DNA of 64,000 nt, taken from the NCBI GenBank assembly GCA_013239625.1, contig MU053881.1, positions 14,438,373 through 14,502,372 of the forward strand. The letters run 5' to 3'. Below the pieces are notes generated by a model that searched no databases, was not told the origin of the DNA, and worked only from the letters and a program-made list of their open reading frames with translations. Within the stretch, counting starts at the first letter, position 1. Each line of letters begins with the position of its first letter. A program made the translations under genes and the position numbers. Source of the DNA: Lama guanicoe (Eukaryota). Of this stretch, positions 1-64,000 are shown piece by piece.

Positions 1-628
1 CATTCTACACACTGTCAACTTGTACTGCCCAAGATGCTTTTACTTTCTGATTTACTGAGAGAGTGGTTTTCTAGAATATAAGAAAGGGTAGCTTCATCAC
101 TGTCCAGGAATCTTCCCAGAATGAGCACCAAAAAACCCCAACAAAACAAACTTGACCTTCCCTACCTAGTAAGCTACATTTAAGAGCAGCATAAGGAGCC
201 TGAGGCATCAAGAGAGGTGACAGGAGCGGAAGCCCCAAGACAGGGCCTCTGGGGCAGTGCTATGGTGCACCCTGTGGTATTCGGCAATCTGTCCACAAAA
301 CCACAGCAGCCCTTGCTGGACAGCACAGCCATCCAGAGGGCAGGAGGCCTTTCTGGAAATGGGCTCAAGACAGAGCTCTTAATCCCAGAAATGTGCTTCC
401 AACACCTTCAAAGACATCTGCTCTCCATTTCCTTGACTGTTTTAGTCCACAGGGAGTTGAGCTTTATATACTCAGATCTGGAATATTCTAGACCGAAATG
501 TACTCTGATATCCACTTAGCTAAATCCAAAACATGAATTGAGCTTGCAAATTTCCATTTCAGACTTTAACCCTCACGCCCCTGAGGAAACCTGACCGCTC
601 ATAACCAGTCTTTACGTCCCTGGTTCTA

Positions 629-799
<171 letters not shown>

Positions 800-922
800 C
801 TACAAGGGCAAGAGAACAAGGGATGAGGGGGGAGGCTGGGGGCCAGGGAACACAGGCCCCACTGTCACCAGCTCCACTGCGGGGTCATTCAAGAAGGCTC
901 ATTCAGCGTCAGTAAGGCTCAC

Positions 923-1055
923 CATGAGGGCCTCGGTGCTGGTCTCCTTCAAGGTCTCCTTCGTCAGCCCATTCACCCTTGGGCTCGCAGGTTGCTCGTT
1001 GTCAGAAAGCACGATCACGTCGGGCGAAGGGGCTCTCCTTTCCGACTTCATGTCG
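923..1055 (-). CDS. GATAD2A: GATAD2A coding exon, 133 nt: (S)[44 protein letters not shown]
   Basis: Acceptor ctccacag| at 1057-1056 and donor ATG|GTGAGC at 923/922. The phase-2 junction AG|C gives Ser. The peptide matches p66-alpha. Confidence 0.97.
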
Positions 1056-2070
1056 CTGTGGAGCCGGGACAGCAGGTTGTTACCAGAGTGCCCAGATTGT
1101 GCTGGACAGCGTTTCCAAGAGCTCCACACCCACACCCCACAGATGCCTGGATTCAGACACAAACACAGCATGGTGGCGGCAAGCAGGGCTGCCTCGCCCA
1201 ACCTCCCTACCACATGCCAGCCCAGGCTGCCTTCTCCCACCACACTCACCATGTGACACCCAAACCTGCCAGTGGGTGGCTGAGCCCCTCAAACACTGGG
1301 ACTGTTCTAGGTGCCCACTTCTGCATCCCGAGGGTTGAAGACGCCCTTGTGTCTAAAAGTGACAGTGTCATTTTGGAAAACACCACAGCTCCTTCCTTTA
1401 CAATGTGGCTCAACACTGAATAAAAACATTCAGTCCTGGATGGGCCTGCTGCTGGGGCTCCTACCTGCCCATGTTGGAAGCCACCTGATGGGGAGTCTGG
1501 CTCCCATATGAATCAGCCTTCTTCGCTCAACTCGGTCTCACTGACAGCCCACCTGCCCCCAGGAGATGGAAGGGCTGATACACATGCTGTTGGTCTACAG
1601 TCTAGCTCCTGGACATGGGGTGTCACCACCTCCCAAGGTGGCCAAGGCTGCCTGATGGATCCTGCCAGTGGCAACGTGGCAGTAGTGGCTGCATGTTCTG
1701 AAACTGACTAAAACACAAAATACATTTTTCTCTCACAGATCTGGGTACTTTCCACTCAACTGATCTGCTCACAAACTAGTTCCCAGCCACCCCTACCCAT
1801 CACCCTCTTGCCCTCTTACTCTTACCTCAATCCTACCACCCAAGTCCCCTAGGACATATATGCAGATCTAGTGCTACAGGGCTTCTGCTATGGTGTTGCT
1901 GTCCTTGCACATGAGGACCATTGGGTCCCAGAGATGGTGCTTCACCCCCAAGCATTTCCATTTGCTGAGAGCACAATGTAAAATTTCCATTAAGATCTGG
2001 CCTCTGCATTTGTGTTGAAGGAATTAAATCCTTCTTTCCATCAGGAGGAAAACCTGCCAAGAACTGATTG

Positions 2071-2089
2071 TGTCCACTAGGTGGCACTG
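2071..2089 (+). promoter_or_regulatory. Candidate CTCF site
   Basis: TGTCCACTAGGTGGCACTG closely matches the CTCF core CCASYAGRKGGCRS. Confidence 0.6.
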
Positions 2090-3118
2090 TAACACAGAGA
2101 ACAAACTCGATAAAGTTTAACTGGGAGTAACAGCTCAAAGTTGTCCCACCCCTTCCACTATAACCCAGCTGAGCGGGGACAGAGTTATAGATGGAAAATT
2201 GGTATTTTAACAGTACAATGAATTGCCTTTTCCATTCCTGGAGTGAGCTGTGTCTTCAACGAAGGATGGGCACAGAGGATCAGATGCTGACAGTTCACTG
2301 ACTCCCCCAGCCCCTCCTAATCCCACCTCCCAGAGTTGCATGGCTGCTGCACCTCAACACTCCCAGTCCTGATCCGATTTAACCAGCACAGCTGCTGAAT
2401 GGTCTCTTACAAGAGACCAGGAGAGTGGACAAATAGGCTTCCATTTCAAGGTATAGAATCCCTTCACTAGGGTTATCAGTCTGCATTCTCAAGTCCACAA
2501 ACTGGCTGGCTGTCTATAAAGTAACTCAGGATGCCTCACTAGGGCCTCCTCAAACTAAAAACCAATGCAATTTGGGAACCACCACTCTTTCAAGCCTGCA
2601 TGTCTCCCTGCTGACTGCCAACTCTGCCCCAAAATCAACTTTAAAGATGACCTCAGGGCTCCAATTCCAAGTTCTCCAGACCCACACCCAGACACTGAGC
2701 AGACATATGGATATGGCTCCAGCACAGGAGTTGCAGCCACTGGTCCCAGCCCAGCGGGGCTCCCAGGAGGCTGCACACAGGCAGAATCACGTCTAGAGTT
2801 ACAGACTGGAGGCATTTCCCGAGCAAAAGCACACTGAGACAACAGTAATCTACAGGGATTTATCACTTTTTATTATCTCACTGAGGACATGCACATCTTC
2901 CAAAGGTGAGATGTCTAATAAAGCTCAAATGTGCCTGAGGGAAGCAGGGAGGGTTAGGGACTGAGACCATCTGGAGGCTGAAGCTCCCTGAGATGGCCAC
3001 TCTGACCACAGTACTCCTAGGTCCCATCTTGGACTGAGACTAATCAATAACTCTTCCAAGAGATGACATCACCTCCCATCAGTGATCACTCAGCATCCCA
3101 GCAGCCAGCAGGGAGTGA

Positions 3119-3356
3119 ACTTCCTGTATGCTAATCAGGGCACCAAAAAGTCATGTGACAAAGGCATTTCCCTCTTTGGTCATGTGACCCTTTAACTGTG
3201 CCTTCCAACGTGAAAACCATGGCAACAGCCAGTTCTAACCAGTTTGTGACACGCAGACTTCATTTTGAGAAGTGAGGTAGGGTTCAGGTGCTGTCAGAAA
3301 ATGGAGGCACCCAGATCACCCTGGGGCTGCCAGGCTGCAGGCACTTCCTGTGTGGT
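3119..3356. promoter_or_regulatory. Candidate intronic enhancer (two M-box/CLEAR-like E-boxes, ETS, RUNX, RFX half-site)
   Basis: GTCATGTGAC at 3150-3159 and 3179-3188; ACTTCCTG at 3119-3126 and 3343-3350; TGTGGT at 3351-3356; CCATGGCAAC at 3217-3226. Confidence 0.45.
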
Positions 3357-4157
3357 GCCGGCCCACAGGGGACCTTTCCTGTGTTACTGGGACCTAGGAC
3401 ACCTCTTCTAAAAACAGAAGGGCCACCAGCCCTACTAGTTTCCAACACAAAAAACTTTCCTACACTCAATTTTTAAAGCAAAGGTGCTTCAAGTCTCTCA
3501 GTACTTTCCCAGTACTGAGTTCTTTTAATTCAGGAAAAAAATATACCCACTTGACAAAGGCTCAAAATTATCATGGGCATTCTTTTTTAAAAAGCGTTTT
3601 AAATTATAAAACCATTTAGGCCAGAAGAATAAAGCAGAGGAAATTTAGCCCAATATGCCAGGGGAACAGTGTCACGGCCAGGTGCCCGGGCACCAAGTTT
3701 ATTTGGAAGCTATCTGATTTCAGGGCAAATCTGACAAGCCCATCATGCCCACCTTGGGAACCCTTATGTAAAATACAATCAGAAGAGATTTTACGTGACC
3801 AATGAAAATCCCTGGAAGCAGGCCAGGCTGTTAGCAAAAAAAAAAAGTCTCACTACCTCCTCCCCTGTATGCCGGCTGTGGCTAAACACCAAAGTTCTGT
3901 TACCTGCCAGGAACTTCCATCAAGTTTCCTGGAGAGAAGGCAGGGACTATAAACTTAACTCATGACTAGATCCCTCACCCACAGCACCAGACTACTACCC
4001 CAGTTGCTTACCAATTAATGGCCAGTGCAAGGTTAATATTTAGTGTCCCCCTGGCCCGTGCCAGAGGAAGCGGTTTCATTCAAGGAAAAGAAGATCTGAC
4101 CTTTGTCATTCTCTGTACGGGCCTGCCTGATGTCCAGGGAAGGCACAGTTGATCCAC

Positions 4158-4250
4158 ACTCATTCATTTCTTCGCTCACTCCTATTTGTTGAAAACTAAC
4201 CTAAGGGGCAGGTGTTGTGCCAGGATGTGGGGAGAAACCCCTGGATAAAA
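4158..4250 (-). mobile_element. L2 LINE 3'-end remnant
   Basis: cattcatttc...tatttgttgaaaactaac...caggtgttgtgccagg resembles a reversed L2 tail. Confidence 0.5.
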
Positions 4251-6419
4251 GCAGTTCTGTCCTTAGGGTCCACCAGGAGGGACAGATGCAAAGCCAGGAG
4301 AAAGAGGCGCAGGTGGGGTATGTCCACAGGTAAGAATGAACCACCACCCACCTCAGCCCCCAGAGCAAAATGGTAGCTTCACCGGGGCGCCTTACTGCCC
4401 CAGACCTGCTGGATCAAAGCCTGCATTTTTATAAGATCCCTGAGATTTCTGCACACACATTGGAGAAGTCTGGGATGACTGTGGGCCCAATGAGGCCTCA
4501 GGATAACAAATTCCTCCTCAGGTCTGACCCAGCAAGACAAGCAGGGCTGGGGCCAACTACTCCCTCTCAGAACCCTCCCTCATCCACTCATCTTTAGGGG
4601 CTGGTTGGGCGGGGAGAGGCAGGTGATTGCTAGCTGTGTTTAAAGATGGGGTGAGGGGCTTTGCCAGACCCAGCATCAGTCTCACCAGCTCCTACAAACA
4701 CTAGCCTTGGCCCCACCAGACCCTCCCCCAAGACTCTCCTCCCACTGGAGCCTGTTCACACCTCCCAGGCCCAAGCTCCTGCTCATACGTATGTCCTGCT
4801 GTGGGCTCTACCCGCCCTCACCACCATTCCCTCCATCACACTCTCCAGTCTCCCTTGTGAGCCCCAACTCACACTTCAAGACGCACTTCAAACCATCTGT
4901 GCCCTTAGAAAAGTCCCTGGCTGACCCAGCCCCCTGACGCCAGCCCTGGGAGCATAGTCAGCACTACTCCACTGCACTCACGGGACTGGCCCCGCAAAAC
5001 AGCGCATCTGAGGGACCTTCCTAGCCCTAGCTCCAACTGCCCACCCTGGGGGCAGGGAGCTCAAGGCAGAACTTAGGGTTTCCTCTCAAGGGCAGCGCGA
5101 GCCTGAGCAGAGGCACCCCTCCCACCAGCAACCAGCTCACTCACCCTCACCCCAGTAAGCTCATCCAAGGAAAGTGCCTTCACTTCCTATAAGGCATAAT
5201 CATGGTGGCCTTGTGCCAGATCAGCTCACCCTCTCACAGCCTCCCAGGGTGATGCTGTCATTGCCCATTTGGCAAGCAGTTTCCCCCATCCTAAGCAGGG
5301 GTCATCACAGGCGCAGCAGCCAGGGACCCATTGTCCCACTTGGGGTCTATTTCCACGAAGCCAGGGAACTGCAGCTCCTAGTAAAGGCCAGAATGTTTCC
5401 AGGGTGGCCCAGCAATCAAAGGGCAAAGAGAGAGGTCCAGCTCTGATGTGACTCCACAACCCACAAAAAAGGCTGAGGCTCCCTAACTCCTCAAAGCCAA
5501 AGAGGCAGGAATTTCCTTCTGGTGCCATGCTGGGTGGGAGACAAGTCATAGGGCCCCCTCCCAGAGAAGGTTCTGTACACACACTGAGGGGTGGGGGGTG
5601 ATGTCACACTCCCACAAATCCAGGTCTTACTTGGTTCTGCCTCTCTCAAGTGAAAAGCCCAGGGCAGGACACTTCCCTCTCTGTGCCTCCTACAAGTATA
5701 GGGATAGTCACTCCTGCCCTGCTGCCCCTCAGGGTTGCTGGGTGAGGTGAGACCTCGGTGCCAAGGAGGCTCAGACACCCTAGGAGGCCATCAGGGCAGT
5801 TCAGGACCTAAGCTTTCCTAAAGCAGTAGGGAGCTGCTGGCTGTCAATGTGAACTTGACATGTAGCCATCAATCTGCCGCCAAGAGTAACACCTGAATAT
5901 TCTCAAACCCACCAGTGAAGACAGGGATTGTGGTTGCTCTATGGGTGCTCAGGAGACACAATTGGTATGCACCTACCCCCTCCTCTTCCCTGCACCTGGC
6001 TCCAGGATGGGGTCTGTGAGTTCGTGAGGAATCTGCAATGCCTGTAGACTGACTGATGACCCTGCACATGTGGGCAGCTCTCCCCACATGCACACAGATA
6101 CAGCATTACTAAAGGATGTGCATTCTCACTTAAAAGGATTTCTGAATTCTGTGTCATTATATCTTTTCAAGTGCTAAGCCCTGGAAGTCCAACTCCTAAC
6201 CGATGAGTCCAGGACTCTGGTGGATATTAAAGAGTCCCAATACTCATAGTTGACACAACCCTGTACAGAGGACCACTGCACGACACCCTTAGAGGGCACC
6301 CTGCCAGCTCTGCAGAACACTGTGGAGGCAGCTCATGCTCAGACCCTCATTGTCAGTTCTGTCTCTAGGACCTGGGCTAGTTTTGTGGCTCACTCTGCGG
6401 CTAGGAGTGAGGAACACAG

Positions 6420-6760
6420 AGGAAGCAACGATGCAAGCTTTCACAGAATAGTCATAGCCTTGAAAGCTTCTGCTTGGGCCCTTGGAACACATGCTCTGGG
6501 AGGCAACTAGGACTGTGCTGAGACCACCCTGGTGTGGGATGCCAAGCTAGCTGCACAGAAAGAGGGTCACAGAGACAGACATGGAGATGAGTCCAGCCAA
6601 CCTATGTGAGTGACAAAGCCACTGGGGACATCCAGTCCAGCTGACATGGGACTACAAAGATGAGAGCCCAAGAAGCAGGGCCCAGCTGGGACCAGCCAAC
6701 CAGCAGATCTGACAGACTATGCTACACTGATATAGTTACTTTAAGCCACTCGACTAATGG
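6420..6760 (+). mobile_element. MaLR LTR remnant (MLT1-like)
   Basis: gcttctgcttgggcccttggaacac...gccaagctagc...atgtgagtga...tttaagccact, typical MLT1 motifs. Confidence 0.6.
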
Positions 6761-9664
6761 GGCTAATAGCCCAGTTCTGCCCCCAGGGAGCTAGCCCACA
6801 CTACTGTAACTCCACATCCTCCCTCACATTGACCCACAAGGTCACCCACTCGAGGCACTACCCTGGGACAAAGCAGGGAGAGAGAAGGCGAGAAAGAAAA
6901 GGTTTACCCAGTAACCACCCCTGCTGAACCTCAAACAACCCACCACCACCACCACAAGGACCAGCAGCAGCAGTTCTCTGTACACAAAGGCTGCCTATGA
7001 CACATGCAGATTTGGGAGTAGATTGGAGCACAGCTCCAGGAAGGCCCAGGAGGAGGAACACAGAGCTGCCCAACGAAGAAAGGGGATGAACAGAGGGTCC
7101 CACAGGAGAGGAGGGGGCCATCCTCAGGCCTGGGAGCCACCACCAGTGGCTTCAGGCACTGCCGAGAATGGAGTCTTGAGTCAAAGCTGGAAAGGAATTC
7201 CACATATTTATCCAGTAAGCACCCTCATTTGAGAAATACTGCTAGAAAAGTCCTAAAGAGAGAAAAATAAGACAATTATCACCAGTTCATGGGTTAGTCC
7301 TACCACCTGGTAACATTTCATTGGCAGGCCCCTGCATCCTGGACATCTCAAGACATGTTCCTGGGATCTTTCACAGGAACCTGGGCATGGGAGTTTTTTC
7401 CTGGGACCTCACAACATCCTACTCTCCTTTCCAAAGTGGCCTTGTTCACTCAGTCAATGTAATTAGAAAGAGAATTCTGCTACACACAGACACAGGCTGC
7501 ACCCCCTAAGCCAAAGACTTGCTCACCCTGGGGGTTAGTGGGTGTTGATAAGTGCCTGGTCCCTGCCTCGCCCCTGGAGCCCACCTGCTTCCCGCCTGCC
7601 CACCCCAGTCCCTCAGAGATTCACTCAGCTCCCTCAGCCCCCCTGCGATTCCCTAGACTCCCTTCTTGGCATCCATTACCACTTCTCCCAGCCCTGTAAC
7701 TTGACACCCTGTTGGCTGGGATGTCAAGACAAAAGCCCAGAGCCTGCTTTGTGGGGGCCAGGAAGTTAGAATACATTTTGCTTCTAGGCCACTGAGGCCA
7801 TAGAGGTGAGCAGCTGAGATGAGATTTTTGAAACCGACTCATAATTCTTCCTGGAGACTCTAGGTCCAGCTATTGCTCTGGGACTCCATTATGGCCCACC
7901 CTGCCTCAGATAAAGCCAAACATCTCAGAAGAAAGGGAGGAGCATGTGTAACCAATGTCTGGCCCCTCTCCCCCACCCCACATCCAGGGCCCCCAGCACA
8001 GAGGCGGGCAGTCCCAGGGCACAAGCAGCTGGAGTGGAAGAAGACTGTGCCATCAGCAAGACCAGGAGGCATTCAGTCTGTACTGCTGGGGCTCCTTCTA
8101 GGAACATGGGAGCCCCTGGAAGTCACGCAGCCTGGCCAGGGAGACCTAGAGGACCTCACTATAACTGAAAACAGGGATGGGGGCCAGTTTTGGGGATGTG
8201 TGGAGTCACTGTAGAAACATTCCAAGGACAGGCAGAAGAGAATGCTCCCTGGGCCCACAGCTGGCAGTGGCCCCACAGAAAACCCCAACATCAAATGGCA
8301 ACGGGGTAGCCTACAGGGCCAGCACCCACCCAAGGTCACTGCAGCTCGACCCTGCCAGCAGGCAACATGTTCCAGCTGGGACAACACCAGGAAGGCTAAA
8401 TCCAACTCAGCACTCTCTATGCTTAGAAATTTAGGAAGGGGCATTTGTTAGAAATGACCACAGGCATAGAACTGAAACGTTGACAATGTGAGGTTTGGAA
8501 AATCACCCAGGACATTCGTTGACCCTTTACGACAGCCATCTCTGCACCAACCACCCAGATGCACGTGTAAGCCTCTTAACGGCTCAACTGTCACCCAGAT
8601 CCACAGGTGGGGATAGAGTCTGAAGAGAGTGACTTACTGAGGATCCATGCCCATGGCCCGCAGATAACTAGGGCCTATACCAGACCCAGGCTCCTGCAGG
8701 ACCCTTGGCTGGTCTGCCCAAGTCTGGCACACCACACTGCACTGGGTCCTGGCTCTCTATCCTGGTCAGACCAGCTGGGCACTCATGGCCTGCAGGGGGC
8801 TCAATGGTATCCTAGAAAAGGAGGTGCAGGGAGTGAACGGGTTCCACATAACTGTCAACTCTGAGGCCTCTAACTAGGGTTATCAAATACCATTTGGGGG
8901 CTAGGTTGAAGAGGAAAATGCTTTATTTATACTTGAAGGATCCTGGACAGCCAGCAGCATCTGCATGCCAAGTCCCTGAGGTGATAAAAGAGATGACAGT
9001 GCGAGGACATGGATGTGGTCCTCGGATTTGACTGGGAAACAACTCTTGCTACATGTGGGCCACTGCCTGCTTGAGGAAGCTAGGTGGAGTTTCAGTACTC
9101 GGGAATTCAGGCTTCCAAAGGGCCCAGGCCTGGTAAGTGAAGGAGTAGGGGACCCCAACTGCCAATCACAGTACCAACACTAGCATCCCCTCCGTCCTCT
9201 GTCACCGTAACCACATGAGACCAACCTTCCTCCAGGGAGGAGCTCAGGAGCACTCTGTAGAGCAGGGCAATTCCCTACATCAGATGAACCCAAACACACT
9301 TCCTGGGTTGCCAACTTCCTCACCAACTCACAGCAAGAGAAAAGTCACCTGTGTGCGGATGAAACCACACATGAGAAACAAACACTACTGCTTTCTAGCT
9401 TGCAAAGACCACAAACTCTTATGATAAATGGAAAGTGCTCAATTCCTGGAAGTTTCTTGTCCCCTCCTAAATATGTTCTGCACTGCTGGATCCTTCTCCA
9501 CCAGCCCCTGGCAAATCCCAGGGGATGTCCTCCCAGCATGATTCAGGTGTTCCCCACACCCCACCAGATCTGCTCCAGATACTCTGAGCAAAACAGCTGT
9601 GAGAATCCCTCCAAGTCAGCCACGAGGACCATGGAGTGGCGGGCGGGGGATAGGCACTCCCTCT

Positions 9665-9785
9665 GTGGCTGCGGGGACCTGACCCAGTCACCAAACCTCA
9701 AAGAGCCTCAGTTTCTTCATCTGCAGAATGGGACACTGCTGACCTTGAGAGGATGTTGTGAACTACAAAAGGCATAGAAAGTGCA
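9665..9785 (+). mobile_element. MIR SINE core
   Basis: gagcctcagtttcttcatctgcagaatggg...gaggatgttgtga. Confidence 0.75.
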
Positions 9786-10159
9786 GCTAGTCAACGGATG
9801 ATGACCCTATCTCGCTCCTATCCTTGCAGAACGTAATATACAACTCAGGGCAGTCCCCATCCCCTTTTCTGCTGTAATTTAGCTCTGAATTGATTTATCT
9901 TGCCACCTGCCCTGCAATCTGAGGTCTCTGGGGACAAGGTGGCAGGCTGAGGGCTTCTCTTCCTCCCACAGCTTGACCCCAGCAGGCCATTAACCACCGT
10001 CCTGCCTGAGATGTGAGCTCAGAGCCCTGCCAGGCATCCTTGCCTGTGCCCACACTAGGCAGTCCATTTCTAAACTGCCTGCGCTCCTCCCAGGGTGGTC
10101 CTCAGGACCCCTTCAGGGGCTCTGCCTGGTTGGTGCAACACTGATTTGCTTTTTTCATC

Positions 10160-10708
10160 AGGTTGGCATAGTTGCACCAAACTGTGCCAAGACTCAAAAT
10201 GTCATCACGCTGTAGGCAATGCCCTGGATGAAGTACAAGCTATTGATTTTATTAAAACTCAACCCTTGTGTACATGTCTTTTTAATATTCTGTGACAAGA
10301 TAAAGCACTCTTGCTGTGTACCAAAGCAGAACAGTCATCCAGGAAAAAAAAAATCACATTTGAGTGGTGACAATGTTTGAACGAGGACTGACAGACATGC
10401 TGTGGTCATTCAGACTTGGTTGTCTGTCACACACTTTCCCCAAAATGGTCAAAGCAAAGCCTCTTTCCTTCAAGGAAAACAACTGATAATATTTGACACC
10501 AATGACAATGTCTGAGCTTCCAACAAACAAAATGTAGTATTTTGGGAAACTTGTGAGCCAAGCCAATCAGATAATTAACCAATCTGATTTCGTGATACTG
10601 AAAAATGAAATGTGTCAGCATATGAAAGATCCGTCACTCAGTAAACTACTATTTTCTAATGTTCAATGGTACCATAAACTCAAACACAAGTAAAAGACCA
10701 TTCAAGGG
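10160..10708 (+). mobile_element. hAT-Charlie (Charlie1-like) DNA transposon, decayed transposase, 5' part
   Basis: Decayed transposase motifs IDFIKTQPL..LFNIL, ALLL.T and LSLQGKQL...FW are visible in the + frames. Confidence 0.75.
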
Positions 10709-11365
10709 GAGAAAAGACAAATCTAGGCAGAAGAATCCCAAATAATTTGTGTAGATGTTCCACCCTCAAGGAGGTAGAATGTGACTCCCCATCCCTTAGG
10801 TGTGTGCTGTAAATAGTGACTTCTTTCCTAAGGGAGGAAGAGAGCAACCAACAGTGGAGACACCCGACAGACGCTACCTCAGTCAGATGATCAAGGTCAA
10901 CATCACACTCATAAGTTACACTGATGGCATGTGCCTTAGACACGGTGTGATGAGAAACGCACTTCACCTGTGGTCCTCCTCCCAAATCTCAGTCCAGCCA
11001 TGAGAAAAATACCAGACAAATTCCAAATGAGGGCCATGCTACAAAACATCTGATTGGTTCTCCTCAAAACTGTCAAAACCAAGAAAGTCCGAGAAACCAT
11101 CTCAGCCCAGCCTAAAGAGATAATGATGACAAAATGCCACATGGGATCCTGGGATAGAAAAGGTGAAAAACACAGGAAATCTGAACAGACAGTATTGGCT
11201 TTGGTTAATAGTAACATATGGGCCATTGGGTCACTACTTGTGACAAAAGTTCCAGAGTAATCTGTTAACAACCGGGAGACTGGGGTGGGATGTACAGGAA
11301 CGATTTTTCCAACTTTTCTGTAAATCTAAAACAATCCTAAAATGTAAAGTTTAGTTTTAAAAAAA
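10709..11365 (+). mobile_element. L1 3'-UTR (L1MC/L1MD-like) inserted in the Charlie element
   Basis: acagtggagacacc...tgatcaaggtcaacatca...atgggatcctggatagaaa...tgtaaatctaaaac, followed by an A-rich tail. Confidence 0.8.
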
Positions 11366-11845
11366 TGTTCTGTTCAAAGTGCAAGAAAGACGGATGGGCT
11401 TTAACATAGTCAAGAACAAAAACGTCACTGATAGTCAAGATTTCAGAGTCTATAGTGTAACTAACTGTTAGGAATGGCCACTTTGTGTTTTGGTGTCACA
11501 TTAAAGCAAGAAACGCACAATTATCCTAAAAGACTAACCAAACACTCCTCCCTGCTCCAACTGCTTCTCGGTGTGAGGTTAGACTTTCTTCACACGCGTC
11601 AACCCTAACAACATATCATAAGAAACTAGATGCAGAAGCAGATACGAGAATCCAGCTGTCTACTTATTAAGCCAAGTATAAAGGAGATCTGCAAAATAGT
11701 TATTTTTTATTTTAAAAGAGTTCTTCATGCTAACAAGTAATGAATTTATTACTATCATCTTTAAATTAGTAAGTATTGTCAAATTTTCTAACACAGTAAA
11801 TGTCAACAGATATTTCCCACACAACCAAATGTCCTTGGGGCCCAG
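11366..11845 (+). mobile_element. hAT-Charlie (Charlie1-like), 3' part with decayed hATC dimerisation domain
   Basis: Reads LLPAPTASRCEVRLSS...KLDAEADTRIQLS, resembling the hAT C-terminal LLPFPTTYLCE.GFS...EADMRIQLS motif. Confidence 0.78.
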
Positions 11846-13049
11846 AGATGGAGAAGGGGCTGCACCAGTGCTTTCGGCAAAGGGTTTCCCAACTCCATCA
11901 CAGATGCCAGTCTGAGCGAAGACTCCCAAATGGGAGTCCTCCTGGCATGTCACAACCCACGTGGCTTTCTCTTGCTGCTAAAGTTGTTTTGAAAAGCAAG
12001 ACGTTATTAAAAATCTAACAGGACTCACCCCACAGATATGCTGTAATTTCCCAATAAATCTATTCAGCTATAAGCCAACAAAATTTGGTAACCCTGTTCT
12101 GTGGCCTTAAAGGGGGCAATTGTACAGGCCCCATAGTTACCCAATTCATAGAGAACTTGGCACTTCCCGGGGTGGTCCAGACACCCTGCATCTGTAGATA
12201 GGGAAGCCAAGCAGACTTCCAGTGAAGGCAGGTTGGGCACCCCAGGCCCCCAGTACCAGGACACTATCCTGCATCCCCACTCCCACCCCGTACTGCCACT
12301 CTCCAGGCAAAGGCAACTCTTCCCTACTTCAGCGTGTCTACCTCTGCTCTCACATGCAGACATCCAGCAAGCTTCTGAGCTCCAACCAGGACCAGAGCAT
12401 CAACTCTCCCCCCTAGAGAGGGTGGTCCATGACCCACTCTTCCCAGCCCAACAACCTGGCCCTAGTTCCACCACAGTGGGCCTTCTCAGGCCCTGAGTCC
12501 AAGCAAAGCCAATGGTTCCAGGGACGTGAACCCCTGAGCTCCCCAGAACATGCCACCCAACTGCTATTTCCCACACTGCCCATGGATACTGCAAGTCCTC
12601 CTGAAGGAAGAAAATGCTATGTGCCTGGACTGGTTGTTCTCTTTAGAGCACTACTGCATTTAAAGCTGCTTCTGAAAGCTATCAAGGCCCTGCCTTAAGG
12701 AATTCGGCATGCCACCAGGTCTCAGTCCCCCCTAAGACCTGAAGCTTTTCAATGTGATTACATCATAACTATTTTTAAGATTTAAGTTCTAAAAATAAGC
12801 ACTCTTATGGCTTGGGACCCAAGGAAGGGGACACGTAGTAACGTCTGGTATGTCTCCCACACATCAAATACTCCTTACCAACATCACCCCCACCTCTTGG
12901 GGTAGGGGGGAAGCATCCACAGAGCTGGATCAGCTACTGGAAACCCAGCTCCCCTCTCCCTCCATCCCTAGACACCCTTGAGTCCCAAGGCTCCTTCCCA
13001 TCAGTGCTGTGACAAACCTTACTGGACCATGCTGGGAGCTTCTGAGACC

Positions 13050-13160
13050 TGAGAATGACCAACCTCACTTTAGAGGAGATGGTAGGCTCTGAGGGTAGGG
13101 CACAATGTCCCAGGCTACACAGGGGTGTGAGTGAAATCAAGCTGTCAGATACCCATATTC
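13050..13160 (-). mobile_element. MIR remnant
   Basis: cctcactttagaggag...aggctctgagggtagggcacaatgtcccaggctacacag. Confidence 0.5.
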
Positions 13161-15104
13161 TTTTTTTTAACCAGCTGCTGCCCCTCTGCCCCCTTTAGAC
13201 CCACAGATTATAATTCACATACCCATCTTCTTGAGGAGAAAAACCAGAAATCTCTTGCAATCAGGCCAGCTCTCTTTTTCCTCCAAGGCACATTCTGCTA
13301 ACTGAGAAAATGCTCTTCTCCTGGTGAAACTCCTGCCTACCCTACGTGGGGTCACACATGCCCTTGGAAGGTGCCAGGCATCCACTCCTGTTTCTACCTG
13401 TTCTATACAGAGCTCCCTTCATCCTGCTTCTTCACCAGGTTAGGTGGCCATGAAGGACAGGATGGCAACCCCTGAGCCAGCCATCCCCACGTCCCAGGTT
13501 TGTTACAGTTCTGGTATACCTGCTCTCATCAAGTCAGAGAAACAGGTTGCACGACAAAAAGCAATGCACATAAAAGTGGTTTTAGGCTCCATGGCAGACG
13601 GCTGGTCAGAGACTCTCCTTCGTATACCCCCATAGGTAGAACATTTAAATGACCCACTAGAGCAGTGGGGACACCAGTCACAAGATGAGGAGCCCGTCAG
13701 CATGTGACAAACAAAGCCAACAACAGGAATACGTGCTGCGAGCGTATCAGAAACTGCAACTGCAGAATTATACCAAATATTTTCAAAATAAGGAAATGAC
13801 CTCCTTAATCTGCAAATCTGCTTAACTCACATGTGTGTGAAGAGGAGTTCTTGACTGATAAACGAACGAGCACTTACAGGTACTTACCTCAATGACTGTA
13901 CACAGTGGTCTCTGGTTCCTGTCACAACTGCCACACAGAAACATGCCCAGAATGCTGGCACTATCCCCCCAGAAACTACCCCCTCCACAGCCAGAGGAGG
14001 GCGCCATAAAGGCAATGGGGAAGTGGCAAAACTGTAGAGCTTGCCGACAGCCACCAGGCTGGCTCACGCTCGGGGTATGAGGTAAGTCACTCTGAGAGTT
14101 AGAAACAGGGCACCCAGAGTCTGTCACTCTGATACCCCAAAATAATCTAATGATTTTTAGAAGCACAGGTGAACTCCTCAAATTTCAATTATTACAAACC
14201 TGGTATAAGATAATGATCCAGAGTAAAAGTAGGTAGACAGAGAAGAACTGGGACCAGGAGCCCAGAGGGAAGAGGAGAGGAAAGGGGTCAGAGGTTTGGC
14301 AAGGTGGCAGTGAGGCAGGGGAGTACAGACTGAGGAACCGATTTCTGAAGGAACGTACCTCTTAGTTCCCACGTGCTGAAACGCAAGCAAGACTATGGAT
14401 TTCTAGCTGGAGCTGATGGAGCCACTCCCTGAGGCTTCCCGGCCTCTCCTGGAAGTTGCCCAGCAGCAGACAGAGTATTAGCAAGTAAAAGGCCAGCCCA
14501 CAACAGGTGCTGGGGAGGGGCTGGCCTCCAGAGAGCTTCCCACAGAGTGCCAGAGCCCCCCAATGAGTGATTGAGGGAAGTGAAGATCACACAAAAAGAA
14601 CAGGTTTTTGCCTGTTGGACTTCCAAACTTCTCACACGTGACAGGGGTGTGGGGTGGGGGTCAATCCCTGGCAAGAAGACCGTAAGAGAGCCAGGGTGAG
14701 GGCCACAACCACACCTACGGAGGCTGTGCAAGAACCAGAGCCCTTTCCGGAGCCATCACACCCACAGCTGTGTCACATTCCCCCAAATCGTTCAAGGGTG
14801 CACATTCCAGCAGACAGCTGGCCGGCGGGTCAGGCACAGCTGCAGTGGAGCATGGTCGAGAGAACAGGGTGGGAGGGGGCTCAGGTCTGCACATAGCTGT
14901 GGAGGACCCCTACCCACCCCCACGCAGGAAGCCAGCACTGCCACCATTGCTGGCCACATCCTCTGTCGTGGGGGGGGCGGGCGGTGACAGTCACACAAGC
15001 AGGCCAAGACCTGGACTGAGACCTCTCTGGAAACCCCATGGCTAAAACTGTAAAGGATGAAGTGGCCGGACCTCCACACCTGCAAGAATAAAACAACAGA
15101 GATA

Positions 15105-15580
15105 TTTTGGGGGGAAGGTGTGGCAGTTTCTTTAAAAGAACTCAACACACACCTACACTGTGACCCTAGCAGTTCGACTCCTAGTTACTTATCAAGAGAA
15201 ATGATAATCAATGTCACGTGAAGACTTCTACAGAAATGATCACAGCAGCCCCAAACTGGAGACCACACGGCATCAGAGGACAGCTGAGTGGATAAACTGC
15301 ATATCCATGCAGGAGTCGCTCAGCAAAATGCTGCTACACACAACAGGGATGAATCTGAAATCACATGGAGTGAGAGAAGGCAGACCCCACCAAGCACCAA
15401 GCACCTACTACATGATTCCACTCATAGCAAGTCTGAGAAAAGGCAAGATAAGTCGAAAGCAGAATACACCCAGTCCAGGAGGGCAGGAAATGTACGGATG
15501 GCTCCAGGGAACTTCCTGGGGTGATAAAGCTCCATATCCTAATAAGGCTTTGGATTACACAGGTGGATGCACGTGTGAAA
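15105..15580 (+). mobile_element. Old L1 (L1ME-like) 3' fragment
   Basis: tggcagtttctt...tgaccctagcagttcgactcctag...gccccaaactggaga...ggatgaatct...atgattccactcata. Confidence 0.75.
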
Positions 15581-15752
15581 ACTGCAGCAGGAGAGGTTCA
15601 CAAGGCATGCACCAGCAGTACCTCCTGGCAGGGAAGTGCAATCCCAGCATTACTGTATCCTTCCTCTCCCAACAGGCCGCTTGCAAAGAGCGTCCACTCA
15701 AACAAGGACTCTACCTATAACCCATGGAGTCACCTAGAAAAAGTTAAGTGAT

Positions 15753-15774
15753 GCACATACATACATACATACAT
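15753..15774 (+). repeat. (CATA)n microsatellite
   Basis: cacatacatacatacatacat. Confidence 0.85.
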
Positions 15775-17284
15775 GTGGGTTCCATTTCTACACATAACAG
15801 AATAAGGCCATCCACACAGCCCCACATTACAGACGACAGGCAGAAGCACTATCATGTTACTTTCAGATTCATTTTCGCTTTGGAAGAGAAGCTGGGCATT
15901 AAAGTGGGTGTGGAGAATGTGCCCCACACACCACACTCACCACTGCTGGTCGCCAAGCCCTGTCTTAGTAGCAAATGATCAGCCACTGAGATTCCTGGGT
16001 GAGGAAGAGGTGACTGGCACCTATACGGATGTGTCGCTCCCCACTACCAAAGTCCCAAACGAAAAGATGGGGCAGTGGTTCTGTCATCAAGGATTCCAGC
16101 TTCAAGAAAGGTGCCCTGCTTTGCAGGCCCGGGAAACAGAGGGTGCTTCTGATGCATTTTATAATGTGTTAAAGCTTGCAAGAAGGCAGAAAGCCAGAAA
16201 AACTAAACAACAGCTCTAGCAGCTCAGATGCTACTGCTACTGCCTACACCCAATAGGCCCCATGGAATACACATCAGAGTTCCTCCCACCCACAGAATGG
16301 GGCAGATCCTTGGTCCAAGTGAAGCTCAGTCCCACAGGAAGAGAGACACATGATGCAAAGGGGGAAACGGGAGAGAGGAGGGTGACACAGCTGCCTGAAG
16401 GCCATGCACCCCAGTGGAAGCCAGGGAGCGGCAGTCACCAGGACACTTGCCCCACACATCCACCAAGGGCCATGTAGCAGGCTGTTAATAAGCAGAAATG
16501 GGCCTCCGAATCTGCCCCTGCCCTGCCTGTGAGACCCCAGGAGCCCCAGCCTTACTTCCTCCCAGGTAAAATAAGGAAACAGACATCATCTGCTTAGGTG
16601 CCCAGTGACTTCCACCCTTGGTGAGTCACTAAAGTCGAGTCTCCCCAACACCTCTGCATGTTCTTTCATAAAACAGTATCCCTGAAAATAATTAAGTCAG
16701 GTCCTGTCCTATCATTTCTGCCCCTAGGGACAAGCACGGTACTTGTCACAGACAATCCAGGGAGAGCTGGCACCTCAGAAGAAGGCACACACAAATACGT
16801 TTTCAGTGAAGCATGAAATGGGGGTGGAGAATCATGAAGCTTCCACCCCACACAGGCCCAGCGTAACCAAGAGACCCAGTCCTTACCTTTCAGGTGCAGG
16901 ACCTCGGGAGAAGAGTCTCATGTTTTACTAAGTTAAACATTCCTCCACCCAAGAGGGGAAAATAAAGCTGTCCTCACCTGTGCTTGGCCCAGATTATTTC
17001 TTAAGATCAACAATTTGTGACAGAGACCTTCATCTATACAAAAGTAGAGTGGAATCTACTTATCTGAGAAACAAAACAGAGAACCCCAAACACCCTCCTC
17101 CACCTGCCCCAGCTCCAGCCCCATCCAATGGTCCCAACTTGGGGTCAGAGGAGGGCAGCATGTGCTCATGACCTTTGGGTTGGCCCCTTAAGACCAGCAG
17201 GCCCAATTTCCACCTCTGTGGGTTTTTGTTTTTCCATGAGCACATTTACGGATGCCAGAAAGGAAACCAAACTAGTTTAACCTC

Positions 17285-17975
17285 ATTTATTTTTTTAATA
17301 TCCATATTGAGGTAAAACTTATATACCACAAAATTCATCCATTTTAAGAGTATAATTCAATGATTATTAATAAATTTAGAGTTGTGCAACCATCACAAGC
17401 CAATATTAGAACACTTCCATCACCCCATAAAGATTCACTGTGCCTGTGAGCTGTTAATCACTGCTCTTACCCACCCCCATTCCTGCCCTAGACCACCATT
17501 TGATCACTGTCTGTCTCTGTAAGTTTGCTTTTTCAGACATTCCCTGTAGATGAAAGTATATAATATGTAGTCTCTGTGTCTGGTGTCTCCCCTCTTAGCA
17601 TAGTGAGTTGAGAGGTTCTTCTGTACTGCAGCACAAACTGGTGTTCCTTTTTTTTTAGTGCTGAATAGTAATATGCTGCATGGATATAGCATATTTTGTT
17701 TATCCATGGCTATCTGGATTGTTTCCACTTTTTGCTTATTATGAATCATCCTGCTATGGACACCCAGGTACTGGCCTTTGGGTGGACATGCTTTCATTTC
17801 TCTTGAGCACCTTCCTCAGATAAGATTGTTGGGTCATGGGGAAAGTTTATGTCTAACTTCCTAAGAAACTGCCAAACTGTTTATGTCATTTTACATTCCC
17901 ACCAGCAGTGAATCAGGGTTCCAGTTTCTCCACATCCTCACCAACACTTGTTACTACCGTCTTTTTTATTACAGC
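17285..17975 (-). mobile_element. L1 3' end (L1MB/L1ME-like)
   Basis: Reversed L1 3'UTR and ORF2 end: ttgtgcaaccatcac...gaaactgccaaactgt...ttttacattcccaccagcagtg...ttctccacatcctcaccaacacttg. Confidence 0.85.
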
Positions 17976-17979
17976 CATC

Positions 17980-19950
17980 CTTGAGATTTGTTTTATGGCC
18001 AAGCATATGGTCCACCCTGGAGAATGTTCCGTGCACACGTGAGATGTATTCTGCCTTCACCAGATGGAGTCTTCTACAGACGCCCATAAGCCAAATGAGT
18101 CAACAGTACTCTTCAAGTTTTCCAGAATCTTGTCGATTTTCTGTTTAGTTTTGCCAGCAATTATTGAGAGTGAAGTATTGAAATTTCTGAATATAAATGA
18201 TGAACTGTCTGTTTCTATTAGCAATCCTACTAGCTTATGCCTCAGGTATTTTGGGATTCTGTGGTTAGGTGAATGTACACCTGTGACTGTCCAATCTTCC
18301 TAACATACCGTTAAAAAATGTCCCTCTTTGGCTCTCAGAATTTTTTGTCTTAAAGTCAATTTTACTGGATATTAATAGTCATTCTAGTTTTCTTATGGTT
18401 ACTTACAGTCTCTCTTTCCCTATTCTTTGACCTAAAGATCTAAGGAGTATCTCATAGACAATACATAATTAAGCTTATCTTGCTTTTTTATCTGCTCTAA
18501 CAATCTCTGCCTTTTGATGAGGGTTTTTAGATCATTCATATTTAATGCAATTATTAATACGATGGGATTTACATTTGCCATTTTGCCAAATATTTGTTTT
18601 CTACATATCTTCCTCCATTTTTGTTCTTCTGTCCCTCATTGACTTCTGTGTTAAATATTTTTTAATGTACCACTAAACTCTTCTGTTGATCTAATTTTTT
18701 AAACCATATTTTAAAGTTATTTTCTAGGGATTATAATAAGCATTTCATTAATTTATCACAATCTGCTTCAGATTAACACTAACTTGACCCTGGTAAAATG
18801 TAGAAACTTCACTCCAATATAGCTCCATTTCATTCTTCCTGTTTCATACTACTGTTATCACACATATTACATCTATAGATTGTTGTATGCTTTTTGGTCA
18901 ATTTCTAGAGAGCTAAAATTGTTGTTTTTATCAATTCTATCCAGTGTTATACTTAATGCTTTGTAGGATATAATGTCTTTTTAACTAAGAAGAAATGAGG
19001 AAAAAAATGAAGTTTTTAATATTAGCCCACATATTTACCATTTCCAGTGCTCTTTATTTCTTCCCGTGAACCTAAGTTACCAACAGGTCATTTCCTTTCA
19101 GCCTGAAGAAACAGCAGGTCTGCCAGCAACAAATTCTGTTTTAGTTTATCTGAAAATGCCCTTTTGCTTTTGCTTCTGAAGGACAGTTCTGATGCATCCA
19201 GAATTCTGGGTTGACAGTTTTCTTCTTTGAATATTTTAAATGTCATTCAGTTCCCTTTTGGTTTCCATTTGAATGTCTCAGGCAACAAGTCAGCTGTTAA
19301 TTATATTAATGCTTCTCCTGTATTTGATGAATTGCTTTTCTCTTGTTACTTTCAAGCTTTTCCCTTTTTCTCTGGCTTGCAATAGTTGGAATATGATGTG
19401 TCTAGGTATAGATCTCTTTATGCTACTTTATGCTACTTGAGGTCTGTTGAGCTTCTTGGATAAACTTCTCAAACACATTTTTGGCCACTCTTTCTTCAGA
19501 GAGCTTTTCTGTCTTGCCCCAACCATGACTGCAACCTTGGGCTAATCAAGTCAGTGTCCCTCCCCACTTGCTCATCTCCAAAACTGTCACTTCAACTAAC
19601 AAGACCACTGGCAGGGCCATTGCTGACCACACTAAATTGAATGAGTCCCTTCTTACCCCTGCAGAAAAACTGTTGGTCCTTACAGCCTGCACTAGCTAGG
19701 CAGAACCTCCCTACCCACAAAGCTGGGGAGAAAGCATGGGAAGAGCCCCAAGCCAAATATCACAGATTCTCATTGTTGTAATCCAAAATTCAGCCATTTC
19801 TTAAGCACAAACACTTCTCAGGCTGTTGTTGCTTCTGGTCGATTACCACAGTGCTGAAATGGTTGACTTTTGGAGGTCAATTTTGTCCTACTTTATAACT
19901 GTTTTGGGAGGAAAAGGATTTGACAGTCTCTCCTCACTCAATCACTGTTG
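17980..19950 (-). mobile_element. Old L1 (L1M) fragments: ORF2 endonuclease region, inter-ORF, ORF1 and 5'-end pieces
   Basis: T-rich reversed L1 sequence: tggagaatgttccgtgcac, agaattctgggttgacagttt, gatgtgtctaggtatagatct, tgagcttcttgga. Confidence 0.75.
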
Positions 19951-20299
19951 GTAGTTGTCCTCCAACCTTATTTTAAAAGTAAAACACACACACATTGGAA
20001 GACTAAGTCAGAAAAAATGCCAAAGAGAGATGGAGAGGGGAACCACAGAGAAGGAGAGAACTCATTCCCACCCCTTTATCTATCTCTGCATATTCTAAAT
20101 AGCCCCAATGTAGTTAAAAAAAAAAAGTTGTATCTTGGTGATTTAAATTCACCAGCCACTTCCCTAAAGAAAAAGGAAATTCTCTATAATACAAGCCACA
20201 AGAAACTCCCTCTGGTCTTCAATATTCCCAAATTGGGTCATAAGAATATGACAGCCTGAAAGAATGAGGCAGTTTTAGACCCAAACATAAATTCTAGAA

Positions 20300-20615
20300 A
20301 CAGAATACTATACAGTACTGAAAATGAATTCACTATTCCTGCACTCAACAATGTAAATCTCACAAACACTATATTGAATGAAAGCAAGCAAAGGGTACAG
20401 ACTATATAATTTCAATTATTTTAAGTACAAAAACAGGAAGGAAAAACTTCAGAGTCAAGAAAGTAGTTACTCTTGCAGGGTAGTGACAGCAAGTAGGCAT
20501 GAGGGTGCTAGTAACGTTTTTTAATTTGAGCTACAAGGATGTGCTCAGTTTGGAAAATGTATCAAGCGGCATGTGTGTACTTTTTATTATGTATGCTATA
20601 CCTCAATTAAATGGA
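20300..20615 (+). mobile_element. Old L1 (L1ME-like) 3' fragment
   Basis: aatctcacaaac...ttgaatgaaag...atgagggtgctagtaacg...tatgctatacctcaattaaa. Confidence 0.65.
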
Positions 20616-20989
20616 ATTCTCTATATGGAGGTTCCCACAGGATGTCCCGAGCCAGACGCTCTCAACAAGGATCCAAAGACTGCCTGCTTCTAACACAGAA
20701 ATTGTGACCACTCACTCCAGAAAGGATTACAGTTTTAGAATGACTGTAGGCTGGACTTAATCCTATGATTCTGTCAAAACTCACAACTGTACTTATCCAA
20801 CAAACTATACAAAACGTTCTCTGTGGGAACTCAGGGAGACACTTAGCTCTACATACTCCACACACGACATCATTATTTTAAGCGAAGCTTAAGACTGAAG
20901 GGTAGCTGTTACCAACACTTCTTTCCCTCACCACACATCATGCACCAGGGTTAATTCTGGATATATATCTGTCATCCAGAGATGCAAAG

Positions 20990-21110
20990 CAGAAATTATC
21001 ACCCATTTTACAAATGAAGAAGCACCGGCTAAGATCATCTGCCCAAGACCAATCAGGCAAAGCCGGGCTCTTACCCCACTCTGCCAAAGCTGGGCTCTTT
21101 TCACAATCTC
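20990..21110 (-). mobile_element. MIR remnant
   Basis: attatcacccattttacaaatgaagaagcac...ctgcccaag. Confidence 0.6.
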
Positions 21111-22664
21111 ACACTGCTTCATGGATGTCCTGTGGTATCTCTAGTCCTGCAGGATGACCCCTGTTCTGTGTGCTCAGGTTAATTTCTCTCTTGCTCCCTT
21201 GCATTATTCTATGCTCCTTCAACTCTTAACCTCTCCCTCACAACTTACTGGCCTGTCCTGCAGGGGAGCATGGTGATTACAGGAGAAAATGTATACCAGA
21301 AGCCTAAGAAGACAAGAGGGACCCGGTAAACCTCCACAAATGTGGGCTCATCCTTCTCACTCACCTGAGACACTGCTAAGGAGGGAGAGAAGTAGACCCA
21401 GATTTACAGTTTTATTTCTAGAACTTTAAAGGAGATCTCTGGTTTTACAACAGGAAGGACAGAAAGCAGAACCAGAAGGAAAGGCCTTTCTGGGTAGCAG
21501 GAACACAAAGCACATGCCCCCAGACTAAGATGCTTCTCCAGTAGGAGGGGGTTAGATTTTTCCCATTTATCAAGAGGGTGTAAGAATTTTTAAAGCCGAG
21601 AAATGCTAGGTCAAATAATCTCTGAAGTCCTTAGGATGCCAACAGTCTGGGCCCCAAAATGAATTTAACACAAAGACTACAAGTAGGAGTCCCTCTGTGG
21701 GGTCAGTCAGCACAAGATGACAAGGAGCACCTAGGTTCCCCAGGTCTGCACCTACCACCCTTCACCCTACCCGGGGCAAACAGACATGGAGGAGAGTCGG
21801 CAGGGGAGGCTGTTGAGGGAGATAGGGATGAACTGGACCAGACAGGGGATGTGGGGCTTCTCAGGAGGCCATGGCCACACCCACATACCCACCATGGGAC
21901 ATCTAGGTGTGAACATTCTGATTCTCAACAGAGCTCTGAAGGGAGGAGTGACAGCAGGAGCAGGACCTAGGTCTGAACTTCTCTTTACAGGGAGAAAGAT
22001 TTCTGAGTGAAGAAATGGGGTGGTACATTGAGTCTTATTTCTTTCAAGCTTTTTCCTTAAGAACCTCACAAAAGCTGAAGATTGGGAAAGTTAACTCTTG
22101 AAGCAATCAGTTTCAATTAAGGAGGAACCAACAGAGCACCTTACAGAAGACCTGAACAGAGTGGATCCCTCTTCCATGATGCACTGCCTAGGAGGAGCAG
22201 TGGCGCATGTGAGAGGTACCCTGGGCTGGGTTCCAGACTCTGACCCTAGCCACATGACCCAGGCATTATGGAAGCATCCCTGGTCTCCCATGCCCCAAAC
22301 CTGAAAAGCAGGGAGGCACGACCAAATGAAAAATTCAAGTTTTCCTACAAATCAAAAGCACAGAGTTGGAGAGCAAGTACAATTTTAGTGAAGATCTGCT
22401 GCCAAGCAGAGGAGCCAACAGAGGCTCCCATCTTGTGAGACCCACACCCCATGCTACTGATGTCTAGGCCCCAGGCCCCCAAGAGGTAAGTCTCTTGGCT
22501 AGGACGGTGGGAGAGGCCACTGATGGAGAAGGTGACAGGGCTGGAGCCCACAGCCATCTCCATGATAACCCACCAAAAGCTGCTTCCAGCAGGCCTGGAG
22601 GGAGGCTTCACCCCTACCTCCTCCCACCCAGGGCTTTCCCTGGTTCCTGTCCCCTCTTGCTCAC

Positions 22665-22927
22665 CTGTGTGAGGTTCGCATGTCCACGGGCCCATCGCCC
22701 ACCTGTCCTTCGCCTCTGCCCATGGCCATCGCCTCTGCCCCCCTCAGCAACCCTTGGGCTGGGCCTGCTCCTGGCTCAGGCGTCACTCTTATATCTCCGT
22801 CAGCGTTTAAATCTGAAGCCAACACTCCTCTCTCCATTTTTATTTTCTTGCTCTCCACATCGTCCTCTGCTGGGTCCCGTTCAAGTGCTCGTTTCTGACT
22901 CCGTGTTCGGCATGCTTCTTCAGTCAT
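22665..22927 (-). CDS. GATAD2A: GATAD2A first coding exon (exon 22933-22665, with 6 nt of 5'UTR TTCAGA): [87 protein letters not shown], ends in phase 2
   Basis: Translation matches the p66-alpha N-terminus, including the IKME SUMO consensus at K30. Acceptor ttccccccaaag-type polypyrimidine/AG at 22935-22934; donor CAG|GTGAGC at 22665/22664. Confidence 0.97.
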
Positions 22928-25743
22928 TCTGAACTTTGGGGGAAGGAGAAAACATGACATTTAACTTGACATAATGAAGCTGTTACCTTCTTAGAAACTT
23001 TTCATAGTGTCAGCATGGGGTGTTTTCCTCGCCATGTGACAATGGAAGAAGTAGGTACAAGAAACAAAAGGCCCATTAAGTGTGCCCAGGACATTTCTTC
23101 CCTGCCTTGGGGAAGACTAGGACAGGAGCAGCAGAGCATCTGGGAAGCCAAGCTATGTGCCACCCCTTTTGGGGTCAGAGACCAGCAGGGACCTGGACAC
23201 GAATAATGGAAAGTGGCTATTTATCAGAAAGAAGGAGGAAATCTCTCCAGTCCAGACTCGAGAGCAAATAGAAGAAAACTTTCTAGATCTGAACTCCCTG
23301 CCTACAGGATCCTGCGCACCTACACTGGATTGGAGGTATCTGGAATCCAGGAAGCAGAGACCACGCTGTCCCAGGAGCAGGATCACAGCCTGGGTTTAGC
23401 CCTGCACTGCACTGATGCGAGTTGACCCTTCTCCCCTTCAGTGAGAGGCGGCCTCTTCACTCCCTGCTCATCTCAGGGGAGTGAGGAGTGGGGGGTCACA
23501 TTTAACCCTTCCAATGCCAACAAGGTGAACTTTAACTGGGCTGAGGCCTGGCCCATCACTGTGCCGGCACCCTGTACCTGCAGCATACACAAATTTTGAT
23601 TTAAAGAAGGAAGAAAAGAAAGAACAGCTGAGTCAGTTTTTGATCCCATGACATCACTGGGCTCCACATGACCCTTCCCAGGATTCAGTCTGAGAGACAA
23701 AGCACTTTCCAGAAAACCAGTCTGAACCGGTTCCAGACAACAAGCTGAAGTGTTGTTAACCCTCACAGAGACAGGAGGGAAGACCGCAGTGATGTCTGTC
23801 TGCAGGGAGACTGCTGGCATTCCACAACCAAGTCTGGGACTCGAGCACTCGCTCTTAAAGGGGCCCGCTCTAAAGGGGCCCAGACTTGATGTCTCAACAG
23901 GGCAGGACGCAGGAAAACAGACTTGGACAATCAGGGTCTAAAAAGTGATGCGAGAGTTCACTAGAGGACAAAAAAAGAATCTGGCTGCCAGACTCCTGAA
24001 TTCTCGAAGTACCAATTCTCCATAAAACAGTCAGCACCCACATCCACTAACATGGGGCCCAGGGAGGAGCACACTATACAAACACTTCAGAGAATCCCAA
24101 TTTACACCTGCAGCTTGCCTACACTGAAGCTCTCCCAGCTCTGTCTTTGTCCAAGCAGGCAGGGACGCCCGCACCTCAGTTTCCTCTGCAGCAAACATCC
24201 TGGGAGGCCTGTCTCAGGTACTGCCAGGCAAACCCAGTCCCAAAGCCCACCTTCTGGGAGACTAGAGAGAGCACAGGGCAATGAAGGGGCCACACCATCA
24301 CATCTGAGACACACTCCTGAGCAGATTCACTTGCAACCTCCTTAAAGGAGCTGATTCCACAAATGAGCAACAGTGCAGGGCCCTGCCTTGGACGGAGACT
24401 GAAAAGGAAGGAAAGTGACAGCTGCTTCATGCTGCTGGCAAGGGAGGCACAGTGGCCGTCTGACACGTGTAAGGCCAGCGTGGTCCAGTCTGGGCACTCA
24501 GACATCTGCTCCTACAGGCAGTACAAAAGGAGTGAACTGAGCAGGTTTCCCCATAGCCATGTCACTGCCGGGGTGCTCCCCACTCCAGGCAGGACTTGGG
24601 AACTCTGAAGCTCAAGGGCATCAACCTGGCCTGTCTGCCTCCAAGCCTCCCTGGCGTCCCAGCCTATGCCTGCCGCCCACCCTGTACCAACTCATCCCTC
24701 TGTTCTCACCCAGATCTTCCCAGTCTCTCCTCTACCTCCCTGTGTGGAGGTCTCCTCACTGTCTGAGCAAAGTGAGGGATGCTTTCTTGTCCCTCTTAGC
24801 CTAAAGTTCTAATTTCAGTCTTCCTTCAACATGCCTTCACCACAGATGCTGTCAGCCTGCTCACTGAGTCTGTTTTGTCTCGCCATGAGCTGCAGACAAG
24901 TCACTGCCCTGAGTGTCAGTCGCCCTCCCCTGCATTTCCTCATTGTGGGAGGGATGGGTCACTTTTCCTTGGGGCCCTGCCTTAATAACAGGAGCTTCTT
25001 GAATGTCTGGGGTATTAGATGGGGAGTACTTTCGGCAACCACACTGGACAGCAGGACTGGGGAGGAGGCTACTTGGGTAAAAGATGAGGGGAGACCAGGA
25101 GCTCAGGCAAGGAGGGCTCCCACTGGAGTCAGAGGTAATTCTATCCCTAATGGAGGAGCTCCCAGTTTGGCCTGGTACCCACTGTGGGAAGGGGACCCAA
25201 GATAAACAAGGAGAATGAATTCCTACTTCGCAATACTGCACCCCTCAATTCTGCACAGAATCCCCTCCACCATGCTTCCCCACTTGGCCGCTGCTCCAGC
25301 CTGGCAGGGCCCCCACCCCCAGCACAGTCTCCAGCCCTCTAAGCCCCAGGCTCCAATTTATGAAGCTCACTCAAACCCCTAACTTGGCATAAAGTCCTTC
25401 TTCCCAACTGCCCAGAAAAGGGGGAGACTGACGAGGTCACTGTGCGTCAGGTCACCAGATCATCAAGCTGGTGCCCAAGTGACCTCACTTCATCATCACC
25501 GGTACGACATGTGGTTCCTGGGGCTAGAGTAGAGTCTCACACCCATGGGGCCATTCCCTCCAGTCCCAGGGACCACTGAAGGGTACAGGGCACTTGCAGG
25601 GCCCCAGTTCTGGTCAGGGTCCCCAGCAGAGGACCTGGGAGACTGCTTGCTTGTGCTCTGTGTGCAGTATAAGGGCAGCTCGCTCGGAAGCTGAGGGGCT
25701 GGAAATCTGCCAACCCAGGGCACGCCCTGTGCCTCTGGCAGGC

Positions 25744-25762
25744 GGGGGGGGGGGGGGGGGGG
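25744..25762 (+). repeat. Poly-G run (19 nt)
   Basis: Directly visible. Confidence 0.9.
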
Positions 25763-27049
25763 AACAGCTGGAAGAGGCGGGGCCAGCCATGGGGGACGAT
25801 GCCTCAGGCTCTGACCTCCCCCACCTTGGGTGGAGCCTCCTCTACAGGAAGGCGGTTGCCTTAGTGTCCACATGGGACCTGCCACTGACCAATCCCTGGT
25901 GCCGCCAGGCAACTGCTCCTAGGGAGGGCAGGTGCTGGTAAGGAGCAGCTCCTCCCTCCTCTCTACAGGAAGGAGCAATGCCCCAAGAACATCAGGGCTG
26001 GCAGCCACCGCCCTGCAGGCGCAGCTGCAGGGACAGGAAAAAAAAAAAAGTTGTCAGGAAGAAACCAGCCTCGAAGAATAAAGTATGACCTAGGAATGAA
26101 GCACGACCGACAATTTCCGCAAAAAGCAGCAAGGGGGTGCATTAGAACCCTTTCTAAAAAGCAGATGAAGAGTTTGTATTACCCCAACTGGCAAATTAGG
26201 ATCTGCTTCTAAACTCCTGGCAAGTGAGGGAAGAACGAAGGGATGGCAGCGTAAGTTCCACCACAGGCCGGCCAAGGAACTTCTGGCCCATAGAGCAGCC
26301 CCCTCTTATTGAGGCAGGATCCTGTGCTGGCTGCTTCCTGCAGAGGCAGATCCCGTCAGCAGCATGCCCACTGTAAAGATGCAGCCCCCAGGGCTGCAAG
26401 GCTGCTAAATAGGGAGCAGGACTGGAACCCAGGTGGCCTCAGTCCCTCCCTCTCACTTTCTCCAAACACATCCCAGCTGGACAGGTGGGGACTGGACAGG
26501 ATGCAGTCCAGGTCTTCCTCAGGCCCAGGAAGATCAGTTTCCAGCCACACTAGGCTTCACAAGCACAGACCAATCCCAGGATGATGGGGCTACCAAGTCC
26601 CAGGTAGAATGCTGACACAGGGCTTTGGGTCAGATGCAGATTTCAATTGCTTCTACCAAAAGATGCTTTATTTTAGTAAAATGTCACCTTCCAACTGGTC
26701 TGAGGACCTCAGGTGGAAAACCTATTCTAAAATAGCTCCAAAAGGGTGAATCATGCTGTGGCAGGAACCAACATTTTTAAACAGGACTCAAGAGACCAAT
26801 ACCCCTGGCACAGGCCAGGTAAATATTTCTTGATTAAAAAAAAAAAAAGAGAGAGTAAATAAGTACAAGTCATAGAGCCAGAACCCTGAGGCATTATCAT
26901 TAATATTTTCCGTACTAGGAAATGCTATTTATACTACACTGTTACTAACAAGCAGCAGGAACACTACTAGTAATACTTCTGTTTCAAGCGTGAGGGAAGT
27001 GAAGCTTAGAAATGTGCTTACGAGAAATGACAGAGCTGATGCTCTAAAA

Positions 27050-27560
27050 AGTTGACCACGTGGGATGCTTTTTCCAGAGCCCAAAGAAGGGAGTGAGCAA
27101 GAGGAGGTGGCAGAAAGAGGGTGCTAAGTGTACAGTGACCTCATGGGGAGTACACGGGGCGGGGGCGGGGTGGGATCTGCAGCCATGGCTGATCTGGGAA
27201 TAGACTAAGGCAGGGGGTAACAGAGGGAACAGTCAGGGCAATTCTGTATCTCATGGCTCAGGAAGGGAAGGGGACAGAGCAATAGGGAGACATGGCCAAA
27301 TGCTGGATGTACTTTAGGAGGACATGGACAACACAACATGCCAACAGCTGGATGTGAGTGAGGTGAGAGAGGGTTGCTTCATTTTGTTTTTGCCTGAGCA
27401 ACTGGAAAGATGGGATTAATTTTCTGAGATGGGGAAGGAGCAGATTTGGGGGAAGAAGGTTGGGAGTGGGACAGTTTGGCACGCAGAGAGGCTGAGGAGT
27501 GTCTGCTGACAGGTGGAGGCCTGCACACAGTGCAGCCACCATCTTCAGGCATGGAGAGAA
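27050..27560 (-). mobile_element. L2 internal remnant
   Basis: tggatgtgagtgaggtgagagagg...ttttgcctgagcaactggaaagatgg...ctgagatggggaagg...agatttggggg. Confidence 0.65.
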
Positions 27561-29870
27561 GGGCCTGTGAAGCAACGAGCACAGAGCTGAGTGACGACGG
27601 TTTCCAGATGCCAACCTCACTAGCCACTGGCCAAGCTCCACTCTCGACACACAGGCAGACAGCTCCATCAGGCCTGCAGCCAGGTGCCTACTGCCAGAGT
27701 ACCCCCAAACAGGGCTCAGTGCCACCTCTCTGCACGGTCTCCCCAGGCCCAGGAACCCCAACTACCCTACCCAAGATAGTGGCCTGAGGAGGCTCCCAAA
27801 ACTGAGTCCCTGATCTGCACACCCTCCAGGGCTTCCCATGTTCTCAAAAGTCAAATCCAGGCACCTGGGGAGAGGTGAAGGAGAGAATGCACAGGCTGTA
27901 TTTTGGTGCCAGCAGCCCTCAGTCTTCCCTTCCACAACAGAGACCAGACCTCACTGCTCACGCCTGAGCTACTTCCTGATGCATATCTCTGAGGGACAGT
28001 GGCAGGGATATAGCAGCTGTGCTCTGGAAAGAACTCACACCAAAAACACCAGTTCTCAAGTTTTAAACGTCAAATCTCGTTAAGGCCGAGCATAAGGAAA
28101 GCAATTTAACTTGGGAATTAAAAAGCTGATCCCAACAGCCAGATCCTACCAGCAAACATAGCAGAGAACAGAGGCTGGACTTCAGGGAGCAACAGACAGG
28201 GGAACTTGTCACTCTCGGAGTCTCAGTTTCTCCATCCCTACCTCACAGATGGGCTATGTGAAAAGACAAGAGTGACATTAGTAACAACTTGACTGAAAAA
28301 ATCAAGTTGCAGAATGGTAGGAAACCAGTCATACACATGGTTTTAAAATGCTTATAACCTGCAGGAAAAAAAACTGAAAGTTCGCTAAAATCGAAACTGA
28401 AAGAAACTGGACTAAAATCCACAACACTCATCTCTGTAGAGTGGATTATTAAGAAACTTTCACTGTCTGTATTAAGCCTTTCTGCATTAAATTATTTCCC
28501 TTAAAAGTGACTCTCAGTTTCTTTGTATTCAAAGAAAACCAAGATAAAAAAGAAAGCTAGATAAAACAACACTCCCACCTACAGAGGCCGAGAAATGAAA
28601 GAACAAGTGTTATGGGGAAGGAGTGAGGGAGGAAGGCCCTGCAGGGGAGGGAGGCCCCCTAGGCCTGGTCAGAAGGTAGCAGGGATGTAGGGAGGACACT
28701 TGGCCAGCTCCTCCAACAGGCAAAACAGGAACACAAGACGAACTGTAACCTCCGGTGGACTGAGAGGGGATGCCACTGTCACTTTCCCATTTGCTACTGG
28801 CAAATGTTCACGTAGCTTAAAAGTCCCCCTTCCATGTCACTTGCTACAGTGACTCTTGAGCCCTAAGCAGTAAACCCAAGCCCCTCAGCTCATCTCCACA
28901 GCCCACCTTCTACCTGGGCTACTAGCTGTCCTAAGTGGCCATCAGGCCACAGCATCAGTGTAGGCTCACTCTGAGAGGGCCTACAGCCCACAGCAACAAC
29001 CACCCCCATATAACTCAAGGGCTTCATCTCTTCTCCCAGCTCGATGTTAAACTCTTCCACAGCAGAAGCTTTTTCCCTTTTATCTTCATTTAGAGTGGGA
29101 AGCAAACAGTACATGTTCAGTACATGCTACTGAGTAAAAACCACATTTCTATAAATTAGCCTCATGAAGTTTGATTCCTGAGGTTGTCCGACAAGGCAAA
29201 AATGTAGCAAACAAGTCAAGTGCTTTCATTAAAACTTCTGAATTCTAATTTTCTGGAAGGCACGTATACTGACATGGAGCCTCACAGATTGAGGCCAAGA
29301 TGGAAATCCAGAGAGACAGTCCAGACAGAGAAATAGCCGAGGCCAAGCCACCAAGCAGTGAGAGTCTCAGGCAGAGAAAGGGAGGCCACAGTGAGTCCTG
29401 TGCTAAAGGTTTGGGTTCTGAACGCTTAGCTGTCTGAAAACTTAAGATGCTCCAGAAATACAAGTGTTTTCTCTCTTGTACATCATCAGGAGGGCCCCTG
29501 GGTCAGCCTTCTGGCCTTCAACGACCTGGACTGAGAAGATGAGAGGGATAGACTCTCCCTGCAGCAGTCCTGTGACCTCAGTGGGAACAGGCCACATCCA
29601 TACATGCAGGGGCAGGGGAACAGCTGCCATTCATCCACAGCCTCTGTGAGTAGAAGACCAGCCTGTCATCGTGGGGAAATCCACATCCAGCTGGGCCTGG
29701 AACCCAAGTGAACATTCCTCTTTCTACCTGGCATTCTTATAAGCTGCCTACTATGGAATGTTCCACTGTACAATCTAAAGGCCTTTTGTTAATCATGTTT
29801 AAATTGTCTGTTTTCACCTGGATACACAAGCTTGTGCTGGGGCTAAAATGACACTTGCAAGGGGAGGAAG

Positions 29871-29894
29871 ACAGAACAGAACAGAACAGAACAG
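29871..29894 (+). repeat. (ACAGA)n microsatellite
   Basis: acagaacagaacagaacagaacag. Confidence 0.85.
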
Positions 29895-30069
29895 TTGTCC
29901 TCAAATGCCTCCACGGCAGCCTCACCTCAGAGGTGACTTGTCCTGCCAGTGGCTGTAGGAGCACTCATGGTGAGGCCTGGCCAGGGAAGACCTCTGGAAC
30001 CGAAAGGAATGAGCCCCCTGTCTTCAGATGTCACTACCACCCACAAGGTAACAATAGGCCATGTGACAG

Positions 30070-30168
30070 CATGGCCATACCATCAATGTTCCTGGTGTAT
30101 CCCCAGCTCCAAGAGTGCCAGCCACACAGTAGGTGCACCTCAAAACATCTGATAAATGAACAAATGTA
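30070..30168 (+). mobile_element. L2 3' tail
   Basis: tgtatccccagc...agtgccagccacacagtaggtgc...aaatgaacaaatg. Confidence 0.6.
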
Positions 30169-30324
30169 GGTTTTACAGAGAGACGCTCAGGGGATTGGGG
30201 AGGGGGCAGAGGGACACGGATCAGACACCTCAGGTTCCCATTCAACACTGAGATCCTCAGATCTCAATCCAAGTTTAATGCTCCTCTGTTGTCAACAAAT
30301 GCAGGGTCTTCTTTTACAGACAAA

Positions 30325-30500
30325 ATACCTAATACTGACAGAGCATTTACCCAACATGGATAATCTCAGGTAATCCTCACAACCACCTGCAAGGTGAGTG
30401 CTACCATCAGCCCATTTTACAGGTAGGGAAACTGAGGCAGATGAAGGTCATACAGCAAGTGGATGGGACAGTGCCGGGAACTGAAGCCAATGCCCCTTCA
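30325..30500 (-). mobile_element. MIR
   Basis: taatcctcacaaccacctgcaagg...cccattttacaggtagggaaactgaggcag. Confidence 0.8.
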
Positions 30501-30685
30501 GACAGTGCCCATTGAAACACTCTGTCAATTATCTAGAGTCAATTATCTAGAAGCTCCTCATAAGGAGGAAGTTGAGCTTAACTTCTTGCTCTGGCTCCAC
30601 GGGGTCCAGACGAGATATTAAATGTATACACCTTTATTGGGCGTTACGAGTAGGACCACACCTTTCGCTGTTTGCTTTCAAAGTA

Positions 30686-31431
30686 CAGTTAAGTTCTGCT
30701 GGAGCACAACATATGCACTCCTAAAAATTGCCACATGGTACAAAATCAAGCAGTAAAAACACAGGGTTTGTGGGAACAATGGGATTAGGGCACAATACTC
30801 CAAAACTTCAGTGACATAAAGGCAGGAAACTGATTTTAAAATGGTAGCTTGTTAAACAGCTAATAAATACACAAATACTGCCTAAAGCCTGATGCCTCAC
30901 CTGGGGGAAGTCCTGGTGTTTGCTATGACTGGGTGGGGTGCAGTTTCTGAGTTACTATGATATGCTGGAAGGAGGCTGTCTGACCCCAGAAGGGGATGGG
31001 TGTGGCTCAACAGGCTTTATACACATCTGACATGTATTTTGACTTGGGGTTACCGGCAGGTACTCTTTTAGCTGGGAGCAGTTTTCTGGATTTACCTAGT
31101 ACAGGAGTCAGCAAACTCTTTCTTAAAAGGACACAATAAATATTTTCAGCTGTCCAGGCCATTCAGTCTCTGCCCTAATTACTTAAGCTCTGCAACTGTG
31201 ACAGTATGTTCTCAAATGGGCATGGCTGTGTCCTAATCAAACTTTATTTACCCAAACAGGCGACCAGCCTGCAGGCCACAGCTTCCCAACCCCTAGACTA
31301 GCATTTCTCCTGGACAAAATCACACATAACCAAACATAACGTGTGTGTTATGCTCCAAATGTGCCCTAATACATCAATAGTGTTGGAACAAATCTGTTTT
31401 TCTAAAACAAGCATTATAGCAAAACTGACTA
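30686..31431 (+). mobile_element. TcMar-Tigger non-autonomous element (Tigger13a-like) with both TIRs
   Basis: Left TA|CAGTTAAGTTCTGCT and right TATAGCAAAACTGACT form imperfect inverted ends. The internal sequence resembles the recalled Tigger13a consensus. Confidence 0.65.
31102..31295 (-). mobile_element. MER58A-like hAT MITE nested in the Tigger element
   Basis: caggagtcagcaaact...atgggcatggctgtgtcctaatcaaactttattt...aacccct; degenerate 8-bp TSD acctagta/gactagca. Confidence 0.8.
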
Positions 31432-34093
31432 CAGAGAAAAATCAGTTTCAAAAAAAAAAAAAAAAGGATGTGAATGTGTAAATTCAATCCAAGCCCAGGA
31501 CTCAAGGTTAACCCCTTTATAAGTCAGAAGAAATTTAGTTCAGAAAGTACTGAGTGCAGACTGCATACTGTAGGGTCAGTCTGTCCCACTACACGGGTCA
31601 GTTTTATACCATCCTAAAAATTCTACACACTCTCAAGATAAATAGGTCCCTAGTAGAAGGAAATTGTATTTCATACATTACTGCAGTGTATGAAACTTTA
31701 ACCCAGTTAGACAGAAACAAGCGGTTCCTCAGTTTACGTGCCTGAGCATCAGACCAAAACTCTAAGGAAAAGCACAGGGGCTGAGAAGGATATGACTAGG
31801 GGGAGGAGGGTTGAGGCAGGAAGGAGAGTGTGAATCAAGCACACTGGGGCTGAGTTGCTGAAGACTTGGGGGCGCGTGGGAAGAGCCACAGGGCCAGACT
31901 TTTCCAAGTAACCAGGACTCACCCCTGCCCTTGAGGGCTGGGGAGGGGGAAGGGGGGATCCAAGAGGACACAGGTCCACACCACACTGCCCCCAACTATC
32001 CCACTCCAGGGCAGGTGGGCAGTGCTGTCACAGTCCTGCACCTTACATCCTGAACCTTGGTGCATTCTGCCTGCAACTGTAGCTCCACAACTCAGCCCCA
32101 GCCTGGGAACACCAGGAGAACCTTGGGAACCTGACTGGGGCTTACCCTCCACCCGATCAGCACCTTGGTCCTTCAATTCTCCTAACCTTTACGTGAACAC
32201 TGGGCCTGACTGGTGGGTACATCGTTTCACCCCCAACCTGGCGGCATCCTGTCCATCTCACACTGGGGCTCCCTGGACCTGGGGACTTGATACAGGTTTT
32301 CTGAGCCTTCTGTCTAGTGTTACAAGAAGCCAATGCTGCTCACCAGGTAGACAGTCACTTTACAAAAATGAAAGACATGACCAACAAATTCTTCTGACTT
32401 GCTGAAGGGGCTCACTTGCTCTTTCAAAGGCTTCTCACAAGGTGGGCAATCTTACCACTGGCCTCTAATGGTGGTCAGTGGTGCCTGCGCTCTGGGTAGA
32501 CTGGAGCAGTTAAGAAGGGAGTAAAAGAAATGAGGAGCATCTGACTCCACTTGACGGATATCCTATTGACAGAGGATGGACACAGGAAACCAGGGTGACA
32601 AACACCACCCTATTCCCCCAAAATGCAGCACACCAGGCTAGATGACCACCAAGCAAATCCCACACAAATACACACGTGTGCACACCCACACTCATGCCTA
32701 GACAAGTGTACCCAAACATACATGCACACTACACACACTCACGTGTGCAGTTTTCACCCCCTCCTCCCACTTCTGAATTTTGTCCAATTATCTCAGAAAA
32801 GATCTTTCTTCTCTGTTCATTCATGAGCAAAAGAACAGCAGTTCTTTTGGGTGATCAGTGTCCACTCAGCTCCTGATCCAACTGTCTCAAGAAGGAAAAC
32901 CATTAAGTATGGAAATGCGATTAGACACAGCGACCAGAATCACCAACTTCTAAAGTATGTGCAAGCGCCCAGAGCCCTGCAGGGCCTTGTGTGGATCTCG
33001 ATCCCTGCACACCTCTGCCACTCCAACCCACACTTCCTCCAAGACAAACAATTCACACCTGGGTGGAGCAGCAGAGCGTTTTAAAATCACTAGCACTGCA
33101 ACCATGCTCATTTCTACTACTTTGTGCACACAGTAATTTAAGTTTCCAGAGAAGGCAAAAGAACTGACTTCTGTTTACTGTTGTTTATCTGAGTGATATG
33201 CGAACCCAGAAGGGAATTTCTACAGCACCAAGATATCTGGCCAGTAACTAATGACCAGGGACACCCCTTCTGGTTCACAGTCTGTCTGGCCCAGGATGTG
33301 GATGCCAAAAGGCTCCAAATACTGATTCTGTGCCAGATGGTGACTTTCAAGAGGCCAGTGACACTGGGGTACCACCTCTGTAGAGGGCAAGAGCAGCAGC
33401 TTGGAGTCCCCCACTTTCATGGGAGCATAGATGTAAGGGCTATGAAATATGGGTGCCAATAGCCATTTTGTTACAACACTGGAAAAGGAATCCACCCTGC
33501 TGGTCCACAGAGGAGGGGAAGAATCTGAAAATGCTTCATTTGAGCTGAGCCCCAAGAGTAGAATCTGGATTTGCAGAGATGGAAGAAGGAAAGAGAAATG
33601 GTAGCCGAAAAGGTGAAGTGGCAGAAATATACAGGCACGTGAAAACCCATTTCCAAGAAAAGTAAACGAAATCAAATAAAAGATCAAAACATGAACAGCT
33701 TTTACATGGAATGAGGTCATTTACAAAAAAAAAAAATCCCCACCTTATAGAGAAGCCATTTACATTCAGTGTGAGAAGCCAGCAGTGACGACTGGGCCTC
33801 CCACAGGCTTTCCTGGGCTCTAGGTGCCCCTAGAGAAAGTGTAGATCCCGTCTGGGGAAGATGGTGTACAGGGTATGTTTTTATCTTCCCCCAGACACAG
33901 GTAATTTCCTAAAAACTTCTGAAAACAGGAACACTGCTGACCAGACAGGCCACGCAAATCCCACTCCACTCCTTCTATACCTCAGCCCCATGCCCTGGCT
34001 TCCGAGTGCCCCTTCCCAGTGACATGAGATGAAAGCCTGCCTGCATCTCCAAATCAAGCACACCGTAGGACGAAGTACACCTAAACTGAAAAC

Positions 34094-34150
34094 TTTTTTT
34101 TAAACTTTTTTTTATTGAGTTATAGTTATTTTACAATGTGTCAAATTCAA
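34094..34150 (-). mobile_element. Very short lineage-specific L1 3' tail
   Basis: tttttttattgagttatagttattttacaatgtgtcaaatt is the reverse complement of the type of L1 end seen at 58000-58040. Confidence 0.65.
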
Positions 34151-35364
34151 AATTGATAATGTTTTAAGAAGCAGAGAGATCAGTACCAAGTGTTTTTAAA
34201 ACTGTTGACAGCAACCCAGGCTCACCCTGGAGATGAGGACTTGGATTTTGTGTTTAACGCTCTCAGAAGTGGTCAGTAAGCACCCAACGCTGCCCACCTT
34301 TAAGTGGCCCCACATGGGTGACTGAGCCTCTGATGGCCAAGGCCTGTGCCCAAAGCCCAACCCCTGCAGCCCCAGAGAGAGAAACAGATGCTACTAGAGG
34401 AGTACATAACACAGAAATAAGGTGCCACCTATGGAGGGGAATCTGAACAATATTAAATGTCCATAGGGAAATGGTGATCATTTATACCCTCTGGTACAGG
34501 GTATCACTGTAAGAGATAGCTGCCTGAGTTTCCCTCCCAGTCCTCTGTCCCCTTCCAACTGCCTCCCAGGCTGAGTCCCCTCAGCCCACAAAGGGTTACA
34601 CCTGCCATTTCCACGCCATCTGCAATATGCCTATCGGGTGTCACATCACAAAATGAGAGTCCTTAACCCTTCCAGGGCTGACTCCCTCAGGGCCTGGCCA
34701 AGGTGCAGCCCTGACCACCAGCTCCATTAAGCTGGAATGGCAGCGAGGTTTTGCACAGAAAATTCCAGAAAGGGTCTGAAGAGCCTTCTCTACTCCTGAG
34801 AGGAAACGTGAGTGGAAAGTGGGAGAGCCAAGTGTGCATCTGTTGTCATTTTCATCAGGACGCCCAGCAATGTGGTGACGCCATCGCCTGGAGGCCCTGC
34901 CTGGGCTCCACTGTCAAGCTCCTCCCTGCACACGTCCTGCAGCGTCCTGCAGTGGCTGAGCCGCCCCAAAAGGATCAGAGCCAGCAGGGAAACCTACTTC
35001 TAGAACGAAAGTAAGTTTCTGGTCTCAATGAAGCCCATGGGCCTAAGAAACATTTCCTACCGATGAACAGTTCTCACAACACTTCCTGCACAGCTGTAAG
35101 AGCTGGAACAGAAATCCTACTTCTCTCCTCCACCCTGGAAGTGGGAATCTACCCCTTGGGCAGGGGGCTGGTTCTGGGTATAGACACCTACACCAAGCTC
35201 CAGGGAATAGCAGAGCTGACCTAAAGCGTATCACATTAGTGGTATTAGTGGTCATTTTATAAACCATGCTACTCTCAAGGTAAAAGCAAGGCCTCACCTC
35301 AGCCAAGGTCCTGCCAGCCTCTCTGACCAGTCTACTGCCACCTGCCCCTCCCCCTCCCTCCACC

Positions 35365-35740
35365 AACCCCATTCTCTCAGCTCTGGCCATACTGACATTC
35401 CAGCTGCTCCTCTGAAAGCCAAGTTCACTCCCATCTCAGGGCCTTTATACTTCCTGCTCCCTCTACCTTAAACGTCTTCTCCCAGGCCTCATATACCACT
35501 CTCTTTCTTTCAAGTTTCAGCTGAGACAACAAAGTGACATTATCTCCCCTCCACGCATGGCCCTCGATGGGGCTCTATCCCCCTTTCTTCTTCATCACCA
35601 CTTTACATTTTATCTATTTACTCATCTATCTGTTTATGTATCCCTCCACCCCCCACAAGAATAGGGAATAATTCCTTGTTCAGTGCTGCCATCCCAGGGC
35701 CCAGGGCAGAATAGATGTTCAATACATATTTGTTAATACA
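35365..35740 (+). mobile_element. L2 3' region
   Basis: ctcagggcctttatacttcctgctccctctacc...ttgttcagtgctg...gttcaatacatatttgtt. Confidence 0.7.
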
Positions 35741-35849
35741 GATGAGAAAAAGTACTTTCAGAACTCCGAACTATCACACTCCCCTTCCTGGTTAAATAAG
35801 GCAAGACGTCTTCATGTCAATAGAAAATATAATGATCAAAACCAAACAA

Positions 35850-36905
35850 AACCCTTACTTCATATCATATACAAAAATTAACTCAAAATGGGTCAAAGAC
35901 CTAAATATTAAAAGTGAAACCTAGAAAGCTCCTAGAATAAAATATAAAGGTAAATCATGATCTTCACTCTGGCAATAGATTCTTAGATATGGCACCAAAA
36001 GCCCAGTACCAACAAAAGAAAAAAGATAAATTGGACCTCATCAAAATTAAATTCCTTTGTGCAAGAGATTGAAAAAACTCACAGGATGTGAAAAAATATT
36101 TGAAATCCTATCTTTGATAAGGGTCTGGTGTCCAGAACATATAAAGAACTCTTATAACTTAACAACAAACCCAATTCAAAAAACGGGCAAAGGCCCTGAA
36201 AAGACATTTCTCTAAAGAAGATACACAAATGGCCAATAAATAATGAAAAGATGTTCAGAATCATTAGTCATCAGGGAAGTGCAAATTAAAACCACAATGA
36301 GATACCACCTCACACCCACTAGGATAGCTATTAAATTCTACTCCTAGGTATATGTCCAAGAGATGTGCATTTATTCAAACAAAAACTTGTACACAAAAAC
36401 TTGTACACAAACAAACTTGTTAAAAAGCAGCACTATTCACAATAGCCAACAAGTAAGAACAACCCAAATGTCCATCAATAGGTGAATGGACAAACAAAAT
36501 GTGTTATATCCATACAATGGACTATAACTTAGTCACAGAAAGTAATAAATTCCTGACTCACGTCACAATGCAGATAAACTGAAGATATGCTAAGTGAAAG
36601 AAGCCAAACACAAAAGGCCATATTATATATGATTCCATTTATCTGAGATGCTCAGAACCAGGCAAATCCATAGACAGAAAGTAGATTAGTGGCTGCTAGG
36701 GCCCTGGGGGGCAAAGAAGTGGGGGAGTTGGGGAGTACAGGCTAATAGGTACAGGTTTCCCTTTGGGGTGATGAAAATGTTCTAGAGTTAGAGGTGATGG
36801 CTGCACAATATTGTGACTATATTAAATGCCAATGAACTTATACTTCAAATTGGTTAAAATGGTGAATTTTATGTTATGTGGATTTTACCTTAGTTTTTTT
36901 TTAAG
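35850..36905 (+). mobile_element. L1 (L1MB-like) ORF2 end plus 3'UTR, internally deleted
   Basis: acaaaaattaactcaaaatgg, aaaccacaatgagataccacctcacacccactagga, ggggtgatgaaaatgttctagag, ggtgaattttatgttatg. Confidence 0.9.
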
Positions 36906-38229
36906 CAGGAAAATAAAAACAAAACAATCTTAACCCCAAGAGCCATAACCTATCTACAGTTATTAAACTACTAAAAGGCAAAAGGAGGTTTACTATGACC
37001 CCAAGAACACAGAATAGTCCTCAAGGAAAGACTTCTCAGTGTAACAAGATCCCAAACAACTGAAGAGCCATTGTCCACTTGGGTGCAGTCCCTCCACAGG
37101 CAACAACCATCAATTTTGCACAGCAACTAAGGGGGCCAGAGAGCAAGCCCACTGTATAGATGGGAGTGTGACCACATGGGACACAAATGGGGCAATTTAC
37201 CAACAGGAAGCCAACTTGGAGAGAGGACAAGATGTCTGATGGTTGGGGTCACATGGGTCACCACCATAGAGCAGGATTCAAGTCAGGCCTGTCACAGGCT
37301 TCACACTGGGACTGTGCCAAACACCTCAATCTCACAAGTATTTCACTCATTCATTTCATCCCAACACGTGCTTAGCTTCTCCCAGGGACCAGGGGCTGAT
37401 TGCGCCCCAAGGAAACCCTTGGGGGTTCCAACGAAAGGCTCTCACCCTGCTATGGGTGAGCAGCACAGCCCAAGGAAGCCCTTGGGGAGACACACACAGA
37501 TGTGTAGGGTGGGCAGTGGCACAAAGCAAGCAGAGACATGGGACTTAGGTCCCTCCCAAACTGGGAGTTGCAGTAATCCCTAGATTACACATAAGGATCA
37601 AACTTGTAAAACACTACTTTTTATAAAACAAAGTCATGTTGAAGACCAACTACCTACCTACTTTATTCATTATTCACTCTTAATTGGCTACAGCTGCTAT
37701 GGATATACACCAATGGAGAGGTGAGACTGATTTTTAATCAATATAATTTATGTCAGAGAACAACTTATGGGATGTTACTGCATCAGGGTATTGAAGTGAA
37801 GAAACACATGTGGTGATAAGATGCATTCTAGGTACCTGCGGGGGGTGAGACTCAAAGAACAGAAGGTGCCATTGGCATCACAGTACATCCATCGGGTCAA
37901 AACCAGAATACCTGGTTCGCCTTCATGCACCTCAGCTTCTTCCCCTGTGAAATGGGAACAGCATTCACTGTATCACTAAAATTTTCCAAGGGCTCCAGGA
38001 AGGGCACTGTGAGTGCTGTTTTTACAGAAAATAAGGATGCTGTAATGGGAGGCTGGCCCACCTGACAGGCTACTGGTCAAAGACCTCCACAGCCATTCTA
38101 GAATCTCTGCTGAAGGTTTTCTGCTTGAACTTAAACTAGCCACAAGTGGCCACCACCCTCACTTTTGTAAACAGGTGTTTCCCCTGATCTGGGTGGCATG
38201 CATCATAAAGCCCCCTGAGGGTCAAACCC

Positions 38230-40450
38230 ATTTTTCAAACTTTTGATTATGGAAAATTTTAAACATACCCAAAGAAGCAGACAGAACAGCACAATTAACT
38301 GCCCTGGCCCACCACCCAGCTTCCATGGTCATCAGATGACCAACCTTGGTCTTCCACACACCTCACACCCACCAGCCTCTATGAAGCAAATCCTATGCAT
38401 TATTTATCAGTGAACAGTTCAGTATTTATCACCACAGGACACAAAAACACAATCCCATGATCACATCGTCAACAATTAAACAATCATTCTGCAATCTTTG
38501 TCAAAGTCACAGTTGGTTGAAATCCAAAGGCTTCCCTGCCCCTTTCCCTTCAATCATATGTTGCAGAAATTGGGCCATTTGTCCTGTTTCCCACAACTGG
38601 CTTTTGTCAGTGCCATCCCTGTTGTACAATGTAACATGACCCCAATTTCCCATAAACTAGATTTTGAGGCCCAACCAAGCACACATCCCTCTGGAAGCAT
38701 GTGCATCCTTCCTCAGGGGCTGGCAGCCACTGAGAATCATTGTCCTGACCCACCATTTCATTAGTTGTCTGCAAATACATGAACTTATAATTCCATCATT
38801 TCACATTAATTAGCCAGAATATGTCAATAGCTACACTGTCCATTAGCCACATGGGGCTTTTTTTTTTCATATGAGGCTGTTTAAATAGATTTAAATTAAA
38901 TAACATTAAAACTTGACTTCCTCAATCACAATATTCGAGGTACCACATTGGATGGTATGAGTACAGAGCATCCTGGAAAATTCTGTAGGGCAGCACCCAT
39001 CCATCTTTGAGGGAAACTTGCCCCTATCCACTATTTTGTTCCTTGCAAGTTCAGTCCATAGAGAAGAGGTAGGATAAATGCTTGCATCTCTTCCTCTATC
39101 AGTTTTCAAAATGAGTTGATTCCCTAACCTGCCAAAGGGTATCAGTGAGTCTCTTCCTTCCCTCTGTGCACCAACATGAACTCTGGATTTATTTATTTTT
39201 TTAAACACATTTGATGCTCCAACTAAGGGACTCATTCTCAACTCATTCACCTGCCCTACCCTTAACCAGGGGAGTCCCTGTGGTTCCTTCTGACACAACC
39301 CTGGTACCATCGTACACAACTGGGACATTCTCAATGCAGATTTAAAATTAAAACATTTTAATTTAAGTGCTTTGATCTTTTATTTGCATATTTCTTTCAT
39401 CCTAAAAATTTTAGACCTTAAAGACATCAATTAATTGTCTTCTCCTACAACATATACTAGTAAGACTGTTGGCACTGTTGACCTGACACCAAAAATATGA
39501 TTCCCAAAAAAGGATAAAGATTTTTTTTTAATTGTTGCCCTTATAGTGTATCTCACTAAAACATTTACAATCAAACTACTGTTTTAAAGTCATGTGAAAT
39601 AAATCCTAAGAGGTTAAATCACCAACTTGAGGAACAATTGACATGCACCTAGATTTATTTATTTCAGTTTGCTTTTGGTTTTTAGGAATCCCCTCCCCCA
39701 ACAAATGACATAATTTTGTTTTCTAATTATGTAAAACATGCATCTGGTGCTACACAGAAAGAAAACTGGAAGGAGTCTCCTTACAACCCTATCCCCTTCT
39801 CATTCCTCCTTCTGAAGGTGACAGTGTGGTTTATTTATGGTCTGTATATCCATTAAAAAAAATTAAATATAAACAAATACACATACGGCTATCTACCACC
39901 CCATCTTTCCCGATGGGGGATAAGAGTGAATGCAATACATCTCTTTATCCTTCACCATGTTATTTTTTCTACTCGTCATTTTACCCTAGAAATCCTGTCA
40001 CTGTGACACGAAGACATCCCTCCTTCCTCTGCTCAGGGCCTTGGCTCCAACCCACTGGCAGATGTACCCCCATCAGTCCCAGCCACAACTGACAAACATC
40101 TTAGTCATTTCCAGTTTGCTACTTCAGAATGGTGTAATGAACAGCCTTGTCAGAATCCTTATTTTTGACAGTGTCTCTTTGGGATACATTTCTAGAAGTG
40201 GATGTGCTGAACCAAAGAGTAAGCAAATCCCCGTGAGGAGTTGTGAACCTGCAAAAGCAACATATGGTGATGCCTGATTGCCACCAATAAAACGGTGTTC
40301 ACCTCTCAGGACAAAAGGTCAGAGTGTTGTCTTAGGGAAGCTCCAATGAACATTATTCTTAGTATCAGAAAAGACTGAGTATTTTTCATGCCATGGTCAT
40401 CTGCATTAGCTTTTCTTGTAAATCATCTGTCTTTCTATAAGTCATACCCA
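38230..40450 (-). mobile_element. Fragmented old L1 (L1ME-like)
   Basis: attatggaaaattttaaacatac, gaagcaaatcc...tgaacagttcagt, tttccagtttgctact...gaacagccttgt...gggatacatttctagaagtgga. Confidence 0.55.
38832..38997 (-). mobile_element. MER3-like hAT MITE
   Basis: ctacactgtcca..tagccacatg...aaattaaataacattaaaa...gaaaattctgtagggcagcac. Confidence 0.65.
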
Positions 40451-42271
40451 TTTTTGATCCTTAACATCAAGCAAAAGGGCAGTCTCTTGGCACGTGAACA
40501 GTATATGTAGCTGCTGAACGAACAGGACCAACTAACAGGCAAAATTCAAGGATAGACACCACTTCCATTAGCCCAAGCAGGCAGCCTGACCCTCAGTGCG
40601 TACACCAACAACCATGTACAATGTGGGGTGGGGCTGTGTGTGTGCCTCAAGGACTCTCAAGGCCCCAGCCCTCCTCCTGCCTTGCTCTTCCTCTGTGCCC
40701 ACTGAGTCCTGGGCAGGAGGGGAGACCCCAGCTGACCACATGCCACAGTTCAACTGAAAGTGGAACAATCAGTCAATCTGCTGGGCTGATTTACACCCAC
40801 AACAAAAAGTACACAAGCTGACATATTTATACATCTTAAAAAATAACTGCTCAAGGCTGCTTCTGATTGTTTGACACTGACCATCAACTGCCACTACCAT
40901 TCACAGACCATCCTTTCCCATCAAGCCCCTTCATGCACTGGGCATTGGAGAGGTAGGGCAAGAGGCTCCCAGATATGGCTTCCAAAAGTTCCCTCCTGAA
41001 CCTCCAAACTGATTGCTTTGTAATGCTATGGCTGTGTCTTCCTTACTGGCCCTGTGATAGGAAATGAAGAGTTTTCATTCATTCATTCAGCAAGTACTTA
41101 TTGTTTGGACCACATATTTCTTAGTTAACAAAAGACCAGGCAAAGGCAGGGGCACCCAGCCCAGGACCTCAGAGAACCCTAAGACAGCTCACTGCCTTCA
41201 GACAATGCTCTGGGCTGCAGGACAAGGGATGGTCACTCACCCCACTGGGCTGCAGGTAAGACATTTTCCATATGTAAAGTTCCATATGCAAATTATCTCA
41301 ATTTTTTTAAAGTTGTTTTTGTTTTTGTTTTTTTTAACACAAATGAAGTTTGTTTTTGTTAGGAAAACATTCAGAAATGTTTTCCTGACATCAGGATTAC
41401 TTGACCATACCCATGTTTTCTTGCTATATGCAGATAAGAGCTGAAACCTCACAAATCAACACCCAACCTTTGTCACACAGTTTGCTCAGCCCAGCAGACA
41501 AGTCTGAGCAGCCAGTTCTCACCCCGGGCAGCTGTGACACTGTCAGAAGGGTATACAACCTTTGGAAAGTCACCAGCCGGCTGGCCTATAAGAGGAAGCA
41601 GCTAACCAACCCTATAGCTCTCCGAGCTGTCTCCATGTTCTAAGATGTCTCTTCAGTTCTATGTTCTTTTCCAGGTAGGCAGCCTTGGCCCAAAACATCA
41701 CTGGCCAGGCCCTGATAATAACAGACAAAATCCCACCTGGGGTTAGGTTCTGCCCTGCTGGGTCCTAAAAGCCCTGGACAGAGTCTCTACTTGTGAGTCC
41801 TAAGCAGTGTGAGGATAGCTCAGTTTCCTCACACGGTAAGGGCAATCAACTCCAAGCACTGGTACCAGGGCCCTGCACCACTTATTGGTGGTTAAGGATA
41901 AATTCTAACCACTACCATCAGCACTGGGAAATCACAGGAATAGCCAGAGGGCAAAGGCCACCTGGCCAGGATTATCCTCTGCCCCTGATCCTCACAGAGT
42001 ATGACTCATCCTACTTGGGTCTGGGCTTTTCAAGCAACCCCTGAGAAGCAAAGAGAGAGCAAATGGCCATCCTGGAAGAGGCAGGGCCTGGGCAGCCCAA
42101 TGGAGATAGCCCACCATGCAATGCCAGAGAGACATGCCTTCCTCCTTCTCCTCTAGGAGGTGGCCATCAGTTTTTGAAGCAGCACTCCATTTCAAATGTC
42201 CAAGGGCCTGAACGAGGCCTCCTGGCAAGTCAGTGCCTCCACTCCACAAATACCAGACCCTAAGGACTCAC

Positions 42272-42360
42272 CTGGCTTCTGAGCACAGGACGGTGGTCCT
42301 ACCAACCGGCCATGGTGGGCACTAAGTCAAAAGGCAACTTCTGTCAACGTGCTGGCCAAC
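42272..42360 (-). other. GATAD2A: Predicted alternative 5' exon of GATAD2A (89 nt) containing a strong-Kozak uATG
   Basis: Acceptor tttcttcctctgtcctttgctttag|G, consensus donor CAG|GTGAGT, and GCCCACCATGG with ATG at 42313. Confidence 0.65.
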
Positions 42361-42719
42361 CTAAAGCAAAGGACAGAGGAAGAAACACTGAGTTTGCAAG
42401 GAAAATTTCTGGAACATATCAGCAATTTTAAATGTCTCCAATCCCTGGAATTACACAGCCAATTTCTAGACTTCAACCAGAGCTATGCCTCTGCTACCTT
42501 CTACAGGAGGGCAAGCTGGAGAAATCAATTTCTATCAGTCTCTGGCATATAACCCAATAAAATGTGCTAACCAATAACTAACATGCTAGACACTAAAGAT
42601 CCCATCTTTAGCAATATGGATGGAGACAAGAGGTAGTACACAAGCACATGCCAACATACTGAACACACAGAAAATGATTCAAGGTTTTGACTATAACAGT
42701 AATGACACATGATAGAAAT

Positions 42720-42900
42720 AAAAATACTAGCTTTTAATAGATGTTCACTAGTTAGTTCTGGGTACTATGCTAAAACTCAGTATTTCTCTGAATCCCCAGG
42801 ACAATCTTAGGGGTAAGTTATAAAATCAACTTCCTTTTATAGATAAGGGACCTAACACATCTGATATTTGGGAATTTGCCCAGGGTCACCCAGGTCTTCC
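42720..42900 (-). mobile_element. MIR element, containing the probable ortholog of the human MIR640 hairpin locus (42794-42889)
   Basis: The minus strand GTGACCCTGGGCAAATT...TCCCTTATCTATAAAA... is a MIR core and aligns without gaps to the recalled hsa-mir-640 precursor. Confidence 0.7.
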
Positions 42901-43769
42901 TCTCTAGATATGATCTCTCTCCTTCCCAGTGCCTACTCCCTGACACAGACCCCAAGGAAACCACCCACCATTTCAGGCAGTACTGGGTTTGTCCTCAAGA
43001 AGCTGAGTGCATGAGGTGCTGGGAACAAGCAAACTTCACCTCTCACATGGAGGCAGGTTCACTGTTGCAGGGCAATTGGAAGTTTCACCACGGGATCATC
43101 TCCAAAGGGCTTACACTGCCCAGGGAGGAAGGGGCTGCCTGTTTCACAGATAGGAAAACTAAGGCCCAAGAATGTTCAGGAACTCTCCCAAGGTCACAGA
43201 GAAAGTATGGCCCTAGGAACTCCCCTCCTTTATGATGTCAGATGTCCAGGGCTCTGGGCACAGAGGCTGAACCTAGCGAACCAGCCAAATCTCAGGTGCC
43301 CAGGCAGTTCTGTCAGTTGCAGCTTGCCGAACATTGTCAATATCACCTCCGTTGTCATTCTTTGCATCCACATGACTACCAGGAGGTTGCTCTGATATGA
43401 AACCTTTATTTTTAAACTGGGTTCACAGCAATTCACAGCTCATGGATGGTGAGAAACACTCTCACAGGAGAACTTGCAAAATAAGCAAGTATCAGTGAAT
43501 TCTATGGAAAGATCCTTGGGCACCAAGGAACACACAGCATCGTCCTTAGTGAGGCCCAGGGCTGGCTGGCTGCAGCCACCACCAGAGCTGCTTAGGGAGA
43601 GGTGCCCATTCTGCCACTCTTTTTGGCCCTAGTCAGACTGGTAAACACAGTGGATGCCATTAATCCTAGTTCCTTCATACCTTCCAAGCCAAGGTTTCTC
43701 TCTGCCATAGAGAGGGAAGTCTCAGAAGCGGGGGCCCTGAGCTTTTCCAAGCACCTGCCCTCTTCAGAA

Positions 43770-44310
43770 TCAAGGTCAATACACAAAAATCAACAGTATG
43801 TCTACACACTGACAACAAACAACCAAAACTCAAAGCTTTTTAAAAAAATCTATTAATACTAGCATAAATGACTTAAGGATAAATTTGACTTAAAAAAGAT
43901 GTGCAAGACCTACAACCTGAAACTACAGTAAGGTATCATTAGGAGAAATGAAAGAAAACCTAAATAAATAGAGGACCTTCCCATGGGTCAGAAGGTGTCA
44001 ATTCTCCCATAACTTGATCCAGAGTCAAAGCCCCAATCAAAAATTATAGGATGCTTTACTGCAGGAAAAAAAATTATTAAATTCCAAAATTTATAAGGAA
44101 ATGCATAGGACCTAGAACAGTGAAACACCGAAAAAGAGAAACAAATCTGGAAGACAACACAATCTGATTTCAAGACATACCATAAAGTTACAGTAACCAA
44201 TAGAGTGTAATACAGACATAAAGACAGACAAGTAGATAGATGAACAAAATACACCCATGAACATGTGGACAAATGATTTTTGACAAAGAGCCAAGTACCC
44301 TAACTCAGTG
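43770..44310 (+). mobile_element. L1 ORF2 (post-RT) fragment, decayed
   Basis: caaggtcaatacacaaaaatcaa...gatgtgcaagacctac...tctgatttcaagacatac...tgatttttgacaaagagccaag. Confidence 0.85.
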
Positions 44311-44469
44311 AGACCATAAGACATACATTTCCCTAAAGGGTTAATTTAACCCTGCAAGGAGAAAGGTCACCTTAATCTGCTATCATAATGCACACAGTGC
44401 ATCATGGGACAGAATACAACATGCAAGTTTTAAGGTCACCTCAGACTTTTAAGCTCCACCATAGCTTTA

Positions 44470-45355
44470 CCCATCTCAGCTCATGGCAAATCCAGTCTTA
44501 CAAGATACTCAAATTAAAATCTGGAGTTGCGTTCTTGATCGGACTACCCATCACTCAATCCATCAGGAAATCTGACTGATTTTGCCAAACATATCTGGGG
44601 TCCAACCACCTCTCACACCTCCACTAGCCACATTACCCTCCCCCTTGGTAGGAAAAGGTCTGCAAACTGGACCCCCTGCTTTCACTCCTCAACTCAAAAC
44701 CCTCCAAAGGCCCTACGTTCACTCAGAGTGAAGCCCTATCCTCTCCTAGCCCCGGAGGCCTGTCCACTCTCCTCCAGCCACGCTGGCCTCAACATGGCCG
44801 TGCCTCCAACACACCAGGCACCCTCCCATCCTGGGGTCCTTTCATATTTTCAACAAAATCCCAGATACTTCATGATTTTATCAATTCTTCAATTTGTATC
44901 CTAAGTTGAAAATGACCTTTGAAAACATAACTACCATATGATAATCCCTAATTGTCAACAAACGCCTAGTCCATATTCAGCTTTAGTTTCTCAGAAATGT
45001 CTGTATACTGCCTGCTCTACCAGTAGTTGCTAGAGCGTTTGTGCTAGCTGCACCCTCTTCCTCCATCACCCTCCCCCTGATGGCTAACTCCTCCGTGTAC
45101 CTCCAAATCACTGCTCAACTGTCTCCCTCGAAGAGGCCCACCCTGCTCACCCTGCCCCCTTCATCCTCACGGCCCTGGCCCTTTCCCAAACTCCACACAA
45201 CACAGCTACTATATCTATGGACTTTCTTACCTGGCAAGAACATAAATGCCACAAGGAAAGTGGTGTCTGTATGCCTGGTGCCTAATTTTATTTCAAGCAC
45301 CTACAACACTGTCTGACATACTGGTGCTCAATAAATATTTATGGAATGAATGAAC
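44470..45355 (+). mobile_element. L2 fragments ending in the canonical tail
   Basis: Ends gtgctcaataaatatttatggaatgaatgaa; internal ctccagccacgctggcct. Confidence 0.75.
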
Positions 45356-46577
45356 AGAGATGGTTAAACATTGAGGGAGAAAGAACCAATCTGAGGAGCT
45401 CACACAGCAGCAGCCCCTCAATACAATTAGTGCAAAATTCACAAAGGAACAGAAACCAAGCAGAGACCACTTAGCACCATCAGAACTGGGAGTATTTCTC
45501 TAAAACTATAATCACTCTTCACTGATATATCATTTGGGCTGTTTTGCCATTACCCTGCATTGGTTGGGTTTAGAGAGCTTTTACTGTTTTTATTTCCAAC
45601 CCATACATTTAAAACAGTATCAAGTAACCCTTAAGTACACAATTACCAACTCATAAGAGACTCTTCCGCTCCCTTGATAAATCATTATGGTTTGGCTTTG
45701 ACCCTGCACCTGGGTACTCTACTTACATGCGCACACACACAACACCCCGAGTCTGCATCCTACCCAAACATAAGAATTTCCAGTCTGAGGGATATCATGC
45801 TTGGTGAGAAGGCAGTGATTGGTGATTTACATGAAATCAAGTCACTGCACTTTGGGCAACAGAAGTTCACTGTTGCCATTTCACCCTCCCCAGCTCAGAC
45901 AAGTGAGGCTGGCTCCCTTTTTAACTTGAGGAAAGGAGTCCCTGGCCAGACACTGGCTGCTGTCTAGGGAGCTCCAGTTCCATAGAGACACTCAAGTTGC
46001 AGTGCCCATGGGCAGCCCAGAGACAGCTCTCAGGGGTCATGGGCACCTGACAGGGAAACCTGGGATCTCCAAGGTGCCCACCCCCAGAAGGCCCCATCAT
46101 CCCTTCTGAGGCCTGGCCTCATGCAAGCTGCACACCTCTGGTCTCCTCCTATCAGTCTGCACTCACCAAACACTTGCGCTGTCCTTAAAATTCTTCAATT
46201 GTATCTGCCCCCAAATATTTACTACACTGGCTCCAATCCAGTCCTGGGAACAAGACATTAAGCCAAAAAACTCCAAGGTGAAACCCAACAATACCATTCA
46301 CCTTCTCCCACCCCTAGGTTCACAAAGTCCACATGTTCCACACAAAATGAGCACCCCCTAAAAACAGCCACCCTAGACCTTCTCTGCCAACAGTCTTAGC
46401 AACTGTACTGCTAATTGTCAAGGAAAGAAATTCCCCAGCCAGCCCAATCATCAGAAAGGGAGAAACTGAGGTAGGGCAAGAGTGGATTATCTCAAGGAAG
46501 CCCCAAGGTGACATTGTTCCAACATGTACTTCCTAGTGAGGGAAGGATTAACTTGGGCCAGAGTTTATTCCCTATTT

Positions 46578-46755
46578 CAGGGGTCAGCAAACTACTGCCC
46601 GGGCCTGCTCTGGTGAATGCTTTTCCTGAGATACAGCCATGCCAACTTAAGTATGCACTGGCTGCTTTCACCTACAGGGCAGGGCTGATTAGTAATGACA
46701 AAGACCGTACGGCCCCAAAGTTAAAAATACTGGCTACCTGATTCGTGGCCCTAAC
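46578..46755 (+). mobile_element. MER58-like hAT MITE, opposite orientation to the 31102 copy
   Basis: caggggtcagcaaactac...acagccatgcc...tggctgctttc...gacaaagaccgtacggccc. Confidence 0.75.
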
Positions 46756-47143
46756 AGGCTGTGCTGAGCATTAGAGGACAGAGGTGACTCAGGCACAGCA
46801 GCAGGCCTGAGACAACAAGTCAAAGCAGAGGGACAGCAAAGAGATGCTCTGGCTACACGTCAGCCCCTGGGGACCAAGCAGTACCTGCTCTCCCCAAGGC
46901 ACGGGGCCTCATTAACCCTATATTCCCCACAGAGTGAGGGAGAGCATGACTAGGCAGACGAGAGAAGCAAAGAACCAGCCCCACGAGGGCCAAGGAGCTG
47001 ACAGTGAGGCCGGCTGCATGAGCCTATTTTGGCAGCCAGAGGTGGTTGGTTTCCACTGTCAAGGCAAAGCTTCTACTGGGGTAACAACCCAGTATGTGCT
47101 CTCCAGGCCTCTGGTCTGTCCCTACTTGTGCTGCCTCAGCCAC

Positions 47144-47200
47144 GGTAACCATGGTCTCACTAGGTAACCATGGCCTCACTAGGTAACCATGGCCTCACCA
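47144..47200 (+). repeat. Minisatellite, 19 bp x 3
   Basis: GGTAACCATGGTCTCACTA / GGTAACCATGGCCTCACTA / GGTAACCATGGCCTCACCA. Confidence 0.95.
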
Positions 47201-47384
47201 AGGGACTGACTTGTCCACTCCCCACACTGTGCCAATGCAGCTGTTCCTAAAGCTCCTTAACCCCCCGCCCCTGCAATGCTCCCAACACCTCACCATGAAC
47301 TTTAACGCTCTGTCTGTTAAGGTTAAGGCCCAAGTGACCCTATGAAGTCATCTAGTATGCACATATGTATGTACACACACACAG

Positions 47385-47700
47385 CATGCTCCTGGCTCCA
47401 ACCACACTGGCCTTGTTTTGATTCGTCATACCTACCATATCTGCCTGCCTCCACCACTGGGCCTTTGCACATGCTGTTCTCACTACCAGGAAAGTCCTTC
47501 CTTTCCCCTACTCATCTTTCAGACTCAAAACATGTTACTCAGGTACCCTCTCCCCTTCCATCCCTGAAGACTACAGCCCCATCACTTGGAATAGCTTATC
47601 TTGACATTGGACATTAAGCATCCCACTAGGTTCTCTCTCCCAAACTACTACACTCCATAAGAGAAAGGGCTCTTGTTCATCTCCTTATCCAAGGCCCAAC
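47385..47700 (+). mobile_element. L2 remnant
   Basis: ctccaaccacactggcct...gggcctttgcacatgctgttctc. Confidence 0.65.
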
Positions 47701-49151
47701 GAGGCATGGAGGAAGAAATGGCAAAATGGCATCCTCTGTGAGTTATAAATACCCAACCAGTATGTTTCCACCATCAACGACGCAAAAACTTAACAATATA
47801 AACTCTATCCTTAATTAGAATATCAAGTCAACATCAGAAAGAAGCAACATGGAGACAGGCAAGGCCACAGCAACATCACAGCCCGTTTCAGGAGGGGGGA
47901 CAGAACTTATAAGCAGGGAGCTCTCCCCGTCTCCCTCACACAGATGTTTGGAGAAAGGTGCTTGGAGGGTCCCACAAGCCTCAATGGCCTTGTATCTGGA
48001 AGCACCTCCCCTGTCACCACTGAGTAGTGTGAGCTACCGCAGCACCCATTTACCCACACCCTGCGCTCCCCTCCCTTTCCTACTGCCAAGATCCCATATC
48101 CCTCCCTCCCTAAAAAACCCAGCAACAATCCTTCCAGCAGATCCCTGCCCTCTTGAAGACTCAACTCCACTACATCCCTCCTCTCTCCTGAACATTCCAG
48201 GCATCCCTTTCTTTCACACCACCAGACCATCCTGACGATGCTGATGAGCAAGTCCCACGATGAATCCCACACCACCACCTGCCCTCCTGATAGTTCAACA
48301 GTCCGTCCAAATCCAGCCGTGGGAGCCCACCCACCCCTCAGGCCTCGAGACCATCCCGAGTACAAAGTGATAGGCTCTGGCTCCAGGCAGGCTCTCAAAC
48401 AGAAGCAACTAGTTCTTACTTTTACTAATGTGATTAATGTTGTTCCTCAAAATATTCTGACTCCTTATAAACGAGGTTCCTTTCAGCGTTTCCATACTCA
48501 CTCCCCAGCAGCTGTCCAGGCAGTCCACTTGGCAGTTCAAAACTTCAGATAAACCATATTTAAAATGCCCAGAAATCACATGTCCACATCTAGACAAGTC
48601 TGAGATTTTGGTACGTGTTTGAAGTGGTTAGCACTTGCGCATTAGGATATTAAAGGACACCCTGAAGAAAATGTCACAAGAACAAAAGAGGAAATAATTT
48701 GTCTTAGTAACAAGCACCTACAAACTGATGTCTCCCCTCTGTGTATATCCTCCAATATGCACCGTATTTAAGGGAATTCTCTAACAACGAGCCACAGGAG
48801 AACAAGGAATACCTGCAATCTCTGTGCTAAGCACTGTAGCAAAGAAGACCTCAAATGTTCCTGGACACCGCTCTCCCCAAATCCCCTGTAGACCCCAGTT
48901 CTGTGTCACCCTACCAAATGGAGGAAGTGCATCCAGGCCCCATCCCTGGGAACCAAAGAACACCCACGGAATCATGCTCCCAAGATGATGTTACAATGAG
49001 CCTTCTAGAACCATACTTTTTTTTTTAAATCCCCTAGTATCTGGCATAAGGTAGACAAAATGTGAGTTTTTGTTCCTTTCTTCCTAGGCTTAACTCTTGG
49101 AGGGTAACTCCTATAAGGATGAAGGATATTTCTGAATTCAGAAAGGTTCCC

Positions 49152-49478
49152 TTTTTTAATGTGGTAAAATAGATATAACATAAAATTTACTGTCTTAGCC
49201 ATTTTTAAATGTACAGTTCAGCAGTGATATGTACATTCACACTTTAGTGTAGCCATCACCATCCATCTCCAGAATTCTTTCACCTTGCAAAACTGAAACT
49301 GTCCCCATTAAACACTAACTCTCCATTTTCCCCACTCTCCCACCCCTGGCAACCACCATCCTACTTTCTGTTCTCTCTCTATGAATCTGACTACTCCAGG
49401 TGTCTCATGTAAGTAGAATCATGCACTATTTGTCCTCTTCTGTCTGGCTTATTTCACTCAGCATAATGTCTCTTCAAG
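49152..49478 (-). mobile_element. L1 3'UTR (L1MB-like)
   Basis: gtggtaaaat...acataaaatttac...tgcaaaactgaaact...ccctggcaaccaccatcctactttctg...tggcttatttcactcagcataatgtc. Confidence 0.9.
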
Positions 49479-51333
49479 GCAGAACAAATCATTTTAACCT
49501 TTTGGGGCCTAAGTGTGTACAAAACAAATCCCATAGGCCCGGTATACCCACAGCCAAAATATGGCTCTAGAGCCCTGCTTCCCAGACCAGCCATGTCCCT
49601 GACATGCTCCACTATCAACTAGTCCTTCCTCCACTCCCCACATAAACTGCACAAAAAGGTACTGGAAAGACTTAGAACAGTGAGATGAAAGCGGCATCTG
49701 ATACCTCAGATGGACTTCAAGTATGCCTGTCTCACCCCAGCTCTTACCTCCCAAAGCACTCTGTCTCCCCAGGACATACCTGTTCCAGCCCCATCTCACA
49801 GCATGAACCAAGGGAGTCAAGAAATGCCTGTCAGATGAATGACAAAGATGACTAGCTCATCTTGGGCACAATCTTTTTCTGTAAGTGGAACCCAGAGATA
49901 TCACAGCACAACCCAAACCTACACCCTGGAGCAGCTGAGAGCTAGACTTAAGAAACCTTACACAGGCCTACCAGGAGTATAAGCCCTGAGTTCCAGACAG
50001 GTCAAACTCTAGACAAGAGAGACACAGACAACTAGTCCAAACAGTGCACCCACCAATCAACATCACTGAAGAGGAAAGCACTGCATCTCCCCCACCAAGG
50101 TGTGAGCACCAAGCCCACCTATGTTGTGAGGCAGAGCCAGGCCCAGGGGAGTCACCACACTGGCCAAATCAGTGGACGCTGTGTAGAAAACTAGTAACAC
50201 CAAGTGATCCCACATGAGGCACCCAACTCACACAGAGGGAGGGCATTTCATTGCCAATTATTTCAGATAGGAATACCCAGAGCACCCCAACTGCCACTTT
50301 GGTTAACTGCTCCAGAATAAGGAGAGGGGTGAAAATGATTTTCTGGGGTTCTCTACATAGTTTGGCTTGGGAAGCAGTCAGTCTCCTTTCCAAACAGACA
50401 GGTCCCTGTGTGACCTGTGACTGCAAAATATGCAGGGTCCTCCTGAGAGGATTAACAAGGGGGGAGGGAAGTTTGAGGGGGCAACTGAGTTTCCAGGACC
50501 AGTTAGAACAGAAAAACTTTAGAGTGAGGATCACAAAAAGCTCCAACTGCAGAAGACCTCCATTGTAGCAGGAGGCCTGAACAGGAGGTTTCCACAGCAG
50601 TGGGCCTCGTTTTCAACAAGGCACCATCCAAGGCAGCCTCCATGTCACACAGCATCTCAACCAGCTGTATTAGCTGTATTAGCTATATTCACATTTATTT
50701 TCACGTCAAGAAATAAAACCTCCAGCCATTCTATTCTGGCAAGTTTTGAGTTTCTTTTTTAAAAAGCAACACCTTATGTATCACAAAGGCAATCTCCTGG
50801 AAAGGCAAGAATCCTTTCCCCAATGGACAGGGTGTCCTCCGGCCCTGGCCACAGGTGCCACGTGCTGCCTCAACCCAAGTCCAGTGGCCATGGGCTCGTG
50901 TGTGCTGAGAAGGTGGAAGCGAAGCCCCGAGCTGAGCACCATCTCCATGCCATGAAGAGAGACCCCAACTCTCCATGATGGCACAGGCACCAACCCTGAT
51001 CTGCATATTCCTGGAAGGGCAAAGACCAGCAAATTATCCCAAGTCTCTCTGAGGAGCAACATGAAGGCCGTACTCGGAGCCCAGTTTACTTCTTCACCAG
51101 CCATCTTCAAACAGGTGGTCCTGGCAAACAAGAAGCTAAATCCAGTGCAATCTGGTAACCTAGGGCAGGTGCTCCCCACAAGTTTAAGAACCAGTATCTT
51201 ACTTTCCAGAACTGGAATAAAAAAGAGGAAACGTGCTATTGTTCAAGAGCACTGAGGGAGCAGCAGGAGCAGAGTTCGGTGCTGGCTCCACAGTATACAA
51301 ATGAAGACCTACCTGGGCTAAAGGAAAAACCTT

Positions 51334-51488
51334 GGGGAGGGGGGCGCAGGTATATACAGCTCAAGTGGTAGAGTGCATGCTTAGCATGTATAAGGCCGTA
51401 GGTTCAATTCTCAGTACCTCCTCCAAAAGTAAATCTAATTACCTTCCCCACCACAAAAATAAACAAACAAACAAATAAATAAATAATT
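51334..51488 (+). mobile_element. tRNA-Ala-derived SINE (camelid Vic-1-like)
   Basis: A box agctcaagtggtagag, gcttagcatg, B box ggttcaattc, A-rich tail. TSD TAAAGGAAAAACCTT (51319-51333) / TAAAGGAAAAAGCTT (51489-51503). Confidence 0.88.
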
Positions 51489-53096
51489 TAAAGGAAAAAG
51501 CTTTATGGTTCTGAAATTCAAACAAACTCTACCTATAGCAGTTCACATAGCTTATCCCTGTAAGGTCCAAGATAAGACATTTTGGTCCGGGAGCAGCAGG
51601 TAGGATGGGCAGAAATATCATCAAAGAAATGTACACTGGGCAGACCCACACAGCCAGGGGGGAGATCTCCAGTTTTCATCTTCAAACCCCACTCCTTACC
51701 CCTGCCCAGAAGAGTCCCTGTGGCACTTGGGTACTTCCTAGGAGGCAAGACTACTGCTTGCTCATTGCTGAGGAAAGCATCCACCAGCAGTCCCACTGCA
51801 GCTGGACAGACCTGGAGCCTCAGGTGGCCTCTGTCATCTTGATCCTCCAGGCTGGCAACAGGACACTGGGAAGGAGTGACCAAGGTCTACATAAGCTGGT
51901 AGTTTCCAGAACACCAAAGGGTCCGCCTAGATCCAAATCCAGGGGAGCTAGTAAGTATCCAGGCAAGCGGCAAGGTCAGTGTCATCCACCTACAAAACTT
52001 CCAGATGCCCCCAAGCTGAATTTTGGACAGCATGGAGGCCTTGGTAGAATTCTAGAAATCCAATCTAATGCTAGGTCTTCAAATACAAAACAACCTACAA
52101 TCATCTGAGCAACCAAGCTTCCTTAAGAGGCAGAATTCAGTTTCTTTGACTGTCTGTCAGAGGCCAGGTCAAACAGTCAAAATCAACTGGTAACTTCTGA
52201 GACGTGACTAGAGCAATGGTGCAGCACTGATGGCCAGACTGAGGCCACGTGTTCAGCCCAGGAGTCTGGAGGCCTCACAGCAATGTCCAGGCCAATAAGC
52301 CAGCTCCCAGCCCCAGAAGCTTCATCACTGCCACAAACTCTGATGATGTATCACAACCATCACAAACTGTGTGACTGACTAAAATGCTGCAAAAGTTCTA
52401 AGGAAGAAACCGCAACAATGGCCACATCTATCTTAAATCATGGCCTGCACTACACAAGCCAATTAAGAGCAAATTGAGAAAGGACATGAAAAGAGGCCAC
52501 ATCTTCTTGACAATGTGTCCAACAATAAAAGTATGATCAGAGGATGTCAGGAATAGAGTGGCTCCTCAGAGAGGGCTTCAGAGAACTGTCAAACTGTTCT
52601 CACTGCCCTCAGCCCTTATAGGGCAAATTGAGCCCAGGATGGAAGAAGCAGAGCCTCCCCAAAGTCTCAGCAGAGGCAGGGAAGAGGGGAGGGTAGGCTA
52701 ATACCCGGCTTCTCTAGGCCATCAGAGCTTCCCAGCAGCCTGCATGAACATTTCCCATCATTTATCCTCACACTGGGGAGAGGAAGTACTGGGCAGACAC
52801 AGAGCCTTGCTGGCTGGGAAGAGTTCTGCTCAACTGGGCCAAAGAGCCAGCATCTAGGGAGTAAGCAGGAAGGAAACTGTTCTAGGGGGTCAGACACCTG
52901 GAGAAGCCCGCTCCAAGAGGAGAGAAGCAGCAAAGGCCAAACTCCCAACCCCCACTGCAGCTTTAGAAAAGTGAAGGGCCTGCCTCCTGGGGTGCAATGG
53001 CGAAGAGACCAGAATTTCTAAATATGCTTGGCTGCTGCTGCCTTGAGTCGGAGTTTTCCTTGCTGATAAGAGAGTTCAGTACTAAAACTGATGTGC

Positions 53097-53412
53097 CTTG
53101 AGAAAATTCAGAGGGGCTTCAAGATGGCAGAATAGAAGTATGGGAGCTCACCCTCTCCCACAAATATATCAAAAATACATCTACAAGTAGACCAATTCTC
53201 AAAGAACACCTACTGAACTCTGGCAAAAGATCTTGTACAAGCGGAGCTATAAGAAAAATCTTCACCAAACCAGATAAGAAGAGAAAAAAGATAATATGGA
53301 AGGGACCTGCACCCATGGGAGGAAGTGGTGAAAGAGAAAAAGTGCCCTCACCCTGGGGAGCCCCCTCTCCAGTGGAGAGGTCAGCTGAGACACAAGAGGA
53401 AAAAAAAAAAAA
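53097..53412 (+). mobile_element. Isolated L1 5'-UTR segment with poly(A) tail and TSD
   Basis: ggggcttcaagatggc (YY1-type L1 start)...gagctcaccctctcccacaaatatatcaaaaatacatctac... then A13. TSD AAAACTGATGTGC (53084-53096) / AAGACTGATGTGC (53411-53423). Confidence 0.8.
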
Positions 53413-54358
53413 GACTGATGTGCTGTGAGGTGCAATGAAAATGTCACATGAATCTCTGCCTTAAAATAAGGTCTGAAGAAATCTGCAAGGACTACACAGG
53501 CTTGTGCTGTGCCCTCAGCGGGACTTTGCCTGTACCTGAGCATCAAGCCCAGAGCAAGCCAGGGGCCCCACAAAAGGAAAGACTCTGCCACACAAAGCCC
53601 ATGTTCATCACGGACTGAAATGTCTTTCCTTCATTTGCACACACCAGAGTGGTTGCGTCAGGCTCAACTCCAGCCACTGGGTCCCGCACACACACGCAAG
53701 CACATACAGAACCATCACACACGTGCACATGCACAAGCCCACGTGCACACACCAGGCTAGCATGCACTTTGTCCTCAAGGTAAATGTGCACTCCCACTGT
53801 CAGTTGTTGAGAAAGCAGACCACACATCCCAGAGAAATATTGTCTTAAGTGGGGTCAGATTCTCAAGCACCCCACAAAGTCCACCTCACCCCAATATCCT
53901 CAAAGCACAGTCCTGCCAGTACAAGCCAAAGCAAGCAGGACACCTCCTGGGAAGTCACCTCATATCCCAGGTTACCAGCCCTCTCTGCAGGGAAGCTGCA
54001 AGGCCAGCACAGGCCAAAAGGGGCAAGGAGGGAGAAAGAGGGGCAATGCCACAGGGGCAAGGGGGGCACTCACTCACGCGGCCTTTACTGGGCCAGCCTT
54101 GCAGGGGACCCTCTGGCCTTCTCTAAGGCCCACCCTCCTGCCATGTTCTATCTCCAGCTGCCTCATACAGACCCAGGTCCTACCCAACCACCCAGCACCA
54201 AGATCCAGCCTGAGACCCAGGCCCCATAGGTCTGTCCCCAAGACCCCAGTGACACTACTGCTAGGGTGAGGGTTCAGGTTCAGGACTCCTTGTCAGTGTT
54301 TATCAGGCTTTGGTGGAGCAGGGAGGGGAGGGCCTTACTCTTGAGAAAGCTCGTCAGA

Positions 54359-54490
54359 AGGGTGGTTGCAGCTCAGTAAGTAGAGAGTCTGCTTGGCATG
54401 CAGGCCTGGGTTCAAACCCCAGTACCTCCATTAAAAAAACAAAGTGAAATAAATAAATAGATGAACATAATCTCATCTCCACAAAAAAAG
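54359..54490 (+). mobile_element. tRNA-Ala-derived SINE (Vic-1-like), more diverged copy
   Basis: gcagctcagtaagtagagagtctgcttggcatgcaggcctgggttcaaaccccagtacctcca plus A-rich tail. Confidence 0.8.
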
Positions 54491-54619
54491 CTACTGCTAG
54501 GCACACAGATTCAAACCACCACAGAAAAGACTACTGACAATATCAGGAACATCCAGAGAATCATCTTTAACACACTGACAAGAGATTTTGTTACTAAAGG
54601 AGGGAAAGAAAAGTGCAAC

Positions 54620-54920
54620 AGTGGCTAACAATTACTGAGTTCTTCATTTGGTGCCAAGCATAGTGCCAGTACTTTACATGCTTGGTTTCATTTAATCCTC
54701 ATGACCACAGAATGAGGTGCTACCAATGCTACCCACATTTCACACGGGGTACTACTATTCCCACTCACACTTCACACAGAGACTGCCACTGATGCCCACA
54801 CTTGACAGATGAGAAAACTGAGGCTGAGAGAAGTCAAGGTGATTGGTCAGGGTCACAGGGTTAAGAAGTTAAATGGGGATCCAGACCCAGATAAGCCATC
54901 TCCCAGGCCCAGGCTCAAAT
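54620..54920 (-). mobile_element. MIR with internal ~32-bp triplication
   Basis: tcatttaatcctcatgacc...acagatgagaaaactgaggctgagagaagtcaagg...ggtcacag. Confidence 0.8.
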
Positions 54921-55277
54921 CTGAACTAACACACCTTCCAGGACAGTTTGACTCTGAAACCATCCTAAGGCTGGATCTTTCCAAAGACTCTGGAAAAACT
55001 TCCTAAAGCAAAGATCAGCACACCCTCGATTCCTCTTCTAAGAGTACACTAAAACTTAGGCCTTTACTGAATTGCTGGAAACTTCCTGGAGGAGTGACCC
55101 TTGTTGTGCAAACCCTTTTTCCACGGACCAAACAGCGAATTCAATGACTCGTGTGCATCTTAACATTCTGTAAAAGACGCTAAAACCCTCAGAGGTTGAC
55201 AAAGCACGTATCTCTGAGCCCCTAAGTTGGAAGGGTACAAGCCAAGAGAAGGGGCTTAAAGGACCTGATCAACACAG

Positions 55278-55524
55278 CCAGCAGGGGGAAGTAGGGTGGG
55301 TAGATAAATTGGGAGTCTGGGATTAGCAGATACAAACTACTATATATAAAATAGATAAACAACAAGGTCCTAATGTATAACACAGGGAACTACACTTAAT
55401 ACCTTGTAATAACCTATAATGAAAAAGAATATATATGTATAACTGAATCACTATGTTGTACACCAGAAACACAACACTGTAAATCAACAAAGCTTCAATT
55501 AAACAAACAAACAAATAAACAAAA
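55278..55524 (+). mobile_element. Cetartiodactyl-type L1 3' end, 5'-truncated
   Basis: gggattagcagatacaaactactatatataaaatagataaacaacaaggtcct...gtataactgaatcact...tgtaaatcaac plus (AAAC)n tail. Confidence 0.9.
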
Positions 55525-57867
55525 CTGCCCCCAGGGCCAGGAAACAGGATCTTTTCATCTTCATTTCCAATGAGATGTACACACAAGCCAACCACACTCT
55601 TAGCACGCCACACAGCAAACTAGGGGTCCTTGGCAAGGAGCACATGCACAGACTTACTCTTTCCTTCCATTAGAACAGCGGAGCACTCACACATGGCGGG
55701 GAACAGAGCAGACATAGACCAGCGGGAAGAAGACAGATCCCCTGGCCACTGACACAGCCAAGAAGAGTGTAAGGACAGCGGAAGACACAAGGCCCAGGGG
55801 ACGTGGAGCTTGGGGGACAGCCCAGGCCCTATAGGGATGGCTTCCTAAGGTGGGTAGTGGGCAGAGCATGTGCTGGCCCTCCCAGCTCTACATATGAGGC
55901 ACCAGGCTGCTGCCATCACCTAACTCACCTGATTCCTCCCTCCCACCCCTGGCTTCAAAATCAGGACCCTGATGATGTCTTGGTCATCACCAGGCAGATG
56001 TTACTCTCAGACCCAAGTCATTTTTTTCCCAAGTACCAAATCCCCAAGGCCCCTTTCCTTCCTGTGACAACCCCTCCCTACTCTCAACACCAGTACTATC
56101 ACTCAGCAGGACACCCACTTGTCTTCTCCCTGAATTCTGCCAGAAGAGCCAGGATCTGAAAACATTTGAGCAACGCATGAAGTAGGGAAACTTTCTCAAA
56201 CTAGGAAGCAGCAGCTGTTCGAATAATTCATGTGGATGTTTCAGAGAGGCATCGTAATCACTCTAGGTCTGTCTGAAAAAGTGTCCAAAACCTCAAGCTG
56301 GAAAATCCTCAGAATCTAGAAAATGTTGGTTACCAACCAGCTCCCAGGATACAGAAATTACATCGAGCCTCTTCCTGGTCCCTCTAATTGCCACAAAGCT
56401 CCTTCTCAGGCTAAGTTAAGGGCTGTGTCTCTCTAATTTCCATCCATTTGTTACTACTTCATTCTTGTTCCAGAGCAGACCAAATTCATATATGAGATAG
56501 TCCCTCAGATATTTATTCTTTTGCCTGTTATTCCATCTAACACAAAGCACTATTAGTTTGGGGAAGAGGAAACACAAGGACAAATCAAGTTCTGCACCCA
56601 GCCCCCAGAGCCAGCTGAGATGTGCCAGGGTCAAAGACATACCCCTCCAGTTCATGAGGGTCCTAGGTCCTGATGGTCACATAGGACCTCCACACCTCAA
56701 CCCACTGTGTTCTCCCAGCCCAGGGAAACAGGGAGTAGCCATCAAGGGCCACAGGTTAGGCTATCTGACCAATACTCCCATTCTCCCAGGCAGCAGACAC
56801 ATCTCAGACCACCCTCTCCACGACTCAGCTCATCGTCACCTTTGCTCAAACTCAGCATCCCTAAAACCAAAGACCCACTATCTCAGGACCTGTGTCACCT
56901 TCCAGTCCTCACTCAGCTGCCACCTCTCAGACATATTCCTGCCCACCCGTCCTCTTTCCCAGGGCATCTTGCCCTGTCTCGTGGTAAGACCCCCAAGGAT
57001 AGGAATAGGCCATCTCACCCATCACCAGAACCCTGGGGCACAGCACAGGCCCAGCAGGGAAAGGACCCCAGTTGTTGGATAGACAGATGTCTTGTACTCA
57101 GCCCTTGGTATCCAGTTAATCACCACCCAGTCTCCACACACAGTGTCTCTGGCACCTGTCCCTGCCTTTTATTCCCTATCAGGCTAATTCAAGGCCATAT
57201 TAGTTCATGCCTGCCTCTTATCAATGACCCTTTTACCTCACTGGCTTCCCTGACCAATTCAAACAGACATTCTCCTCACTAATGTTGAGGGCTCTCCATG
57301 CTTTTAGGATGAGGTGTAAAGAGTCTTCCATTTAAGGTCATCAACAATAATCATTTTTCAACCTTATTTTCCACTAAGACTTTCCATAAACCCTGAGGTC
57401 CAGGAAGTTGATCGGCCAACTCCATCCCTTCCTGACACTCCGGTGCAGGGAACTCCTTGTGAACAGTTTAGTCCAGCATGACAAACCTTCTTCACAGAAT
57501 CTATGAACCCAACACCAAGAAAAATCATCTCTTCTCAGAATAGTGTGCATGGAGGGCACAAATCAGATGCCCCATCTTTCTCATGTCATGGCATGTAACA
57601 AAAATTATATTTGTACAATGCACTTCAGTTAAAATGAGGGCTACTCAAAGCCTGAGGAGCTGGCCTGGAGCTGGGACCACCTGGTCACAAGGACTTCTCT
57701 ACATCCCTGCCACTCATCTCAGCCAGCTGGCTAAGAAGCTCTGCTTAGAGAATCACACAGCCAGCGTCTCCTACTCTGGTCATTCCATTGTATGGTAATG
57801 AGAAGCCTGTGCTGCATTTCACTCCATGTGGCATCTGTTGAGTAGTTTCTGCTCTTAAACATCAATG

Positions 57868-58045
57868 AGAGATAAACAACAAGTTCATATTGTACAGCAC
57901 AAGGACCTATATTCAATATCTTACAGTAACTTATGGTGAAAAAGAATATGAAAACAAATGTATGTTCACGTATGACTGAAACGTTATGCTGCACACCAGA
58001 AATTGACACAACATTGTAAACTGCCTATACTTCAATAAAAATATT
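57868..58045 (+). mobile_element. Lineage-specific L1 3' end, 5'-truncated
   Basis: gataaacaacaagttcatattgtacagcacaagg...caccagaaattgacacaacattgtaaactg..tatacttcaataaaaa. Confidence 0.88.
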
Positions 58046-58978
58046 TTTTTAAAAAGTACACGCTCAGAAGATTTTTTTTTTAATGTCAATGGGTTAACTT
58101 TTTAAAATAGCTTTAAAAAAAAAAGCCAACACTGGTTCAGTAGATTCAAAAGACTGGTTAAACTGATCAAAGTGACCCTAATTTTTCTAAGCAAGTCAAG
58201 TATCCTTCTCCCTTCTGCTATAAACCAAGGCAACAAAGTACACATGCTCCCACCATCTTAAACTTCACTTAAAGGCCAATGCATGTCTCTTATCTGCTCA
58301 CCCAAAGCTGAGCACCTTCCCCAGGTGGTGACCTGTCCACTTTTGCTGCCATTTGTGGCAAGGTCACCTGATCTTACCTACAGAAAGCAAGAGGAACCTC
58401 TCCATCCTCCCTGAGAGGTGAGTGGGTGCCTAATGGCACCAGCAGGAGGAAAGGCCTACCGGCCAATTCTGAGCCAAGATCTCAACTCACCAATGGGCCT
58501 CCTAGAACCCCTTCTCCACTCCCAACCCCCAATACTGTCTCTTCCAAAAACATGTTCAATTCCTCTAACCAGTTCTCTTGTGATATGGTTTAAGGACCAC
58601 TTCAGCAAGCAGAACATACTCCCCTACATATAAAGAATATGTGAAAAATAACCTCCTTCAAAGCTTTTTAGCAGCTAGGTTATGCTGTTCTAGACTCACC
58701 CTTATCTGAGTGTTAAGGCCCTTCACTCTTGCCCTTCACTCTTGCACAGCTGACTATCAGAACCTGATACAGGATCTGACGTCTAGCCCATTCCACCTTA
58801 TTTAATTTATATGGGTTGCTTTTTTGAATCCTGAAATGATCACCCAAAATGGTTCCCCTGAAGTTCAATAATAAGTGCCATTACTTTTTTTAATAGATGA
58901 GGAAAAGCAATTTAATGCTCTCAAAATTGAAAGCCATCACCAACTCCATTTCAGAACAGGAATTGAGTTTTGGGGGTC

Positions 58979-59003
58979 TTTTTGTTTGTTTGTTTGTTTG
59001 TTT
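58979..59003 (+). repeat. (TTTG)n microsatellite
   Basis: tttgtttgtttgtttgtttgttt. Confidence 0.85.
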
Positions 59004-60130
59004 AAGGCAGCCCTGAGATTCCAGAACCAGCCCTGAGTGAAGAATTCTTCACTGTGCCCTGACCCATCTTCACATTAGAAACACAACAATGACCTCAAAA
59101 GGCAAGGCCCTGAGGAAGGAAACCTGCCAATGGACTATATAAATAAAGAGAAGAACCTAAAAACAAAAAATACTAAACTAACCAAGCCATGAAGAAATAA
59201 GAATGACAGAGATCAGACCACTCCAGGAGGGAACAGAGATCTATGTTCTCCTCCTCTGCAGGTCAACCCACAGCAGGCCACTCCTCCTCTCAGGCCTTAA
59301 GTTTCCAGTTCGAAACGTCAAGATGCCCCGCTTATCTTGAAGTCTGTATGCTGCACACTGGTTTCAACAAAACAGCACACAGAAGCAAGCTAGCCAGCTC
59401 CAGGTGAATGTTAAACTTATCTGCTGCCCAAGGACCAAAAATGGTTACATTTCTAATGCTCTGCCTGACAAATATAAATTGACAGTAAAGCTGCAATTAC
59501 ATTTCAATCTGGACTCAGTCCGTTAACATCCTCGACCAAGAAAATTTCAAAAGCAGACCAAGCAGTACTTACTACTGAGTACCTAAGGGTACTCTTGTGT
59601 CCTCCTCAGACTTCAGCATCAGGAAATGTCACTTGTAAGGTTGAAAGAGACAATAAAAACTCAACAATAAAAACTTAAAAAGTTTGGAGAGGGGAAGCAA
59701 AAGACAGATGACCCACATACAAAACTGCTGAGGTCAGCTAATTAAATAAAAGTGTTAAGAAAAACACTAATCAAACCCTCAAAATATCCCAGGGTTCCAG
59801 TGGATATAAGAGAATCCCAGGGAGGAATGTGACTCTAGAATCCTCTGAAAGAACCGCCTGCCATTGAAGGGGGTGGGAATTAACCCTTTACATGCACAAG
59901 AATAGGAGATGAGAGAACAGAAAATGAAGCTCATGTGTTCGGTCAATAATATGCAAGTCTGAGAACATTATAGGTCTGGAGTGACAGAACCAATTCAATC
60001 AATGCCTTCAAACGAAGAATTCAGTTTGCCTGTTCCTACTTTCCCCAAACCATTCGGCAACTGGGAAAAATGTGTTTCCTCTGAGGATGAATGAAGGTTG
60101 TAGCAGCAAAGTCTTAAGAACAGGCTGGCA

Positions 60131-60273
60131 GGGGGAGGGTATAGCTCAGTGGTAGAGCACATGCTTAGCATGCACCAGATCCTGGATTCAATCCCCAGTA
60201 TCTCCGTTAAAAAAATAAATGAATGAATGAATGGATAAACCTATATACCTCCCCCTCCAAACAAAACAAACAA
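60131..60273 (+). mobile_element. tRNA-Ala-derived SINE (camelid Vic-1-like)
   Basis: gggggagggtatagctcagtggtagagcacatgcttagcatgcac...ggattcaatccccagt. TSD AAGAACAGGCTGGCA (60116-60130) / AAGAACTGGCTGGCA (60274-60288). Confidence 0.9.
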
Positions 60274-61589
60274 AAGAACTGGCTGGCAGATTGAACCTGC
60301 CCAAAATACACAAGAAAACTTAAAAATTTATTGCCACTGCTACAAAATTCCACCATACGGAAACTAAAGTGAAGATATTGGCCTGAAACCTACTCACCTC
60401 CAAGATTATGGTGAGCAGCTGCCTCTAAGGTAAGAATGTGTTGTCAAATTTAACAGCCACTGACTCAAAGGCTAACAGCACTGAACAACTGGGATTGAAG
60501 GAAATGTTACATTGGGATTATATGCAGATTTAAACCACAGGGTTTTTTCACTTTCTTTCTGGGATAACCTGACTGACCTTTTAAGGTCGAGATTTCCTTA
60601 CAATGAGTCCTGAAGACCTCTAAATTGTTAGGCTGAGGTGGGATTTTATGATAAAGAAAATCTAGTTCCTCCATCTGAGTGATTCATTGTGTGTGACAAC
60701 TGAGATGTAACACCCCAGGGGGATCATCATGTAGTTGTCTACTAGGGGGAGAAGGATTTTGTCTCAGAGGTGAATGGAGGAGCAAGGGCTAGGGTACCCC
60801 TGACTACTTTCAAATATTTCCCACTTGTCCTCACGGCCAACCCATGAAGTTAAAAATACAATCCCCATCTATGGATGGGAAAGCTGAAGCCAGGTGGCCA
60901 GGCAACCCACCCAAAGCTGAAGAGCAGTAAGCTGTAGTCAATGACAAAGCCAGACCTGTCAAATTTTCAAACTGGCTAGAGAACTGTAAGTGCAAGTGTG
61001 GAAAAAGGACAAGATTCGGGCCCAGAACTTCCCATTTGTCACTGCAAGCACCATCAAGCAATACACTTCCCATCCCTGGCCAGAGTCTACTCAAGGATAA
61101 AACCAGAGGTACAGGGGACCCTCTTGGTTCTCAAAGGCAGGACCCCATAAGAGAGCTGCCTGGCAAACATATTCCCATCTTACAGATGGAGGGGCTCTCC
61201 CTGAAAGTCAGAATGTGGGGCTCAGCAAGCCCCAGGTCAGGAAAAGGGGCTGTGGCTCCTTTGCCCTGGTGAGGCATCACCAACCCAGCCATTCTGTATC
61301 TCTAGGGAGGTGCTAAGGCTGGTGGCAAAAACATTCATAGTCAGACATCAGAAAGGCTAGGGCCCAATCCCAGCTGTAGAAAAATCAGCAAAGTGATCCT
61401 GGCAAGTATTACCCTCTGTAAGGACTTCATCTTCCATCTGAAATGTAGGGAAAGACTGTGGCTCCAAGGGACACAGAGCAGACAGTGATAGTTTCTCCCA
61501 CAGAGATGCTCCACATAAGAGAAGCAGAGCAGTCATTCATGCTTTGGGGCTCTGCCTCCTCTATTCTAGTCACGATGCTACACTCACTG

Positions 61590-61790
61590 AACTCCAGTTT
61601 ACTGAGCAGGTACACACACTAGGTGCTGTGCTATGTCACTTGCATTTATTATCTCACTCCCAACTCTGTCATTCAATGTAGACATTACTATTCCCTTTTT
61701 AGAAATGGGAAACAGAGGGCAAGGTTCACTAAGGTCAAGTCATAAGCAAGTGACCAGGTGGAGCTCACTCACACCCAACCTAAGGCAAAG
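61590..61790 (-). mobile_element. MIR remnant
   Basis: tttactgagc...ctaggtgctgtgct...attatctca...ttcccttttagaaatgggaaacagagg. Confidence 0.65.
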
Positions 61791-63419
61791 CCAGAGCTGG
61801 CCCACAACACCACTCTAGGGACCTGCTGCCTGGGAACAGGCCCACAGCCCCACCTGGCAAACAGCAGGAGGCACTGGATGTGGAACAACCTCTCAGGCAC
61901 CAGGAGGAGCTGGTTGGCCACTATAATGCAGCAGGAGTTTTTTAAGTGTGCCCAAAGGCATTACCTCATTTAGGATTAATTATGTTTGAAGGTTCAAATC
62001 AAAAGACCTGGCCAGCAAGGTGGGTCAAGTAGTGTCACGTCTAGAGATGGAATTGCAGGAGGAATGGCAAAAAGGTTCTTCAACCACAAACAAATGAAGA
62101 CCTTCTCCCCAGTCCCCCATGCTGCCTCTGCCTCCACCCTCTCTGCCCTCAGTTGCAGCTGCACCTGTCTATCTTTGAGGCCAAGCAGCCTCAAAGTCTT
62201 ACAGCCTCTATCCTTCCCCCAGAGTCCTGCCTCAACTTGCTGGGAGCCCCCTTTCAGGTACAGCCCATCCCCTGCCAGCACATTCTACCTTAGATGCTGG
62301 CCTCTGTTCCTTGGACAGATATCAAGCCTTCAGTCCTTTTATGTAAGGAATCCATGAACTGGGAATCAGGAGAACAGGAAAGCAAGGCCTCTGACAAACT
62401 CACCTGTGAAACAAGTACCTTTGTGAAGATAAAGAGAGAGAAAGTGGGTGCAGCACACTGAAGCTGCAAGGACCCTTTCCCACATACCCTGGAGGGTTCC
62501 CAGATGATTCCCAGTCACTTCCTAGGGCTACTTGCAGGTATTTAATTAGAGTAAGTTCCTTTGTCTTCTAAAAGACTAACCTACATTTTCATCAGACAAA
62601 AAGAGGTCACAAATACAGCCTAAAAAGCAAGGGGAGGGGCAAGAAGCCCGTGGTCTGACATTCCTCTTGACTAAAATGTCCTGGATCATGTTTGCTGGAA
62701 TCCACAAGTATGCAAGATCTGTCCCCAGCTGGTACTTTTGTTTCTAATAACACCATAACACCATTTCACTATTTCCACCTCACTGCCACCACTTCAGGTC
62801 CCTTGTCTTTTTTTTTTTTAACTCAACCGTCTTAACATGTTACCTTCCTAATTCAAGGCAAAGATACAGCTTTGCATAGTTAGCACCTGAAACAAGTTTC
62901 ATTACCTGAAAGAATAGCAATCTGAGGCCAGATTATCTAACTCACCTCCTAAAACAGTTCAGATAACTCAAGAGCATCCATTCTAACAAACAACCACACT
63001 TAGCAGGCAGCACAATTCTGTAAGCCTCCAACTATGACACTGCCAACTCGTTCTTCTGGTTCTGCCACACTTCCCGACCTGACACTTGTTACAAGCAAAT
63101 CCCAACGATGCTCTATTACCCCAGGACAACTGCTCATAAAGACCTCACCTACTCACCTATTTCATAATCTTCCTAGTTTTCTACAACGAGCATAAATTAA
63201 CTCAATTATCAGGGGGAAAAAAATAAGCCTAAGGAAAATAGCCTTGTCCGTTCCATTTGATGGCACAGAAACATCCCAAGTCCAAACAGGTAGTTCTCCA
63301 GACAATCATTTGAGTTGCCCACGCTTTCAGAGATTAGCACACCAACAGTCCTTAAATGGATTCAGGGAAACTGACACATTCAAGACCTTGCAGGTCATTC
63401 TTGATTTTCTCCCGAGAAC

Positions 63420-63940
63420 AAAACACCAGAAAAAATGCCAACATTTCAGAAAGGCTTCGCTACTTCCCCACTCACGTCCTTCAGGTGCATCTTTCAGTCC
63501 TCTGCTATCTAAGGTCTATGAGGTCCTAGTTATGAGCCCCAACACTTCCTCACGGCACCAGTCCCTGCTTTATCCTCTTCAATGGGGTCCCACTACTCTC
63601 AAGGTAAATTCCAGACCCCCTCAGCCCTGGGGACTGACTGCCTGTTTGTCTCTCTCTGCTTCAAATACACTGATCTTCCTTCAGTCCCAAGCACTCTCCC
63701 TGCCGGAAACGCTCTCCCTTTTCTCTTTAACCTATTTAGTTCCTACACGTCCTCTGATCCCAGTTGAAGGCCCCCCTCAAGTCTTGCTCACCAGGTCACA
63801 GTGTCCTCTCTCCTTGGCCTTTGTAAGTTTCCCCAAGTTTATGAGATTAGTTATGACTTCTCTCCCACTAATCTCACAGCAAACTCCACTGAGCACCGGA
63901 GGCACAGTACGCACACTTATATTTATTGAATAAATCAATC
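63420..63940 (+). mobile_element. L2 3' region
   Basis: Pyrimidine-rich L2-like body ending ggcacagtacgcacacttatatttattgaataaat. Confidence 0.6.
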
Positions 63941-64000
63941 CAGAAATCACAACTTGCAACACCAGAAATTCACAAAATAAATGATGCAAAACAAGTGAGA

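Follow-up and report, generated by a model that had tools for sequence, protein, structure and literature searches.

A conserved optional 5'UTR exon of GATAD2A carries a four-codon upstream open reading frame in a camelid genome and probably lowers p66-alpha translation

The minus strand of the window (the whole stretch of DNA analysed, 64,000 nt of a Lama guanicoe contig) contains, upstream of the start exon of GATAD2A, an 89-nt exon which is already catalogued, real and conserved. Sequence comparisons make it likely that this is a conserved optional exon, which carries an upstream open reading frame (uORF) and lowers translation of p66-alpha when it is included. As an optional part of the GATAD2A 5'UTR it probably dates back to the boreoeutherians, and its mini-uORF is probably ancestral. 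The observations behind this reading are the sequence itself, orthology at the protein level, and inclusion in human as given in excerpts of PMC12455821. The features concerned are the following.

42360-42272, minus strand: 89-nt 5'UTR cassette exon of GATAD2A, ortholog of human ENST00000494516 (protein match with hyena P0019, human exon of equal length)
42361..42400, minus strand: polypyrimidine tract and AG acceptor of the 89-nt exon (sequence; crude-matrix rank 9/3119 AG; intron match of P0101)
42266..42274, minus strand: splice donor CAG/GTGAGT of the 89-nt exon (sequence; joint top donor score)
42299..42313, minus strand: uORF of four codons plus TAG, strong start context, G after the stop (sequence; PWP and GR residues unchanged in other-frame products of hyena and five primates)
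42284..42286, minus strand: GTG where other laurasiatherians have a second ATG, the start of a 7-aa extension of the MPRSQFR type (15 nt before the donor are two changes from MPRSQ)
22928..22933, minus strand: tandem acceptors of the start exon, 5 nt apart (sequence; homolog extensions end ..SQ-FR with the upstream or ..EA-R with the downstream acceptor, before MTEE; human -5 nt acceptor of ENST00000609040)
22663..22927, minus strand: coding part of the GATAD2A start exon, main ATG at 22927 (88 residues, 100% identity to p66-alpha of alpaca P0002 and dromedary P0003)

The original prediction had placed here an 89-nt exon with a polypyrimidine acceptor and a CAG/GTGAGT donor, and all its coordinates hold. 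The last base of the pyrimidine-rich acceptor is at 42361 (minus strand). Both splice sites are intact and rank among the best in 41 kb. Briefly, all GT and AG dinucleotides of region 22990-64000 were scored with crude matrices of our own. None of the 2755 GT outscored the donor of 42272, which tied with a donor at 62404; the acceptor came ninth of the 3119 AG, and the acceptor-donor pair 42360-42272 was joint top among six candidate exons. The exon is very probably spliced in camelids.

A single ATG is found in the exon, at 42313, with A at -3 and G at +4. From there to the donor run 42 nt, or 14 codons, and the first stop is the TAG at 42301-42299, so that a leader AUG and its stop both lie ahead of the main AUG. 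Joined to 22933, the exon is in the frame of the main GATAD2A ORF, with one stop. The ATG, its frame and its stop had been predicted and were confirmed in the sequence. The prediction had further rated the context of the 42313 ATG above that of the main start; the former is indeed strong, but the latter, with A at -3, is moderate and not weak. The in-frame position of the 42313 ATG is not remarkable by itself: an in-frame ATG followed by exactly one stop occurs in 3 of the 6 candidate exons, and two of the six share the donor and ATG of 42360-42272.

The start exon begins either at 22933 (upstream acceptor) or at 22928 (downstream acceptor), and the two acceptors set different frames for any upstream AUG. 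The distance from the uORF stop to the main AUG is 33 nt with the former and 28 nt with the latter. Each of the two remaining frames of the start exon has a Met soon after the main start. This second, frame-shifting acceptor 5 nt downstream, at 22928, had not been part of the prediction, nor had the GTG present at 42286 where an ATG is found elsewhere. The GTG has C at both -3 and +4, a poor context, and initiation from it was dismissed on that ground. The frame which gives a 19-aa extension in human (see below) has no AUG in the camelid exon and is closed by a stop at 42324. Judging from its frames, the camelid exon would thus yield an AUG-started extension from neither acceptor. In a later GATAD2A exon, the alpaca entry fits one residue better than that of dromedary.

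The exon, an early start and stop within it, and the tandem acceptor are already in print for human, in the excerpted text of PMC12455821. According to that text, two GATAD2A isoforms with the 89 nt 5'UTR exon of ENST00000494516 make up 19.9% of the expression from one promoter in human brain. The exon has the same length there as in the camelid, and the annotation 'aggTGA' implies an AG/GTGA donor in human too. An alternative start, 'ATGtca', is described in Tx12 and Tx13, where it adds 19 aa with a -5 nt acceptor of the start exon, that of ENST00000609040. The early start and stop are mentioned with a question mark attached and the codon unnamed (PMC12455821, same excerpts); by our own reading, they may correspond to the 42313 ATG and its TAG. 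The human +19 aa product starting at 'ATGtca' agrees with P0096 and P0273, both of which align to the camelid exon.

We then looked at which N-terminal extensions exist among 388 homologous proteins (the best 120 of 598, the best 120 of 238, 1 of 1, the members of 30 clusters and 26 representatives), a set in which rodents, afrotherians and xenarthrans are thinly covered. Among the matches listed, no homolog (0/388) had an extension starting from the 42313 ATG. The main Met was the first residue of 133 of these 388, and 105 were extended by 7 aa of the MPRSQFR type; 22 were extended in a different frame, with an end in ..EAR or ..KAR, 4 opened with the first five residues of the MPRSQFR type and continued into another exon, 75 had other extensions, and in 49 no main start was recognised by pattern. 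The 7-aa form, mostly found in automated predictions, concerns at least 53 named species from 26 families (first-named species of each entry, names copied by hand), namely shrews, mole, bats, pangolins, carnivores, pig, ruminants and whales. Its residues differ among species, with six variant forms. In a search of 50% clusters (26 matches), none of the 18 N-termini inspected had an exon-derived extension. The hyena extension used as query returned itself alone, and a motif scan of metagenome contigs for mammalian ortholog DNA gave two matches, both due to chance, with similarity limited to the motif.

These extensions can be mapped onto the camelid exon. Its last 15 nt read VLRSQ, two base changes away from MPRSQ, and of the 2755 GT positions no other is preceded by a closer sequence, the next best needing four changes. 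We therefore derive the 7-aa extension from the 89-nt exon, through an ATG at 42286, which is 12 nt past the TAG and is GTG in the camelid. Extensions in the other frame match directly: that of hyena P0019 shares 21 of 29 residues with 42360-42274 (E 1e-14), that of mangabey P0101 matches the exon (E 1e-8) as well as the intron stretch 42419-42348 (67% identity), and that of human matches the 3' half of the exon (E 1e-3). At the protein level, all three alignments end at 42274, in register with the donor, and the frame of these three extensions indicates that the downstream acceptor is in use.

Of the 9 species with an other-frame product, 6 were examined (hyena, mangabey, human, marmoset, siamang and gorilla), and their products inform on the codons of the uORF. 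Each of the six has the same residues as the camelid across the first ATG (P-W-P) and across the TAG (G-R), and its Trp at 42312 fixes the TG of the ATG as well as the G at +4. The comparison is made from proteins alone, and the A of the 42313 ATG and the T of the TAG, being wobble bases in these products, are deduced. On this footing, it is highly likely that the 42313 ATG and the TAG are common to other mammals. Residues after the uORF stop vary between species. As for the second ATG, it is excluded in the five primates by a Tyr at 42285, and permitted in hyena by a Cys. Since shrews, bats, carnivores, pig, ruminants and whales all carry an ATG at 42286, the GTG is best seen as a loss on the camelid side. 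By parsimony, from one camelid sequence, the camelid-specific change would be this loss of the second start codon and not the gain of a stop. Calling the direction between primates and laurasiatherians, loss of the second ATG in the former or gain in the latter, takes an outgroup.

The following mechanism is proposed. If the exon is skipped, scanning ribosomes would reach the main AUG directly. If it is included, most of them would initiate at the strong 42313 AUG, make four residues and stop, so that p66-alpha would come from such an mRNA only through leaky scanning or through reinitiation across a short gap. Late reinitiators would first meet two out-of-frame AUGs, and output per mRNA would drop. 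Reinitiation is possible after short uORFs, with a preferred gap that goes, depending on the mRNA, from ~40 nt to 79-140 nt; in some mRNAs it is efficient at ~40 nt, which would weaken the repression (PMC10275272, in the excerpts consulted). The original prediction had spoken of a four-codon uORF making exon inclusion a translational dimmer: the exon is real and conserved, this option is the likely one, and a lower translation upon inclusion is in our view probable.

The difference between lineages lies in an extra AUG: in a weak context after the stop in most laurasiatherians, it is replaced by GTG in the camelid and absent in primates, apes and marmoset having a different, upstream AUG which, through the downstream acceptor, gives the 19-aa extension. 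Where the second ATG is present, use of the upstream acceptor would lead to the 7-aa extension and use of the downstream one to an overlapping uORF; for the upstream AUG of apes and marmoset, the acceptor logic would be reversed.

The alternative that survives best, although we judge it rather unlikely, is a minor leader exon evolving near neutrality, whose splice signals are kept while its AUGs drift, the 7-aa and 19-aa extensions being artefacts of longest-ORF annotation. The lineage differences of the extra AUG speak for it, as do the six variant forms of the extension residues and the C at -3 and +4 of the second-AUG site in the camelid sequence. On the other side, a leader AUG in a strong context usually has an effect, whether selected or not. 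Also against it, the length of the exon is constant from camelid to human, and about one fifth of one promoter's expression in human brain includes it (PMC12455821, excerpted text).

Literature on GATAD2A together with uORFs or ribosome profiling yielded nothing relevant in our search, the one mention being in references only. In the camel literature searched there was no mention of GATAD2A, and no comparative study of the turnover of AUGs in the 89-nt exon was found in the literature searched. A uORF of four codons may fall under the cut-offs of catalogues. In favour of a near-neutral exon, a Ribo-seq listing of a GATAD2A uORF was missing from the supplements searched: the part of the PMC10032668 supplements covered gives GATAD2A as an interactor only, with no uORF row; no such row is present in the supplements of PMC9943669 and PMC11719525; and in 11 of the 14 supplementary files of PMC11473369, GATAD2A has expression rows only.

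An exon that is dead in camelids (a pseudo-exon), though used in other mammals, is very unlikely: neither its acceptor nor its donor is damaged, and both rank near the top over 41 kb. For camelids, the two protein entries inspected start at the main Met, as expected with the exon either live or dead. Five sequencing runs recorded as RNA contained 28-47% of the words of an 801-nt stretch, of which the exon makes up only 11%, so pre-mRNA or DNA is a possible source.

We regard as most improbable the proposal, made in the original prediction, that a 16-aa N-terminal extension was once coded from the 42313 ATG and was destroyed by a nonsense change in the camelid lineage. The frame fits and there is one stop only, but no such extension is present in any of the 388 homologs among the matches listed (thin in rodents, afrotherians and xenarthrans), and the 105 that are annotated in the same frame begin at the second ATG, past the position of the stop. 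Annotation pipelines usually place the start of an open frame at its first in-frame ATG. Given this practice, the 53 species which start at the second ATG must either have a stop or be without the first ATG; in both cases the 16-aa extension is missing. The Gly-Arg over the TAG, unchanged in 6 of 6 other-frame products, also argues against it. Programmed readthrough of the TAG into a 16-aa extended p66-alpha, which the prediction had also considered and which the in-frame arrangement with the upstream acceptor would allow, is just as improbable: the stop is TAG followed by G where a readthrough-prone context would be UGA with C at +4, and in the excerpts of PMC7089771 consulted +4 G is the least leaky context and UAG the least read-through stop in untreated cells, while RNA folding of the exon is unremarkable (z -0.79) and the residues after the stop vary by species.

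We retain the conserved optional uORF exon. That its lowering of translation is itself under selection is possible, but we hold this for doubtful. More ambitious still, the exon and the 5-nt tandem acceptor could form a selected, splice-controlled translation switch for GATAD2A, a dosage-sensitive NuRD subunit, in which the conserved mini-uORF sets the repression and the acceptor flips the second AUG between an in-frame extension and a repressive overlapping uORF. Evolution would have rewired this AUG differently in each lineage: most laurasiatherians have it after the stop, camelids have lost it, and in apes and marmoset an upstream AUG with opposite acceptor logic takes its place. We consider such a switch unlikely.

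Other candidate leader exons were observed. A second strong one, at 62619-62404 (minus strand), has the joint top score and a 3-codon uORF. A pangolin model matches 62272-62231 (minus strand), the end of which is 173 nt beyond the 62404 donor, and a -174 nt internal donor is described for an upstream human leader exon (PMC12455821, excerpted text). The 62619-62404 exon is probably the counterpart of this human exon, and may extend to 62231, the outer donor then being GC. In buffalo models P0015, P0016 and P0023, five residues of the 89-nt exon are followed by an exon matching 31153-30985 (minus strand), then by the start exon; dog model P0036 has a similar join with another exon. Just upstream of the start exon, the conserved segment 23654-23472 (minus strand) is similar to N-terminal extensions predicted for porpoise, pygmy sperm whale, orangutan and tamandua, and is perhaps an alternative first exon. 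In the same intron, 29336-29244 and 29165-28989 (minus strand) resemble extensions predicted for blue whale, owl monkey and a lemur, and are further leader-exon candidates. No CpG island was found in the window (1-64000) except a weak signal at 501-1000, which places the promoter and first exon beyond 64000. The window contains only six short tandem repeats and no long internal repeat.

GATAD2A is intolerant to loss of function (pLI 1) and linked to a neurodevelopmental disorder in which haploinsufficiency is suspected (PMC10172836, in the part consulted). If the leader exon cuts translation in about one fifth of one promoter's brain transcripts, dosage control is plausible, and non-coding variants or exon skipping could then matter at this exon. 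Leader exons with a uORF are common; the dosage sensitivity of GATAD2A still makes reporter work reasonable. The camelid side is a small point, the loss of one weak start codon.

Compared with known systems, the exon resembles uORF cassette exons in general ('scenario 1' of PMC10275272; the NUMB uORF c14riboseqorf81 of PMC10032668, both in excerpts), which are likewise optional, with a short uORF that ends before the main start. Unlike catalogued uORFs such as c14riboseqorf81, the four-codon uORF of GATAD2A is very short and is absent from the tables searched. In laurasiatherian 7-aa p66-alpha isoforms, which are automated predictions (cattle P0187, pig P0173, shrew P0313), the first five residues correspond to the final 15 nt of the camelid exon, but these isoforms start at the second ATG, which the camelid lacks. 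With respect to the human exon, known here from protein and description, the camelid exon differs by having no AUG in the +19 aa frame and by its GTG at 42286; the human exon of ENST00000494516 / ENST00000404158 is likewise an 89-nt 5'UTR exon upstream of the start exon (PMC12455821, excerpted text).
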